Shown here in pieces: positions 1 to 64,000 of a stretch of 64,000 nucleotides of DNA; the stretch's first letter is position 1; every line of letters begins with the position of its first letter. This stretch comes from Podarcis pityusensis (Eukaryota). Under the pieces are notes generated by a model, which was given only the letters and a program-made list of their open reading frames with translations, was not told the origin of the DNA and made no database searches. The translations under genes were made by a program, and so were the position numbers. The stretch lies in assembly GCA_964106645.2 (NCBI GenBank), contig OZ067041.1; one strand, given 5' to 3'.

Positions 1-199
1 GAATGTTACTTCAACACAGTCTTGAGTTTCCACATGACTATCAGGAAGGTGGGAAGTTTGCAGTGTGTTGCTAAAGCTGATGATAGGGGCTTTCTTTGTT
101 ATTTTTTAGGGATGGAAGAGTTCACATTTAAGTTCCAGTTCACATTAAAAGCTGAACCTGCTATATTTGCCCTTACCAAAACAGGACATGAACAGCAAC

Positions 200-505
200 A
201 GAAATCAGTTTAATTTTGCAGTGCAGTTTTGCAGTCAAGTAGTGTGTACAAAAATGCATATACTAGGGTATAGTGAAATGCATATATTAGTGAAAGGAAG
301 ATATAAAAATGCATTCGGGGAAATTATTTTGCAAAAATTGGTGTATTAGGCAAAATCTGCATAGAAACAGGTACATTATGTGAACTTTGCACGGAAATGT
401 AGATGCTATTCTTGAGGACTATAAAAAAACAGAGGTGGAAATTTGGAGAACTGAGCTTAAGATAGGAGAAATGAGAATCCGAGATTGCCGAATTTGACCA
501 TCCCT
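200..505. repeat. AT-rich dispersed repeat (probable old DNA transposon)
   Basis: Homologous blocks (aaaatgcatatac..gggaaatt..ttgcaaaaa..gagaaatgag) at about 2625-2990 (inverted) and 50340-50720. Confidence 0.55.
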
Positions 506-659
506 ATTTATGAAAATACTGTAGGCGTCTGGTTGGCCATTGTGAGAACAGGATGTTGTGAGAACAGATGGACCTTTGGTCTGATCCAGCAGAATTTTTT
601 TATGTTCTAAGCGTTTGTTGAGCTCCTAAGAATTTAAGCAGTCTTGGCTTCTTTTGCAG

Positions 660-995
660 GTGCAACACAGGTGATTCACGAGCGGTTTCGGAACATCACA
701 GCAGGAGAAAATGTCACTTTGCAATGTCGTCTGGCCAAAAAGCACGACGTTGTTCAGATCACCTGGCAGCAGGAGCAGGGGGAACAAGAGACCAACATGG
801 CTACTTACAGTGAGGCTGGTGGCACTACAATACTGAGTAAATTCAAAAGAAATGTCCACATGTCCCAAAGTGGACTGATGGTTTCTGCTATCACCTTCCA
901 TGCTGTTACACTCAAGGATGAAGGCTGTTACAAGTGCATCTTCAATGTATTTCCCATAGGACCCATCACAGGCAGGACATGTCTCAAGGTCTATG
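660..995 (+). CDS. CD200-like (OX-2-like) paralog, IgV exon
   Basis: ttttgcag|G acceptor and G|gtaag donor, phase 1/1, 336 nt. Translation has IgV hallmarks (VTLQC, ITW, DEGCYKC) and the CD200-family C-terminal motif GCYKCIFNVFPIGPITGRTCLKVY. Confidence 0.93.
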
Positions 996-1332
996 GTAAG
1001 AGTCATATGATCTTAGAGGAAGCCTCCGATCTTACTGGAAGGCCAACAATGCCATATTATTTCTTTTCAGCAAGCACATTTGTACTTGAAAGGGCAACGT
1101 TTCCTACATCAACCCTTCCCATGCTCTCAGATCAGCAGAGGGGGCTCTCTCTTTTTTACATCCAATGGCAATGACAGATACAGCCTTCCCTTGGTGGTGC
1201 CTTGTACTTATGAGTATACCAAGACCTCTTGACATTTCAGCACCAAGTGAAAGATGTACCTGCTTTCTCAGGCTTCTTAGTTTTTAATTAGCAGTTACAA
1301 AGACATTTTAACTAGCTTCTTTTGTTTTAAAG

Positions 1333-1650
1333 CTCTAACACAACCCCAAGTGATGGTGAGGGGTGTATTGGATCCAGGCAATTTTGAAGAAGAAGTGGTG
1401 GAGATAAGCTGCTCAGCAACAGGGAGACCAGCTCCAGAGATCACCTGGAAGGTCACCAAACCTCTTCTGGTGGAGCCAAAGCAGTATGTCACCCAGCACC
1501 TAAACCAGACAGTGACTGTTGTCAGCAATTTTTCTTATGTCTTCCGCAAAGATGTCTGGGACAACACAATAAGCTGTGTTGTTCATCATCCATCTTTAAA
1601 CACTGAACAAGAGGTGACTTTACCTGGGATTATACCTGGGATTATACATG
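1333..1650 (+). CDS. CD200-like paralog, IgC exon
   Basis: tttgttttaaag|CT acceptor, G|gtgagt donor, phase 1/1, 318 nt. Encodes ISCSATGRPAPEITW...NQTVTVVSNF...ISCVVHHP, a C-type Ig domain. Confidence 0.92.
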
Positions 1651-2216
1651 GTGAGTTTGAATTTAGATGATTCTGGGTTTAATTTACTTACTCTTTTTTT
1701 TTAAAAGCTGATTGCATAGAACATTAAAAAAGAAGAAGACAACTTGATTGCAGGGTGTGCCCATCACCTCTAGTCTTTTAGCCACTTTTCTTCAGGGTGC
1801 TTGAAATTTTGTGGCTCGTTGTGATCCGCATTGTTGGGCACAGGTTTCCCCATGAGTGGAGGGTCCTGCTTTTGGCCAAATCAGTAGTTCTATAACATTA
1901 CTTTTACTTGGCACTCCCAATATTTTTTAGCACTCTGTAGAATATGCATCTTCTAAATGCACCACCAATGCCACAATCTGAACAAAACATGGATTTTTTT
2001 GGAGGTGGGGTATACGAAAGAGATTTTGAAGACCATACTACACTTTTGGAATAGCTAAAAATGAGACATTGTTTTCTGGTCGGTTGAAAGAAAGGCAGCT
2101 TCACAAATCATTATCTTACATGTGTTAAAATCCAGGCAGAAGATGGGGAGTGTTGACTGTGGTTCTGGCTGTGTTGTTTATATAATGTGATGAATCTTTC
2201 CATGATAAAATACATA

Positions 2217-2367
2217 CAGTGATACCTCAGGTTACATACGCTTCAGGTTACATACGCTTCAGGATACAGACTCTGCTAACCCAGAAATAGTGCTTCAGGT
2301 TAAGAACAGTTTCAGGTTAAGAACAGACCTCCAGAATGAATTAAGTACTTAACCTGAGGTACCACTG
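2217..2367. mobile_element. Tc1/mariner (Tigger-like) MITE, internally deleted
   Basis: TA|cagtgatacctcaggtta...taacctgaggtaccactg|TA. Confidence 0.85.
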
Positions 2368-2456
2368 TACGTTTATAAAGAAATGACATGTTAGGAAACA
2401 AGATAGTACTTATGCCATGGCACTTCCTCAGATACTGTGCATATGCCAGTGGTAGC

Positions 2457-2497
<41 letters not shown>

Positions 2498-3098
2498 CTT
2501 GTATGACCAGCATCCACACCTGCCTACAGCACAGATGTTATAGTGCTGCCAAAATGCACACCTTTCATGACACACAGTGTAGATCTTGGGGATCAGTTAA
2601 AGAAATGGAGGGACAAATCTATCAGTTTCAGTTTCTCTCAGTTTCTCATTTTCCCAGTCTGAGATACATTTTTCTACATCAGTTTTTAAGTCCTCGTGAC
2701 ATTTCAACAGCATTTTAGTGCTAATGTCTCATAATGTACACATGTCTGTCTGCACATTTGCATGATATACACATTTTACAAGGCAGGTTCCCTTAAATAA
2801 TGTGTTTTAGTATGCTATTTTCACTTATGTATGCATTTTTATGCGCACATTTCCCCAACATATGTACCTTTGCACATGCTACTTGGCTGGAGAACGACAT
2901 TGCAAAATTCAGATAAGTGTAATTTTTGAAGGATGGCTGTGTTTGGGTTCATGTATTGTTTTTAAACTACTAAGTGAATTGAAATTCCTCCCTATTGGTA
3001 TACATCTGCTGAGCTTATTATGTATAGACATAAAGCCATTTTCCACTACTTTTTCTGGTGCTGTTTCAGTAGCAATTCTTATTTATTTATTTTTGCAG

Positions 3099-3250
3099 TT
3101 CAAAATGAAGATCTGCTGCCCGGAACTTCTGCCACTATTGCCATTTGCATTTTGGTGGCCATCTTTTCCCTTGGTCTATTGCTCTTTTTTATCTGGTACC
3201 GCTGGAGGAGGCTACACCCAGCCAATGAGAAGCAAGACCTTCTATGCATG
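3099..3250 (+). CDS. CD200-like paralog, transmembrane/proximal tail exon
   Basis: ttttgcag|TT acceptor, phase 1. Encodes VQNEDLLPGTSATIAICILVAIFSLGLLLFFIWYRWRRLHPANEKQDLLCM (hydrophobic helix plus basic stop-transfer). Probable phase-0 donor ATG|gtaaat. Confidence 0.85.
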
Positions 3251-3302
3251 GTAAATATATTGATTGATTGATTGATTGATTGGTTGGTTGCTTGACTGAG
3301 TC

Positions 3303-3345
<43 letters not shown>

Positions 3346-3580
3346 ATTTGACAAAGTTGTACAAAAAAGTTTTTTTGAAGAAATTATCCACAAGACTTAA
3401 GATTTCAGGCTTCTAGACAGCCAGAAAACTGAATTTCAAAAACAAGATTCAAAAGTTGAATTTGAATTCTAAAATATTGCTGCATTTTGTTTTTTGTTTG
3501 TTTTGTTTAAAAAACCTCCAAACTTCTTAATGCCTTCTTAAGTAGCAAAAGTTTACCATCCAGCCTCTTTTATGTTCTAG

Positions 3581-3649
3581 ATATTGAGGCAATTGATTTT
3601 GCTGTCCTACAGAGCATCCTTAGGTGGCAACCATCATAAAGTTCACTAG
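3581..3649 (+). CDS. CD200-like paralog, putative terminal coding exon
   Basis: cctcttttatgttctag| acceptor. Phase-0 frame gives ILRQLILLSYRASLGGNHHKVH*. AATAAA at 3911 and 4491 downstream. The alternative is read-through to TGA at 3271. Confidence 0.45.
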   Translation: MLRQLILLSYRASLGGNHHKVH

Positions 3650-5544
3650 TAACTTGGCACCTCGGAATGTTTGTAATGCTTCAACATTCTGTAGAATTGA
3701 CAGAGAAGGAAGAGAAAAATTGGTACAAGCTTTACAGCAGGAATGGTTCATAAACTTTCCAGCCTAAGCTGCAATACTAGAAGGTGCCCTTTCTCCATTC
3801 TGTGTACAGAAGTCTACTGGACTAGCAGTTGAATCTGATTTCAGAACTGGTGGTGGAACAGCAGACTAGCTTAGGGGATGATGGGTAGACCATGTAGTAC
3901 ATGCAACTCCAATAAAGGGGACCATTGAAGCAGGCCACCAGTTCTTACCAGCACCTGCTCTCTGAGGTCCTCTGCGTAACAGTAGGGATGGCCCTGCTGC
4001 AAAAACTAAACTCCTTTGCATCTTTAGAAGTCATCATACTTGCCAATGGTTTGAAGCCAATATATATGGTCAATGTGAGAAGATATTTCCCTGCTGCAGT
4101 TTCTGAAGAGAACACATTTACATGCAAAAGTCAGCGTTCTTGAACTGCCCATCTAGTTCACCATCTTTAAAGTAAAATCTGTCTCTGTTGATAGGTTCTT
4201 TCTGTATGTCCTGGATGCACGACGGGTGCAAGCTATTCCTATACTCAGGAACAAGTTGTAGTGGAACCATTTCCTGAAGAAAGCCCTCTGAACAGATGAA
4301 ATATATTTTGGACAAACAACACCAGACTTTTTAGAATGTGAACTCAGAATGTTTCTGTGTGAACAGAGAATTGCCTGCTGGATTCTATATTATGTTCATA
4401 TAAAATCTTCAGTAGGATCTTCAGGAATTAAGCTACGTTGCGCAATATTGTGATTATTTATTTGAAAAATCTGTTTATATAGACTAGAATAATAAAAACA
4501 GAACATATTTATTTGCTACATATTTTATGCATTGTGGCCACTGGAATTCTGAAACTGTGAACTCCGAGGGCCAGTTTGCTGTTGTGACACTTAAAAATAC
4601 ATTGGAAATTCAAATGAAAAATGACTCAGTCCATCTGATAAAAGTGAGACAGACATGACTGGCTTGAAGATAAAGTTCTGATTCTGTTGCTGGGTTAAGG
4701 CAGGTGACATGTATGGAAAACACATATCAAAATACTTCAAGACCATTAAGGGAAAAAGGAAACTCGTTGAACCTCTTTACATCATGAGTATATATGTGAG
4801 GCAGTCACAATAAAACATCTCACTAAATATTGAGAAAGCTTGGGTGTATATGTTATATTGGTGAATCATAATAAGAAAAAAAAAATAGATGACTCTCATT
4901 CACCCCGACCTTTGCTAGTGATCAGGGCTGCTCCCTATTTTCTGGTATCTAAACCTGGTAGAACGCTTCTGGTTTGCCTTTTGGAAAGATGTTAGGATGC
5001 TTTAAAAAATACACCAAAGGGTGGTTCTAAGCTGGAGTTGACCTTAAAAGCTCTAAACCATTTGAGACCAGCCACTTTCTCCCATGTATACCTACCTGAG
5101 TCTTGACATCCTCTTCAGAGGTGCTTCTTCAGATGCTTCTGGCAAGTGAAATGAGGCTGGTGACTACCGGGAAGAAGATGCTCTTGGTGGTAGCAGCCGG
5201 TTGTGGAATATTGTAGAACTGTAGAGTTGGAAGAGATGTAGGGTCATCTAGTCCAACCCCCTGTGATGTAGGAATTTCAGCTGGCTGTTATAATTAAACA
5301 ACATGAGGAATCACAGTTCTCATAAAGGTGTCTCAGAGGGTGGCCTCCGAATGAGATTGTTATAATGGTTGCTGTTTTATTTAATTTATTTGTCAGTGGT
5401 TTATATGAGAAAAAGTCTCAAAGCAACTTTCTAAAAACTTTTAGAATCCCTAGTTTTAATGGTGTTAGCAATGTCCCAGTAAGCCAGAGGAGTGAGAGTT
5501 AATCATAAAAGGAAAAGGAGACAAAATCATTATTAGCCTAAGCT

Positions 5545-5783
5545 TCCCCGTGACAGGGTGAGCTCCCGTTGCTCGGTCCCGGCTCCTGCCAACCTAGCAG
5601 TTCAAAAGCACGTCAAAGTGCAAGTAGATAAATAGGTACCACTCCAGCGGGAAGGTAAACGGCGTTTCTGTGCGCTGCTCTGGTTCGCCAGAAGCGGCTT
5701 AGTCATGCCGGCCACATGACCCGGAAGCTGTCTGCGGACAAATGCCGGCTCCCTAACGGTCAGGGGTCCCTTTACCTTTACCT
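5545..5783 (+). mobile_element. Sauria SINE, 5'-truncated
   Basis: ctcccgttgctcggtccc..gcaagtagataaataggtacc..cccggaag core and (ACCTTT)n tail. Confidence 0.9.
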
Positions 5784-6887
5784 TAATATCTCCAGGTGGG
5801 GGCAACAGCTCATTCATAAAAGAAAAGGAAAAATGCCATTGGGGAAAAGTGGTGTCATCATTCAACATACCTTTTCACAGGATAGTCTTGTGAGGGGACC
5901 TCAAACTCCCAATTCTTGCAATGTTCTTTTTTGTCAGACCCCATGCATAAAACTGTGGCTCCTATTTAACTGAAGTCATTGGCTATATAATATTTTATTA
6001 TGCAGTCACATCATATTCCATTCTACACAAATAATGCCAAGAAGAGGGTTGTATTTTCTTGGGCTTGAGTTTAGTTGTCATTTTTAGCTAAATGACTCAT
6101 TGTTGGATGGGAAGAGTGTCTGATGCCATCTGGTGGTGCTTCTGCGATCAACGGCAATGCAAGCTGAAGTCACTTCTGAGCTTCTTAGAGAAACACCACA
6201 GACTTCACCTCTTGCATTTTTGGTCTTCCTCCCTCCTCCACTATTTACATTCCCCCCCCCCAATACTTATAAATGTGTGTGAACTGAGCACGCCTTATGC
6301 CTCTGGAGAAGGTGGCGGTGGTGTGGTTTTGTCAGTGAAAATTCATGCAGCAATATTCATGCACCACCACCTTCTCCAGAGGCATAAGTCATCTGCCTTT
6401 AAGGTGCTATACTTTGTGTGCTTGCTGAAGCATATACAATGCAGAGTCCTTTGAACAGACATATCTGCCAATGTGCAAGGGCACAGTGTAGGGGGGGGCA
6501 GTGGAGCAGTGGTCCAGGGTGCATATTTTTGAGGGGGTGCAATGCAGGCGCCCCTGGTGCAGTGTTCCTCTCCCAGTGTCAGTGGAACCAATAGAGAGGT
6601 TACCAATGGACTATATTGTCTAAATTTGTTCATGCAATAGTGATAGACTTTTATTTTCTGCAAATCTATTACATATTCTCTGTTCAAGAATTGCTACGCT
6701 TCTATTATCGCATGATTACAGGATTGGGACTATTGAAAGGCTTGTTTGCCTCTGTGATATTGATTGATTACCTTCCGTATTTTGTTCATACAATATTGAT
6801 TTATTTTATTATTTGTATCTCCATCATATATTTCTGTTTAAGAATTGTGAAATAATACAGGTTATATATATTTTGTTAGAACATTAT

Positions 6888-7458
6888 TAGCCTCAAAATA
6901 TATAATGAGTTTAAAAAAAAGTTCAGATACACCTTTCCAAAGAGACCTGAAGCATTTATATTAGGAATGATTGGAGTGGAAATACCAAAAATAGATCAAA
7001 AACTGTTTATGTATGCTACAACGGCAGCAAGAATTTTACGAGCCCAAAAATGGAAACAGCAGGAGCTACCAACAATAGAAGAATGGCAGGCGAAAGTAAT
7101 GGAGTATGCGGAAACGGCAAAGCTGACCGGACACATCTGGAACCAGAGTGAGCAAGCGTTCCAGAACGAATGGACTAAATTTATATTATACTTAGAGACT
7201 CACTCTACACATATAAAGACACTAGCAGGACTGAGATAGTGCTCACTTCATGAGAAGAATCAACATTCTATTTCAGACAAGTAACGTTAAATATAGGATG
7301 GAGATGTTATGAATGTGCAAAATAAAATGTAACAAAAGGTAACCAGAAAAAGGATGGAGGGAAGACGAAAGCTCGGCAGAGCAAATGATATAATGGTTGT
7401 TATGTTATGGTATTATATAATTGTTAAAAGTTGAAAATTAATAAAAAATATATACACA
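6888..7458 (+). mobile_element. L1-clade LINE 3' fragment
   Basis: ORF2 C-terminus-like peptide (FMYATTAARIL.AQKWK..PTIEEW...W.KFI.YL), AATAAA/A-rich end, 10-bp TSD AGAACATTAT at 6878 and 7459. Confidence 0.8.
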
Positions 7459-7509
7459 AGAACATTATGTTCGTGTTGCCTGTTATTGCTTAAATAACAA
7501 TATTGCTTA

Positions 7510-7705
7510 GGAGAGGCAGGACTGAGATGTGGAGATATGCTTCAGAGGTCCAGACTATGGAGAGCTCCAAAAAATTAATAATTATAATTTGGATTATAAT
7601 TTGGTCTTCTTTATTTTAGTTTTTTATTTTAATTGGATTATGATTGGATATATTAATTGGATGTTTTTTTATTGGAAAATTAATAAAAGTGATTTTTTTT
7701 AAAAA
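7510..7705 (+). mobile_element. Short LINE 3' fragment
   Basis: Ends in aataaaa and A-run. TSD AAATAACAATATTGCTTA, whose right copy is split by the MITE at 7717. Confidence 0.6.
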
Positions 7706-7716
7706 AAATAACAATA

Positions 7717-7951
7717 CAGTGGTACCTCTGGATACGAACAGGATCCATTCCAGAACCCTGTTCGCATCCTGAAGAGACCGCAACCCGCCCCCGTGCGCGA
7801 TTCGCCGCTTCCGTGCATGACATCATTTTGGCCGTCTGCGCATGCGCAAGTGGTGAAACCTGGAAGTAACATGTTCTGTTACTTCCGGGTCACTGCGGAG
7901 CGCAACCCGAAAGCACTCAACCTGAAGCAACTTCAACCCGAGGTATGACTG
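7717..7951. mobile_element. Tc1/mariner (Tigger-like) MITE
   Basis: TA|cagtggtacctc...cgaggtatgactg|TA. Confidence 0.85.
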
Positions 7952-9094
7952 TATTGCTTAATACTGTCTGTTTTTGCAACACAGGGGATTTCCTTTGTTA
8001 GATACCTCTCCCAGAGTCAGCGGAACCAACAGAGAGGAGCACCGTGTCAGGCCATGCTGGGGGCACGCTGTGGGTGTGCCTCATTCATGCCTGCCAAGTA
8101 CTGTGTTGAGTGGCCAGGCTCCTCCTGTGTGGGTGGGCAGTCAACACAATGTGGCTCTTCTTGTGTGGGGGTCGCTCTGGCGGTGTCAGCGGTGAGGGCT
8201 GGGGGGCTGGGGTGAGATCCTCCACCCTCCACCCTTTGTGACCCATTCCCTGGCACACACACATGCTCCCCCCAGCACGCTTGCCCGCCCCGGGTGCTGG
8301 GAGCTCATGGTACGCGGCTGCCTATGTGTGAACACCAGGATGGGGTTGAGCCGTTATACCATGATGGAATGGAAAGGGAAATAAGTGTAGACCCACTCTT
8401 GACCTTCACATGGTTACAATGGCTTGGAAGACAGGACCTCAAGAGGGCCAAAGAAACAGCCTGCACACGAAAACATATTTGGGTTAAGCATATTGTCTGT
8501 TTCTTCAGGACACAGCCGTTTCAATAATCTATGTAAGAGCCTAAACTGTTTTAAAAGAAATTGAACAAAGTTGGTGCTAGAAGACCAGTATATTATATCG
8601 CCTATTAAGGCCTTCAGACAATGCCGTTACTCTTCCAAAGTCACTAGAGTGGCACTAGCTGTTTAATGAGAACTAATTCAGTGCAATTGTGTTTTGTTTA
8701 CTGCTGTTTCTGCCAATTTCGTCCGAGGCCTTATCTGATCTCAGAACTGGGTGCCCCTTTAAGATCTATGAACTGAATACCTCTTAAAATAGTCTGTTAC
8801 CTCTTGACTTTTTCATTGTTAAACAGGCAGGCAGAAAACAATGCTCTATACAAGAGTATCCTTTTCAAAAACCTGCTTTCCCCTTTATATCAGTTTCATG
8901 AATCTGTGACAATAAAGAAGATGGCTCTTGTACAAATTCAGCAGGAACGCTTAAAAAGCTGACTGGTTTGACTGCTAAGCTTTTTCCTTAACACTGGAAC
9001 AAAAATTATAGATTCATTTCATTGCTTAAGGAAACAGATGTGCTTAATTTTTGTTTATTTTCAAAACGGGGTAGTGCAAATTCATCCAGTAATT

Positions 9095-9138
<44 letters not shown>

Positions 9139-9401
9139 ATATATATATTCCTCTGGAGCTGTTAAAGAGAAGACACCATCATTTTGATGACGTAATTATG
9201 GCTGCTGATAACAATAACAGTAATTTGGAACTGTTAAAGAAGAGGCCATATTATTATAATAATTTATTGGGGGGGATTCAAGGCAACTTACATGTTACAG
9301 TAATATATATTTTAAAAAACCAAAAGAAGTAGTAATTAACATATAAAAAGTAATCAGGACCCTTCCCAAAGGGCACCTGGTGGTAGAGGAGAGAGTTCAG
9401 T

Positions 9402-9524
9402 TATAGAATTAAAGAGTTGGAAGGGACCACAAGAATCATCTAGTCCAACCACCTTCAATGCAAGACTATTTTGCCCAAATCTTTGCCCAAAGATTAAGAG
9501 TCTCATGCTCTACCAACTGAGCTA
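9402..9524 (-). mobile_element. tRNA-Lys-headed SINE with CR1-like tail
   Basis: The minus strand reads tagctcagttggtagagcatgagactcttaatct (tRNA-Lys CTT 5' half), then ggttggactagatga..gtcccttccaactc. Confidence 0.65.
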
Positions 9525-10283
9525 CAGTCTTTACAGAATCTTTTTAATTTGTCAACTTCTCAACCCAAGCCTTTCAAAGCTGAACAGATTTATTGGGGAA
9601 GTGAGATCCCAGAAATGTCTTTCTTTTTCTTTTTTTGTTAAACATGATAGCGTCCTATTCCTCATTTGGCATCTCTTGAGATTTGCTATACACAAGAGCC
9701 CAAAAAATGAGCAGTTGAGAGATTCAGAAGCAAAAATAATACTATGATAATAGTTGGAATAATTTTTTGCATTTTATTTTTTTACGTTTTTCTTAATTTT
9801 TGACATTAACATAACAATAACAAAGAAATAAACAAGGGAAGAGACCAAGGCTGGGCAATACATTTTTGCACCTGAGTCAAACCAGAAAATGGCTGAGTTT
9901 GGTTTGAACCAGGGGTCAATTTCTCTTGCAAAACCTATTTCCAAACTGTGAAAAGTGTGGAATGAATGGATGAGAGAAATATTTTGTGAACAATTCAGAA
10001 ATGAAGATGGGATCAGTGCCCGATTTAGGGTATCATAGGATGATTTCACCGCAAGGGGCACTAAGCCGAGGGCACACAAAATTATAATAAATAAAAAAGG
10101 AATTATTGTGTAAATAATAAATATTTAAGTGGAGGACACCAAATTTTGTCCTTGCCATAGGAAATGTCCAGGGGTTTGGGGGGTATTTATTGGGGGGGGT
10201 GGCTCAGGTGTGGGCAGCTTGGGTGCAGGCTGCTCTGCATGCCATGGCTGCTGCCAGCCTGAGCCAGCAAAAGAGGCCTGCAT

Positions 10284-10578
10284 GAGAGCCAGTGTGGTGT
10301 AGTGGTTAAGAGCGATAGACTCACAATCTGGGGAACCGGGTTCGCGACTCCACTCCTCCACATGCAGCTGCTGGGTGACCTTGGGCTAGTCACGCTTCTT
10401 TGAAGTCTCTCAGCCCCACTCACCTCACAGAGTGTTTGTTGTGGGGGAGGAAGGGAAACAAGAATGTTAGCCACTTTGAGACTCCTTCGGGTAGTGATAA
10501 AGTGGGATATCAAATCCAAACTCTTCTTCTTCTTCTTCTTCTTCTTCTTCTTCTTCTTCTTCTTCTTCTTCTTCTTCT
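10284..10578 (+). mobile_element. tRNA-derived SINE with (CTT)n tail (Squam3/MIR-like)
   Basis: gagagccagtgtggtgtagtggttaagagc (A box), ggttcgcgactcc (B box), CORE-like body, long (CTT)n tail. Confidence 0.85.
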
Positions 10579-10750
10579 CCTCTTTCTCCCATTCGGTCTG
10601 GTAGCATCTCAGGCTGTCCTCTTTTTGTTCTTCAAGATATGGCAACTATATATATCCTGTATGTGAACTTCGTGCAAGGAAATCAGGAAGAAAGCTCGAT
10701 AAACCAGTCATCTAGGAGCTCTAAGAGCAGCAATCAAATTTGTGTTCCTT

Positions 10751-10805
10751 AGGAAGTGGCAGCTGGATGACTCAAAGAGCTATTATGACTCAAAGAGCTA
10801 TTATG
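10751..10805 (+). promoter_or_regulatory. Candidate ETS/E-box/double AP-1 enhancer upstream of CD200
   Basis: AGGAAGTG (10751), CAGCTG (10760), and TGACTCA twice (10768, 10786) within an 18-bp tandem duplication. Confidence 0.35.
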
Positions 10806-12585
10806 CAAGAATGCAACCCAGACCATTCTTCCAGACCGCCTTGCTCACTCACTGGCTGCACACATGAGAGGAGGAGGCTGAGGTTGGTTAGAAGTTGGGT
10901 TGCCATATTTTAAAAAGTAAAATTCCTGACGCCCGCAAAATTGTGATTTCCCCATTTTTACACCCCAAAACCAGGACATGTCAGGAATTACCATGACTTA
11001 TGGCAATCCTAGTGACAAATTTTCAGTTCCTTTTTTCCCATGAATATTCAAAACAGAATCTAAAATGTAGTTCCTTATTGGGGATGCTCATTCAGTATTG
11101 TATAAAAGGCGGGACGAACAAATTGGGAACGAGTAACCAACTCCAGTCAGGTCCTAAAGGGCATCTGTTAAGACAAGAATGCAGAAACACAGAAAGCTGC
11201 CTTAAATTGAGTCAGATCATTGGCCTATCTACTTGGAGATGACAGGATTTGAAAGCTGAGGTGTTCTGCGTGCAACACAGAAGCTCTACCAGTAGCTGAG
11301 GCTCCTGAACAGCTGAGGCTGTTGTTAGTGTTTTATTTTAGATCTTGTGATTTATGTGGAAATTGTTGTTTGACTGTGTATTTTTTAATGTTTGGTTTAT
11401 TGTTTATGACTACTTTTGCTATGTTGCAGTTAATGTATTTAACTGTTGTATTTTTTCCCCATGGTGTAGGCCATCATGGTTTAAATGGTATGGATGTATG
11501 TATGTATATATGTCTGTATGTACCACTGAGTTAATGCCCTCCCCCGATGAAAGCTGCTATGGAGATTTTCTCCTTCGTAATACTAGACTAGAGCTCCAAG
11601 CATCAGCCAATCAAGATGCAGGGAACTGAGGAGCACAGGAAGCTTCCTTATCCCAAGTTGGACAATTGGTCCACCTAGCTCAATAGTATCAACACCGGGG
11701 ATGGGGTGCATAAAGGCCACCCCCACTTCTGGGCAAACCTCTAAGGTCCAAATGCCTGCGGTGATGGAGGCAGAGGCAAACATGGGCACAGCATTGAGTA
11801 TACATTTCTTCTTTGCGTAGTAGGGACATCTCCTCATTGCTTGTAGTTTCTCTTACTCCTTCTATGTGTGCCAGCTATGCCTCTGTGTACCAACTGCCTT
11901 GCATTTACAATATTAAGAAACAATATTTAATACTCCGGCTCTGTAGAATATATAGGGTGGTATTCAAACATGTTTTACTCTTAGCAGATCCACTGAAATG
12001 AATGAACGTGCCTAAGTTAGAGCCATTACAGTAATTTCAATAGGGCTACTCCTGAGTAAAACTTACTTGACTACAACCCATAGGTCATTTCTTACTTTAG
12101 AATATTCTATGGTCTCAGGACTTTGGGATTTGTTTAAAGCACAGTCATAAAATAGAACAGGAACAGTAGTAAAGACCTCGGATTTTTATTTAAAGCATTT
12201 CCCTAGTAAAGGGCATCATTAGTTAGGGCCCCTGATAATCCCACAAACATTTTATACAAATATCCTTTCCTTTCTTTAACTATATGCTCCCCACCATAGT
12301 CACACATCTAGCAGAAGCATCATTTTTCAAAACAGATGCTAATAAGATAATGGCCAATTTGTGCTCTCAGTTACTGCTCTATAATCTCTGTTTAGCTCTA
12401 AGAGCATGCTTTAGACTTCTGTCTCTCATAGTTCACTGCCCACCCCCCAACCATTAGGGAGGGAGGAGACGGGAGATTAGACATTCCCAACGCATTTTCC
12501 TGCTTTCCTTTTCCACACTGTGGCTTTTCCAGCCTTCACTGGAGGTAGCAACTGCCCTCGTGTGCACTCTTCTTCATACCAGAGC

Positions 12586-12597
12586 ATGCGTCCCAAG
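12586..12597 (+). CDS. CD200: CD200 exon 1 (MRPK)
   Basis: agcATG CGT CCC AAG|gtaaga: 12 coding nt, phase 0, matching the 4-codon first exon (MERL) of human CD200 as I recall it. Confidence 0.75.
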
Positions 12598-12972
12598 GTA
12601 AGATGCTTGCTGTGATGCCAGTCCAAGGCACAAGCTTGGGGATTTGTCTCTGAACATAGGGAGAAAGTAAAGAGAAAGTGCCTGCATGTTCTCAAATGAG
12701 GCTGAAATTGGTGTTTGCTTAAATCGGTCCAAAGCCGTACTGCCTGAATTCAATTTGCCTCCGGCATTCAATTAGCTCAAGAGTAGTGGCGCAATTAGTT
12801 TTAGCCTCTGGATTCAAATAGGCTTACGAGGGGCACATCTCACTTTAGATAGTCATGCATGGTGTGCTCACTTCAAAATGTGGTAATCCAAGATTGCTGC
12901 ATTTGGAAGCCCTTCTGCTCAGCTGCCTGGAGTGGGGCCCAGCCCTGCCCTGGTGATGCCATTGCTCAGGAG

Positions 12973-13409
12973 CAGGGCCAGATTAAGGTTTGATGAGGCA
13001 CTAAGCTACTGAAGGTAATGGGGCCCTTTATATGTCCAGCTGTCCTTTGTCAACAATAAATTGTCGCTGTTTTTTTGTGTTGAATATATGCTATACGGTA
13101 ATTGATGGACCTAATAGATATCTAAAGCCATTTGCACATAACGAAATAGGTATTTTATCAAAGTAATTGTTGAACTAAAATACAATTAAGAAGTATATTA
13201 ATAGTGAAATAATTACTAAGCTCTAACTTAAAATGATTTTTTATTCATAACAAACTTAACAATGCAAACACATTGTCATTTGGCAATAACAAAAGTTCCT
13301 TTAGAAACACAATTTACCCTTTTTTTTTCCTTTAATTTTTTTTGGGGGGGCCCAAGAGAGTGGGGGCCTAAGCTATAGTTTGTTTAGCTTATACATAAAT
13401 TTGGCACTG
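12973..13409. mobile_element. hAT non-autonomous element
   Basis: TIRs cagggccagatt / aatttggcactg and perfect 8-bp TSD CTCAGGAG. Confidence 0.85.
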
Positions 13410-14799
13410 CTCAGGAGAAGCACAAAGGTGCTTTTATGACAGCAATGTTCCACATGCTTAACTGAAAGGGAAATCTTACTGAACTGCGTGAGATTCAGGG
13501 TGCTTCTAGGTGGGGACCTAGTAATGCAAACAGGTATTTGACTACTGGGTTTCCCACCCCCACCCCCCAAAAAGACTGAATATGGATTAAAACTGAGGGG
13601 CAGATATGGGGAGAGGGGAATATGAGAAAAATGTTGTGTGGTTGCAGCAAAAACAATGGCACACATGAGAATCGCCAATCCCACACTCTTGCTTATAAGT
13701 AAGATCATGTTTATGTATAGGATTATTTTCACACTTTGGCAAGAAAAAAAAGAAAAGAAAAGCCATCATCCTTGTCTTCTAGTGAATGTAATAGGAATAT
13801 TTGAAGCATGAACATGAGAAATGCAGAACAGGATTTGAGTTCCATGGAGCCTGATCCTATTCTTTCTTATGCAGAAGCAAATCCTACTGTGTTCAATGGG
13901 GCTAGGTCACAGATAAATGTGCAACAGAGTTGCAACCTTTTTGTTTTTGAATCCTTTTGGTGCTATCTGTGTGTATGTGTGAATACTGTTAATGTGGGGT
14001 AGAAACTAATGAAGACCACAAATTTTAGACAGGTTATACCCTTGGGGATGATGTTGTAATATTAGTAAGTCTGCGTGACTCATGTAGTGGTTTCCTATGT
14101 TGAACAGGCTCTGTGCAGTTTAGATTTCAAGCATGACTGTTTATGGTACTAAAATCCATCAACCCCAACTTCTCATCATTTCCAAGGGTTATATCATTAC
14201 TGTATTATTCTGGGTGCTATTTCCATAACGTCACTAACCTAGTTACTGGCAGGAGATTTCACATATAAATCTCCTGGGTCTGCACTCAAAATCACTGCTG
14301 TGGTCAGAAATTCTTATCCCATTCATTAATATGCACTGCATGGGTTTAATTCTGATCTATTATTGTGGTTTCAATTGCTTTTTATGTAAATTCTTGACTT
14401 TATGATTAGGTTTGGAGTGAGATGGTTCTATATTTTTTATTGTTGTGACATTTCAATTTGTTAGTCACATTGGGTTTCTTTGAAAATTAAGCAGCACATA
14501 CATTTTATTTTAAAAATACATGAACTGCAAGCTGTGTAAATAAATTGCTGTTTTTATCTACTATTTAACTGGCCCAATTATGACAAAAAAATGTGATTAA
14601 AGTGTGTTATCTGGTAAGTAATCTGCATGCAGGTATGGTTTCAAATGTGCACCTACAGAGGAAAGTTTTAAAAGCTTAGAGGACTCACAGAAAAAGACAC
14701 TCTCTCCAAATCTAGGTTCAAAAGCTGATGTTGGGAAGTCAAATGAAACTATCTTTAAGTGAGGAAATGGCTGGACATTTATAATATAAACAGCGAAGT

Positions 14800-14955
14800 G
14801 TCTTGTAGCACCTAAAAGATACATCCATTTATCTCCCGTACACTTCCAAACACCAGGAACCACTTCATAGGATGCATTTGCATCTATTTGTGGACTCTGA
14901 TCCACAAAAGCTCATGCCATAATAAATTTGGCAGTCTTTAAGATGTCAGAAGGGT
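14800..14955. mobile_element. Degraded Penelope-like fragment
   Basis: ttgtagcacctaaaaga...gtggactctgatccacaaaagctcatgccataataaatttggcagtctttaagatg is a decayed version of the 18108-18296 element. Confidence 0.5.
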
Positions 14956-15956
14956 ATTTTGTTTTGCTTTGTTTCTTTGCTGCAGCATACCTACTTAGAG
15001 ATTGGGTTGGCGTGCAACAATGCTCTCCTAAATTATTTGCATTGCACATTTGACCGTAATGTGTATGGTTCACTTTCTTACAATGTTTAAAAAGATTTAG
15101 AAAACATGGGCAAAAGGAAATAATGGTATTCTTTGGTTTTCATTTTTTCCTTGCCAAGGCATTTTAAATACTGTATGTAAGTTAATTTTATTTAAATCAG
15201 TGTAGGTTATTTACTTGCAGCTTGTTCAGTATGAGAAGGTGGGCTTCGTTCCTAGAAGGCGGTGTAGAGGGTTCGAGTTTACAACACTTTCGATGTGTTA
15301 TACTTTAATATATATTTTTCGACTGGCCCTACCAATAAACATCATTAGAACCATGCTGCAGATGTGCTTTAAGTTCCACTGTCATTAACAAGTCATTGTC
15401 TGCAATCACAGGGCAATAAATCCCTCTGGAATCAGTGGTGATTGTAAACGCATTTTAGTGGGACAAGCCAATGAATGGAAAGAAACTACTTAGCATGATG
15501 CAGTTTACAACCCCCTCTCCAAATAAATCTGTTGGAGGGTCAGTTGTGGTGCTTAATCTGTGCCTTCATCTATGCTGAAGGGGAAAGGTTGCAGTGCAGT
15601 CCCACATTCAATCTCTGGGATCGCCAAGATGGGCTGACCTGACAAGAGATCCCAGCCTCAAAGCCTGGAGAGCTGACAACACTGGATCACCACTGCATTA
15701 GCAGGCAGCTTCTGGTGCCCTTTGTTCAACCTTAATATGTGTAAATAAGCACAGATGTAAAGATCTAATAATTTTCTTCTGAGGGGAACCTAACCTGGGT
15801 GTTGCAGCCAGGAGTTTTGCACTGCTTGGAGAAAGGGATTGATCATGTTTTGACACTGAGCCAATCCAAAAGTTCTATAGGTGGGGATTAATCTATTAGT
15901 GCTCATTCACACATGCACATCACTGCTTGGTGCAAAAGATAGTCAATGTGTCAAGC

Positions 15957-15960
<4 letters not shown>

Positions 15961-15996
<36 letters not shown>

Positions 15997-16007
15997 CGCA
16001 CGCGTGC
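15961..16007. repeat. (TG)n(CG)n alternating purine-pyrimidine microsatellite
   Basis: Direct inspection. Confidence 0.95.
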
Positions 16008-17024
16008 TTGTCATATGAAGGAGAACAAAATGTGTTAGGGTTTTGAGATTCTAGAAATACATTTTGCAATAACACAAATCACATTGCTTGCTTTTCTTTC
16101 TCACTTCTGACATCCTGTTAATCCCTCTCTCTTTATTGTGCCAGCTCTCTTGAGGGAACGTCTTGCCACTGAGATACTGACTAGATTTAGTTTCCATTGA
16201 CCTTAAAGGCATTAACTACCCACTGCTCATTTTGTTTTTCTTTTGAGAAGTAGTTTGCTTGCCCCATTGTTCCTTGTTATTCTTCTCCCAGATGCTTCCT
16301 TCCTTGATGCTGTAGCTGAAATGCTTATCTTCCTTTAAGTTTCCACCCACAACACATCCTTTTCTTAACAATTATCTCATTTCCTTTTGATAATAAGTCT
16401 GTTCCTTAATCATATTTAATCCTTGTCGGTAGCTGGCATAACATAATGATTAGGAGACTGAATTACAGATTGAGATACACCAAGTTTCACTACTGCCATG
16501 TGCTCACTTGGTGATCTTAAACCAGCCTGTAGTATTGTGGGGGAGTTTTAATACTGGTTTACCATAGATAGCTGCTGTAAGGACTACAACTAGAACATGA
16601 ACACGAAGAGCTCGGAATGTATGAAAGCGCTACACATTTTGTGCAGTGTTTTGTGATTTAGAATACAGGGCTTAATTGGAGCCCAGGGGTTTTCTGAGTC
16701 TCATCACCAGAACAACTTCTTCCAATGCTAGGGCCTGGAGTTGAACATGAGAAGTAACAATGTGAAAAAATACTTTCCATGAGCTTCTGAGAAACAACAA
16801 CCAGAGCCCATGCACCAGGGGTTTGTGATAGGCATCTAAGCAATGTGACTAGTTCCAATAGATTATTGGCAGTGGTGAGAGGTAAGGGACTCCCTGATAA
16901 AATTGACAATCTCCAACTGCCGACTCAATCCCAAAATTTACAATCTCAATCTGCTGACTCAGTTCATATTTCTACCAACTCCATCTTCTGACTTAGGCTG
17001 AATAAACATCATACATTTAAAGCA

Positions 17025-17039
<15 letters not shown>

Positions 17040-17055
<16 letters not shown>

Positions 17056-17420
17056 TATTAAATTTGTATGCCACCTTCATCCAAAGATAAGAGGGCAGTT
17101 CACAACATAAAAAATACAAAATGAGAACACAAAATTCAAAATACATAATAACAACGAGAACAAAAGCAAACCAATAACCCTTAGAATGCTAATCAGCCAA
17201 AGGCCTGGTTCTGGAGAAACGTTTCCGCCTGGTGCCTAAAGATATGTAATGAAGGCACCAGACAAGATTCCCTAGGGAGAGCATTCCACAAACAGGGAGC
17301 CCTGCAGAAAGGCTTGTACTTGTGTTGCCACCCTCCGGACCAATCATGAAGGAGGTCCTCAGATGATTATTGCAGAGTCCAAGTTGATTCATATGGAGAG
17401 AGGCTGTCCTTGAGGCACAT
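17040..17420 (-). mobile_element. L2-type LINE 3' fragment
   Basis: (TAA)n tail and ggagagcattccacaaaca..gcagaaaggc motif. Homologous to 47650-48045. Confidence 0.7.
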
Positions 17421-17719
17421 GTCTTCAAAGCACATGACTTTCCCCAAAGAACCATGGGAACTGTAGTTTACACCAGAGAGCTATAACTCCCAGCACCCTG
17501 AACATGCTACAATTCCTGGGATTCTTTGTGGAAATTGATAGGCTTCCGATGCATATTAAATTTATGGTATGTATGCAGCATAGTCCCAATCACTTAGCTA
17601 AATCATGGCTCCCTGTGGTGTGTTCTAAAAACAGTGGTTTAGAAAGCTTCCACACAAGGTTAGCAGGCTGGACTGCCACTGGCCCTCCTGAAATTTAAGA
17701 ATCAAAACCCACTACATTA

Positions 17720-17855
17720 GGGATAACCAATGTTGTGCCCTACAGATGTTGTAGGACTGCAACTCCCTTCATCCCTGACCACTGGCCGTGCTTACTGAGT
17801 CTGATGGGAGTTGGAAGTCCAACAACATTTGGGTAGCACCACATTGCCAGCTCCT
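17720..17855. repeat. Dispersed ~130-bp hairpin MITE family (ggactacaactccc/gggagttg)
   Basis: Similar copies at about 20308, 22307, 33168, 42285, 55190 and 57425. Confidence 0.65.
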
Positions 17856-18107
17856 GCATTGCATGATAAGCTCCTCTACCAAATTTCTACTCTATGCAAG
17901 GAGAAGAAGTTTAATAAAAAAAACCAACAACACGGCCCTGTTTCCTCTTTATCTGTTGATGGGGCATTCTCAGATTTTACAGACTTCATTTCATAAACAG
18001 AAAACACTTCTGCTAGGAAATCCCATGAAACCAATGAGGATCACATGTAATCATTTTGAATGTTTGTACATCATGGCACAGAAATATACATGCACTGGGA
18101 AACTAAA

Positions 18108-18296
18108 TAAAAAAATCCTTCCAGTAGCACCTTTAAGACCAACTAAGTTAGTTCTTGGTATGAGCTTTCGTGTGCAAGCACACTTCTTCAGATACTTCAG
18201 ATGGTGTATCTGAAGAAGTGTGCTTGCACACGAAAGCTCATACCAAGAACTAACTTAGTTGGTCTTAAAGGTGCTACTGGAAGGATTTTTTTATTT
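18108..18296. mobile_element. Palindromic Penelope-like element fragment (91-bp perfect inverted repeat) with TSD
   Basis: 18105-18195 is the exact reverse complement of 18206-18296 (10-nt loop). Direct repeat TGGGAAACTAAA at 18096-18107 and 18297-18308. The gtagcacctttaagaccaac..agctttcgtg..cacttcttcagat motif is typical of reptile Penelope termini. Confidence 0.8.
18202..18246 (+). ncRNA. Minimal type I hammerhead ribozyme motif (Penelope type)
   Basis: gtat-CTGAAGA(18210-16)-a-gtgtgc tt gcacac-GAAA(18232-35)-gc-TC-atac: core boxes, stem II, palindromic AGCT stem III, stem I gtat/atac. A mirror copy lies on - at about 18155-18199. Confidence 0.7.
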
Positions 18297-18693
18297 TGGG
18301 AAACTAAAGCCTATCATAGCTTCCCAGGTTGTACATGCTGAAAAACACCAGTGAGGTCAAGTCTCATTAGTGACAGTCCATAGGTGGATTTCAACTTCCC
18401 CACTATTTAAAGAAATGGGTAAAGTGCGGTATGTACAATGTGAAGTAGCCTTCAGGCCAATGACCTGCCATTTGTTAGTTCTTAGCTAGACATGGAAAAG
18501 CTTCACTGCTTGTTTTGGGGAGTTTTGTCTGCTATGGCAACATTTTGAAAATCCCCTGATATGGTTGCAGTGGAACAACAGCCTCTATCTTCATTATGCA
18601 CCTAGGCTATACCCAAAATCCAAATAGTAGAGCATTGTAGTGGCAAAAAAGGCTATTGTGTATCTGTAACACATCTCTTTTTTCTATTCCTAG

Positions 18694-18775
18694 TTAAATG
18701 AAGGTCTCTGTTCCCCATGGACTTTCCAGGGCCTGACTCTGTGCATCATATGTATTGTTCTCTGTAGGATAAAGG
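18694..18775 (+). CDS. CD200: CD200 exon 2 (signal peptide)
   Basis: ttttttctattcctag| acceptor, G|gtaagt donor. 82 nt, phase 0 to 1. Encodes LNEGLCSPWTFQGLTLCIICIVLCRIK, with the same length and phase as the human leader exon (IVLC vs VVLC). Confidence 0.88.
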
Positions 18776-18821
18776 GTAAGTCTAACATGATTAGTGCATT
18801 GGGGAAAGTGTAATGACTAGG

Positions 18822-19122
18822 CAAGGGTGGCTCAAGACATTTTGCCACCTGAGGCAATGGACAACATGGTACACACACACACTCTTGATATCGAGTAGCC
18901 AGCTGGACTGACTGCTGAATCCTAATTCAGTACTAGCAATGGGGCACTGCACTGTCCTGGAGGGAGGTCAGCACCATAGTTGTAAGGCTGGAGCCCCACA
19001 GCTCTCATCTCCAACAGTATGGACAGGGATATCAGGAGGAAGAGCTAAGGGCTGCCACCACCTCCCATCTTATGGCACCTGCACCAGTCACCTCATTCTA
19101 CCTAATGGTAGAGCCAGACCTG
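18822..19122. mobile_element. hAT non-autonomous element
   Basis: Decayed TIRs and 8-bp TSD TGACTAGG/TGACTATG, 46 nt after the CD200 exon 2 donor. Confidence 0.6.
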
Positions 19123-19244
19123 TGACTATGAGCCAGTAGACCAGCAAGTGTGGCTGGCAGAGGGCTATGGAGAGTCTTGTGCTGCTGTGAGCAGGATGGG
19201 CTTTTATTTTGAGTCAAAGAAATGTATTTTTTTGGCATCTGTCT

Positions 19245-19465
19245 GTCTCAGGAGACAATGGAGGAGCACGCTTTGAGGGATGAAGTCAAACTGTTGGAAG
19301 GTTGCAGCACCTGCTGTGGCTGTAGAGACCAATGCAGGAGAGATATGTTTTGTTGCAGGTCAGGCAGATGAAGGCATCTGGTTGTGCTGCTACAAATGAA
19401 CCATAGTGTTTCTTTTCTCTGTGCTCCTCCCAGTGGCCTTTCATCTTCTGGTCACTGCACAGACA
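19245..19465 (-). mobile_element. RTE-clade LINE 3' fragment
   Basis: FICLTCNKTYLSCIGLYSHSRCC zinc-finger-like ORF end, typical of RTE elements. Confidence 0.7.
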
Positions 19466-19760
19466 CACACAGAGCTGCCTTGTGAGGTTAAGTAATGTAT
19501 GCAGCAACCCTCTTCCCCAAATTGTTCCTACCATGAATTTCAGAAAGGCTTCCTTTTCCCTCCACCTATCCAGTGAAAGGTTTTTAAAAAATGAAAGAAA
19601 AATATTTTGGAATTAGCAGCCCAGTTCTAATCTGTTCATGGTTGCTAGAAGTGCAGAACAGGAATTTTTGCATAAATAAATATTTTCCTTGGATCTAGAC
19701 CAAGGGATTTGTAAGCATAAGATACGAGAGGTGATTATTAATTATTTTGTCTTGCCGCAG

Positions 19761-20087
19761 GTGCCATATTGACAAGTGACAGAGACGTGGAGCTGGGCGG
19801 CAACGCTACTTTGAGATGTACCCTAACAGAATCTCTTCCAACTGTTCAAGTTACATGGCAGCAAGAGGTTAATAAAAACGTTGTAAATTTGGCAGCATAT
19901 TACAACAACCAAATTCCAAATATTAATGACCGATACAAAGGTCGAGTCAATTTAACAATTTTAGAACTCAATGACACTGCCATCAGCTTCTGGAATGTTA
20001 GCACCCAAGAAAATGGTTGTTACCGATGCATATTTAACATATTTCCTCTAGGATCCAATAGCAAAAAAACTTGTCTTTCTGTTTACG
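19761..20087 (+). CDS. CD200: CD200 exon 3 (IgV)
   Basis: cttgccgcag|GT acceptor, G|gtgagt donor, 327 nt. Encodes ATLRC..VTW..YKGRVNLT..ISFWNVS..GCYRCIFNIF..CLSVY. Confidence 0.95.
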
Positions 20088-21073
20088 GTGAGTCATTTCA
20101 TATTAAAATAGCTAGAGCAGGGCATTTCTTCAAATATGCTCCTTTGATAATGAAGCAATACAACACACACCATTATCTCCCCCCTGTTCCAGGGGCGCAG
20201 GACTTGCCCAAGTTTGGTTTCCTTAGGAAGGGTGTTACAAGAGCCCTACAGCATTTCCTAATACATATAACTACCGATTGAGTATAATTGGAACTACAGC
20301 TTAAACCACAGGTGGTGAACCTGTGGTCCTTCAGTTGATGTTGGACTACAACTCCTACGATCCATGAGCACGCTAGCTGCAGATTATGAGAGCAAAACCT
20401 GATAGTCTAAGATTACAATATCCACAGCAGATCGGAGGCAGTATATTTCCAGTTGCCCAGTTCCTGCCTGTGGACTTCCTGTGGGCATCTGATTGGCTAC
20501 TGTGAGAGCAGAATGCTGAACTTGATAGGTCATTGATCCATTAGGTTCTTATATTCTTCTATGCTGATATGGGGAGTGGAACAGAATACTAAGAAGCTCC
20601 GGGGACCAAAAGCTCAGCTTGGTGTCTGATCTCCATCTGCCTCAAAACTGCAGGCTTCTCCTTTCGTTTCCCTGTATATACAGAGACCTGGATCACAACA
20701 TTTGTTAACTGTGCAGGAGGATCTGTCCCCTTCTCTCATAATTCTTCCGATTAAGGACATTCCCAAATCTTTTGTTAGCAATGGGCTAAGCAGTTTGTTG
20801 CTATGGCAACATATTCCTGAACAATTAACAAGTCCAAGGTTCTGGCCTGTTATGCCACAGAGAAACTCACACTAACGAAAACCCCTTTGTAAAACTGATT
20901 ATAAATCAGCCCACTGTGTAATAATGCTACAACATATGTTTTGGTTTTCAGCCAGAATATTGCAGTGTGGGACATTGGGCTTGTCCACATGTATGGTGTG
21001 TTGAATAACACACTATAGCACACTACAGTTGAAGGATGATTGCTCAAAGTTAACATAAGTTTCCTACCATATA

Positions 21074-21436
21074 GTAGGAAAGTGATAGTCAAGGGACCCC
21101 TGACCATTAGGTCCAGTCATGGCCTACTCTGGGGTTGCGGCGCTCATCTCTCTTTATTGGCTAAGGTAGCCGGCGTACAACTTCCGGGTCATGTGGCCAG
21201 CATGACTAAGCCACTTCTGGGAAACCAGAGCAGTCCACGGAAACGCCGTTTACCTTCCCACCGGAGCGGTACCTATTTATCTACTTGCACTTTGACATGC
21301 TTTCAAACTGCTAGGTTGGCAGGAGCAGGGACCGAGCAACGGGAGTTCACCCCATTGCGAGGATTCGAACCGCCAACTTTCTGATCGCCAAGTCCTAGGC
21401 TCTGTGGTTTAACCCACAGCACCACCCATGTCCCTT
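21074..21436 (-). mobile_element. Sauria SINE (copy 1 of tandem pair)
   Basis: Full-length reverse-complemented Sauria SINE flanked by TTCCTACCATATA. Confidence 0.9.
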
Positions 21437-21449
21437 TTCCTACCATATA

Positions 21450-21797
21450 AGGTAAAGGTAAAGGGACCCCTGACCATTAGGTCCAGTCGTGACCGACTCT
21501 GGGGTTGCGGCGCTCATCTCGCTTTATTGGCCAAGGGAGCCGGCGTACAGCTTCCGGGTCATGTGGCCAGCATGACTAAGCCGCTTCTGGCGAACCAGAG
21601 CAGCGCACGGAAACACCGTTTACCTTCCTGCTGGAGCGGTACCTATTTATCTACTTGCACTTCGTGCTTTCGAACTGGTAGGTTGGCAGGAGCAGGGACC
21701 GAGCAACGGGAGTTCACCCCGTCGCAGGGATTCGAACCACTGACCTTCTGATCGGCAAGTCCTAGGCTCTGTGGTTTAACCCACAGCGCCACCCGCG
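21450..21797 (-). mobile_element. Sauria SINE (copy 2 of tandem pair)
   Basis: aggtaaaggtaaaggg tail through ccacagcgccacccgcg head, flanked by TTCCTACCATATA. Confidence 0.92.
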
Positions 21798-21946
21798 TTC
21801 CTACCATATAGTCTGCCTCTAATTCAACAGTTTGCAGTTTGCCCTGCTGAGTCCCTCACTGATACAGTAGCATCTTTTCATCTTCCTTTTATTGCCCACC
21901 TGCTGTCCTTATGGTGAAGCATTTTGTGCCGTCATTTATGTCACAG

Positions 21947-22210
21947 GCCGCCTCAACACATTTTTACACTACAGCATCTCTGATGGGCGCTTGAATGCCA
22001 CCTGCTCAGCAACGGGCTTCCCACGTCCCAACATCACATGGGTTGTGCCAAGAGGCCTGAAGGAGGAACACGAGATCACAAATCCCAATGGAACAGTATC
22101 GGTCATAAGCAATATCCTTGTAAATGCCTCAGATAGCCATTCTGGACAAGAGATGATCTGCAAGGTTACACACAGGGGGAAAGAGATGGATCTCAAGGTA
22201 CCAAGAAAAG
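21947..22210 (+). CDS. CD200: CD200 exon 4 (IgC)
   Basis: tcacag|GC acceptor, G|gtaagt donor, 264 nt. LHYSISDGRLNATCSATGFPRPNITWVVPR...PNGTVSVIS..GQEMICKVTH matches mammalian CD200 (LHYKFSEDHLNITCSAT...PNGTTSVTS..GKEVICQVLH). Confidence 0.95.
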
Positions 22211-23035
22211 GTAAGTGAGCAAAGCACTCGGTGCCTGTCATCCTCCTAAAAGGTAGCAAACTTTCACCTTAAAAATCTTGTATTTTCTTTTCTTCCATTC
22301 TACAAGGGATGGTGAACCTGCAGCCCTCCATATGTTACTGACCTACAGTTTTCCACCATCATTGATCATTGTCCATGATACCTGGGGGCGATGAGAACTG
22401 GAGTATAACAACCTCTGGAGTGTCACAAGTTTGCCATGCCTGATGTAAAAGAAAAGAAAAAATTCAGACTAAAGAGAGGCTTTAGTGCAGGGATGTGGAA
22501 CAGGTTCCAGGTGGCAGTTTTTGGCAGTTGAGTGGGGCTACCCACCTGTCCACCCCTGGATCCTTTAATACTGTATATTTCACACTTCCCCTTATCAAGT
22601 AATAATTATCATTTTATTCTATTGTTACATGCATGCATTCTTCCTTATTTTTCCTTCCTTCAAGATGGATTTGGGCATGTGCTTTTAGTCTCCCTCTGAA
22701 ATTCTTTACTCTTACCTCTTTCATAAACTGAAACACACTCACTGGTTTTCAGCGAATGCATTTTGAACATATTCTTAGAAGTTATTTCAACCTCTAGTCA
22801 TCTCACCCACTACAGCAAATTAAGGACCTCACTTTCAATGTAGAATTGTGATTTTATTCTATATTACATTATTATATGATATTATATTATAATATAAATC
22901 ATTATTATATTATATTATATTATATTATGTTATGTTATGTTGTTATGTTATGTTATGTTATGTTATTGCATTTATATTTATATTACATAGACTCCTCTCC
23001 ATACTGTCAGCAATTATTTTCTTTCCTCCATATAG

Positions 23036-23130
23036 GCTATCCATATGCTGTGGTGGTAACTGTACTTGTCCTAATTTCTCTGACTGTGGTTATTATTGCG
23101 GTGTGCTGCTGGAAACGACACCAAAAATAA
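23036..23130 (+). CDS. CD200: CD200 exon 5 (TM and short tail, stop codon)
   Basis: ttttctttcctccatatag|GC acceptor. Encodes GYPYAVVVTVLVLISLTVVIIAVCCWKRHQK* (human GYWFSV...YWKRHRNQDR). A gtaagt donor follows at 23138. Confidence 0.92.
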
Positions 23131-24438
23131 TGCAGAAGTAAGTTATTTAAACCAAAAGAAGATAAATATACGTTGTTGCTATGCAGACTACTTGAATGGT
23201 AGCCGATGCACATAAAAATGCTGGATAGCAGCTGAATGATAGGGCTTGTGCTCAGAAATGGAGAGATATGTCAATTTTGGTTTGTCCTGAATTCTCAGTT
23301 TTCTGAGAGCTCCCAGCTAGGCTCCGCCCCCTTTTGTGCTTGAAGAGCAGACCAGAGTGAAGACTACTTCTACTCGGTCAGCTCCCCTGGCTCCGCCTCC
23401 CCAGTCACGATTGGTTCATTTGAACTGAGGTTTGGCGGGAACCTCAAGGTCTGTGACCTGAAGAGGTGGACCAGGAGCACTCTGCCGGGAGTCATGGAGG
23501 ATCAGGGGTGCTGTGCATGGGCACGCAAAGGGTGCCCTCCATTTTATGGGGAGAGCGGTTATTTTAGAACAAATTTATTGACTGGAGAACACCATCACAA
23601 TTTAGAAATTATGAATTTCAAAGGTTGGCTGTGTTTCAGTTTTCATATTGTTTCATAACAATACTCCGGACACCTGTACACATGATCTCTACACATGTGC
23701 AAGTGTTTGTATGGAAGTATACACTTGTTGTACGTCCCAGTCACTGTGTACACAGACTGTACACTCATTGAACATTACACAGGAATAGCAGCAGGGTTGT
23801 GCAGCTCATCTGTTGTGTACACGGGGACCAAGATGGAACACACGATGAACGTATTATGTGAACATCTCAAGTGTTATCTCATAAAGAGGCTTTGCAAAAG
23901 TTCTGAAGCATTACCAAAACTACCATATCAGTATGCGTGTGCTTTCCCCCACAGGGCAAAAAGCATTTTGTGTGGATGGGAGAAATATTTTGACTGGGAA
24001 AATGTCATGGAAGGAAAGGCTTAAATGTCATTCACAGCTCTGTATTCCCAATCTGGTTCAGGGGCTTCCCATACCCCATCTAGCTTGGCCCAGAGATGTT
24101 TATAGACTTGAGCTATGCATCATAGGCAACACTGATGATAATATGACTTCCCAGTCCTGGGAGATGGAGTTTTCATTGGTCTACAGCCTAAATTCCTTCA
24201 TATTTAAAATATGCTCCATGAATTGGCAAGGCTTGTGAACAAAGAAATTACATTCAGCGTTTAACTTTCTCCAGGCAGCTTCATTTGAAACAGCTTTATT
24301 CCTGCTTAAGTCATTCACAACGTTTAAACAAAGTGAGCTACCCATAACATTTTAGCGATGAGGCAGTTAAGCTTAGTGAGAGTTTTGGATTGATGTCAGC
24401 CACAACCCCATATGAAGCTGAAGATAGAGGCTTCTAGA

Positions 24439-24452
24439 ACTTTCACTTCCTC
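24439..24452 (-). promoter_or_regulatory. Candidate PU.1-IRF composite element (EICE)
   Basis: The minus strand reads GAGGAAGTGAAAGT, matching GGAAnnGAAA. RUNX-type TGTGGT at 24581. Confidence 0.35.
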
Positions 24453-24688
24453 TCTCTGGAACTTTCTTTTTCCTGCACGCAAACAGGCACGCACACACAT
24501 ACAAGCAGAAACTGGGCCACCAGCTGAAAGAGACTTTTCAGAGGTGGAATCGCTTCCCTTACAAATCAAGGCAAATTAACTGTGGTGATTTAAAATTAGA
24601 CTTTTGTAAAAATGCATATTATTCTATTAGGATTTTGAATGCCCCCCCCCCAGGTTTAAATGAAAATTCTATGAAAAATGTATATGTA

Positions 24689-24932
24689 CAGTGGTACCTC
24701 GGGTTACATGCACTTCAGGTTACATATGCTTCAGGTTACAGACTCTGCTAACCCAGAAATAGTGCTTCAGGTTAAGAACTTTGCTTCAGGATGAGAACAG
24801 AAATCGTGCTCCGGTGGCGCGGTGGCAGCAGGAGGCCCCTGGTGCTTGAACCTGGTGCTTCAGGTTAAGAACAGTTTCATGTTAAGAATGGACCTCCAGA
24901 ACGAATTAAGTACTTAACCCGAGGTACCACTT
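24689..24932. mobile_element. Tc1/mariner (Tigger-like) MITE
   Basis: TA|cagtggtacctcgggtta...taacccgaggtaccact. Confidence 0.85.
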
Positions 24933-25626
24933 TATTGGAAATGAATTTATTTTTTAAAAAGGAAGTTCTAACTGGAAAATTAAATGTTCATCAACATACA
25001 AAATCAACTTTAAAAATGTAGGGCAGGAGTAAAAAATTTCAGCTGACCTATCCCAAATCCTATATCTTGACAAGCTCTCTACTTTCAAATTTCCCCCTCA
25101 GCTTTCTTATGAGCCAACAATGTTGTGCCATACCTCCACTGCCCAGTCTCTTGTCTGGAACCATATCCTGCTTGAAATTCCTGGAAACATCAGATTAAGA
25201 CAGATAAGGACAGTCATAGGGAGTGTCTACCATAACTTAAAGCCAAGTATCATAAGGAGGGATTTTGTTTCCTGTGCTAAACAAAAGAAATGGACACTTA
25301 TAAATTCTTATCTAATATTCAGAGATGTTTTCGTAGGGTAGCCTATCAAGGTTTTTACAGCACTGAGGAAATAGGAATGAAACTACAAATTAAGGGCATG
25401 TTGTTCTTGACGTGAGAACATATTCTTCTCTTGCTGGGGCTTTAGGCTGTGGCAATTTTTTTAGGAGATCATCATGGCAGCCAGAGCCCATGGAGTGTCC
25501 AAAAATGAAGGCAGTTGTGTTGCTCCATTGTGTATGTGTGTAAACATGCAATCACACACGCATGCACACAAAAGCATAATATCCAGTTTATTAGGGATCA
25601 GCCTGGCTGAAACATCTGCATAATTA

Positions 25627-25868
25627 CAGTGGTACCTCAGGTTAAGTACTTAATTTGTTCCGGAGGTTCGTACTTAACCTGAAACTGTTCTTAACCTAAA
25701 GCACCACTTTAGCTAATGGGGCCTCCTGCTGCTGCTGCGCCACTGGAGCAAAATTTCTGTTCTCATCCTGAAGCAAAGTTCTTAACCTAAAGCACTATTT
25801 CTGGGTTAGCGGTGTCCGTAACCTGAAGCGTATGTAACCTGAAGCGTATGTAACCCGAGGTACCACTG
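25627..25868. mobile_element. Tc1/mariner (Tigger-like) MITE
   Basis: TA-flanked, same family as 24689-24932, opposite orientation. Confidence 0.88.
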
Positions 25869-27002
25869 TATCTGGACATAAGCTCTATTGAACTCAGCAG
25901 CGCTTCCTGCTGAAGGCATATAAGATGATGTGTGTCAGAGGTGATTCATACATTAATAAACAATAGTAATGATAATAATAAGTTCAACGTCTGAAACTCA
26001 CAGCAAGGGTAGCTAGCTATATCTTCATAAAGAAATCTGCTCTTGTACATCTAGTACTTTCTTCTTGTAAGGAAATTGACTTGTCAAAGGATTTCTTGAA
26101 ACATCTTAACATTCAGACAAGTGCGGAGCAAGAGCAACACCCAAACCTGCCCTTTCAGCTCTCAAAAGTCCTGTTTCCTATATAGACTGGATCCCTTCCA
26201 AACAGTAGCAGCCAAGCCCCAAACAGGATATATTGCACAAGAACCCTGACCTTTCCCTTCACCTTCATAGTTCCATATTTTCTCTTGCAGCTATGGAGTG
26301 GCTTTTTATTCTGAAACATTTTTGATTGTCACACAAGTGAGGGCTGCACACCACACACTTCCTCCTGCAATGTGGGTTTGTGGTTGTGGAGCAGGAGTAG
26401 TTCTGAGAAAAAAAGCAACGTTTCTCTCAAGAAATAAGTATTCCTCAAACACTCATGTGCAATCTATTCCTGTATTCCCCCTCCCCCTTTCTTCAGCAAC
26501 CTGGGTCCTATTTAAATAGGGCTTGTTACAGAAAATGCAAGTTTAGTACTGTTTCTGCCATGACTATGTAGAGCCCATTGCCATACCCGGCTGGTGTGAA
26601 ATTTTTGAAACACTTGGAGCAGTCATCTCATTCTTTCCTCATACACTATATATATGAAGATTCAGGAAGAAAAGTGAGAATAGACTACATTCATCATACA
26701 CAATGGGAAAAAACTATGAAATGGCTCCCTGACAGTTGAAACACGCCTGACATTGTCATTTTTTACCCATTTACCCAGGTTTTAGGTGGGTACAGTGATG
26801 CTCATCTTTTAGTTGCTGGATGAGCATTTTAAGAATTTTGTATTGTACATCTTTTTCTAATTTGGCTCATAATTTTAGATTTTACTTCACTATATATTAA
26901 GTTGTTAAGTTACCTTGTATCATGGCAACAAATATATATATAATATTGATAAAATAAAATAATTAAAACTACTCTATCTATCTGTTCTCTTTTAGGAATC
27001 TA

Positions 27003-27471
27003 TTTTTTTTTATAAGATATTTATTAAAGTTTCAAAAATAAAAAAAGAAGTTACAATAGTAATAATAAAAAAAGAAAAAAAGAAGAGAAAAAAATAAAAA
27101 AAGAAAGAAGAGAATACAAAATACAAAAAAATAAAAACAATTAAAAACAAATCAATCTTTCCATATCTTATCTTTCATTCACTTGTTTCCCTGACCTCCT
27201 CACACCTCCCCTTTTTGTATTCCAGTTCAGTAAGTTAATTCAGCAAATCCTTTCCCTCTTTGTTTTTATCTTAGTCCTTTGTCTTAATATGTAATAACTG
27301 TATATTCTCATCTGTTAGCAGTCCATTTTTACGTACTCCTTGTAACATTGCTACTAAAACCCCCTTAGCTTCATTCCAACATTCATTAATTTTACAGAAT
27401 TTCTGTAGATAGTCTTTGAATTTCTTCCAATCTTCTTCCACCGACTCTTCTCCCTGGTCTCGGATTCTGCC
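27003..27471 (-). mobile_element. L1-clade LINE 3' fragment
   Basis: The minus strand encodes GRIRDQGEESVEEDWKKFKDYL, followed by a 3' UTR and poly(A). 16-bp TSD CTCTTTTAGGAATCTA at 26987 and 27472. Confidence 0.85.
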
Positions 27472-27653
27472 CTCTTTTAGGAATCTAAGGGATTAAACCA
27501 ACATTCTGAATTTTGTTCCAGGGAACTGAAAAAACATTCTAGCAACTGTGTCTATATAACTAGAATGTCCTGAATGCAGCATCAATTTAAAGGAGAACCT
27601 GGACCAAATTTGTGATTCATCATTGTCAACTTTTCCTCTTTTTCTACTGAAAG

Positions 27654-28905
27654 GACCTCTATGGCTGAAGCTTACAACTCTGCCTACAGCGAACAATGGC
27701 TGGTCTCCAACAGGGAAATAACATGTATCTTGGCAGGCCTACCTTCTAGGTAGTCCTTCCACCAATATAGATGCCAGATTTGTGAACTGTGGCCAGATCA
27801 AGTGTCAACAGAAGTAACAGGCCACACTCATTTTCAGTGGCAAATACAATATCAGCTGGGATCCAGAGGTTCTCTTGTACAAGCAGAAAGCATCTCTATG
27901 GGTACAACCCCCCTAGATTCTGTCAATTCTCCCCTCTTAATGCAGCCTCTCTTACTACATCCCATGTTTTTCCCAGTGGTGGGAAAGCACCATTGTCTGA
28001 GTAGTGCCCTGCTTCTTTGTCACTGGATCCAACCCAAAGAAAATGAATTATTAATTCTTAAATGAAAATAGAATGAGAAAAGAAGGTGGTAAACAGCAGG
28101 ATTCTAGTCTAGTAAAAGGCTTAGAATTGTTAAAACCAAGAAACACATGTGCAGGGTTTGGGCCAGTTTCCACCATGAAGTATTCATTTGCTCCAAAAAG
28201 AAAAAAGCACAATGCAAAAGAAACACAGATCTGCTTCTGTTAATACAACTTTGGCTTTCCTTCTTTAAACACACTATTGTTAGCTGATTTTAAAGGGAAG
28301 CTTAAAAGGAAAATGCAAAGGGACAATGTTTTCCAGCAATCTACTGAAGAGGAAGGGCGCAGGTTTGATGAATAAGAGCTATTCAATAATTCTGCAACTA
28401 TGGGAATTGAACAGGAAACAATTAATTAGGCTTAAAAAAGAATTAAGGAGAAGAGGAAGTTATTGTTTAAAGGGACAGTAGCCCAAAAGACGTTAGCAGT
28501 GCTTACCAAACCACAATGAACAGGCTAGTGCTGAAATCGATTTCATTTTAAGAAAGTAATAATTAGAACCTACCAATCAGGTAAAAAAAAGAAAAGAAAC
28601 ACAGGGAAAAAAGGAACGCAGTCGGTAATAATGTCACATGGATTTTGTTAAACCTGAGAGAATAAAGGGATGTCAATTTCAAATTAAATGGCTCATATAA
28701 AAGGAACCTAAGTAAATCTTTATTTTTAGATGGGCATTAATTATTTCCTGGTGTTAGTTATCCTAACTGTGCTTTATGGCAAGTTCTTGTACATTTATTG
28801 TTACCTCTTCTGTGGCTACCTCTCTTAAAATAAATCATTGCACTGAATGTATGGAAAGACTTGCTGCATTTTATGTAGAAACCAAATAAAGTAATTTCAA
28901 AGAAA
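27654..28905 (+). other. CD200: Putative terminal (3' UTR) exon of CD200
   Basis: Pyrimidine-rich acceptor ending at 27653, then AT-rich unique sequence, AATAAA at 28829 and 28885, and a downstream GT/T-rich tract. A competing acceptor exists at 26290. Confidence 0.45.
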
Positions 28906-30108
28906 AGTGATAATATGCTCCTTATTGTTGATGTCTTTGGCTTTTTTTTTTTTTTGTCAAAATGGGACCTCAGATTAAAATAGTGCTACAAGTGGATGTA
29001 GATTTGATGTGATGATAGTCTAATAGTCCTTCTTTTTACCTTTAAAAATCTTCCTGCACTGATTTCTTTAAAAGTAAAAAATGACATTTAAAAAATAGCA
29101 ATGAAGGTCTATCAGAACTAGTAGACAGGTTCTCTGGCCTCCTGCAGTTTCTTGTGGTTACAAGAAAGCCCCCTGAGGTTATTATAGGGGCACTTGGGAA
29201 GGTTGAAGAATGTGGACCACCAGAGAGAGGATTTGTAGAATCAAACCAAAGACATTCATTAAAAACTTTGACACCTCTAAAGTAAGGGAAGTGCCCTTCA
29301 CCCATAGGAATTTCACTGAAAAATTTTCTCCGCTTTGGTAATTTTTTATAATTTGATTCTTTTTAATGCAATTTCTTTTCTAGTGCATTGATGGAGAATG
29401 GTAAACAAGCAAATAAGTATGTTTTTCCTGATTACATAATTTCTAATTATGTAAGCCACCTCAAAGTTTTGTAGAGAGGTGGGATATTATATGGATAAAT
29501 TGAGAAATCTGTGCTAAAGCACTGCAACCTCCCTACCACCATTTGTTTTCAAAACTTTTTTGAGACTGTACGTGCCCCATTGCAGTGTTAGGATGTTCAG
29601 CTAGTCAGATTAAGAATGACAAAACTCAGCACAACTACTAAAGAAGTCAGCTGGTAGTCTTTTTCCAACCACTTACTTCGGCTATGCTGCTAAATGAATC
29701 AATATGATGAAGGCAGAAAGATGAGAACTTTGCTGAAATCAACTTTCCATTTCCTTGCCTAGATCTGAAGATAATTGTTTGCAAATTAGATGGGTGACTT
29801 TGACAAGGAGCGTAAATGATTCATCGCAGACGGATAAATATTTTGCACCTAGATTTGCACGCTTGCAGTTTCAGAGGTCTGGTGATGAACTTTTCAAACA
29901 CAGGGCAACCTGCCACTCACCCACCTGCTCTAGGCCTAGGAGCCCAGCATGTCACAGAGGATTCTGGGAGGTGTTGGCTCATCAGGCTGTTGGCACTGTT
30001 GAGGTTCTGCAAGAACTGTCCACATGCACTAAAACATTACCAGTGTTCTGATGTGGCTGTGACTCACTGGATAATATCGACACCCGCAGTTGCACAATAC
30101 TTTTACTA

Positions 30109-30469
30109 GGTAAAAGGCACCCCTGCCCGTATGGGCCAGTCTTGACAGACTCTAGGGTTGTGCGCTCATCTCACTCTAGAGGCCGGGAGCCAGCGCTGTC
30201 CGCAGACACTTCCGGGTCACGTGACCAGCGTGACGAAGCTGCTCCGGCGAACCGGCACCAGAGCAGCACACGGAACGCCGTTTACCTTCCCGCTATAAAG
30301 CGGTCCCTATTTATCTACTTGCACCCGGGGGTGCTTTCGAACTGCTAGGTTGGCAGGTGCTGGGACCGAGCAACGGGAGCGCACCCCACCGCGGGGATTC
30401 GAACCGCCGACCATGCGATCGGCAAGTCCTAGGCACTGAGGTTTTACCCACAGCGCCACCCGCGTCCCC
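30109..30469 (-). mobile_element. Sauria SINE, different subfamily
   Basis: Full-length, with imperfect TSD tac(t/c)tttactagg at 30098 and 30470. Confidence 0.9.
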
Positions 30470-31419
30470 TACCTTTACTAGGAGGACCAACCAAAATGTC
30501 ACAAAATAGTAGCAAGCTAGCTCTGGTTAACATCCAGCCTTTGTGTTTTCAAAAATAGGGAGTGACCACTATCCCAGAATACTAGCTGTGTAACCATATA
30601 CTGGGAACGCCTACTAGAGACTTAGTCAGTTTGAAATATCCATTTTGTAAGAGAACCTTGTCCTTATGGCTACAACATCCAGCCAATTTCTGTACTCCCA
30701 CCCCTTCTTTATTTTTCCTCGTCTCCCTGCCACTTGTTTTGTGTAATTTCTTGCAGAAAGAAGCCCCCTCTAAATCTTTCAGCAACTTTCCGTTTTGCTA
30801 ACTATGTCTGGTTTAGTTATAGGGTAGTAGTTTAGACTTTCCGCAGGTGGATGATCACAATCATGGTGAATTCATTATCTGAAACACCACAAACTACTCA
30901 CAACAAGTGGGTATCAGCAGGCTTAGGGGCACTAAAAATAAATATTCAGGGGTAAATCACTAAGGGGTGGAGTGGCAGGAGAGAATGCAAAAGAAGCCCA
31001 GTGAACACTGAGTGTGCTCACCAAACACACATTGCTAGCTGACTGACACTTGTTGGAGGTGGAGGAAAATGGACTGTTCAGGAAGAGAGCATGGTTGCTT
31101 GGAATTCTGAACAGTGGTACTCTACACTGTTGCTGTTTCCCACTTGTCCTTCATTAGGAAGCTGAGCCACATTCTCAAACAGAAGTTTCTAATAACAAAG
31201 CCTTTTGCCAGCAGAACAAGTATACTGTTAGGAGACTTTAACTTGGCTCTACACTGAATGCTATCCAAAGAGTCTAGATAACTAGGGAGCCATGTAGATG
31301 GTCCTTTGGGCTCATGTAAGCCTTGGATTTATATTATTATTCAGTCAGTCAGTCAGTCAGTCTCCTGGCACATAGAACAACTGCATCACAGAATTGTTTC
31401 TTCCCTATTTATTTACACC

Positions 31420-31666
31420 CAGTGCTTTTTTTCTTTAAAAATGCATAAGTGTACTCTCATTTTGACTCAAGAAAATCACCATTTTATAGCTCAAATCAGG
31501 AAAAATAAATACAGTAAATGGACATTGGGGGTAGCAATGGAACTGACGATTCACTGTGCTAGAGAAGAAACTAACTTTTTTAATAATTTTTTTGTTTCTT
31601 CTCCCATTAGATTCACAAAATGTTTAGGGGTATGCGTCCCCCTGTATCCCCCCAGAAAAAGGACTG
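31420..31666. mobile_element. hAT MITE
   Basis: cagtgctttt / aaaaggactg TIRs and 8-bp TSD TTTACACC. Confidence 0.8.
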
Positions 31667-32449
31667 TTTACACCTATTTAAAATGGTTCTTAAATGCTAC
31701 CCTTTTGACATAACTGTTGTGCCTCTTTTGTGAGGTCATCCACTGGTTGCCCAAACTTTAACAATGAAACACCAACACTCTTAATAAACCTTTTGTTCCC
31801 ACATGTACTTCAAGTTTACACCCTCCAGATTGCTTTCTTCCAACTGAGAATGCAGAGTTTTCCCCAAAGTTTTTCACAGTGACTCCAGCTGTGAAAGTTC
31901 ATGGGAGATTTGCTCTCGTTTTGGCTCCTTTTCAGAAGCTGCTATGTAGCTCACTCCTTCACATGTTTATTCAAAAGCAGTTACCACTAAAGTTAATAAG
32001 ACTTGCTCCAACTAAATAAGTCTGCATAGGGCATGGATTTGAGAAAAATAACAATGGGCTTATTATTTGGAATTAGGAGATCAAACTATAAATCGGTAAT
32101 AGAAGATTTATTTTCAAAACCCTAAAACGGGTGTTTCCAATCTTTTGGATTTGTCTTCGCAAGCATTGCCATTTCCATTTTTAGAAGGCTAGGAAGTCAT
32201 GGGAAAAATCCTCCCCCTTCCAGCAATGGAATGAATCAATATATCAGATGTCAGAAGGATGCCCTCCAGTTTGTGCACAGCAGTTTAAAGTTACAGCTGT
32301 CTTTTCATGGCTGACTTTTTAAACAGTTGTTTTGCATAGTCCACAATACAATCCTGTACATGTCTATTCAGAAGGCATGCCCATTAAGTTCAATGGGGAT
32401 TACTCCCAGATGAGGATTGTGGCCTAACTCACAGAAATACCAAAGGTGT

Positions 32450-32685
32450 CGTGGGCTTTGAAGATGCTCAAACTCAGGACAAAAGGGAGAAACATGCTAA
32501 TAGGAAGGCATGCTTGGCAAACCCTCACGGTGATCAACTCCTCCCCAGAAACCTATGTCCCCACTGTGGAAAGATGTGTGGATCCAGAATTGGCCTCCAC
32601 CGCCACTTACACTGTCACTGCTAAAACCATGTTTTGGAAAACAATCTTACTCAGCTACAAGTGATCACCAAAGAAGAAGAAGTAG
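32450..32685 (+). mobile_element. RTE-clade LINE 3' fragment
   Basis: tgtccccactgtggaaagatgtgtggatccagaattggcctccac encodes CPHCGKMCGSRIGLH. (AAG)n tail. Confidence 0.7.
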
Positions 32686-34118
32686 TATGTATTTGTGTGT
32701 GGACGTATGAAGAATAAAACTGTGAGAATCTATTAGGCATTGTTAAATTTATCAACAACACATTCAAGTTCAATATAAAGCAAGCTCTCATGGGCTTTTC
32801 TGAAAAAAAAATTTCTTGGATTTCTAGGTTCATTATTGCTTTGAAATGTGGAAAATATTTGATAAGCGTCAAAGGAAACACTGATGAGTAATTGTGTGGG
32901 GCTGGGCATTAAAAGTGCAGGTCCTTCTAAAGTTAAAATCTCTGGGGATTTTAGCTTTGTATTTTTATTTTTTATCTGCTTGGTTGAACTGTTTTTGGTC
33001 ATCTGTCATGGAAATATTGAGAGCTTTTTGGATTATGTTGGCACTGAATGTGGGAAATGTAGATTCAGCAAGTCCATTGAACAAACAAACAGACCCTTAT
33101 TGCCTCAAATCTAATTGTGAACACATAATAGCTAGTTTAGAAGAGGGAAACATTTTGTCCAGCTCCAGCATGGGACTGGGGAACCTTTGGCCCTCCAGAT
33201 GTTGCTAGACAACAGCTCCCACCTTTCCTGACCAATGGCCCTTCCTGGTTGGAGTTGGTGGGACTTGGAGACTACCAACATCTGAAGGGCCACAGGTTCT
33301 CCAGCTATGCTCTAGCAGCATCATGCCCATCCTTCTTGGGTGGGTTTGGCCCCTTACCTAATAGTGCTCTTGAGCATATACCTTTATCAGAGGACACTTG
33401 CAGCTGAGGCAAAACTTTCCCACTTCCATGACACTGGGTGCTCTCATCTCTGCTATTATGGATTTCCTGACTGGAAGGGTAGTAACAAAATCCAACCACC
33501 TTCTTTGGTTCCTCTGTTAGCAACCACATTTGATTACCAGGCAAGGCTGGATGTAGACCACAGATGGAGAACCTCAGGCCTCTTTAAATGGCCTTCTAGA
33601 TTCTTCTCAAGGCATACACCATCCTGAGCCACATCCCTCACCCTCCTTTGCACCCTCCTTCAGTGTTTTCGGCTGGCTGGAATATGTCTGTGAATTTGGG
33701 TAATGCTCCCTCCTTGTCTGGATGGAAGACAAAGAAGGGTTTGTGAGTGAGTAGAAACTTAGCCACTGAACGAGGGTAAAATTCATATTTGTTTATCAGC
33801 CCTTTTGCCTCAGGCCTCACCTGCCATTGGATGCGGCCCCTGGAACATTGGCTAGAGGAAATGAGGAACATTGGCTGAAAAGGTTCCCACCCTGGTGCAC
33901 TTCACGCAAACTTCCACAAATGCCATGTTATCAAGCAAACAACCACATCTACCGCCAACTCTCACTTCTCCTGTCCAACCAAAGACCTCTGCATTGGTCT
34001 GGGGTGGGATTAAAATGGAGAAATAGCAGTGAAGACAGTGACTAGTGCTTCAGTTCTCCAGCAGGGAATGCCCTCTCATCTGGAGCCATAAGTACAGAGA
34101 TAGAGTCTCCCTTCAAAT

Positions 34119-34268
34119 GCTGTAGGGTAATGGGTCAGTGTGTCTGGCTGTTAACCAGAAGGTTGGTGGTTCGAGACCACCCAGGGATGGCTGTGGGCAA
34201 GATTCCTGCATTGCAGGGGGTTGCACTAAATGACTCCCAGGGTCCCTTCCAATTTTATGATTTTGTAA
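34119..34268 (+). mobile_element. tRNA-Asn-headed SINE with CR1-like tail
   Basis: ggctgttaaccagaaggttggtggttcgagaccacccaggga resembles tRNA-Asn(GTT). It is followed by a gggggttgcactaaatga..gtcccttccaa..atgatt CR1-type 3' end. Confidence 0.7.
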
Positions 34269-34414
34269 GGCTGCACACGAGTGTGGTGGCATGGCCCCTG
34301 CGCAGAATGGTACTGAAGGCGGTGAAAGACCCATGTGGTCCCACCTCAGGCATTGCTTCAGAGTATGGAGGGGGGCATCTGAACCTCCATCTAACATACC
34401 TTGCAAGGTTATTA

Positions 34415-34776
34415 CTGTACAGGCCCGATTATATGCCACACCTTTAAAACTGGGGGGTGGGGGGAGAGAGAAAAAGAAAAAATACCAGAATATAATCCAC
34501 TTTGTTCCTCGCTGCTCCTGGCTGCATACTGGCAGGGGGGCGGGAGCCACACTGCGTTGCCGGCGGCCTTTCCCCTTCCTCGCTCTCTCCCTTCATGGCC
34601 TTGGGGGAGAGGATGGGGGACTACGCATGGGGCGGGCGCCGCTTTGCCACGCTCCTGGCGCTGTTTGCCCAGCGCTCCTGGCTGCATACCATAAGGTTGA
34701 GAATATAAGCTGCACTTTAACTTTTCATGGTAGGAATTTTGGGGGGAAAGTGAGGCTTATATTCAGGCTAATATGG
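34415..34776. mobile_element. pogo/Tigger-like non-autonomous DNA transposon
   Basis: TA-flanked imperfect TIRs ctgtacaggcccgattatatgcc / ggcttatattcaggctaatatgg with a GC-rich interior. Confidence 0.6.
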
Positions 34777-34945
34777 TATGTGGCTAAGAGGAGGGGAGGA
34801 CCATGTAGGTCACATTGAAGTCCTTGGAAGTTATTAAGCGTAATACAAAGAAATATTAATGCAATAAAAATAAAGTGGCAATGTGTGCAGGATTCTGCCT
34901 TCTGGTACTCTTAATATGTGCTTCAGAAAGCAGATCTAGTAATTA

Positions 34946-35186
34946 CAGTGGTACCTTGGGTTAAGTACTTAATTCATTCCGGAGGTCTGTTCTTAACCTG
35001 AAACTGTTCTTAACCTGAAGCACCACTTTAGCTAATGGGGCCTCCTGCTGCTGCTGCGCCGCCAGAGCACGATTTCTCTTCTCATCCTGAAGCAAAGTTT
35101 TAACCTGAAGCACTATTTCTGGGTTAGCAGAGTCTGTAACCTGAAGCATATGTAACCAGAATCATATGTAACCCGAGGTACCACTG
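34946..35186. mobile_element. Tc1/mariner (Tigger-like) MITE
   Basis: TA-flanked cagtggtacc...ggtaccactg. Confidence 0.88.
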
Positions 35187-35464
35187 TATGGGCAATTGGT
35201 GGCATCTCAAAAGCTGAGAGCAGGGTAGGCAATTAGCTGAAATGGAGCAACAACTGACATGCTAAACACAGCAACACACACAGAGGAACAGGGTGGTTGG
35301 TGAATTGAACAGTGTCTTTTTTTGGTGTGTGTGTTTTTTTTAAAAGAAGTTTGTCATAGATTTCTTCTAACCAGATCAGTGCTCCTGCCTAATCTACAGC
35401 CATCTAGTGGTCCCCAGTATTAACAACACCTCCAAGAAGCAAACGATTTGGCACGGTGAAAAAC

Positions 35465-35595
35465 TTGAAATATGTAGATGACCCCAAACTGGGAGGGGTA
35501 GCTCATGCTGCAGAAGACAGAATCGGGATTCAAGATGACCTGAATGGATTGGAGAACTGGGCCAAAGCTAACAAAATGAATTTCAGTAGGGACAA
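35465..35595 (+). mobile_element. CR1 reverse-transcriptase fragment
   Basis: KYVDDPKLGG..IQDDLNGLENWAKANKMNF, a decayed CR1 (F/Y)ADDTKLGG..DL..LE.W...N.M.FN motif. Followed by an A-tailed LINE 3' piece to about 35870. Confidence 0.8.
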
Positions 35596-35971
35596 TTCAA
35601 TTGACATCACTTGTAGGGTTAAAAGAAGTTTTGTAAGGAGTAATTTATAAATTATTGTGAAGAGAATTAAGAATAGATGTACTGGAAATTTGAGTTTATA
35701 GCAATAACCATAGTAACAAAATGCATAATTAGAAAGACTTTAGAAAACCATCAGTCGAGGCTGAAGGAAGACTCAGGCTGTGATAGCCAAAAGTTTTGAA
35801 ATGATGTTTAAAAGGATGTTATGCTGGAAAATATGTGTAAAAACTAATAAAAAATTAATAAAATAAAATGAATTTCAGTGGGGACAAAAGTAAGTCTTAT
35901 GCACACACCGCCCAGGAATGGAACCCCTGCACAAAATGTTTGCCACCTGTATGTACGTTACATAAATTATG

Positions 35972-36226
35972 CAGTGTGGTGTAGCGGTTAAGAGCGGTAG
36001 TCTCATAATCTGGGGAACCGGGTTCGTGTCTCCGCTCCTCCACATGCAGCTGCTGGGTGACCTTGGGCCAGTCACACTTCTTTGAAGTCTCTCAGCCCCA
36101 CTCACCTCACAGAGTGTTTGTTGTGGGGGAGGAAGGGAAAGGAGAATGTTAGCCACTTTGAGACTCCTTCGGGTAGTGATAAAGCGGGATATCAAATCCA
36201 AACTCTTCTTCTTCTTCTTCTTCTTC
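35972..36226 (+). mobile_element. tRNA-derived SINE with (CTT)n tail
   Basis: Near-identical to 10284-10578. Confidence 0.85.
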
Positions 36227-39200
36227 ACCACCACAGATAGCAAGACCAATAATGTAGGGTTGAGTTTGTTGGGTTTTTTTGCAGAATCCGAACTGCAGTG
36301 GTACGAAAGGAGCTCTGCCTGCAGCAAATGCACAGAATGGAAAACGATGCCTCCTTGCATCCCTAATTGGCAGCCACTCCTGGTGTTCACTACCCCCTCC
36401 CCACATGCTCTATTGGAAAGTACTATGTCACAACATAATATAATTCCAGGGTGCATTGTGGGGTGGGGAGAAGCTGATGGTGCGGACTCTGCTGTCACGA
36501 ACACTATATTTTTGCTGCAGCGCTAGCAAACCAATGTTTTAAATGAAATGGGGGGAGCTGCTTCTGGTAGCCTGCCACAGTCCCACCCCAAAAAATAACT
36601 TTTGGGGCAGTCTCCCACCCCAAAAAAGCCTTTTCATTAAAGAACCTAATTTAATCACCTTATGTGGAAAACTGTATTTATCTGGGGATTCCCCACCTAA
36701 CAAATGATGGGTGCATTACTAATACTTCAGGCTGGTCCTAAAGGCAAAACAGTGGAATTTTCGGAAACTGGCAGGATTTTTCCTTAACTATTCCATGGCT
36801 GCTGCTGCTAAGTAATGCTACTAGCAGTGTACAAGAAGGAAAGGAGACAACAGCCACACATGAAAAACTTCACCACCATCATCAAGATAAAAATTCTCTG
36901 CTTCAAAAGCACCACCAAAACACCAGTAATATGTTCCTTGGGGGTGAAATCGTCTATAACAATCAGCCTGCTTACTCACAGGTGGTTTGCAAAGATTCAT
37001 TCAAGCCACCTTTTGGTTTCAGAAGATACCACAGTTTGTGTGACCTTTTTTTTTTTTTAACTCAGGAAGATTCTGAAAGTTAATCTCTGTAAGGAAAGAT
37101 TGATTAGGTCAATTTAGCAAAGTGTGTGCATCTATCTATCATCTTTCTATCTATAAATGTCCAAAGTCTGTTTTGGGGGCCTAATCCGGCACGCTGGTCG
37201 ATTTAATCCAGCCCCTGGGGTAAAATCCTAAAGAAACCTCAACAAGTTCAATCCTAAAAAAAAGCTTAACAACTTTGGTCGGCCCTCACGGCCCTTCACC
37301 ACATCAAATCTGGCCCTCTTTGGAAAAAGTTTGGATACCACTGTGTTTCTTTCAGGACTGCAATCATTGTTTAATTTGCCAGATTCAGGGGAATTTTTTA
37401 AATGAAATATGCAGGTGCCTCTGATTAACTGAATAGCAGATATGTACATTTTTAAAATACAAGTGCCTATAAAAAGGACAGATTGGAAGCTCACTCATTA
37501 AAAGAGGCACTCACCCTTTCTTGACACAGACAAGGAATTCCTCTTCTTCTAAAATGATTTGGCCTGCAACACCACATGCATGCATCAACATTTCAAAACA
37601 AAGAATCCATTTTGATGCTCCAGAAATATTGTCTTGACCCACATAACTGATGGCCGCAAATTTAATTAATAGACTACAACTCCATGCACACATGCAAATT
37701 TAGATGAACTGAGTAAAATTCCATGCATTTAATACCTACATCTTCATCCCACTCTTTAATCCTAAATGGTAACGAGTCATCAATATTTTTTTTGGAGGGG
37801 GGTAGCAATTAAAAATAAGCAATTCATGTTCACATACATAAATATGTATCTTGTTTTTTTCAATTTCAAGAAGTAGCAATTCATCAATAAATTAAAAGTA
37901 AAACAAAATACGAAACTAGAATAAAAAATACAATGGAAACAGAAAATGTAGATGTTCTAAACCAAAGCCAGGCAAGATTCCAAGCTCCTTAAAAAGCGTC
38001 TAAAATCATTATTACAACACTTGGGCTTGTGGGGGTGGGTGGGGCTTATGCCTCACCTGTGGCACATAAATCATGAATTGAAATAATACACCTACAGTTA
38101 AGTTTGTGAAGAAAGAACAAGAGAGGTGTGGTGTCTACAGGGGAGTTCATTCAAACACCCCAATGTGTTGCAAAAATTCATGGGTGGGTTGCACTGCAAG
38201 CCCTTCCCCAATTACTAACATGCATTGTCCACATCCCACATAGACTGTGCATTTAGGAGCTTTCTGAAGGCTACTTACTGACATGCCAATGTTCTGTGTA
38301 CAGCTCCTTCATGTACAGGGGATGCTGGGCCAATCAGAATCCAACCTTGCATGGAGGACTTCTAAGAGTCTACATCTGTACATGGCTTTGTGTCAACACC
38401 AGAGAGCAAGGCTACACAGCTAGGAAACCATGAGCTCAGTGGGTGACCTGGGGTCAGTCATTATCCCTCAACTGAACCTACCTCCTGATCTCCTTGGAGA
38501 AAGATACAGAAATGCAATTAGTCAGTAAATGGGTAAATAAATAAATATTTAGCTCAATCCTATGCACTTAACATTTGGAAGCAACAGTTTATGACCTACT
38601 GGCAGCCAGGAAGCGTCATTTAAAAAGTTGGACCGGAATCACCAAATCTAACCAACTGTTGTTTTCTTAAGCATAGATATGGAGCTCCCTGTTTCCGGCG
38701 GTGGGAAATGGCTGACTCCCACAAGACCGGACCCCCAGGGTATGGGAGGACTGTCTCGAAGACCGGCAGATTGTCCGAGATTGCCGGCATGCATTAAAGT
38801 GCAGCCAGCAGCACACTGGGTCAAAAAGAGCACAGTTCTCGGCTGGCACTCTAAGATGCCACTCCTGTAGCCGGGAATATCTGTTTGGGAAAATAAATAG
38901 ATTTGAAAAACAAACAGACATGGTCTGGATCGAAGAAGCTGGAAAAAAACCTGCAGAATTGTACAGTCTCTGATGTATGAGCTCGGACTTCAAGGAGATT
39001 CTCGTCATGGTGTGTGGATTGCGGAGGTGTTTGGTATGTTTTCTCCCCTCCTTCCTTAATATCTACAATTGGTTTCTCATGCCAAGCCTCATTAAGAACT
39101 TAAATTGCTTTAAAAAAAAAAAAATGAGTACAGTTGGATAATTTTTTTTTTTTAATCAAATGCAAAACTTCAGTCAGTCATTAGTCTTAATCTACCCCAG

Positions 39201-39446
39201 ACCTTTACCAATTTTGGATTGGTAAAACACGATAACCATCACTGTGTTTTTTTTAAAGGGGACTCACTGATATTTTGTCATTCTATCTGATGTTTACCTG
39301 TCAACTCATCCATTGCCCTGAAGTCCGGTTCACATGCACCTCTTAGCACCTATGCCTTTGAGGTGACTCCAAGTTCCAATGCTGGCAGCCAGTGACTAAC
39401 TGGTGGGGCATGGCTGACCTTTTAGATGTCACTGAATATGAATGGG

Positions 39447-39488
<42 letters not shown>

Positions 39489-41807
39489 ACCCCAGGAGGA
39501 AGCCACCATCACAATCATACATTGCCTTATCATTTTTCATTTTTTCCACCCAAAATTATATCTGATCTGAGCTGCATGCACTTTCACATCCTTTCATCAA
39601 CGTCATGAACCCACTCTTATCTGTACACAGCACTCTTTCCTCTGCAGTCAGTGTGCTTGGTGGCGAGATGCTAAAGCGCTTCCTGTTTTTCTCACATATT
39701 GTGTCTTTCATATCAAAAGGGGAGCAACGTGTTCATTAAGCCAGTACTTTAGATCTTTGGGTTCTTCTACTTCCTGAGAGATACTGTGGACACTTTTAGC
39801 TGAAAGTGTTCTGAAATGATTTCTTGAGTTTTCCTTTTTCATCCCTCTATTGACAGTATGTCAAAGCAGAGTTTCAGGTACTGGCATCCTTCTGCTTCAG
39901 TAATCTGCCAGAGATTAGGCAGGTGGCAATTGGGTACTGGACCTTTTCAAGGGGAATGGCCTTCCAGAGACACCTATACTGCCCCCCTTTGTGCTCTAGC
40001 TAAGCACCCTTTTATTTTCCCCTGCTTGACTTTTGCTGCTGGTTTTATGATCCCACTTCTTGATTTTATCTCATTCAGCTTACTTATTATTGATGGTTGC
40101 TTCCTTGGGCTTTATAGAGATAGGTTGTGTTGGACATTGGCTGGCTGAATGAAGAAGCACAGAGGGCTCCTCTTGGAAAGTGAAGCCTACTGCAATTCCC
40201 TTTTCTACACAAACAGTTAAAGGTGCAGGAGCCCTGCCATCTCCTTCATATGGCCACCCTACATGGATATTGGATCAAACAGGCAGGAGATGCCATTATT
40301 AAATAAACAAAAAGAAGATAAGAAGGTTCCTGCTGGTTCAGATCAAAGGCCAAGTCTAGAATCCTAGTTTGCCACAGTGGCCAATAAGATGTCTCTGGAG
40401 ATGTCTACAAGCTTGATATATGAGTGCTATCCTGCGTGAAAGGAACACATATAGCCACATTTGATAACCCTAAACTCCATGAATTTGCTCACCCCACCAC
40501 CTTTTAAGCCAGTTTGTGGACTATGCTGGCAGCCATTTCAGCATCTGCAGTGACAGTGAGCAGCAATCATTTATCTATCAACCATAATTTATTGTACACA
40601 TCTAGTTCTTTTCCAGTTCATTCCTAGTGGAGATAATTAATATAATCTAAACAGTAATTGGTTCATTTAGCCTCAAAATTCTTTTGCTTTATATTCTGAC
40701 TTGGGATATCACTAGTTGAGGATGAGATCAATGAAATACATGATTAAAGTTCTGCTAATTTGGCTTTCAGTCAGTAGAAAATGTATACATTCATTCTACT
40801 CACTGAGCACACTTCCTGATGACCAGATTATTGGGCATTCGTCCCAACTTGTTGGCAGGGAGATTAGACGACACTGGCTATTGAATGAGCATTTATTCTC
40901 ATTTGCAAGGAAGTTTGATGATGTTGTGGACACTTTCCAATGAATTTCCCTGTCACTTCCCTCATTGTAAAAAGTCCAGTCTTTGGGGGAAGGGAGTTTG
41001 TTATGCAGAAGCTCCAAATCATTTTAACTGCGTGACCTGAATTTGTTGGCATGTGGTTGAATCCCACCCGAAAATAGCAACTATTTTGAAGTGCTCTGAG
41101 AGGGCATGTCCACACTTCTGCCTGCCCCATGCCTAGAAAGCTTCTCCTGGCATGAGTTCAAGCAGTTTTGTCTTTGTTCTGCCACTTTCCCCTGGAAAAA
41201 CTGCTCTTTAGCCCTAATTCAGAACAAACATCAATCCAGAGAAAACCTTATTGCTTCGATTCAGTGGTAAAGATTGGGTTTTAGTGGCGGAAAGCAGCGG
41301 GGGAAATGCAAGTCTGGATGGGCCCCTTATCTCCTGCAGTCTTTTAGTAAACTGGAAGTGCAAACAAAAGCTGACAGTTTCTCAGAATATTTTTTCTTTT
41401 CTTTTTGTTGTAGTATTCCTAAGCTTTCACCATCCAATTCTATGGAAAGCTAGGTAGTGATGGGGATTTGCTTGCAGGATTTGTCTCTCTTTGCTGAAGG
41501 GATTTAGTAATAAACAGCTAGGCTGCTTATGCAACCAACTGTAATGTGGTTTGATTAAATCAAGGTTTCTGGAAACTAGGACTTGCAGAGCAGCTTATGA
41601 AAACAGAATAGATAACATCAGCATGAGAGTCATTTTAACAACCCCAAAATAATACATAGCATCAATGAATGAACACATGCTCCTAGTGGAAATAGATGGT
41701 GCGATACCCATGCACTAAGCAATTATCAGAGTGAAGCTGGTGAGAAAGCTTGCAGAGTCACAGTGGAAGAAGCTATATGATGCTAAACAATGAGCGGTTG
41801 TCCACGT

Positions 41808-42125
41808 TTAGTGATTCAGCCCAATGGCAGCATATTCTGTAAACTCTGTCTCAGCAGAATGCTCATGTCTCTGAACAGGTTCCCCATAGCTCAGTGTTGC
41901 ATAAATAAGGGCTTCCTTCTTTTGAGGTAAGAGTTGCTGGGTATTGGAGACACATTCATCACATGTAGGCTTGGGTGGTGCCCTGGTGGCATTCCAGCAA
42001 TTGCATTGATTGCCGTAGATGGGACCATCATCTGGAAATTGTAGCACATAAGGCTCAGCAGCTTGATGAAGTGCAGGTATCGTATGGGAGGCATTGCTGC
42101 ACTGGGCATCTGCATTGCTATTAAG
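41808..42125 (-). CDS. BTLA: BTLA exon 5 (cytoplasmic signalling domain)
   Basis: tttcccccacag| acceptor. Contains Grb2-type IYGN, ITIM LIYATL and ITSM TEYAAI (human YDND, IVYASL, TEYASI), then TAA. Confidence 0.95.
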   Translation of the reverse strand, partial: LNSNADAQCSNASHTIPALHQAAEPYVLQFPDDGPIYGNQCNCWNATRAPPKPTCDECVSNTQQLLPQKKEALIYATLSYGEPVQRHEHSAETEFTEYAAIGLNH

Positions 42126-43119
42126 CTGTGGGGGAAACAAGAGTGGAATAGATTCATGAAAGAGTGCAGTATCTTAATCACATATCTAGCTAGGAACAAA
42201 GATGACAACCATGTCAGACGTGGACAGCTCAAACCTCAGGGAAGATGTCGTTTTTCAAGCCTTCATTAAAATCACAGGTTTCCTCCATCCCTGACCCTCT
42301 AGACCTTGTTGGGCTGCAACTCCCATCATTCCTGAGCATTGGCCATGTTTGCTGGGGCTGATGGGAGTTGGAGTCCAACAACATTAGCTGTGCAGCAGGT
42401 TGGAGAAGCCTTTTTAAAATTTTAATACCCAGGATAACATCCAAGGCACCTGGATTAAAAGAAGTGCAGTTGACACTCATCAGATTATGTATTGTTTTGA
42501 TGTGAAGTTAGACACAAATGAGACATGGCACTATTCATGTCTTCAGTACTTGTGAAAAAAATCAAATGGTTGATTTTTTTTTTTAAAATAGTGTGGTAGT
42601 GATCAGGGTGAACTAGATTGGGATTGCATGTGAAAGACGAGTGTCAGTCCTTTGTACCAATGCAATAGCAGGAAAACTCCAATTGGGAGTCTGTGCTCCC
42701 AAAAGAAAGATCAGCCATGCAAAGGCTAAAGTCATGAATAATGACATGATGCCTCATTTGGACCTCTTCTAAGTCTAGAAAAAGCTGAAATTTGAAGCAA
42801 AAAACCCAGCTTTGCACAAAACTAAGAACATTTGCCCATATTTCTCCCTCCCTTCTTCCCTCTGTTGTTTCACACTATCTGGTTAAGGTTATTAGCAACT
42901 TGGGAGGCAGAATTTGTCCATGTAGTTCAGTAAGGTGCAATGTCACTGATGGCTAGCATTTAAAACACAACTAAACACCACTTCAGTTGAAGGCTGAGCT
43001 TTCTTCCTGTGTTCATGAATGAAAATTGCTTCCTTTAAGTGGCAAAGTCCATGAGGTGAAGGTTTTTATATGTATTTTGAAGGGGTTGGAACATAACACG
43101 TTAGCCCTCTCCAGGCATT

Positions 43120-43290
43120 CGAGCTGTAGCTCCGTGGTAGAACATCTGCTTTGCCCATAGAAGATTCCAGCTTCAATCCTTCGCATCTCCAGGTAGGACT
43201 GGGGAAGAATCCTGCCCCAAATCCTGGAGAGCTGTTGCCACTCCGTGCAGTCAATACTGAACTCAATGGACCAATGGTTTGACTCACAGG
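43120..43290 (+). mobile_element. tRNA-derived SINE (older family)
   Basis: ctgtagctccgtggtagaacatctgctttgc head, then cctggagagctg..ggaccaatggtttgactca. Related decayed copies at about 11205-11298 (-) and 15575-15690. Confidence 0.6.
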
Positions 43291-43624
43291 GATTGTAGGG
43301 ATGAGCACCCTAGCTTCACCCCTTGTCATTATTCTCACCTTGTGGTGTTGTCCATGTGAATCAGGGAGCCTCCTGTACTTGTGGGGCTCTCCGTGCATTT
43401 TAGAACCAAGATTTTCCATGGGTCTAGGAGGCTTGACACAGTCACCCTGCAACTCATGGAGGGAGGTGGGTGATGATTAGGGAGGTAGGGGAAAGCTAGC
43501 ACACACTTCTCCATGGCCTCAGCTCATGTGATTACTGTACACAGGGACAGAATGCCTGAAAGGGGCTTATGGGCATTTAAGTACTTAGAAATTCAATACC
43601 AGGCTCATCAGTGAAGAAACCTAC

Positions 43625-43671
43625 CACATTCATTTCACTTTGCGAGATTGATGGGCCCTTATTGCTGTTCA
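43625..43671 (-). CDS. BTLA: BTLA exon 4 (juxtamembrane)
   Basis: ttttcttttcctttctag| acceptor, |gtaggt donor. 47 nt, phase 1 to 0. Encodes VNSNKGPSISQSEMNV (human GKQNELSDTAGREINL). Confidence 0.88.
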
Positions 43672-44281
43672 CTAGAAAGGAAAAGAAAAACACCAGCTAT
43701 TGATGGAACAACATTTGGATAGTTCATCACATTCATTGTACAAAAACAAGAACGCAGCTTGTGAAAATGCCCTGTCTCATAAAAAGGGGATCAAGGAAAT
43801 CCTTACCAAATTTTATGGATAGGCCAAAACTGGTATGCTGTTATAATGAAAGTCAGGCAATAAATATTTAAAGTAAGTAGCTTTTATCCAAGACTATGAG
43901 TTTTGGAAGATAGTCATGGAAGCGGTCCCAAAACACTTTTTTTAAATCCTGAGGTAGAACAGAAATGGGGGTGGTGCTACTCCCCCCCCCCCCCAGGTCA
44001 AGGGACATAGTGGTTCCCAAGATTGGTCAACTTATTTTGACCCATAAGGGAGAAACCCCTCACAAACACCTCGCCCCAAGAATAAAATATAATCATAATA
44101 AATTTAGAAGTAGCCATTTGCTGCAGTTCTGTAACACTCAAACTCAACTGCCTCACTCTGCCTGTGTTCAGCCCTGGTAATATGAGAAATGAAAAGATAT
44201 TTGAGTAGCAGAAGTGAGACAGCTGAATATCTCTGCCCAGGGAAAAGAGGGGAAAACTAGAGAGATCTTGAGAGAATTCAC

Positions 44282-44443
44282 CTTGATGCTTCCTTATGCA
44301 GCACAGCAGGCCCAAGCAGCTCAAAATGAAGAGGCACAGCGGTCCCAGGAATGACAGGAAATAAATAATCAGCTTCATGTCCTTTCCAGCTGCTTCATTA
44401 TCTTCTGCAGTAGCATTTTCAGATTCTGTTATTTTATTGTGAT
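44282..44443 (-). CDS. BTLA: BTLA exon 3 (stalk + TM)
   Basis: Encodes DHNKITESENATAEDNEAAGKDMKLIIYFLSFLGPLCLFILSCLGLLCCIRKHQ (human ..CLFCCLRRHQ). The G|gtgaat donor is clear; the 5' boundary is uncertain because several in-phase AGs have no pyrimidine tract. Confidence 0.8.
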
Positions 44444-44446
44444 CTG

Positions 44447-44485
44447 TTATTATTATTATTATTATTATTATTGTTGTTGTTGTTG
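44447..44485. repeat. Compound (CAA)5(TAA)8 microsatellite (minus-strand reading)
   Basis: Direct inspection; abuts the BTLA exon 3 acceptor. Confidence 0.95.
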
Positions 44486-44665
44486 CTATAATTACTATTT
44501 ACATTTGCTATTGTCCTAATGCCAAAGCAACATAATGTTATATTTCAATATAGCAATGCAATTATTAATCATTAAGCAAATACAAAGAGCTGAGCAGTTA
44601 AAATCTCCCGTCAACCTCCTACCAAAGCAGAATTCACCATCAGTTAACTTAACAGGGGTGAAATA

Positions 44666-45124
44666 CAGTGGCGTAGCGTGGGGGTGTAGGGGGGGCCGGC
44701 CGCACCGGGCGCAACATCTGGGGGGGGGGCGCTCGCACTCGCAGCTCTCTGCCCCTACCTGGCTCACTCTCTCTCTCTCACTGCAGTGCTGGCTGTGCGA
44801 ATCCGATCCGAGCCACTGGGTCGCCGCCCACTGTGGAGGGGGTGGGTGCCAGGTGTGCGGTGCGGAGAGAGAGCGAGGGACTATCTGGGGGAGGGACAGT
44901 GCAGCGGCCGCCCAGCACAGCGCTGAGCGTGGGAGAGAACCACACCAGACCAGACCAGGCAGCAGCAAGAAGAAGCTGGCAGCGGCGGCAGGTTAGGGGT
45001 TAGGGGGCGCAAATTACTTGCCTTGCCCCGGGTTAGGGGGCGCAAATTACTTGCCTTGCCCCGGGTTAGGGGGCACAAATTACTTGCCTTGCCCCGGGTG
45101 CTGACAACCCACACTACGCCGCTG
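44666..45124. mobile_element. Young GC-rich hAT non-autonomous element
   Basis: TIRs cagtggcgtagcgtggg / cccacactacgccgctg, 8-bp TSD GTGAAATA, internal 3x33-bp tandem repeat. Confidence 0.88.
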
Positions 45125-45815
45125 GTGAAATAACCAATATGGTAAGAGAAGTTAAACACTGTTTAAAAGTAAGCATTCTCAGAAAGAGAAAGAGCATTCA
45201 AAAGTCAATAAAAATAAAAATAGCATGCTTCCTAACAGAAGTAATCTGCTTGATCCAGAATGGTTTCACAAGGGTCACTGACAATACATTATGATCTCTA
45301 AATGTTCTTAATGCAACCTAGAAAGCCAGAGAGGCTATAATGAGGGTCAAACTACAGGGTAGGCAGGAGGATCCAGAATTCCCAGTGTTTTTGTAGAGGA
45401 GGGCAGAAGATGCTGAAATGAGGCAAATAAGGGCAAATGAGGCACTGCCCCAATAATCTGAGTTTGCTCTCCTCCAGTTCATGCCTGCCTGCCTTCTTAC
45501 TAACAGTCACTCCAGGGTGGCACAACCTGTCATCTTCCTCCTCAGTCTCAGTGTTGCTATTGTTGAACTCAGCAAGGAGGAGGATCCTTGCTTCCCCCCC
45601 TACTGTTTTCATTACCAAAATAGCTCCTTCAACCTGATATTAGAGCCCTAGTGCCCTGAGCCCCAGTTGAAAGGATGGGTGTGTCATGGAACTGCATGCT
45701 GGGCAGCCACCAACACACCATCTCTGTGTTTGGAGCATGTCCATGAAGAGGGTAGCCATGACCTAGTCAGGGTTTTCTCTTACTCAGAGACACACTTCAA
45801 AAGGATGGATGACAG

Positions 45816-46042
45816 GAAGAAGAAGAAGAGTTCAGATTTGATATCCTGCTTTATTGGCTAACAATCTCCTTTCCCTTCCTCCCCCAAAACAAACACTCTG
45901 TGAGGTGAGTGAGGCTGAGAGACTTCAGAGAAGTGTGACTAGCCCAAGGTCACCCAGCAGCTGCATGTGGAGGAGCGGAGACGCGAACCCGGTTCACCAG
46001 ATTACGAGTCCACTGCTCTTAACCACTATACCACACTGGCTC
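45816..46042 (-). mobile_element. tRNA-derived SINE with (CTT)n tail, internally deleted
   Basis: Reverse-complement copy of the same family lacking part of the 3' body. Confidence 0.85.
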
Positions 46043-46718
46043 ATTTCCACTGGGCACAACAGCAGCAGGGGGTGGGCTAGCCCACTCAGCCCCCATTCAC
46101 TTTCAATACTTGGGAGGAGGATCATGTTTCACCCCCCCACAACCGTCCAAGTGTTCTATGATTGGGTGCATGGAGGGAAGCAGTTTTATAGAGTACAAGT
46201 AGAGACTTGAAACTCAGCCTCAAGGTAAACCTGATATTAAACTTATCTGTGAATCCTTTGCTTGAGATTCTTTTTTTTTCTTTCTTTCACAAAACAAACT
46301 AATAGCAGTCATGAGGGTGGGGTGAGGGAGCAGGTGTTAATTCTGGCTGGAAAAGTGGCAGGGTAGGAGAGTATTGACGTCTCCTCATGTGCCACACAAT
46401 GGCATTACCTGTGCCATCCTTCCATTGCCTCCATGAAATTGCTCTTTGCATCACATAGCAACACTGGGGTGAATTAACAGTTTGTAAGAGAGATAATTTT
46501 CAGTAGGAAAACATCACGGGGGAGAAGTTGGATAAACTTCCCCTTTCTTCAGTTTTGATGCAGATGTTGTTGGGATGGGGCTTATGACTATGTTTAGGTT
46601 TGTGTGTGTTTTTTTAAAGAGAGAAGTACAGTATCCCAACTATGTGCGTCAAAAGTCACATTTAGCTCAACCCTTAGAGAACTGAAACTAAGGTAGGTCA
46701 ATCTGAGATCAGCTATAG

Positions 46719-46960
46719 CAGGGGTCAGCAAACTTTTTCAGCAGGAAGCCGGTCCACTGTCCCTCAGACCTTGTGCGGGGGCCGGACTATATTTTGAAGG
46801 GGCAAAAACCCGAATTCCTATGCCCCACAAATAACCCAGAGATGCATTTTAAATAAAAGGACACATTCTACTCATGTAAAAACACACTGATTCCTGGACC
46901 AGATTTAGAAGGAGATTGGTATGGATCTGGCCCCCCTAGGCCTTAGTTTGCCTACTCATG
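46719..46960. mobile_element. hAT non-autonomous element
   Basis: caggggtcagcaaact / agtttgcctactcatg TIRs and imperfect 8-bp TSD. Confidence 0.7.
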
Positions 46961-47503
46961 TGCTAAAGTAAGAGTTGCACAGCCTTAGGTGTGCTTGTTT
47001 TGTATTTCAGCCTCCTGTGGGATTTTTATTTTGTAAGGGTTTCAGCATTTCCATTTTATACAGGCCATTTCTTAAGTTCAATGGAAGTTCTGGGCAGTGT
47101 GACCCTCTTGTTGAATTTACATACACAGAAAGTCCAAATACCAATTTGAGTCATTTAGATGTTACAACATGGGCTGTTTGGCACTCTGTACAGGTTTCAT
47201 TTCTTTGCACTACTAGACAGCCTATTTTTTGTCAGATGACTGATAAGGCTACCGCTCTACACATTGTTTGCAAATAAGGGAGCCATGATGTCTTTGATGT
47301 GTGATGAACATTTTGTAACTGCAACACTTGGGTTTAACTGTTTTCTGCAATGAACCCCATCAAGATTTGGAAAACTGAAATACCGCAAAGCAAGGAACAA
47401 ATGAACAACTCTTAGCCAACGTTCACACCATATATTTAAATCACTATGATACCACTTTAAACAAACAGGACTTCCCCTAAAAAAGAATTCTGGGAGATAT
47501 ACC

Positions 47504-47586
47504 CAGTGCTTTTTTTCTGGGGGGGACGCATACCCCTAAACATTTTGTGAATCTACCCCTAAACATTTTTTAAGAAAAAAGCACTA
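47504..47586. mobile_element. Miniature hAT MITE (deletion derivative)
   Basis: cagtgctttttt / aaaaaagcacta TIRs, TSD GATATACC. Shares the gcatacccctaaacattttgtgaat block with 31420-31666. Confidence 0.8.
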
Positions 47587-47649
47587 GATATACCTTTCTT
47601 CATGCATAGCCTTCAAGACATAATGCAAGCAAAGCATTTATGTATACTA

Positions 47650-48045
47650 CTATTATTTATTAAATTTGTATACTTCCCATCATCTGAAGATCACAGGGTG
47701 GTTCACAACATAAAAAGAAAAACACAAAATACATACTAAAACAAAAGCAAAGCAATAACCCTCCCCTCTCCCAAACACGTTTTAAAGGACATAGAATGTT
47801 AGTCAGCCAAAGGCTTGCTTTATAGAGAAACGTTTTTGCCTGGCCCCTAAAGATATGTAATGAAGGCGCCAGGTGAGCCTTCTTGGGGAGAGCATTCCAC
47901 AAACAAGGAGCCACCACAGAAAAGGCACATTCTTGTCTTGCCACCCTCTGGACCTCTCACATAGGAGGTACATGAAGAAGGGCCTCAGATGATGATCACA
48001 GGGTCTGAATCGCTTCATATGGGGAGAGGCGGTCCTTGAGGTGAT
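47650..48045 (-). mobile_element. L2-type LINE 3' fragment
   Basis: Decayed ORF peptide AFSVVAPCLWNALP, typical of the L2 ORF2 C-terminus. Confidence 0.75.
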
Positions 48046-49143
48046 GATAACTAAGTCCCGGGGCAGGTTGCAACAATTTAAAACACATCATTAGAAACAG
48101 TTTAATGCACATGACAAACTTAGGTCTATTCATTTCAGTGGGTTTACTCCGTGTATAACTCAGTTGGAAACAAGTCCCTTTTCTAATAGCAGTCACACAC
48201 TTCAGTACAGTGCCTCCCCGGGCTCACAGTGTCATCAAAAGAGTTCAGCTTGTCGTCCATTCCAGCTCTACAGTTCTATGATTCTATGACCAAGACAGCA
48301 GTGCTGGATTATGGGTGTTTGCACAGAAGGGGGCACATGCCCTTGTGGCAGTTTTGGAGTGGTGGCAAATTACAGGCTTTCTCATGAGCATGTCTCTGTG
48401 TATGTGCCCCTATACAACTTTGCCTTGCTCCAAAGGGGAAGAGAAATTCAAAGTATCAGTGTGGGGTGGCCTTTCTAAGTCTCCCATGCCACTCCATTCA
48501 GGCTCCACAATCAGAGCTTGAAAAGATGGATTCACGGAGGCTCAGGAAACCTGCTCCATGTTGAAAGGATCCATTTTCAAGTACCCCCCCCCCAAAAAAA
48601 ACTTTGAAGCTCAGCTGGATTTCCAAGCCTCCCTTATGCCTTGGAGAGCTCACCTGCTGCTGATCCTTTCAATCTCCAATTTCAAATCACTCTCTTCATC
48701 CTTCTCAACTGCTCCCACTGGGCTAAACATGCTGAGATGGAGAAGCGGGGCAGCAGTGCAGACCATTGTCGCCTATTGCAAAATTTGTAGATCCAGCATT
48801 GTAAGAGAGGCAGAACGTGCAACATGGCTGGGACTTTGATGGGCCTTTTGACAGTTGGCTTTCTATACTGTACTAAAGAGCGTTGCACACAGATAAGAGG
48901 AAAGGGTTAGCCTGCAGCATGCCAGAGGTGCTTAGAGAAGAGGAAATAAAATCAATGTACAGTTGAAACCTTGATTGTGTTGATGTGCGTTTCTTGAGCA
49001 GAGCAAGAACATAAATAAATGACCGCAGGGCTATAAAGACCAGGCAACTGACCAGGAGGCTGACTGAATTGCCCATAGGCCTGTTGCTGCAAACAGTGAA
49101 TTGGAAAAAGGCCCTCGTTCTCGGAATTGCTTATGATACTTAC

Positions 49144-49437
49144 CTTGTACAATGACTTGTATTTCATGACCTGGGAGTATGCTTTCCCCCATAGTAGCTT
49201 GACACTGATAGCGTCCACTGTCATTCTTAGAAATAGGCAAAAATTGCAAAACAAAATCATGGCCTTTCCAAAAAATATTGTGTCTTTGTCCTTGAGGCAG
49301 AATTTCACTGTTCCTGTACCAATTTATCGTAAGATTCTTTTGGCAATCCATCACTGGGCACTTTATACTGAATGAAACGCCAGCATTTATCGTGTAGTTG
49401 GTTCCCCTTCGGACAGAAATAGTGCAGTTTTCATTCC
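49144..49437 (-). CDS. BTLA: BTLA exon 2 (Ig domain)
   Basis: ttttttctttcag| acceptor, G|gtaag donor, 294 nt. NENCTISVRRG..INAGVSFSIKCPVMDC..W..FVLQFLPISKNDSGRYQC resembles human BTLA (ESCDVQLYIKRQ..ILAGDPFELECPVKYC..FILHFEPVLPNDNGSYRC). Confidence 0.93.
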
Positions 49438-49664
49438 CTGAAAGAAAAAAGTGGGGTGGAAATTATGCCTGACACACCTCAGATATTTTTGCATTGTTAG
49501 CAATAATCATTTCATTGGCGTCTTGTTGGTTTTCCCATCCATGCAATACCTTTCTACAGGCAATGCTTTAGATGAGAAGAACTGATTGGCAAGCTAATGT
49601 GATATAAAATATTGACATCAGTCATCTGTTATTGGTTTAATCACAGCCAAGATATTTATAAATT

Positions 49665-50110
49665 ATTATTATTGTTATTAGTATATTTATTTCTATCCCT
49701 TTTCCCCAGACTGGAACTCATGGCGGCTTAGAAAGATAAAACAGAACAAGCTTAAAAACAAAGAAAAGATAATTATTTAAAATGTAATTAAACACTAACA
49801 GAATCAAAATGCTATAAAAAGATCCGTTAAAAACATAAACAGTAACTACACATCCCAACAACACCCCTTTCCTAAAAACACAGTCAGTTCCCAAAGGCCT
49901 GTTGGAACAAGTCTTCACCTGCCAGCAGAAGGACAGCAATGACACAGCCAATCTAACTTCTTTAAGGAGTGAGTTCCAAAGTCTGGGAGCAGACACCAAG
50001 TGGGTGGTGGGACCAAGAGAAAGACCTTCCACAAAGAGTTCGGAGCCTGGACAGGTTTGTATGAGGGAATGTGGTATTTCAGATAACATGGACCTTGGCA
50101 TCAGAAGTCT
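49665..50110 (-). mobile_element. L2-type LINE 3' fragment
   Basis: SAPRLWNSL..VRLA.SLLSF peptide and A-rich tail. An oppositely oriented L2 piece follows at 50150-50283. Confidence 0.7.
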
Positions 50111-51337
50111 GTTATCAGAAGTCTGGATGGTCAAACAGTTACTTCTTGCTAAGCCCCATTATGCTGCCCAGACACTGAGGTCCAGCTCCGAGGGCCTTCT
50201 GGTGGTTCCCTGATTGCGAGAAGTGACGTTACAGGGAACCAGGCAGAGGGCCTTCTCGGTAGTGACGCCCGCCCTGTGGAAACGGTAGCCCTTCTTCAGT
50301 GCCTACTGTGGTCAATGGGGCAGTAGGCATGGGGAGGGGATTTGATTCTGTTTGCATTTAAAGGTGAACCTACCTAATTTGCACAGTGTGCAAACTGAAA
50401 CACAGCCAACATCCTAAATTCAAATTTCTCCGAATTTTGCAGCACAGTTCTCCAGTCAAATAATGTGAGCAAAATTGCATATACCAGAGCAAAGTATGCA
50501 TAAGAATGTATACATCAGTGAAAATAACACTCGGAAACATGTTCTATTCGGGGAAATTTACTTTGCAAAAATGTGTACATTAGGCACAGGCAAAAGTGGG
50601 CATATTATGAGAAATTTGCACTAAAATGCTGATGGATTTATATGGGGACTTAAAAAAAACCCCATATCATGAACTAATGCAGTGAGCTAAATTTCAGATT
50701 GGAAAAATGAGGAAACTGATTCACCTACCCCCTTCTGACCAGTGACCACAAGGCAACTTCAGCTACAGAAGGTGGAAATGGAACTAGGTGTGTGGCTGAA
50801 ATTTGAGAACAAGGAATTGTGTGGGGCTTATGTAAATCTGTGGTTTTAGGAGGGAAGACGAAGTAGCAGGCTGCAGCCAGTTTGCCACAAAAAGTGGTAG
50901 AAGAGAGTGCTGTTTGGTTGCCTGGGTCAAGTAGGCATAAATAGAATGACACGGTGCGGTTCAATAACTTGATCTGATTTACGAAGTTCAGGCATTTTAA
51001 AAGCCACAACAATATCCTCAAGTAAGTCTTGTTCCCCTCCCCATATCTGAATAGAAGAATCTACAATCAAGACCCAAGCACTCCTATGGTTTTCAGCAAA
51101 TGGTGGAATTGCTGTCTCTGACCATGAAGGCAGAGCATAGCCATCATGGCTGGTAGCCATCAACAGACTTAGCCTCCAAAACACAAAATTCATAGCAAGG
51201 TTGATTGCTGCCAGAAGGTGAGTGCCACTGGTTTCCTAAAATTCAGAGACTCTTCAACACCCAGTAGTCCAAATCCTTCAGATGTAGATTATATGGCATG
51301 AGACCACTTGCAAATTTGAAAGGCACACAGGCATGTG

Positions 51338-51353
51338 CACACACACAAACACA

Positions 51354-51407
<54 letters not shown>
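51338..51407. repeat. (CA)n(GA)n compound microsatellite
   Basis: Direct inspection. Other SSRs: (AAC)n 2456-2498, (GAAA)n 3304-3345 and 9096-9138, (CA)n 39448-39486. Confidence 0.95.
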
Positions 51408-51411
<4 letters not shown>

Positions 51412-52476
51412 TGCAAAAATATTTCTTTTAAATCTTGGTAACTGAAGAACTAGGGCACACTTCTCTTTGGTACTTTGAGAAACACACATTTGCTGGTTTA
51501 AAGTGTAGTTTCATACTTGAATATGCACTGCTGAATACAAATGAAAGTGTTAATCAACCTGGCATTACTTTATATATTTGCTGTATTTGTGTCCTACCTT
51601 TCCTCCAAGTTGCTCAAGGCAGCATGCATGATTTTCCCTGTCTCCATTTTTCCTTTGCAATAACGCTTTCATGTAGGGTTAGGCTGAGAGATAGTGACTG
51701 GCTCACCCATGATCACTGACACCCAGCGGGCGACACCAGTGGGGGGGATTTGAACCCGGGTCTCCCTGATCCTAGTCCAACACTATACCCACCTACACCA
51801 CAGAACAGCCTTTGGTGATAGAAAGCCATTTCACGTGTTCTAACATTTAATTATTCATTGAAGATAAAGTGTTCTATAAAATGTTTAAAATAAATAAGTA
51901 ATGTCCCAGGAAAGACAAGCTCCCATTTGTCTGCTCACAGTGGTCATAAAAACATATGGAGGTAAGGTGAAGGTATCTACGAGATGTTTCCAAACATTTG
52001 TCTCTCCTCTGCATGGTACAATGGCTGCCACAGTCAAAGCATTTCCTGTAAAACATTAGCTATTTTGCTTCTTTACCTTGAGTTCCAGACCAATTAAAAG
52101 CAATAAAATATTGATGCATTTATCAGCCACTTTATCAGACAACTGCAGAGAGAGGATTTCAGAATATTATGCTCTGATTAATAGTTAGAAGCTTTCTCTC
52201 TAACCTAAACTTATTCTTGAGTAGTTTTATAGTGTGGGTACCTGCAACCTTCCAGCATTGTTAGGCCTCCAATCTCCTCAACAATCAGCCATATTAATGT
52301 GCCCTTTGCACTGTATTGTCATATTGCCACTCATTCTCCTGTTTTTCAAACTGGAATGAACAGGATTAGTCATTTCAGCCTGTTTTCATTATATAATGTC
52401 TCCATCCTGCTAACACTCTGCTTGCTCTTCTCTGATACTGCACCCATTATCATATGGAAGACACCAATTCACATAT

Positions 52477-52731
52477 GAAGAAGAAGAAGAAGAGTTTGGA
52501 TTTGATATCCCGCCTTTCACTCCCTTTAAGGAGTCTCAAAGCGGCTAACATTCTCCTTTCCCTTCCTCCCCCACAACAAACACTCTGTGAGGTGAGTGGG
52601 GCTGAGAGACTTCAAAGAAGTGTGACTGGCCCAAGGTCACCCAGCAGCTGCATGTGGAGGAGCGGAGACTCAAACCCGGTTCCCCAGATTATGAGACTAC
52701 CGCTCTTAACCACTACACCACACTGGCTCTC
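52477..52731 (-). mobile_element. tRNA-derived SINE with (CTT)n tail
   Basis: Reverse-complement copy of the same family in BTLA intron 1. Confidence 0.85.
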
Positions 52732-53007
52732 AGAAGGGTGGCTGTAATTATTCAGTGAAGAAGAGAAATTTCAGCCCCAATATAGATATATAGTGTTCGA
52801 ATATAGATTAATAGTGGCTTCTCTGTTGGAGCTGAACCCTGGTGTGAAATATTCTAAGGCTGAGAATAAGGCCCATTATTGTACTATTTAGCCCAATTTG
52901 AGCTGTAGCCTGAACTTAACAGTTGTGTCTAGCCACCTGAAAACATTTAGAAATAAAGGTTTCACACACATTTCACTGGCATTCAGATAGATACGGCCAT
53001 ATCTTAC

Positions 53008-53077
53008 CATGTGCCCATGTATTCTCCAGCGTCAGCATCAGAAAGAGGGAGCGCATTGCAAAGCTACCTGCGTACAT
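53008..53077 (-). CDS. BTLA: BTLA exon 1 (signal peptide)
   Basis: gccATG start, encodes MYAGSFAMRSLFLMLTLENTWAH, phase-1 G|gtaag donor. In-frame stop 8 codons upstream. Ends in ..HG like the human BTLA leader. Confidence 0.85.
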
Positions 53078-53289
53078 GGCCTGGAATGTAGCTTCACTTC
53101 ATAGTCATCGTGGAAAAGAAAGCTGATCCGTCAGGATGAAACTCTTTTTCTGGTGCAGTTTCAGCAGCTTCTTAATTCAGCTTGTGGAGGCTCATGTAGA
53201 AACACTTCAGTTACCTCAAGAAAGTGAGCCAGACTGGAGGCGTGAGGGGATGTGAAAGAGCTCTGCCACGCTCACAACAAATCAAATTT

Positions 53290-53420
53290 GCTCACCGTAG
53301 AACTTCCTGCAGCCGCTGCTGGTTTCCAAAGCCTCTTGCCTCCAAAACCAGACAGAATGAAATGGGGGGGGGGGGGTTGTGTGTGTGTGTGTTTTGCACC
53401 TTGAAAGAGGAACTGGTGGA
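53290..53420 (-). promoter_or_regulatory. Candidate BTLA proximal promoter with ETS/PU.1 sites
   Basis: CAGGAAGT on - near 53303 and AAAGAGGAACTG near 53404, 200-340 nt upstream of the ATG. Confidence 0.35.
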
Positions 53421-56400
53421 TGGAAACAAAATAAAATCAGCAGAACATTTTTCAAACAGCAGCTTCAATTTCAAAATCAAATCAAATCCGTTTATTGTGA
53501 GGACCATGCCTGTACACAAACATTAACACAACAATAGTTAAAAAATATTAAAATTCATTACATACTACGCCAACAAAACCTTCATCCCACAAAATAGAAA
53601 GAGAGGGAAAACAAGCAACGAGTTAAACAGACGATGAAGGGGTCTTTACATTGTCATCCATAAATCTTTCCCTGGCTTTCATGGCCTTCATCACAAAAAC
53701 CGCTACCACATGGGTAATACGTGGGTTTGCATCAATTTCTTAAAAAGCATTTGAAAAAGTAAATATTTTTTTTGAAAAAATAAAAAATAAAGGATTGTTG
53801 CAGCACCTCATTTGGATGTCTTCTTTCTTTTGGAAATTCATGTCACTCCTTCTAAGAGCGAACTCATGTGCTGAGTGCCAACAAAGTTGTAACCAAAATG
53901 GGAGAGCAGTGCTATTTTTCTAGAAAAAGAGCTGCTGGAACTCCCCCCAAATGCCTCCCTTGTTCTCTTATAATGGCCACGGCGCCCACCTGAGAGGTGC
54001 CAGAACTGAGTTCCGGCTGAAGAAAAAGCCCTGTAGAGAAGTATCAGCATGCTCAGTGGGAACCCTGAATTTTGCAGAGGGGCAACAAATAAAAATACTC
54101 ACACTACTGGGGCAACCCTCCCTCCAAGAACCTTCACGTCAACCCTATGAGGACTGCACATGCTCAGTAGCCATGGAATGGTGGCAAGCAGTTGCAGAAT
54201 GGCTTGATGAAGGAGGCCCTGGCTGGCACCCTGAGCAGGAATACCTGTGTTATGAAATAAGAATATGTTGCAACATTTTGTTGCCCCTGCCACTTGTACA
54301 CATAGCAACATGACTGAACAGAATTTCATAACACAGATCGCTTATGGATATTAATGATAGATAGATGATATACTTTTGCTTTTTTGTTAACACAGAGGGA
54401 GTTAAGAGATCGTTTCTCTCACCACTGTTAATGCCAGTGAGGTTTCCTCTAATTTTGCCAAGCCAAATTACCAGTAATATTTAGGGCTAATGCAGATGAT
54501 GTCTTTCAGCAATGCTTGAGACTATAAGGAAAAGGCTGCAGAAATCTGGGACAGCTGTAGGAGGAAATTTCTATGTCCACAGCCTGCTCCTGATTTCTTA
54601 AATATATAGGAAGTTTTGTGGGCAAGAGGGGTCCTTTAATCAGGTTGAAAAATCTTTTCTAGTTGTTATTTTAGAAGTTTGCTCACTTAGCTTATCAGTC
54701 TCACATGCAAGAGACATCCGAGAACCCGTGGGCTTATTCTGCAAAGGTATCCCAACTATGAAATGCCCTCCCCCTTGGCATACAATTGGCACCAGCTCTG
54801 ATGAATCTTTGGTGCCATTTGAAAACTCTCCTATTTCAGCAGACTTTTATGAGAGCTTAATTGCCTTGGACTGGTTTTGGTCCTTATTGCTGCTATTGAG
54901 ACTGTTGTGATTTTATCTGCTGCTCTTATTTCTAATTGTCTCCAGACAGATCCACTTGCTTTCAGTTAAAGGTGACATTCCAGAATTTTTGTGTTGTCAA
55001 AAGGATAAAATTATTTCATAGGCCAGCGGTGCTGTCATAACGTCGTCAAAACAGCTACATCTTTACATTAGTCCATTGCGCTGTACAAGAAATAAATTAT
55101 TCTAGAACCGCCAGGAATGAGAAACCCGTGCCCTGCTTTTTATCCAGGTGTTTTCTTCTCCTGGGTATTTGGATAAAACAGGCTTTCTCCAATGTGGAGC
55201 CCTCCAGACATTGTTGGTTTCTTAACTCCCATCAGTCCTAGCCAATATGGCCAACAATCAAGGAGGGTGCGAACTGGAGTCCCACATCTGAAGTCCCACA
55301 GGCTCCTTATTACTGACTGAAATGACTCTTTTCAATAAGGAAGCAAAACCTTTATTTTAGATAATGACTATGCTACAATATAACACACTGACACATTTTT
55401 AGGTGCGATCCTAAACTCTAAGCAGGGCATCACGGAGTGCCAACTCGACACTCCCAGTGCTCACACCAACCTGGGTGGAATGTGGAGTGGCAAGCAAAAA
55501 CACCCCTTTGCTCTGCTAGCAGCCAGGCTGGTGCAGCCAAGAGGATTAGATTCTCTCCAATGTCATGACATGAGGGTGGCAAGATCTCAGGAGAATCTAA
55601 TGGATGCTGGGCCAGGCCAGGCCTGCTTCCCCAAAACACGTCAAGGCTTTCGGCGAGTGGGCTGTTAGTGGTAAGATCTGCCTGTTGTTTGGGTGGGCAC
55701 GTTGGGGGCCCCCTGTTTGTAGAGGCTAGCAGAGCTAGGCAGGGCTGGGAAGAGGGACATCTCAGCTGCACCCAAACCCCATCTAGCATGGCAGCTTGGA
55801 TTGCTCTATTTTGCCAAAAGAAATAACAGAAAGGGGGAAACGAAAAGTAGTCAGTGCCACCTTTCTATCTGGCAGTTCTGCTATGTATCTTTTGCTGTTC
55901 AAATATGACCTTGCTGCCATTGTTTTAAAACTCTTTATTTTGTAAAGTTAACACAGAACTTTAAAAACATAAAGACAATGAATATTCAACATGCATAAGC
56001 AAACAAAAAATATCCTAGCAGCAAATTCAAAGATGGAACAGTAAAAAGGGATAGCAAGATTATCCATACAATATATATCTATAAATAAATGGTAATGGTT
56101 AGCACACTGTTATTTTGTTCCTTATTTCACTCAAGAAAAAAAGTTATAATGGAGACACAAAATCAGTTTAACTACGTCACTATCTATCTTTGCATGGTTG
56201 TAATAGACTATTTTTTTATTTATTTTTAAAAAAACCTTAGGGAGTTAGGGATTTTTGAGTAGCATAAGAACATATCCTAGTTGGCAGAAACTATTTTTGC
56301 CATCTCTTGTAAACTGGACAGGTTAGTTCAAAAGTTTTCTCAATCCATTATAACAATCAATATAAAAACCTGAACTTTTAACTTCATAAAAATGCAGGTT

Positions 56401-59400
56401 TGGAAATTTGGTGGGAGCCAGTTTTCAAAAGACAATTAGGTATGTCTTGACAACTATATGAAGAACAGTAACACCTTGGTTTGTATTCAAACTTACAGGG
56501 CAGTCCAATGCATTTCTACTCAATATATTGCTCCACTGAGTTAAGTGAAAAGTTAATCATGACTTAAGTTCCATTAACCTCAACAGGAACTAAATGCAAC
56601 TAATTTAGGTTGTTCTCTAATGCACACTTACTTGAGAGTAAGCCCAATGGGACTCACTTCTGAGTAGACATGCATAGGATTGAGCTTTTGGCTTGGATCC
56701 AACCCATTATTAGCGGCGTCCTTCATCCCCAACCCAATCTGGATGGTTTGTACAACGTTAACATCTGATTGTGAAGGATGCTTCAGTAAATGTATGCTCT
56801 TTCTCAACCAGATACTCATTTTAGCATTAAGAAAGCTTAGAAACATTTCTGTCTCACAAAAGTAGAAGTCTTGTGTTCAATGGAGTCTAGAACAACAAAA
56901 ATTGATGTATTTGAAATTTCTGCTCTATGTCAATTGAGAACATATGAGCAGCCAAATCCTATACTTGGAAGCAAGTCCCATGAATTCAACATGACTTATG
57001 TTGAAGTACGCATGTACAGGACTGTGGCTTTCAATAGCTATTCAAAAGCCAAATCATGTTTAGGCAACTACTCAGACCAATCTGTAAAACATTAAGTTAT
57101 ATTCCTTTGGCTAGGTTGCTACTAGTTACTTATTTCAGTTCTAATTCTTACATGCACAAATGACACAAAAATAACGTGTGCAAAGGTAAACTATCCATTT
57201 TATGCTTACAGAAGTCTGGCTTTCAACAATTCTTTTCATTGGTACGGTCAAAATAGTGATTTAATATCCTAAAGAAAAGGAATCTAATGTTACTTGTTTC
57301 CATGATTTGTACCAGTCGTCTGGGTTAATGGCATCATGGTGCAGCTTCCATTCTTCTACATAGCACACTTATGCACGGCCTTTTCACTTAAAACATAATG
57401 GGCCAAACAAGAACTGTTTAACTGAATGGTAGCCAACCAAATGTTGGTGGACTGCTACTCCCATAATCTCTGAACCTTAAACCATTAAGGGTTGGTGGGA
57501 GTTGGAACCCAATAACATCTTGAGGGAACCAAGTTAGGGCAGGGGTAGTTAATGTATTTTGTGCTGAGATGTGTAAGTTTCAGAAGCACAAGGCAATTCA
57601 TGGATCACCACTCTGCACATTAATTGAAAGGGTGAAAAGAAAGTGTACAAATGCACACATACCGCCTCCCCTGCTCTTTGCTGGCATTTCCTTGTGAGTG
57701 ATGAAGCTGCCCTACAAATAGAAGAACCAAAGCAATACAAATATCCCAGGAGTACAGCACATGCATTTCCCACTGCCATGCGCAATGGGACCTACTCCCT
57801 TTCTGACATCATAAAAAGGAAGCTTGTAGATGAAGATGACAGGGAAGTACACATATATTGATGGCACAGCATTCTAATTCACTAGAATTAGTAGACAAGC
57901 AAAATAAAATAAAATAAAAACAAGTTGTTGTTTTTTGTAGGGAACTACCAACTTGCTCCAGCATTCCTCTCTGACAAAGGTAGATTACTGTTTAATGTTT
58001 ATTTTTAAAAAAATGTAAGGTATCTGAAATTAAATGAGATAAATTTTCAACAGAAAATATCTGCTATGGACCCAAACAGGGCATTTTTCTACTCCCAATT
58101 CATTATTATGAGCTTTCTTCAAAAGTAAGAAAGCTGTTCTAATCTTAAAACTTGACAATGGCCTGCCTGTGAAACTGATGCACCAGTGTCACCCAGTCCA
58201 ATAGAGTAACACATTTCTTTTTAATGCTGCACTGGAGTACTGCATCTCTGCACTTGAGAACTATTGTGCAGGAAGTCTATACTGGAACACACATTCTGTG
58301 TGCCAGTAACTGTTTTTCATTCTGGAACTGAATATTAAGGCTGTGATCCTTTGTTCAGCTACGAGTTAATTAAGCTTAGGGCTGATTAGGTTCAGCCCAA
58401 GAAAGAAAACCCCAATAGTTTCTTCCATGCTGCAGATGTAACATTAGGAGCAATACATGGGGTTCTATTGGATTCTTTAAACAAAAAATCAGAGTACTTT
58501 GGCAACAACTGCAGTGGCAGGAAAAAAACAGAAAAGGGAAAAGGAAGGTGGGGTGGGGGACACACAGAAGCTCCTCCTCAAATATATAGAAACTTATAAC
58601 AGATGCCACCTATGCAATTTCATACAAATATGAGAGCAAAAAAATGGATTAAATATGAAATATACTGTTTTTCGTAAGCTAAGCAGTCCAGATCCTGGGC
58701 TACATTCACCAATGCCAAGCTCAACGTGGCACTGCAGATTTTGGATAATCTCCAACATAAAGAGTATATACCTACTAGAGTAACTTGGCTCCATTGATTT
58801 CAATGGGTCTACCTTGGTGATCACCCACTTCCTCAAACTCTATGCAACTTTTCAATGCAATATTGCCTGTGTGACTGCGTCAAAACCTTCCAGTGAATCT
58901 GCATGTTCCTTAAACTGCTTATTCTGCTCTCTTATCTGTTTTAGTCCAAGAAAAGAGGGGAAAGTGTGGGGAAAGAAATGGACCCATCATCTGACTCCAA
59001 CCAGATGTCTATGGTGAAGTTTCCTATTCTTTTCTATTTGATTTGGGCTTTGGATGTTAATTAATAATAATTTTAAAAAATAGGACAGAAATAAAAAGCT
59101 ACTTTGCTTCCTTTGCAATTCCACCAAGAAAAAGTAAAATGTCTGGGGCATGATGCTTTTAAAAGTTATGCATTTAAAAACTCAATCAATAGAAAAGACA
59201 GTTATGGTAAACTCTCCCATTCTAATCAATGGGAAGCAAAAGTGCTTAACTGTGGTAGGATCAGGAATTGCTGTTAGCTAATGCATGAAGAAATATATTA
59301 GTCATGAATTACAAATTCCTATTAATGCTTTGCTCCTTGGAAAACATTTCATAAAGAAAAAGACAACAGCCAGTGAAGCAAAAGGTATCATCAGTAACTC

Positions 59401-60438
59401 TAGGAATTCGTATTACATAAACCTAAACTGTGCAAAGTTCAAAAACATGAGATATTCACGTAGATTAAAAAAAACAAAAACCCAACCACCTATTTGAGCC
59501 AGCTTTGAAATTAATCAGGGAGCAATGGAAATGCACATTAGACAACTTATATTTATATCCATTATTTGCAAAACATTGCCATCTACAGGCAGCTGACTGC
59601 GTAACTTTACTCTTACAGTCCTGCAGCTTTCCTCTGATCTGTAGTATAATTAGGGATGTGGGAAAATTGCCCCTTTAATTCTGTGGAGTATGTCATATAC
59701 TCTTGCTTTCAGGACTGTGTACGCAAAAGGGATGCTCAGCAGAATGAGCATCCAACAGTAGATGCTACCCTTGGCTTTCAATGGGATGCACATCTACATC
59801 CTTACAACCCTCAACAGCTATGCAAGAGTTTGCACATCCAGCCACCAGTTAAAACTTCTCCATCTAACAGAATGTAAATCACATAGAATGAGATAGAAAG
59901 TGGGTTCAGGATAATAGCGCAAACCAGAAAAATGGAAACAGTAGCATTGGAAATCAAGCCTGCAGGATTGCTTTGGCATCCCTAAGTATAGCTATGCTGG
60001 AGATAAATTTATGCTGAAAATACGGGGCACGCATATTGGGCATATATGAATACATGTTAAAGCCAGAAATTAGACTATTGAGTTTGACCATGCCTAATTT
60101 GATCATTTGCAATTATCAGGTAATGCAGGAGGATGAAAAGCGAGCAAAGGAATTTTTCTACAATAATGATTTAGCACTGGACTGTACAAACTCAGCAACA
60201 TGGCACCTTTCTGCCATTTCCCCCCACTCAAGGAGCTCAACAACATTTTAGATCCAAACTCTTGTAATACTAGAGTCACCAACAATTTGTTGCACACCGT
60301 TGCGTTTTGCAATAGATTGTCATTTTACAATACAAAAACCATTACGTAACATTGCATGTGCATGAATATAAAAATAAACCACGTCACTGCTATGCAACTG
60401 TTAATACTCCACACTTAGAACCAAGTGGCCTCCTCCAC

Positions 60439-60936
60439 TCAGTGGTCTTCAGACTTGAGAAGCTGGTGTGAATACCCATCAGGCAAGTAGGTTTTTCTTA
60501 GCTGGTCTGCCTTGGGTATGGAGTTCCCATTCTTCACGTGGCGAGAGAGGAAAGCTCGCACAGCTGGGTGATCAGCCTTCTCGAGGGGAATGCTAGCTTC
60601 CAGAAACATTTTTACAAAGTCCTGGACGACACCGGGCTTCTCTATCGGGGCTGCACTGTTGCACTGCAAAGAGGCAGTCAGAGTTCGCGGTTTCTTCCTG
60701 ACAGTTTGCTCCTCAAACTCCCCCTTGCGTTTGGTGTGCGTTTTGGATTTGAGATGGTCATTGATGGCGGACTTGCGAACATGATTCAGAACCACATTGC
60801 AGAATGTGCAGTACAGTTTCCCCCCGTCTTCATACAGTTCGCTGCCAAATTCAGTAACGCGATCCTGAGGAGTCACATACAAAGCGGTTTTAGAACGGCT
60901 CCGGGAGGGAGGTGGCTTCACGTCAAATCGTTCCAT
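60439..60936 (-). CDS. CGGBP1: CGG triplet repeat-binding protein 1 (single coding exon)
   Basis: MERFDVKPPPSRSRSKTALYVTPQDRVTEFG..KLYCTFCNVVLNHVRKSAINDHLKSKTHTKRK..IPLEKADHPAVRAFLSRHVKNG, near-identical to vertebrate CGGBP1, 165 aa. Splice acceptor ttgttttaag| at 60958, 21 nt upstream of the ATG. Confidence 0.97.
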   Translation of the reverse strand: MERFDVKPPPSRSRSKTALYVTPQDRVTEFGSELYEDGGKLYCTFCNVVLNHVRKSAINDHLKSKTHTKRKGEFEEQTVRKKPRTLTASLQCNSAAPIEKPGVVQDFVKMFLEASIPLEKADHPAVRAFLSRHVKNGNSIPKADQLRKTYLPDGYSHQLLKSEDH

Positions 60937-63900
60937 TGCAGTCTTCAGTAAACTGATCTTAAAACAAACAAACAAAAAAAGGTAGAGTATTACATTTATG
61001 TTCACTCTGTGCAGTCTCCAGTAAACAGCGGGATTTGTTTACTTGGGTATAGCTGAATACCAGAATGTTCAGTCACCAAAACGTTCCTACACCAAGAGAT
61101 ACAAATGCCGATTTCTCTACTAGTTGACTGCAGGCAAAAATGATGTACTCTGTACAAGATGATTATATCATGCTGTGACATTTGTGAACAACAGCAAAAT
61201 TATTATGGGAAGGTTGTTTTAAAGAAAATGGGCTGTATGCATCTAAATAGTTACACTAGCGCACTGACTTTTAGCTACACAACAGAACTTCCCACAGTCT
61301 CCTCTCCCTGTGCTCCTCCTAAATCTGTTTCAGGTTTTCCAACGCTCCGGAGCAGAATTATAGGGTGAACAGGAAGAGGAGAGGGCAGAGAAATTACATT
61401 GCACAGCCAGAAGTCTTGCACTAAAGGGCCTATTTAGTTGGATACTGCCCTATGTTTATGTTAGAGACAGACATGTGTAAGTCACATGTTGGCCCCTGGC
61501 ACTGATGACTGGCCCAAGGTTCTTGTTAAAATAGAGTTTTCATGATTTTTTTAAATAGGCTTGGGAGATGTAGCATATAAATTAAAAGCATATAAATTAT
61601 AATTTTTTGGAACAAACATTACTGCAATGTACAGTAATTTGCAGCTATCTTGTCCATGAATATGATGCATACTTCCATTATTTGTAGCTAAATTTATGAA
61701 CATCAGCTGCAATTCCCAGTGAAAAACGTACTTCCATGGTGTTATCACTGCTCTATCAGGTGCTCCAGTTCCACACACGGCTCAGGTTTGTTACGGAGAG
61801 GCTAACTTTCACAGAATTATAACTGGGAACCTAAACTAACTGAAGAAGCTTAAATCCAACTCCTGCTTCCATCTGCAGTTGAGAAAGAAAAGGGCACGTC
61901 ACAGTACTTTAAAACATTTGAATGAAATGGCTTGCATAGCATTTTACTTCCACCAGCATGACACTTTTAGATATCTCTAACACTTATGGTCGCAGTTCAC
62001 TTTTATTTTATTTTTTACATTGCTGGCCTTATGGTTGTTGCATTGATTTGTATATTTGAATATACCAACTTAAGAATCTTCCCAGCTGAAATGTGGAATA
62101 CCAACAATAACCACCTTCATGGCAAACATGTGCGCTTCAACCAGATCTTATTATTTTTATGATAAATGGTTTGTACATAATACAAGTAGTGCTTGATTTT
62201 TATACAGGTAAATGTTTGTGAGATATATTAAGGTAATATTAACAGTGAAGTATAAAGCCTCACTGCTTGTTCCAGTGCAAAACTGAGTGGAAAAAGATTT
62301 ATTCAGATAAAACTAAATAGATTTAGTTTCAAAATATTACTTCGATATATGTTTTTATATATTTGTAGATTGCCCTGATAATTGAACTTCTTGTTTCCAA
62401 AACACCTCAGAACACTGGAATATTTTTGGTGCTTTTCTTTGTGGTTTATTCTTGCATTCACTACCTCTCCCCATTTTTATTTTTATTTTGGTTTTAAGTC
62501 TTAAGGGAAGGAAATGCAGAAATGCCTTAAAGCATGGTGACAGTGGGCAGAATCAAAGCATAACATCCAGTCCATTTCAGATGGATTAGAATTCAACTCA
62601 CAGCACCATAAAGTAGGCAGACATTTTCAGTATTTAGGGACATTCCTACAGTGCTCTGAAAACCCAACATGATTTTTGCTGTGATTTCAGAAAAGCAGTA
62701 CTGCTGCTAAGCAGAAACACATTTCTCCAGTATGAACAATTACTAAATGAATATTGCAAAATTCCCAATTATGATCAATTATACAACTTGCACTTTGGAT
62801 TTATGTTATCACAGTCAGTACAATTTGATGCAGGTATACGCAGAAGGAAATCCTAGTTACTCAGCTGCAATCCTACATACACTTACCTGGAAATAAGCTC
62901 CAATGGATGCAATAGGTCTTACTTTACTGAGTAAAGAAGGATTGATCTGAAAGTAAAAATTGTCCTCCCGTTATCTATGGAAAAGTAAGGTAAGCTACCT
63001 TAGAGTAGTCTCCCAATCTTGGTTCTCTTGCTATCCCCCGCCCCATCCCCACAACCAGAAAATGTTTAATAAGATTAAATGTTAAATGAGCCAGAAAAGG
63101 GGGGTGGAATTGTCAAAAATTTTATATTTATTTTTAAAAATCACTCATTTTCTTGAACTGAGGAAGCAATATATTATTTTGAGCAGATGGGATGAACTGA
63201 TATTGCTCATTGGTAACAAACTAACAAGCAAAATGAACTGACAAATCACAAGCTTATCAGGCAAAGAAGCTGTATCCCTCTTTGAATGGGAAAGGGTGAC
63301 ACCTGGTGGTTGAATTCTATCAAGTTCCCTATTATAAGAAGAGGCCATTGTCAAGTCCGGCAGTGGTAGCTGGGGAAATTCTACTTGCTACACAGAAGTA
63401 GCAAATTGGAATATTCAGTTGTTGTTTTGATAATGATTTTTCTTAGAAGAATAAAAGTGGATTCAAGCTGAAATGGGATGTCTGTTCCAACCTCTGCTCA
63501 ACGGCACTACTTACTTACTCTGTCTTTGAAAGAAACCACTTACTAATAAATCTTTCCAAAACTTATGCAGACGATCTATTTTAACAAACTCCAAATGCAC
63601 TTTTTACAGTCACTTGCATTTAGCTAATGGGGAGGGGGAGGCTTCCCTATCTCAGGTTCTCAAATCTAGGATTATCTTATGTATATAAGGACATCATGAG
63701 ATTCACAAGGCAACTACAAATTTAAGATATACTCTAGGATCTACTCCTGCCCCAAACTTACATTTGTAGATACCTAATTCACTCCTTCTCACATCCTAAA
63801 CAATTTCATAAAGGTGTCTCTCACCATCCTATTGCCAAATTACTGATTAATTAATTAATTTCTATCCCAGCTTTTCTCCGGAAGGAGCCCAGGTGGCAAA

Positions 63901-64000
63901 CACATCCACAATTCAAAAACAACACTATCAAAATATTCCAAAAACTATTACAACTGAAAACATCTAAAAGCAAATTTCAATTAAAAACAGTATTTCATCC

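What the first reader, a model, noticed from the sequence alone, without database searches (positions are those of the whole stretch)
18096..18308. Perfect palindromic retroelement carrying a hammerhead ribozyme on each strand, in CD200 intron 1
Seen: two 91-bp arms (18105-18195, 18206-18296) are exact reverse complements around a 10-nt loop and are flanked by a 12-bp TSD (TGGGAAACTAAA), so the whole hairpin inserted as one unit, probably recently. The right arm contains gtat-CUGAAGA-a-[gugugc uu gcacac]-GAAA-gc-UC-auac, a minimal type I hammerhead with palindromic AGCU stem III and predicted cleavage after C18239; the left arm encodes the same motif on the minus strand. Known: Penelope-like retroelements carry such minimal, dimer-dependent hammerheads. 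Inference: this is a non-autonomous, orientation-independent mini-Penelope in which either transcript carries a ribozyme preceded by its own antisense. That arrangement would lock the ribozyme off in the host pre-mRNA while creating a 91-bp dsRNA (possible ADAR/Dicer substrate) about 400 nt upstream of CD200 exon 2.
Basis: partly seen in the sequence, partly recalled or inferred. Interest (0 to 1): 0.8.

Follow-up and report, generated by a model that had tools for sequence, protein, structure and literature searches.

The report
Penelope retroelement fold-back insertion, lizard intron
This is a real, recent, 189-bp head-to-head double copy of the ribozyme-bearing end of a Penelope-like retrotransposon, inserted into intron 1 of a lizard CD200-like gene. 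It is a known by-product of how these elements integrate, not a new kind of mobile element.

Summary
There are two 91-nt arms that are 100% complementary, a 10-nt spacer and a 12-bp target-site duplication. Each strand carries one minimal type-I hammerhead motif.

New evidence:
- The orthologous sites in Podarcis raffonei and Zootoca vivipara are empty and hold a single TGGGAAACTAAA. The whole hairpin is therefore a genuine one-step, lineage-specific insertion and not an assembly artefact.
- Solo copies of the same sequence occur in Zootoca and in an agamid. They lie 180-600 nt downstream of GIY-YIG endonuclease ORF remnants, which ties the arms to a Penelope-like element (PLE).
- Helices I and II of the hammerhead covary between lacertid and agamid copies.
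- Homology to annotated lacertid OX-2/CD200-like proteins confirms exon 2 and places the insert in intron 1, 398 nt upstream of exon 2.

Inverted, TSD-flanked pseudo-LTR pairs are a published structural outcome of PLE integration. A PLE protein also cuts and extends both DNA strands in vitro. The arms lack the upstream TATA-like box, so the insert is most likely dead on arrival rather than a propagating "mini-Penelope".

In the host pre-mRNA the 91-bp duplex (-167 kcal/mol) would out-compete the ribozyme fold (about -6 kcal/mol).

The scan's first-stage notes (unchecked) list about ten similar PLE palindromes elsewhere in this genome. Read-level tests could not be run. Verdict: new member of a known kind, low-to-moderate interest.

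The parts
18096..18107 (.). Left copy of the 12-bp target-site duplication TGGGAAACTAAA. Its last AAA is also complementary to the TTT at the end of the right arm (3-nt junction microhomology).
   Evidence: direct repeat D5. A single copy is present at the empty orthologous sites in P. raffonei and Zootoca.
18108..18195 (-). Left arm: PLE 3'-terminal segment, sense on the minus strand (91 nt if the shared AAA at 18105-18107 is counted). Its 3' end faces outward (left) and its 5' end faces the centre.
   Evidence: Homologous to solo copies L002 23020-23131 and 13591-13694.
18158..18195 (-). Minimal type-I hammerhead motif of the left arm, read on the minus strand.
   Evidence: Descriptor scan; exact mirror of the right-arm motif.
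18196..18205 (+). 10-nt spacer TTCAGATGGT. Most likely the native 5' continuation of the right arm, making that arm 101 nt. With 18208-18214 it forms a small hairpin over the ribozyme core.
   Evidence: Both Zootoca solo copies have GT directly before GTATC, as does the plus-strand reading and unlike the minus-strand reading. The hairpin appears in the fold.
18206..18296 (+). Right arm: PLE 3'-terminal segment, sense on the plus strand. It ends at the T-rich ...ATTT site without the optional 'tail'.
18206..18243 (+). Minimal type-I hammerhead motif: stem I 4 bp, CUGAAGA, unpaired A, 6-bp helix II, GAAA, palindromic GC insert, UC. Predicted cleavage is after C18239.
   Evidence: Helices I and II covary with agamid copies. 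The architecture matches PMC4209133 and the Poseidon_Ac hammerhead.
18297..18308 (.). Right copy of the 12-bp target-site duplication.
12586..12597 (+). Context: coding part of exon 1 (ATG CGT CCC AAG, then GTAAG) of the CD200-like gene.
   Evidence: orthology to P. raffonei L001 10001-10012; the proteins start MRPK.
18694..18775 (+). Context: exon 2 (82 nt, signal-peptide part) of the CD200-like gene. Intron 1 is 12598-18693 and holds the insert 398 nt upstream of this exon.
   Evidence: Its translation is identical to residues 5-31 of the Podarcis OX-2 membrane glycoprotein-like proteins P0002 and P0003. Splice signals are visible.
19769..22218 (+). Context: V-set exon (within 19769-20281) and C2-set exon (within 21892-22218) of the same gene.
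   Evidence: Pfam V-set and C2-set_2. The best solved-structure match for both is CD200, 4bfi_B.

Best explanation
The feature is a dead-on-arrival insertion made in one integration event by an active Penelope-like retrotransposon (PLE) of lacertid lizards. Two copies of the element's ribozyme-bearing terminal segment are joined head to head, 5' ends at the centre and 3' ends outward, and are flanked by a 12-bp target-site duplication.

Shown:
- It is an insertion. Orthologous sites in two related species are empty.
- The arms belong to a repeat that elsewhere follows a GIY-YIG endonuclease ORF remnant.
- The repeat carries a hammerhead whose helices covary.

Inferred mechanism (about 55% of this explanation): the PLE ribonucleoprotein nicked both target strands 12 bp apart. 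Each 3' end primed reverse transcription at the same internal, tail-less site of the RNA. Both cDNAs ran to about the RNA 5' end, reaching 91 and 101 nt. That end lies just downstream of the pseudo-LTR TATA-like box. One polymerase then jumped end to end onto the other cDNA. This gives near-equal arms, a blunt junction and a 10-nt 'spacer' that is simply the longer arm.

Alternative route (about 35%): one cDNA folded back and primed on itself.

Consequences. The insert has no promoter and only one sense ribozyme per strand, so it should be neither mobile nor self-cleaving. In the CD200-like pre-mRNA it should fold into a 91-bp perfect duplex. Any effect of that duplex on editing, small RNAs or splicing is unproven.
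For: - Palindrome and TSD.
- Empty sites with a single 12-mer and 97-99% identical flanks in P. raffonei, and likewise in Zootoca.
- Solo homologues in Zootoca. Z1 continues upstream through a TATA-like CATATAAA 29 nt before stem I, a 3' UTR and a GIY-YIG ORF remnant (Pfam E=4.4e-4).
- Z2 starts at about the same position as the window's arms and carries a 38-nt tail that the window arms lack.
- Agamid copies lie 520-600 nt after endonuclease ORF remnants whose nearest Atlas clusters are eukaryotic GIY-YIG proteins. They have a TATA-like box at a similar distance.
- Covariation: 4 of 10 pairs compensatory, 98% of cells paired against 11-64% when slid.
- Literature: inverted pseudo-LTRs with TSDs and palindromes at the inverted junction, head-to-head being the most frequent (PMC3846280); an inverted 5'-truncated copy and an optional 30-40 bp tail (PMC8557442); the Anolis PLE protein cleaves and extends both strands from the same internal RT start, and its ribozyme is dispensable for insertion (PMC11167929).
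- Folding: whole unit -167.1 kcal/mol, z=-31.6, against -6.0 to -6.8 for the ribozyme fold.
Against: - No full-length element with a reverse-transcriptase domain was recovered, so the PLE assignment rests on endonuclease remnants, architecture and literature.
- The GIY-YIG Pfam hit is below the curated cut-off (20.9 against 22.6 bits). Longer agamid ORF pieces gave no Pfam hit.
- The transcript start is predicted only from TATA spacing, not measured.
- One locus cannot separate the two-strand priming route from self-priming.
- Variable arm lengths at other loci come only from unchecked first-stage notes.
- No read data could be examined.
Confidence: 0.8

Rival explanations
1. Same PLE origin, but the fold-back arose by self-priming. 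A single cDNA of about 101 nt snapped back on itself and copied its own first 91 nt, and the hairpin strand was then joined to the other target end through the AAA/TTT microhomology.
For: PMC3846280 interprets palindromes at inverted PLE junctions as self-priming. Equal arms are automatic under this route. The native sequence has a 7-bp inverted repeat exactly at the fold-back point. There is a 3-nt microhomology at the left junction.
Against: Pairing of that native hairpin would predict a different centre: a 5-nt loop, with the copy restarting at arm position 82. The observed restart is at position 91 with no base-paired primer end (reading). That fits an end-to-end jump onto a free 3' end better.
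Confidence: 0.3
2. One reading: a distinct non-autonomous palindromic 'mini-Penelope' that is transcribed from either strand and propagates as a unit, with the ribozyme regulated by its own antisense.
For: The unit is TSD-flanked and perfect. Unchecked notes list several similar palindromes in this genome. Non-autonomous PLE derivatives with hammerheads exist (bioRxiv 10.64898/2026.07.22.740005).
Against: - The arms exclude the TATA-like box seen upstream in the longer copy.
- A perfect RNA hairpin of -167 kcal/mol would bury the 3' region where reverse transcription must start.
- The solo copies in Zootoca are not palindromic.
- The other palindromes are noted with different arm lengths (58 to 107 nt) and with or without spacers.
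- Dimer-type ribozymes need two sense copies (PMC4209133), and each transcript here has one.
Confidence: 0.07
3. Artefact or later DNA-level event: an assembly fold-back, or an inverted duplication of a simple insertion by replication template switching.
For: Perfect palindromes are a known failure mode of assemblies, and PLE structures are hard to assemble (PMC8557442). No reads could be inspected.
Against: The palindrome sits inside otherwise colinear unique sequence. The 12-bp duplication brackets the whole unit exactly, against single-copy empty sites in two species. A later duplication would have to stop precisely at the TSD boundary.
Confidence: 0.04
4. A DNA transposon or MITE with 91-bp terminal inverted repeats, or a hairpin RNA / microRNA-like gene.
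For: It has an inverted-repeat-plus-TSD layout. Rfam long-hairpin microRNA models give E-values down to 5e-23.
Against: The arms are homologous over their whole length to single-orientation copies that follow a PLE endonuclease ORF. A 12-bp TSD and arms that make up nearly the whole unit are not typical of a transposase-mobilised element (own knowledge). All microRNA model scores are far below gathering thresholds, for example 102.6 against 245 bits, and reflect only the perfect hairpin. The locus is absent from sister species.
Confidence: 0.03

Closest known systems
Inverted pseudo-LTR insertions of endonuclease-containing Penelope elements (Adineta vaga Pen2/Pen2a/Pen5/Pen6; PMC3846280) and the 'inverted 5'-truncated copy' layout of PLEs (PMC8557442)
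   Same: Head-to-head inverted terminal segments, a TSD of about 8-12 bp around the whole unit, a palindrome at the inverted junction, an optional 30-40 bp tail, and a hammerhead in the pseudo-LTR.
   Different: Here nothing lies between the two inverted segments. It is the minimal form: two roughly 91-101-nt terminal pieces and no ORF. The host is a lacertid lizard.
Poseidon_Ac (PAc) of Anolis carolinensis (PMC11167929)
   Same: A squamate PLE. The ribozyme architecture is the same: CUGANGA, one unpaired base, 6-bp helix II, GAAA, a 2-nt palindromic insert, UC. Reverse transcription starts internally, which explains tail-less ends. The protein cuts and extends both strands.
   Different: There is no sequence similarity outside the ribozyme core. 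In PAc the ORF starts inside the ribozyme. Here the ribozyme lies about 180 nt after the ORF stop, and the arm's open frame matched no PLE protein. The PAc RT start is AC-rich, whereas here the ends are T-rich.
PLE minimal hammerheads (Cervera & de la Pena 2014, PMC4209133; Lunse et al. 2017, cited in PMC6765202)
   Same: Type I. Helix I of 4-5 bp, long helix II with an unpaired base at its 5' end, a tiny palindromic helix III implying action as dimers. Reported in turtles and snakes.
   Different: This copy faces its own antisense in cis. Activity is not tested.
LINE-1 twin priming inversions
   Same: The second target strand also primes reverse transcription, giving an inverted segment within one TSD-flanked insertion (own knowledge).
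   Different: Twin priming copies different parts of one RNA and yields an inversion, not a palindrome of the same terminal segment.
Non-LTR retrozymes (bioRxiv 10.64898/2026.07.22.740005)
   Same: Short, non-coding, PLE-derived sequences with type-I hammerheads.
   Different: Retrozymes are direct tandem repeats that can dimerise and circularise. This is a single inverted pair.

Membership tests
Penelope-like element (insertion product) | Repeat physically linked to a PLE ORF (reverse transcriptase plus GIY-YIG endonuclease) | tested here: inconclusive
   Homologous copies follow endonuclease ORF remnants in Zootoca and in three Phrynocephalus loci. The Zootoca remnant has a GIY...YIG motif and a Pfam GIY-YIG hit at E=4.4e-4, below the cut-off. 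The Atlas nearest clusters are eukaryotic GIY-YIG proteins, score 0.96. All copies seen are 5'-truncated, so no RT domain was seen.
Penelope-like element (insertion product) | Hammerhead motif in the terminal repeat, of the minimal PLE type | tested here: met
   features as listed in PMC4209133; same layout as Poseidon_Ac.
Penelope-like element (insertion product) | Direct and/or inverted terminal repeats with a TSD around the unit | tested here: met
   Inverted 91-nt arms and a 12-bp TSD. The TSD is proven by empty sites.
Penelope-like element (insertion product) | Optional 30-40 bp 'tail' at an end | tested here: met
   The family has it. Zootoca copy Z2 extends 38 nt beyond the ...ATTTT end and Z1 extends partly. 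Both window arms are the tail-less form.
Hammerhead ribozyme | Catalytic core C3-A9, G12-A14, A15.1-U16.1 and a cleavable H17, in type-I order | tested here: met
   CUGAAGA, GAAA, U, C at 18210-18239; descriptor scan.
Hammerhead ribozyme | Score at or above threshold with curated covariance models (Rfam hammerhead families) | tested here: not met
   No hammerhead family hit at E<=10 on 801 nt or on the 105-nt arm alone. This is as expected for motifs without an intramolecular helix III.
Hammerhead ribozyme | Helices supported by compensatory change | tested here: met
   Two pairs in helix I and two in helix II change on both sides between lacertid and agamid copies. 98.3% of cells are paired. 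This is effectively one two-lineage comparison.
Hammerhead ribozyme | Self-cleavage | not testable with these tools
   Published PLE minimal hammerheads cleave weakly, only as dimers or with element protein.
Non-LTR retrozyme | Head-to-tail tandem repeats, each with a hammerhead | tested here: not met
   There are only two copies, in inverted orientation, and no other copy in 64 kb.
microRNA / hairpin RNA gene | Match to a curated family at its gathering score, and conservation of the locus | tested here: not met
   Best hit is 102.6 bits against a threshold of 245. The locus is absent from P. raffonei and Zootoca.

The most novel reading that the evidence does not exclude
The perfect intronic hairpin, and the similar PLE fold-backs noted elsewhere in this genome, are processed in vivo as endogenous hairpin RNA by ADAR editing or Dicer cleavage. 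The resulting small RNAs would target the active parent PLE family, or would alter inclusion of exon 2 of the CD200-like gene. In that reading, a by-product of two-strand PLE integration would double as a self-made silencing trigger.
Probability: 0.07. Interest if true: 0.6.

Novelty: new member of a known kind. Interest (0 to 1): 0.25.

Why it matters
By itself it is an ordinary, probably neutral, young transposon fragment. Its value is as a clean in vivo footprint of the poorly understood PLE integration step. It has a precise empty site, a 12-bp stagger, both arms starting at the same tail-less site, inner ends 10 nt apart near the predicted transcript start, and a blunt junction. A census of such junctions in lacertid genomes could discriminate two-strand target-primed reverse transcription followed by template jumping from self-priming. 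The only biochemical evidence so far is one in vitro study on an Anolis element. The insert also marks an active PLE family in Podarcis-like lizards, gives a presence/absence marker, and places a 91-bp perfect dsRNA-forming repeat next to an exon of an immune-regulator paralogue.

Tried and rejected
- Rfam. No hammerhead hit. The microRNA-model hits are generic hairpin scores.
- Arm ORF idea. I tested whether the arm's open frame, starting at the ATG in the spacer, is the N-terminus of the PLE protein as in Poseidon_Ac. The word search found nothing. The exhaustive search gave one unrelated repeat protein, P0001. Rejected.
- DNA pattern scans of metagenome and viral contigs for the ribozyme region: 0 hits.
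- Exact-product look-ups of window ORFs over the hairpin: none on record. The P. lilfordi protein is not on record.
- Pfam on longer agamid endonuclease ORF pieces: no hit.
- Lunse et al. 2017 is not held.
- Hammerhead cleavage as the cause of the arm ends is rejected. The cut site is 57 nt from the outer end, whereas the arms are 91 and 101 nt.
- Gene model. Exons were searched separately by reference.

Full report
**1.

The window has two 91-nt arms (18105-18195 and 18206-18296) that are 100% complementary. They are separated by 10 nt (18196-18205) and bracketed by a perfect 12-bp direct repeat, TGGGAAACTAAA, at 18096-18107 and 18297-18308. The left repeat shares its last AAA with the left arm, so the gained DNA is 18108-18296 (189 bp) plus one 12-mer. 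This is the only long perfect inverted repeat in the 64 kb. The arm sequence occurs nowhere else in the window.

**2. It is a real insertion, and a young one**

The V-set exon downstream led to annotated lacertid proteins and, through them, to orthologous DNA.
- In Podarcis raffonei (L001), window 17000-18107 aligns to 15414-16514 at 97.2% and window 18297-19500 aligns to 16503-17701 at 98.8%. The two alignments overlap by exactly the 12-mer.
- The base-level alignment shows a single TGGGAAACTAAA and no trace of the palindrome.
- Zootoca vivipara (L002) is empty in the same way, at 14851-14862.

So the whole hairpin plus a TSD was gained in one event in the lineage of the window's species, after that species split from P. 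raffonei. The window's species is a lacertid about 2% diverged from P. raffonei in non-coding DNA. This argues strongly against an assembly fold-back and against a later duplication of one arm. The zero mismatches between the arms are compatible with a young age but add little on their own.

**3. The ribozyme motif**

The right arm reads as follows:
- stem I: GUAU (18206-09) paired with AUAC (18240-43)
- CUGAAGA (18210-16)
- an unpaired A (18217)
- a 6-bp helix II (18218-23 with 18226-31)
- GAAA (18232-35)
- a palindromic GC (18236-37)
- UC (18238-39)

Cleavage is therefore predicted after C18239. The left arm carries the mirror motif on the minus strand (18158-18195). A descriptor written for this architecture found only these two sites in the window and none in 200 simulated sequences.

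The features match those published for PLE minimal hammerheads: a short helix I of 4-5 bp, a long helix II with an unpaired base at its 5' end, and a minute palindromic helix III that implies dimer action. Such motifs have been reported in turtles and snakes (PMC4209133). The Anolis Poseidon_Ac hammerhead has the same layout.

Rfam's hammerhead models do not score the motif, even on the arm alone. This is expected for motifs without an intramolecular helix III. The strong Rfam hits are long-hairpin microRNA models far below their thresholds.

Independent support comes from relatives. In an alignment with two Zootoca and three Phrynocephalus copies, 98% of cells in helices I and II pair, against 11-64% when the partners are slid. 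Four of the ten pairs changed on both sides between the lacertid and agamid copies. This is essentially one two-lineage comparison, but it shows that the fold is maintained in the parent family.

**4. What the arms come from**

Zootoca L002 holds two single-orientation copies, 88-91% identical to the arm.
- Copy Z1 continues upstream through a TATA-like CATATAAA 29 nt before stem I, then about 145 nt of untranslated sequence, then the end of an ORF. That ORF carries a GIY...YIG motif interrupted by a stop, and it is preceded by a Cys-rich linker. Pfam gives GIY-YIG at E=4.4e-4, just under the curated cut-off.
- Copy Z2 begins within a few nt of where the window's arms end. It extends 38 nt beyond the T-rich ...ATTTT end.

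A search with the Zootoca endonuclease piece found agamid (Phrynocephalus forsythii) ORF remnants. In all three of their loci, a recognisable ribozyme-plus-tail segment lies 520-600 nt downstream. The longest agamid piece has the Cys-rich linker and the GIY-YIG motif by eye. Its nearest Atlas clusters are eukaryotic GIY-YIG proteins (score 0.96), but it gives no Pfam hit.

No copy reached the reverse-transcriptase domain. Membership in the PLEs is therefore very likely but not formally complete.

**5. Which arm is longer, and what the spacer is**

Directly before GTATC, both Zootoca copies have GT. The plus-strand reading of the window (…GGT) agrees with this, and the minus-strand reading (…GAA) does not. 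Z1 also shows TTCAG-T against the window's TTCAGATGGT. The spacer is therefore most simply the native 5' continuation of the right arm, giving 101 nt on the right against 91 nt on the left.

With 18208-18214 this stretch forms a small hairpin over the ribozyme core, seen in the fold of the isolated arm. An unchecked note on another copy in this genome mentions the same kind of competing hairpin.

**6. How it most likely arose**

Several published points bear on this.
- PLE insertions are known for tandem and inverted arrangements.
- In Adineta vaga, inserts flanked by inverted pseudo-LTRs with 8-10 bp TSDs, and palindromes at the inverted junction, are described. Head-to-head is the most frequent form, and these were attributed to self-priming (PMC3846280).
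- The purified Anolis PLE protein cleaves and extends both target strands. It starts reverse transcription at the same internal RNA site on both, and it does not need ribozyme cleavage (PMC11167929).

The locus fits this picture:
- standard target-primed geometry with a 12-bp stagger
- both arms starting at the same tail-less site
- 3-nt (left) and 1-nt (right) overlaps with the target
- inner ends only 10 nt apart
- a blunt centre without filler

The TATA-like box sits 29-33 nt upstream of stem I in Z1, and at a similar distance in the agamid copies. This predicts a transcript start at about arm positions 89-98. Z2 also begins there. I therefore favour the following sub-model, at about 55% within the PLE explanation. 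Two cDNAs, one on each strand, ran to the 5' end of short pseudo-LTR-initiated RNA. One polymerase then jumped end to end onto the other cDNA.

Self-priming of a single cDNA is the main alternative (about 35%). Its weakness is that pairing of the native 7-bp inverted repeat would predict a different centre from the one observed. This reasoning is inference from one locus.

**7. What it does now**

The arms lack the TATA-like box. Each transcript contains one sense ribozyme preceded by its antisense, whereas these ribozymes need two sense copies.
- The full unit folds at -167.1 kcal/mol (z = -31.6).
- The ribozyme-competent fold of the 38-mer is worth -6.0 to -6.8 kcal/mol.

The ribozyme should therefore be silent, and the insert immobile.

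**8. Gene context**

- The V-set and C2-set exons (within 19769-20281 and 21892-22218) have CD200 (4bfi_B) as their best solved-structure match.
- The best database proteins are 'OX-2 membrane glycoprotein(-like)' of Podarcis lilfordi (92%), P. raffonei (91%) and Zootoca (80%).
- Their N-termini read MRPK, followed by a 27-residue stretch identical to the translation of window 18694-18775. That confirms exon 2.
- Exon 1 (ATG CGT CCC AAG, then GTAAG) is at 12586-12597.

The insert thus lies in intron 1 (12598-18693), 398 nt upstream of exon 2. A second CD200-like V exon at 644-1174, together with an upstream 320-residue Ig gene in both relatives, shows that this is one of two tandem paralogues.

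**9. Novelty and score**

The thing is real and neatly documented, but it is a new member of a known kind: the minimal form of the inverted pseudo-LTR insertion already described for PLEs. The 'mini-Penelope' reading is not supported. First-stage notes of this scan (unchecked) list about ten further PLE palindromes in this genome, with arm lengths from about 58 to 107 nt, with and without spacers. If confirmed, that favours a by-product of integration over a propagating unit. Interest: 0.25, mainly as a mechanistic footprint for PLE integration.

Noticed in passing
window 644-1174 (+): A second V-set exon whose best solved-structure match is also CD200 (E=9e-19). Both relatives have a 320-residue Ig gene just upstream of the CD200-like gene. 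The window therefore spans two tandem CD200-like paralogues.
   Followed up: partly
window 24688-24933, 25626-25869 and 2212-2372: Three roughly 160-250-bp MITE-like elements with TACAGTGGTACCTC... terminal inverted repeats. The first two fall in gaps of the alignment to P. raffonei L001, so they appear to be lineage-specific young insertions.
   Followed up: partly
window 10284-10579: A tRNA-like head (GGCCTGCATGAGAGCCAGTG...GTGGTTAAGAGCG) followed by a long (CTT)n run. It is absent from the aligned P. raffonei sequence and is probably a young SINE insertion.
   Followed up: no
window 34116-34189 (+) and 9461-9531 (-): tRNA-like hits: ARAGORN tRNA-Asn GTT at the first, and Rfam tRNA at 35 and 33 bits at both. 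Whether they are genes or SINE heads was not checked.
   Followed up: no
L002 23594-24282 (-): The Zootoca PLE endonuclease ORF remnant is interrupted by stops and by an inserted stretch with internally repeated peptide-like sequence. This copy is old and decayed, although its ribozyme is intact.
   Followed up: no
L003 8195-9466 (+): A 424-residue open segment with LINE-type reverse-transcriptase motifs lies directly upstream of the agamid PLE fragment. These look like nested or adjacent retroelements.
   Followed up: no
window 18116-18285: Rfam plant microRNA hairpin models (MIR2646, MIR8562, MIR1222) give E-values down to 5e-23 on this animal palindrome while staying far below their gathering scores. 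E-values from long-hairpin models are not evidence of kinship.
   Followed up: yes
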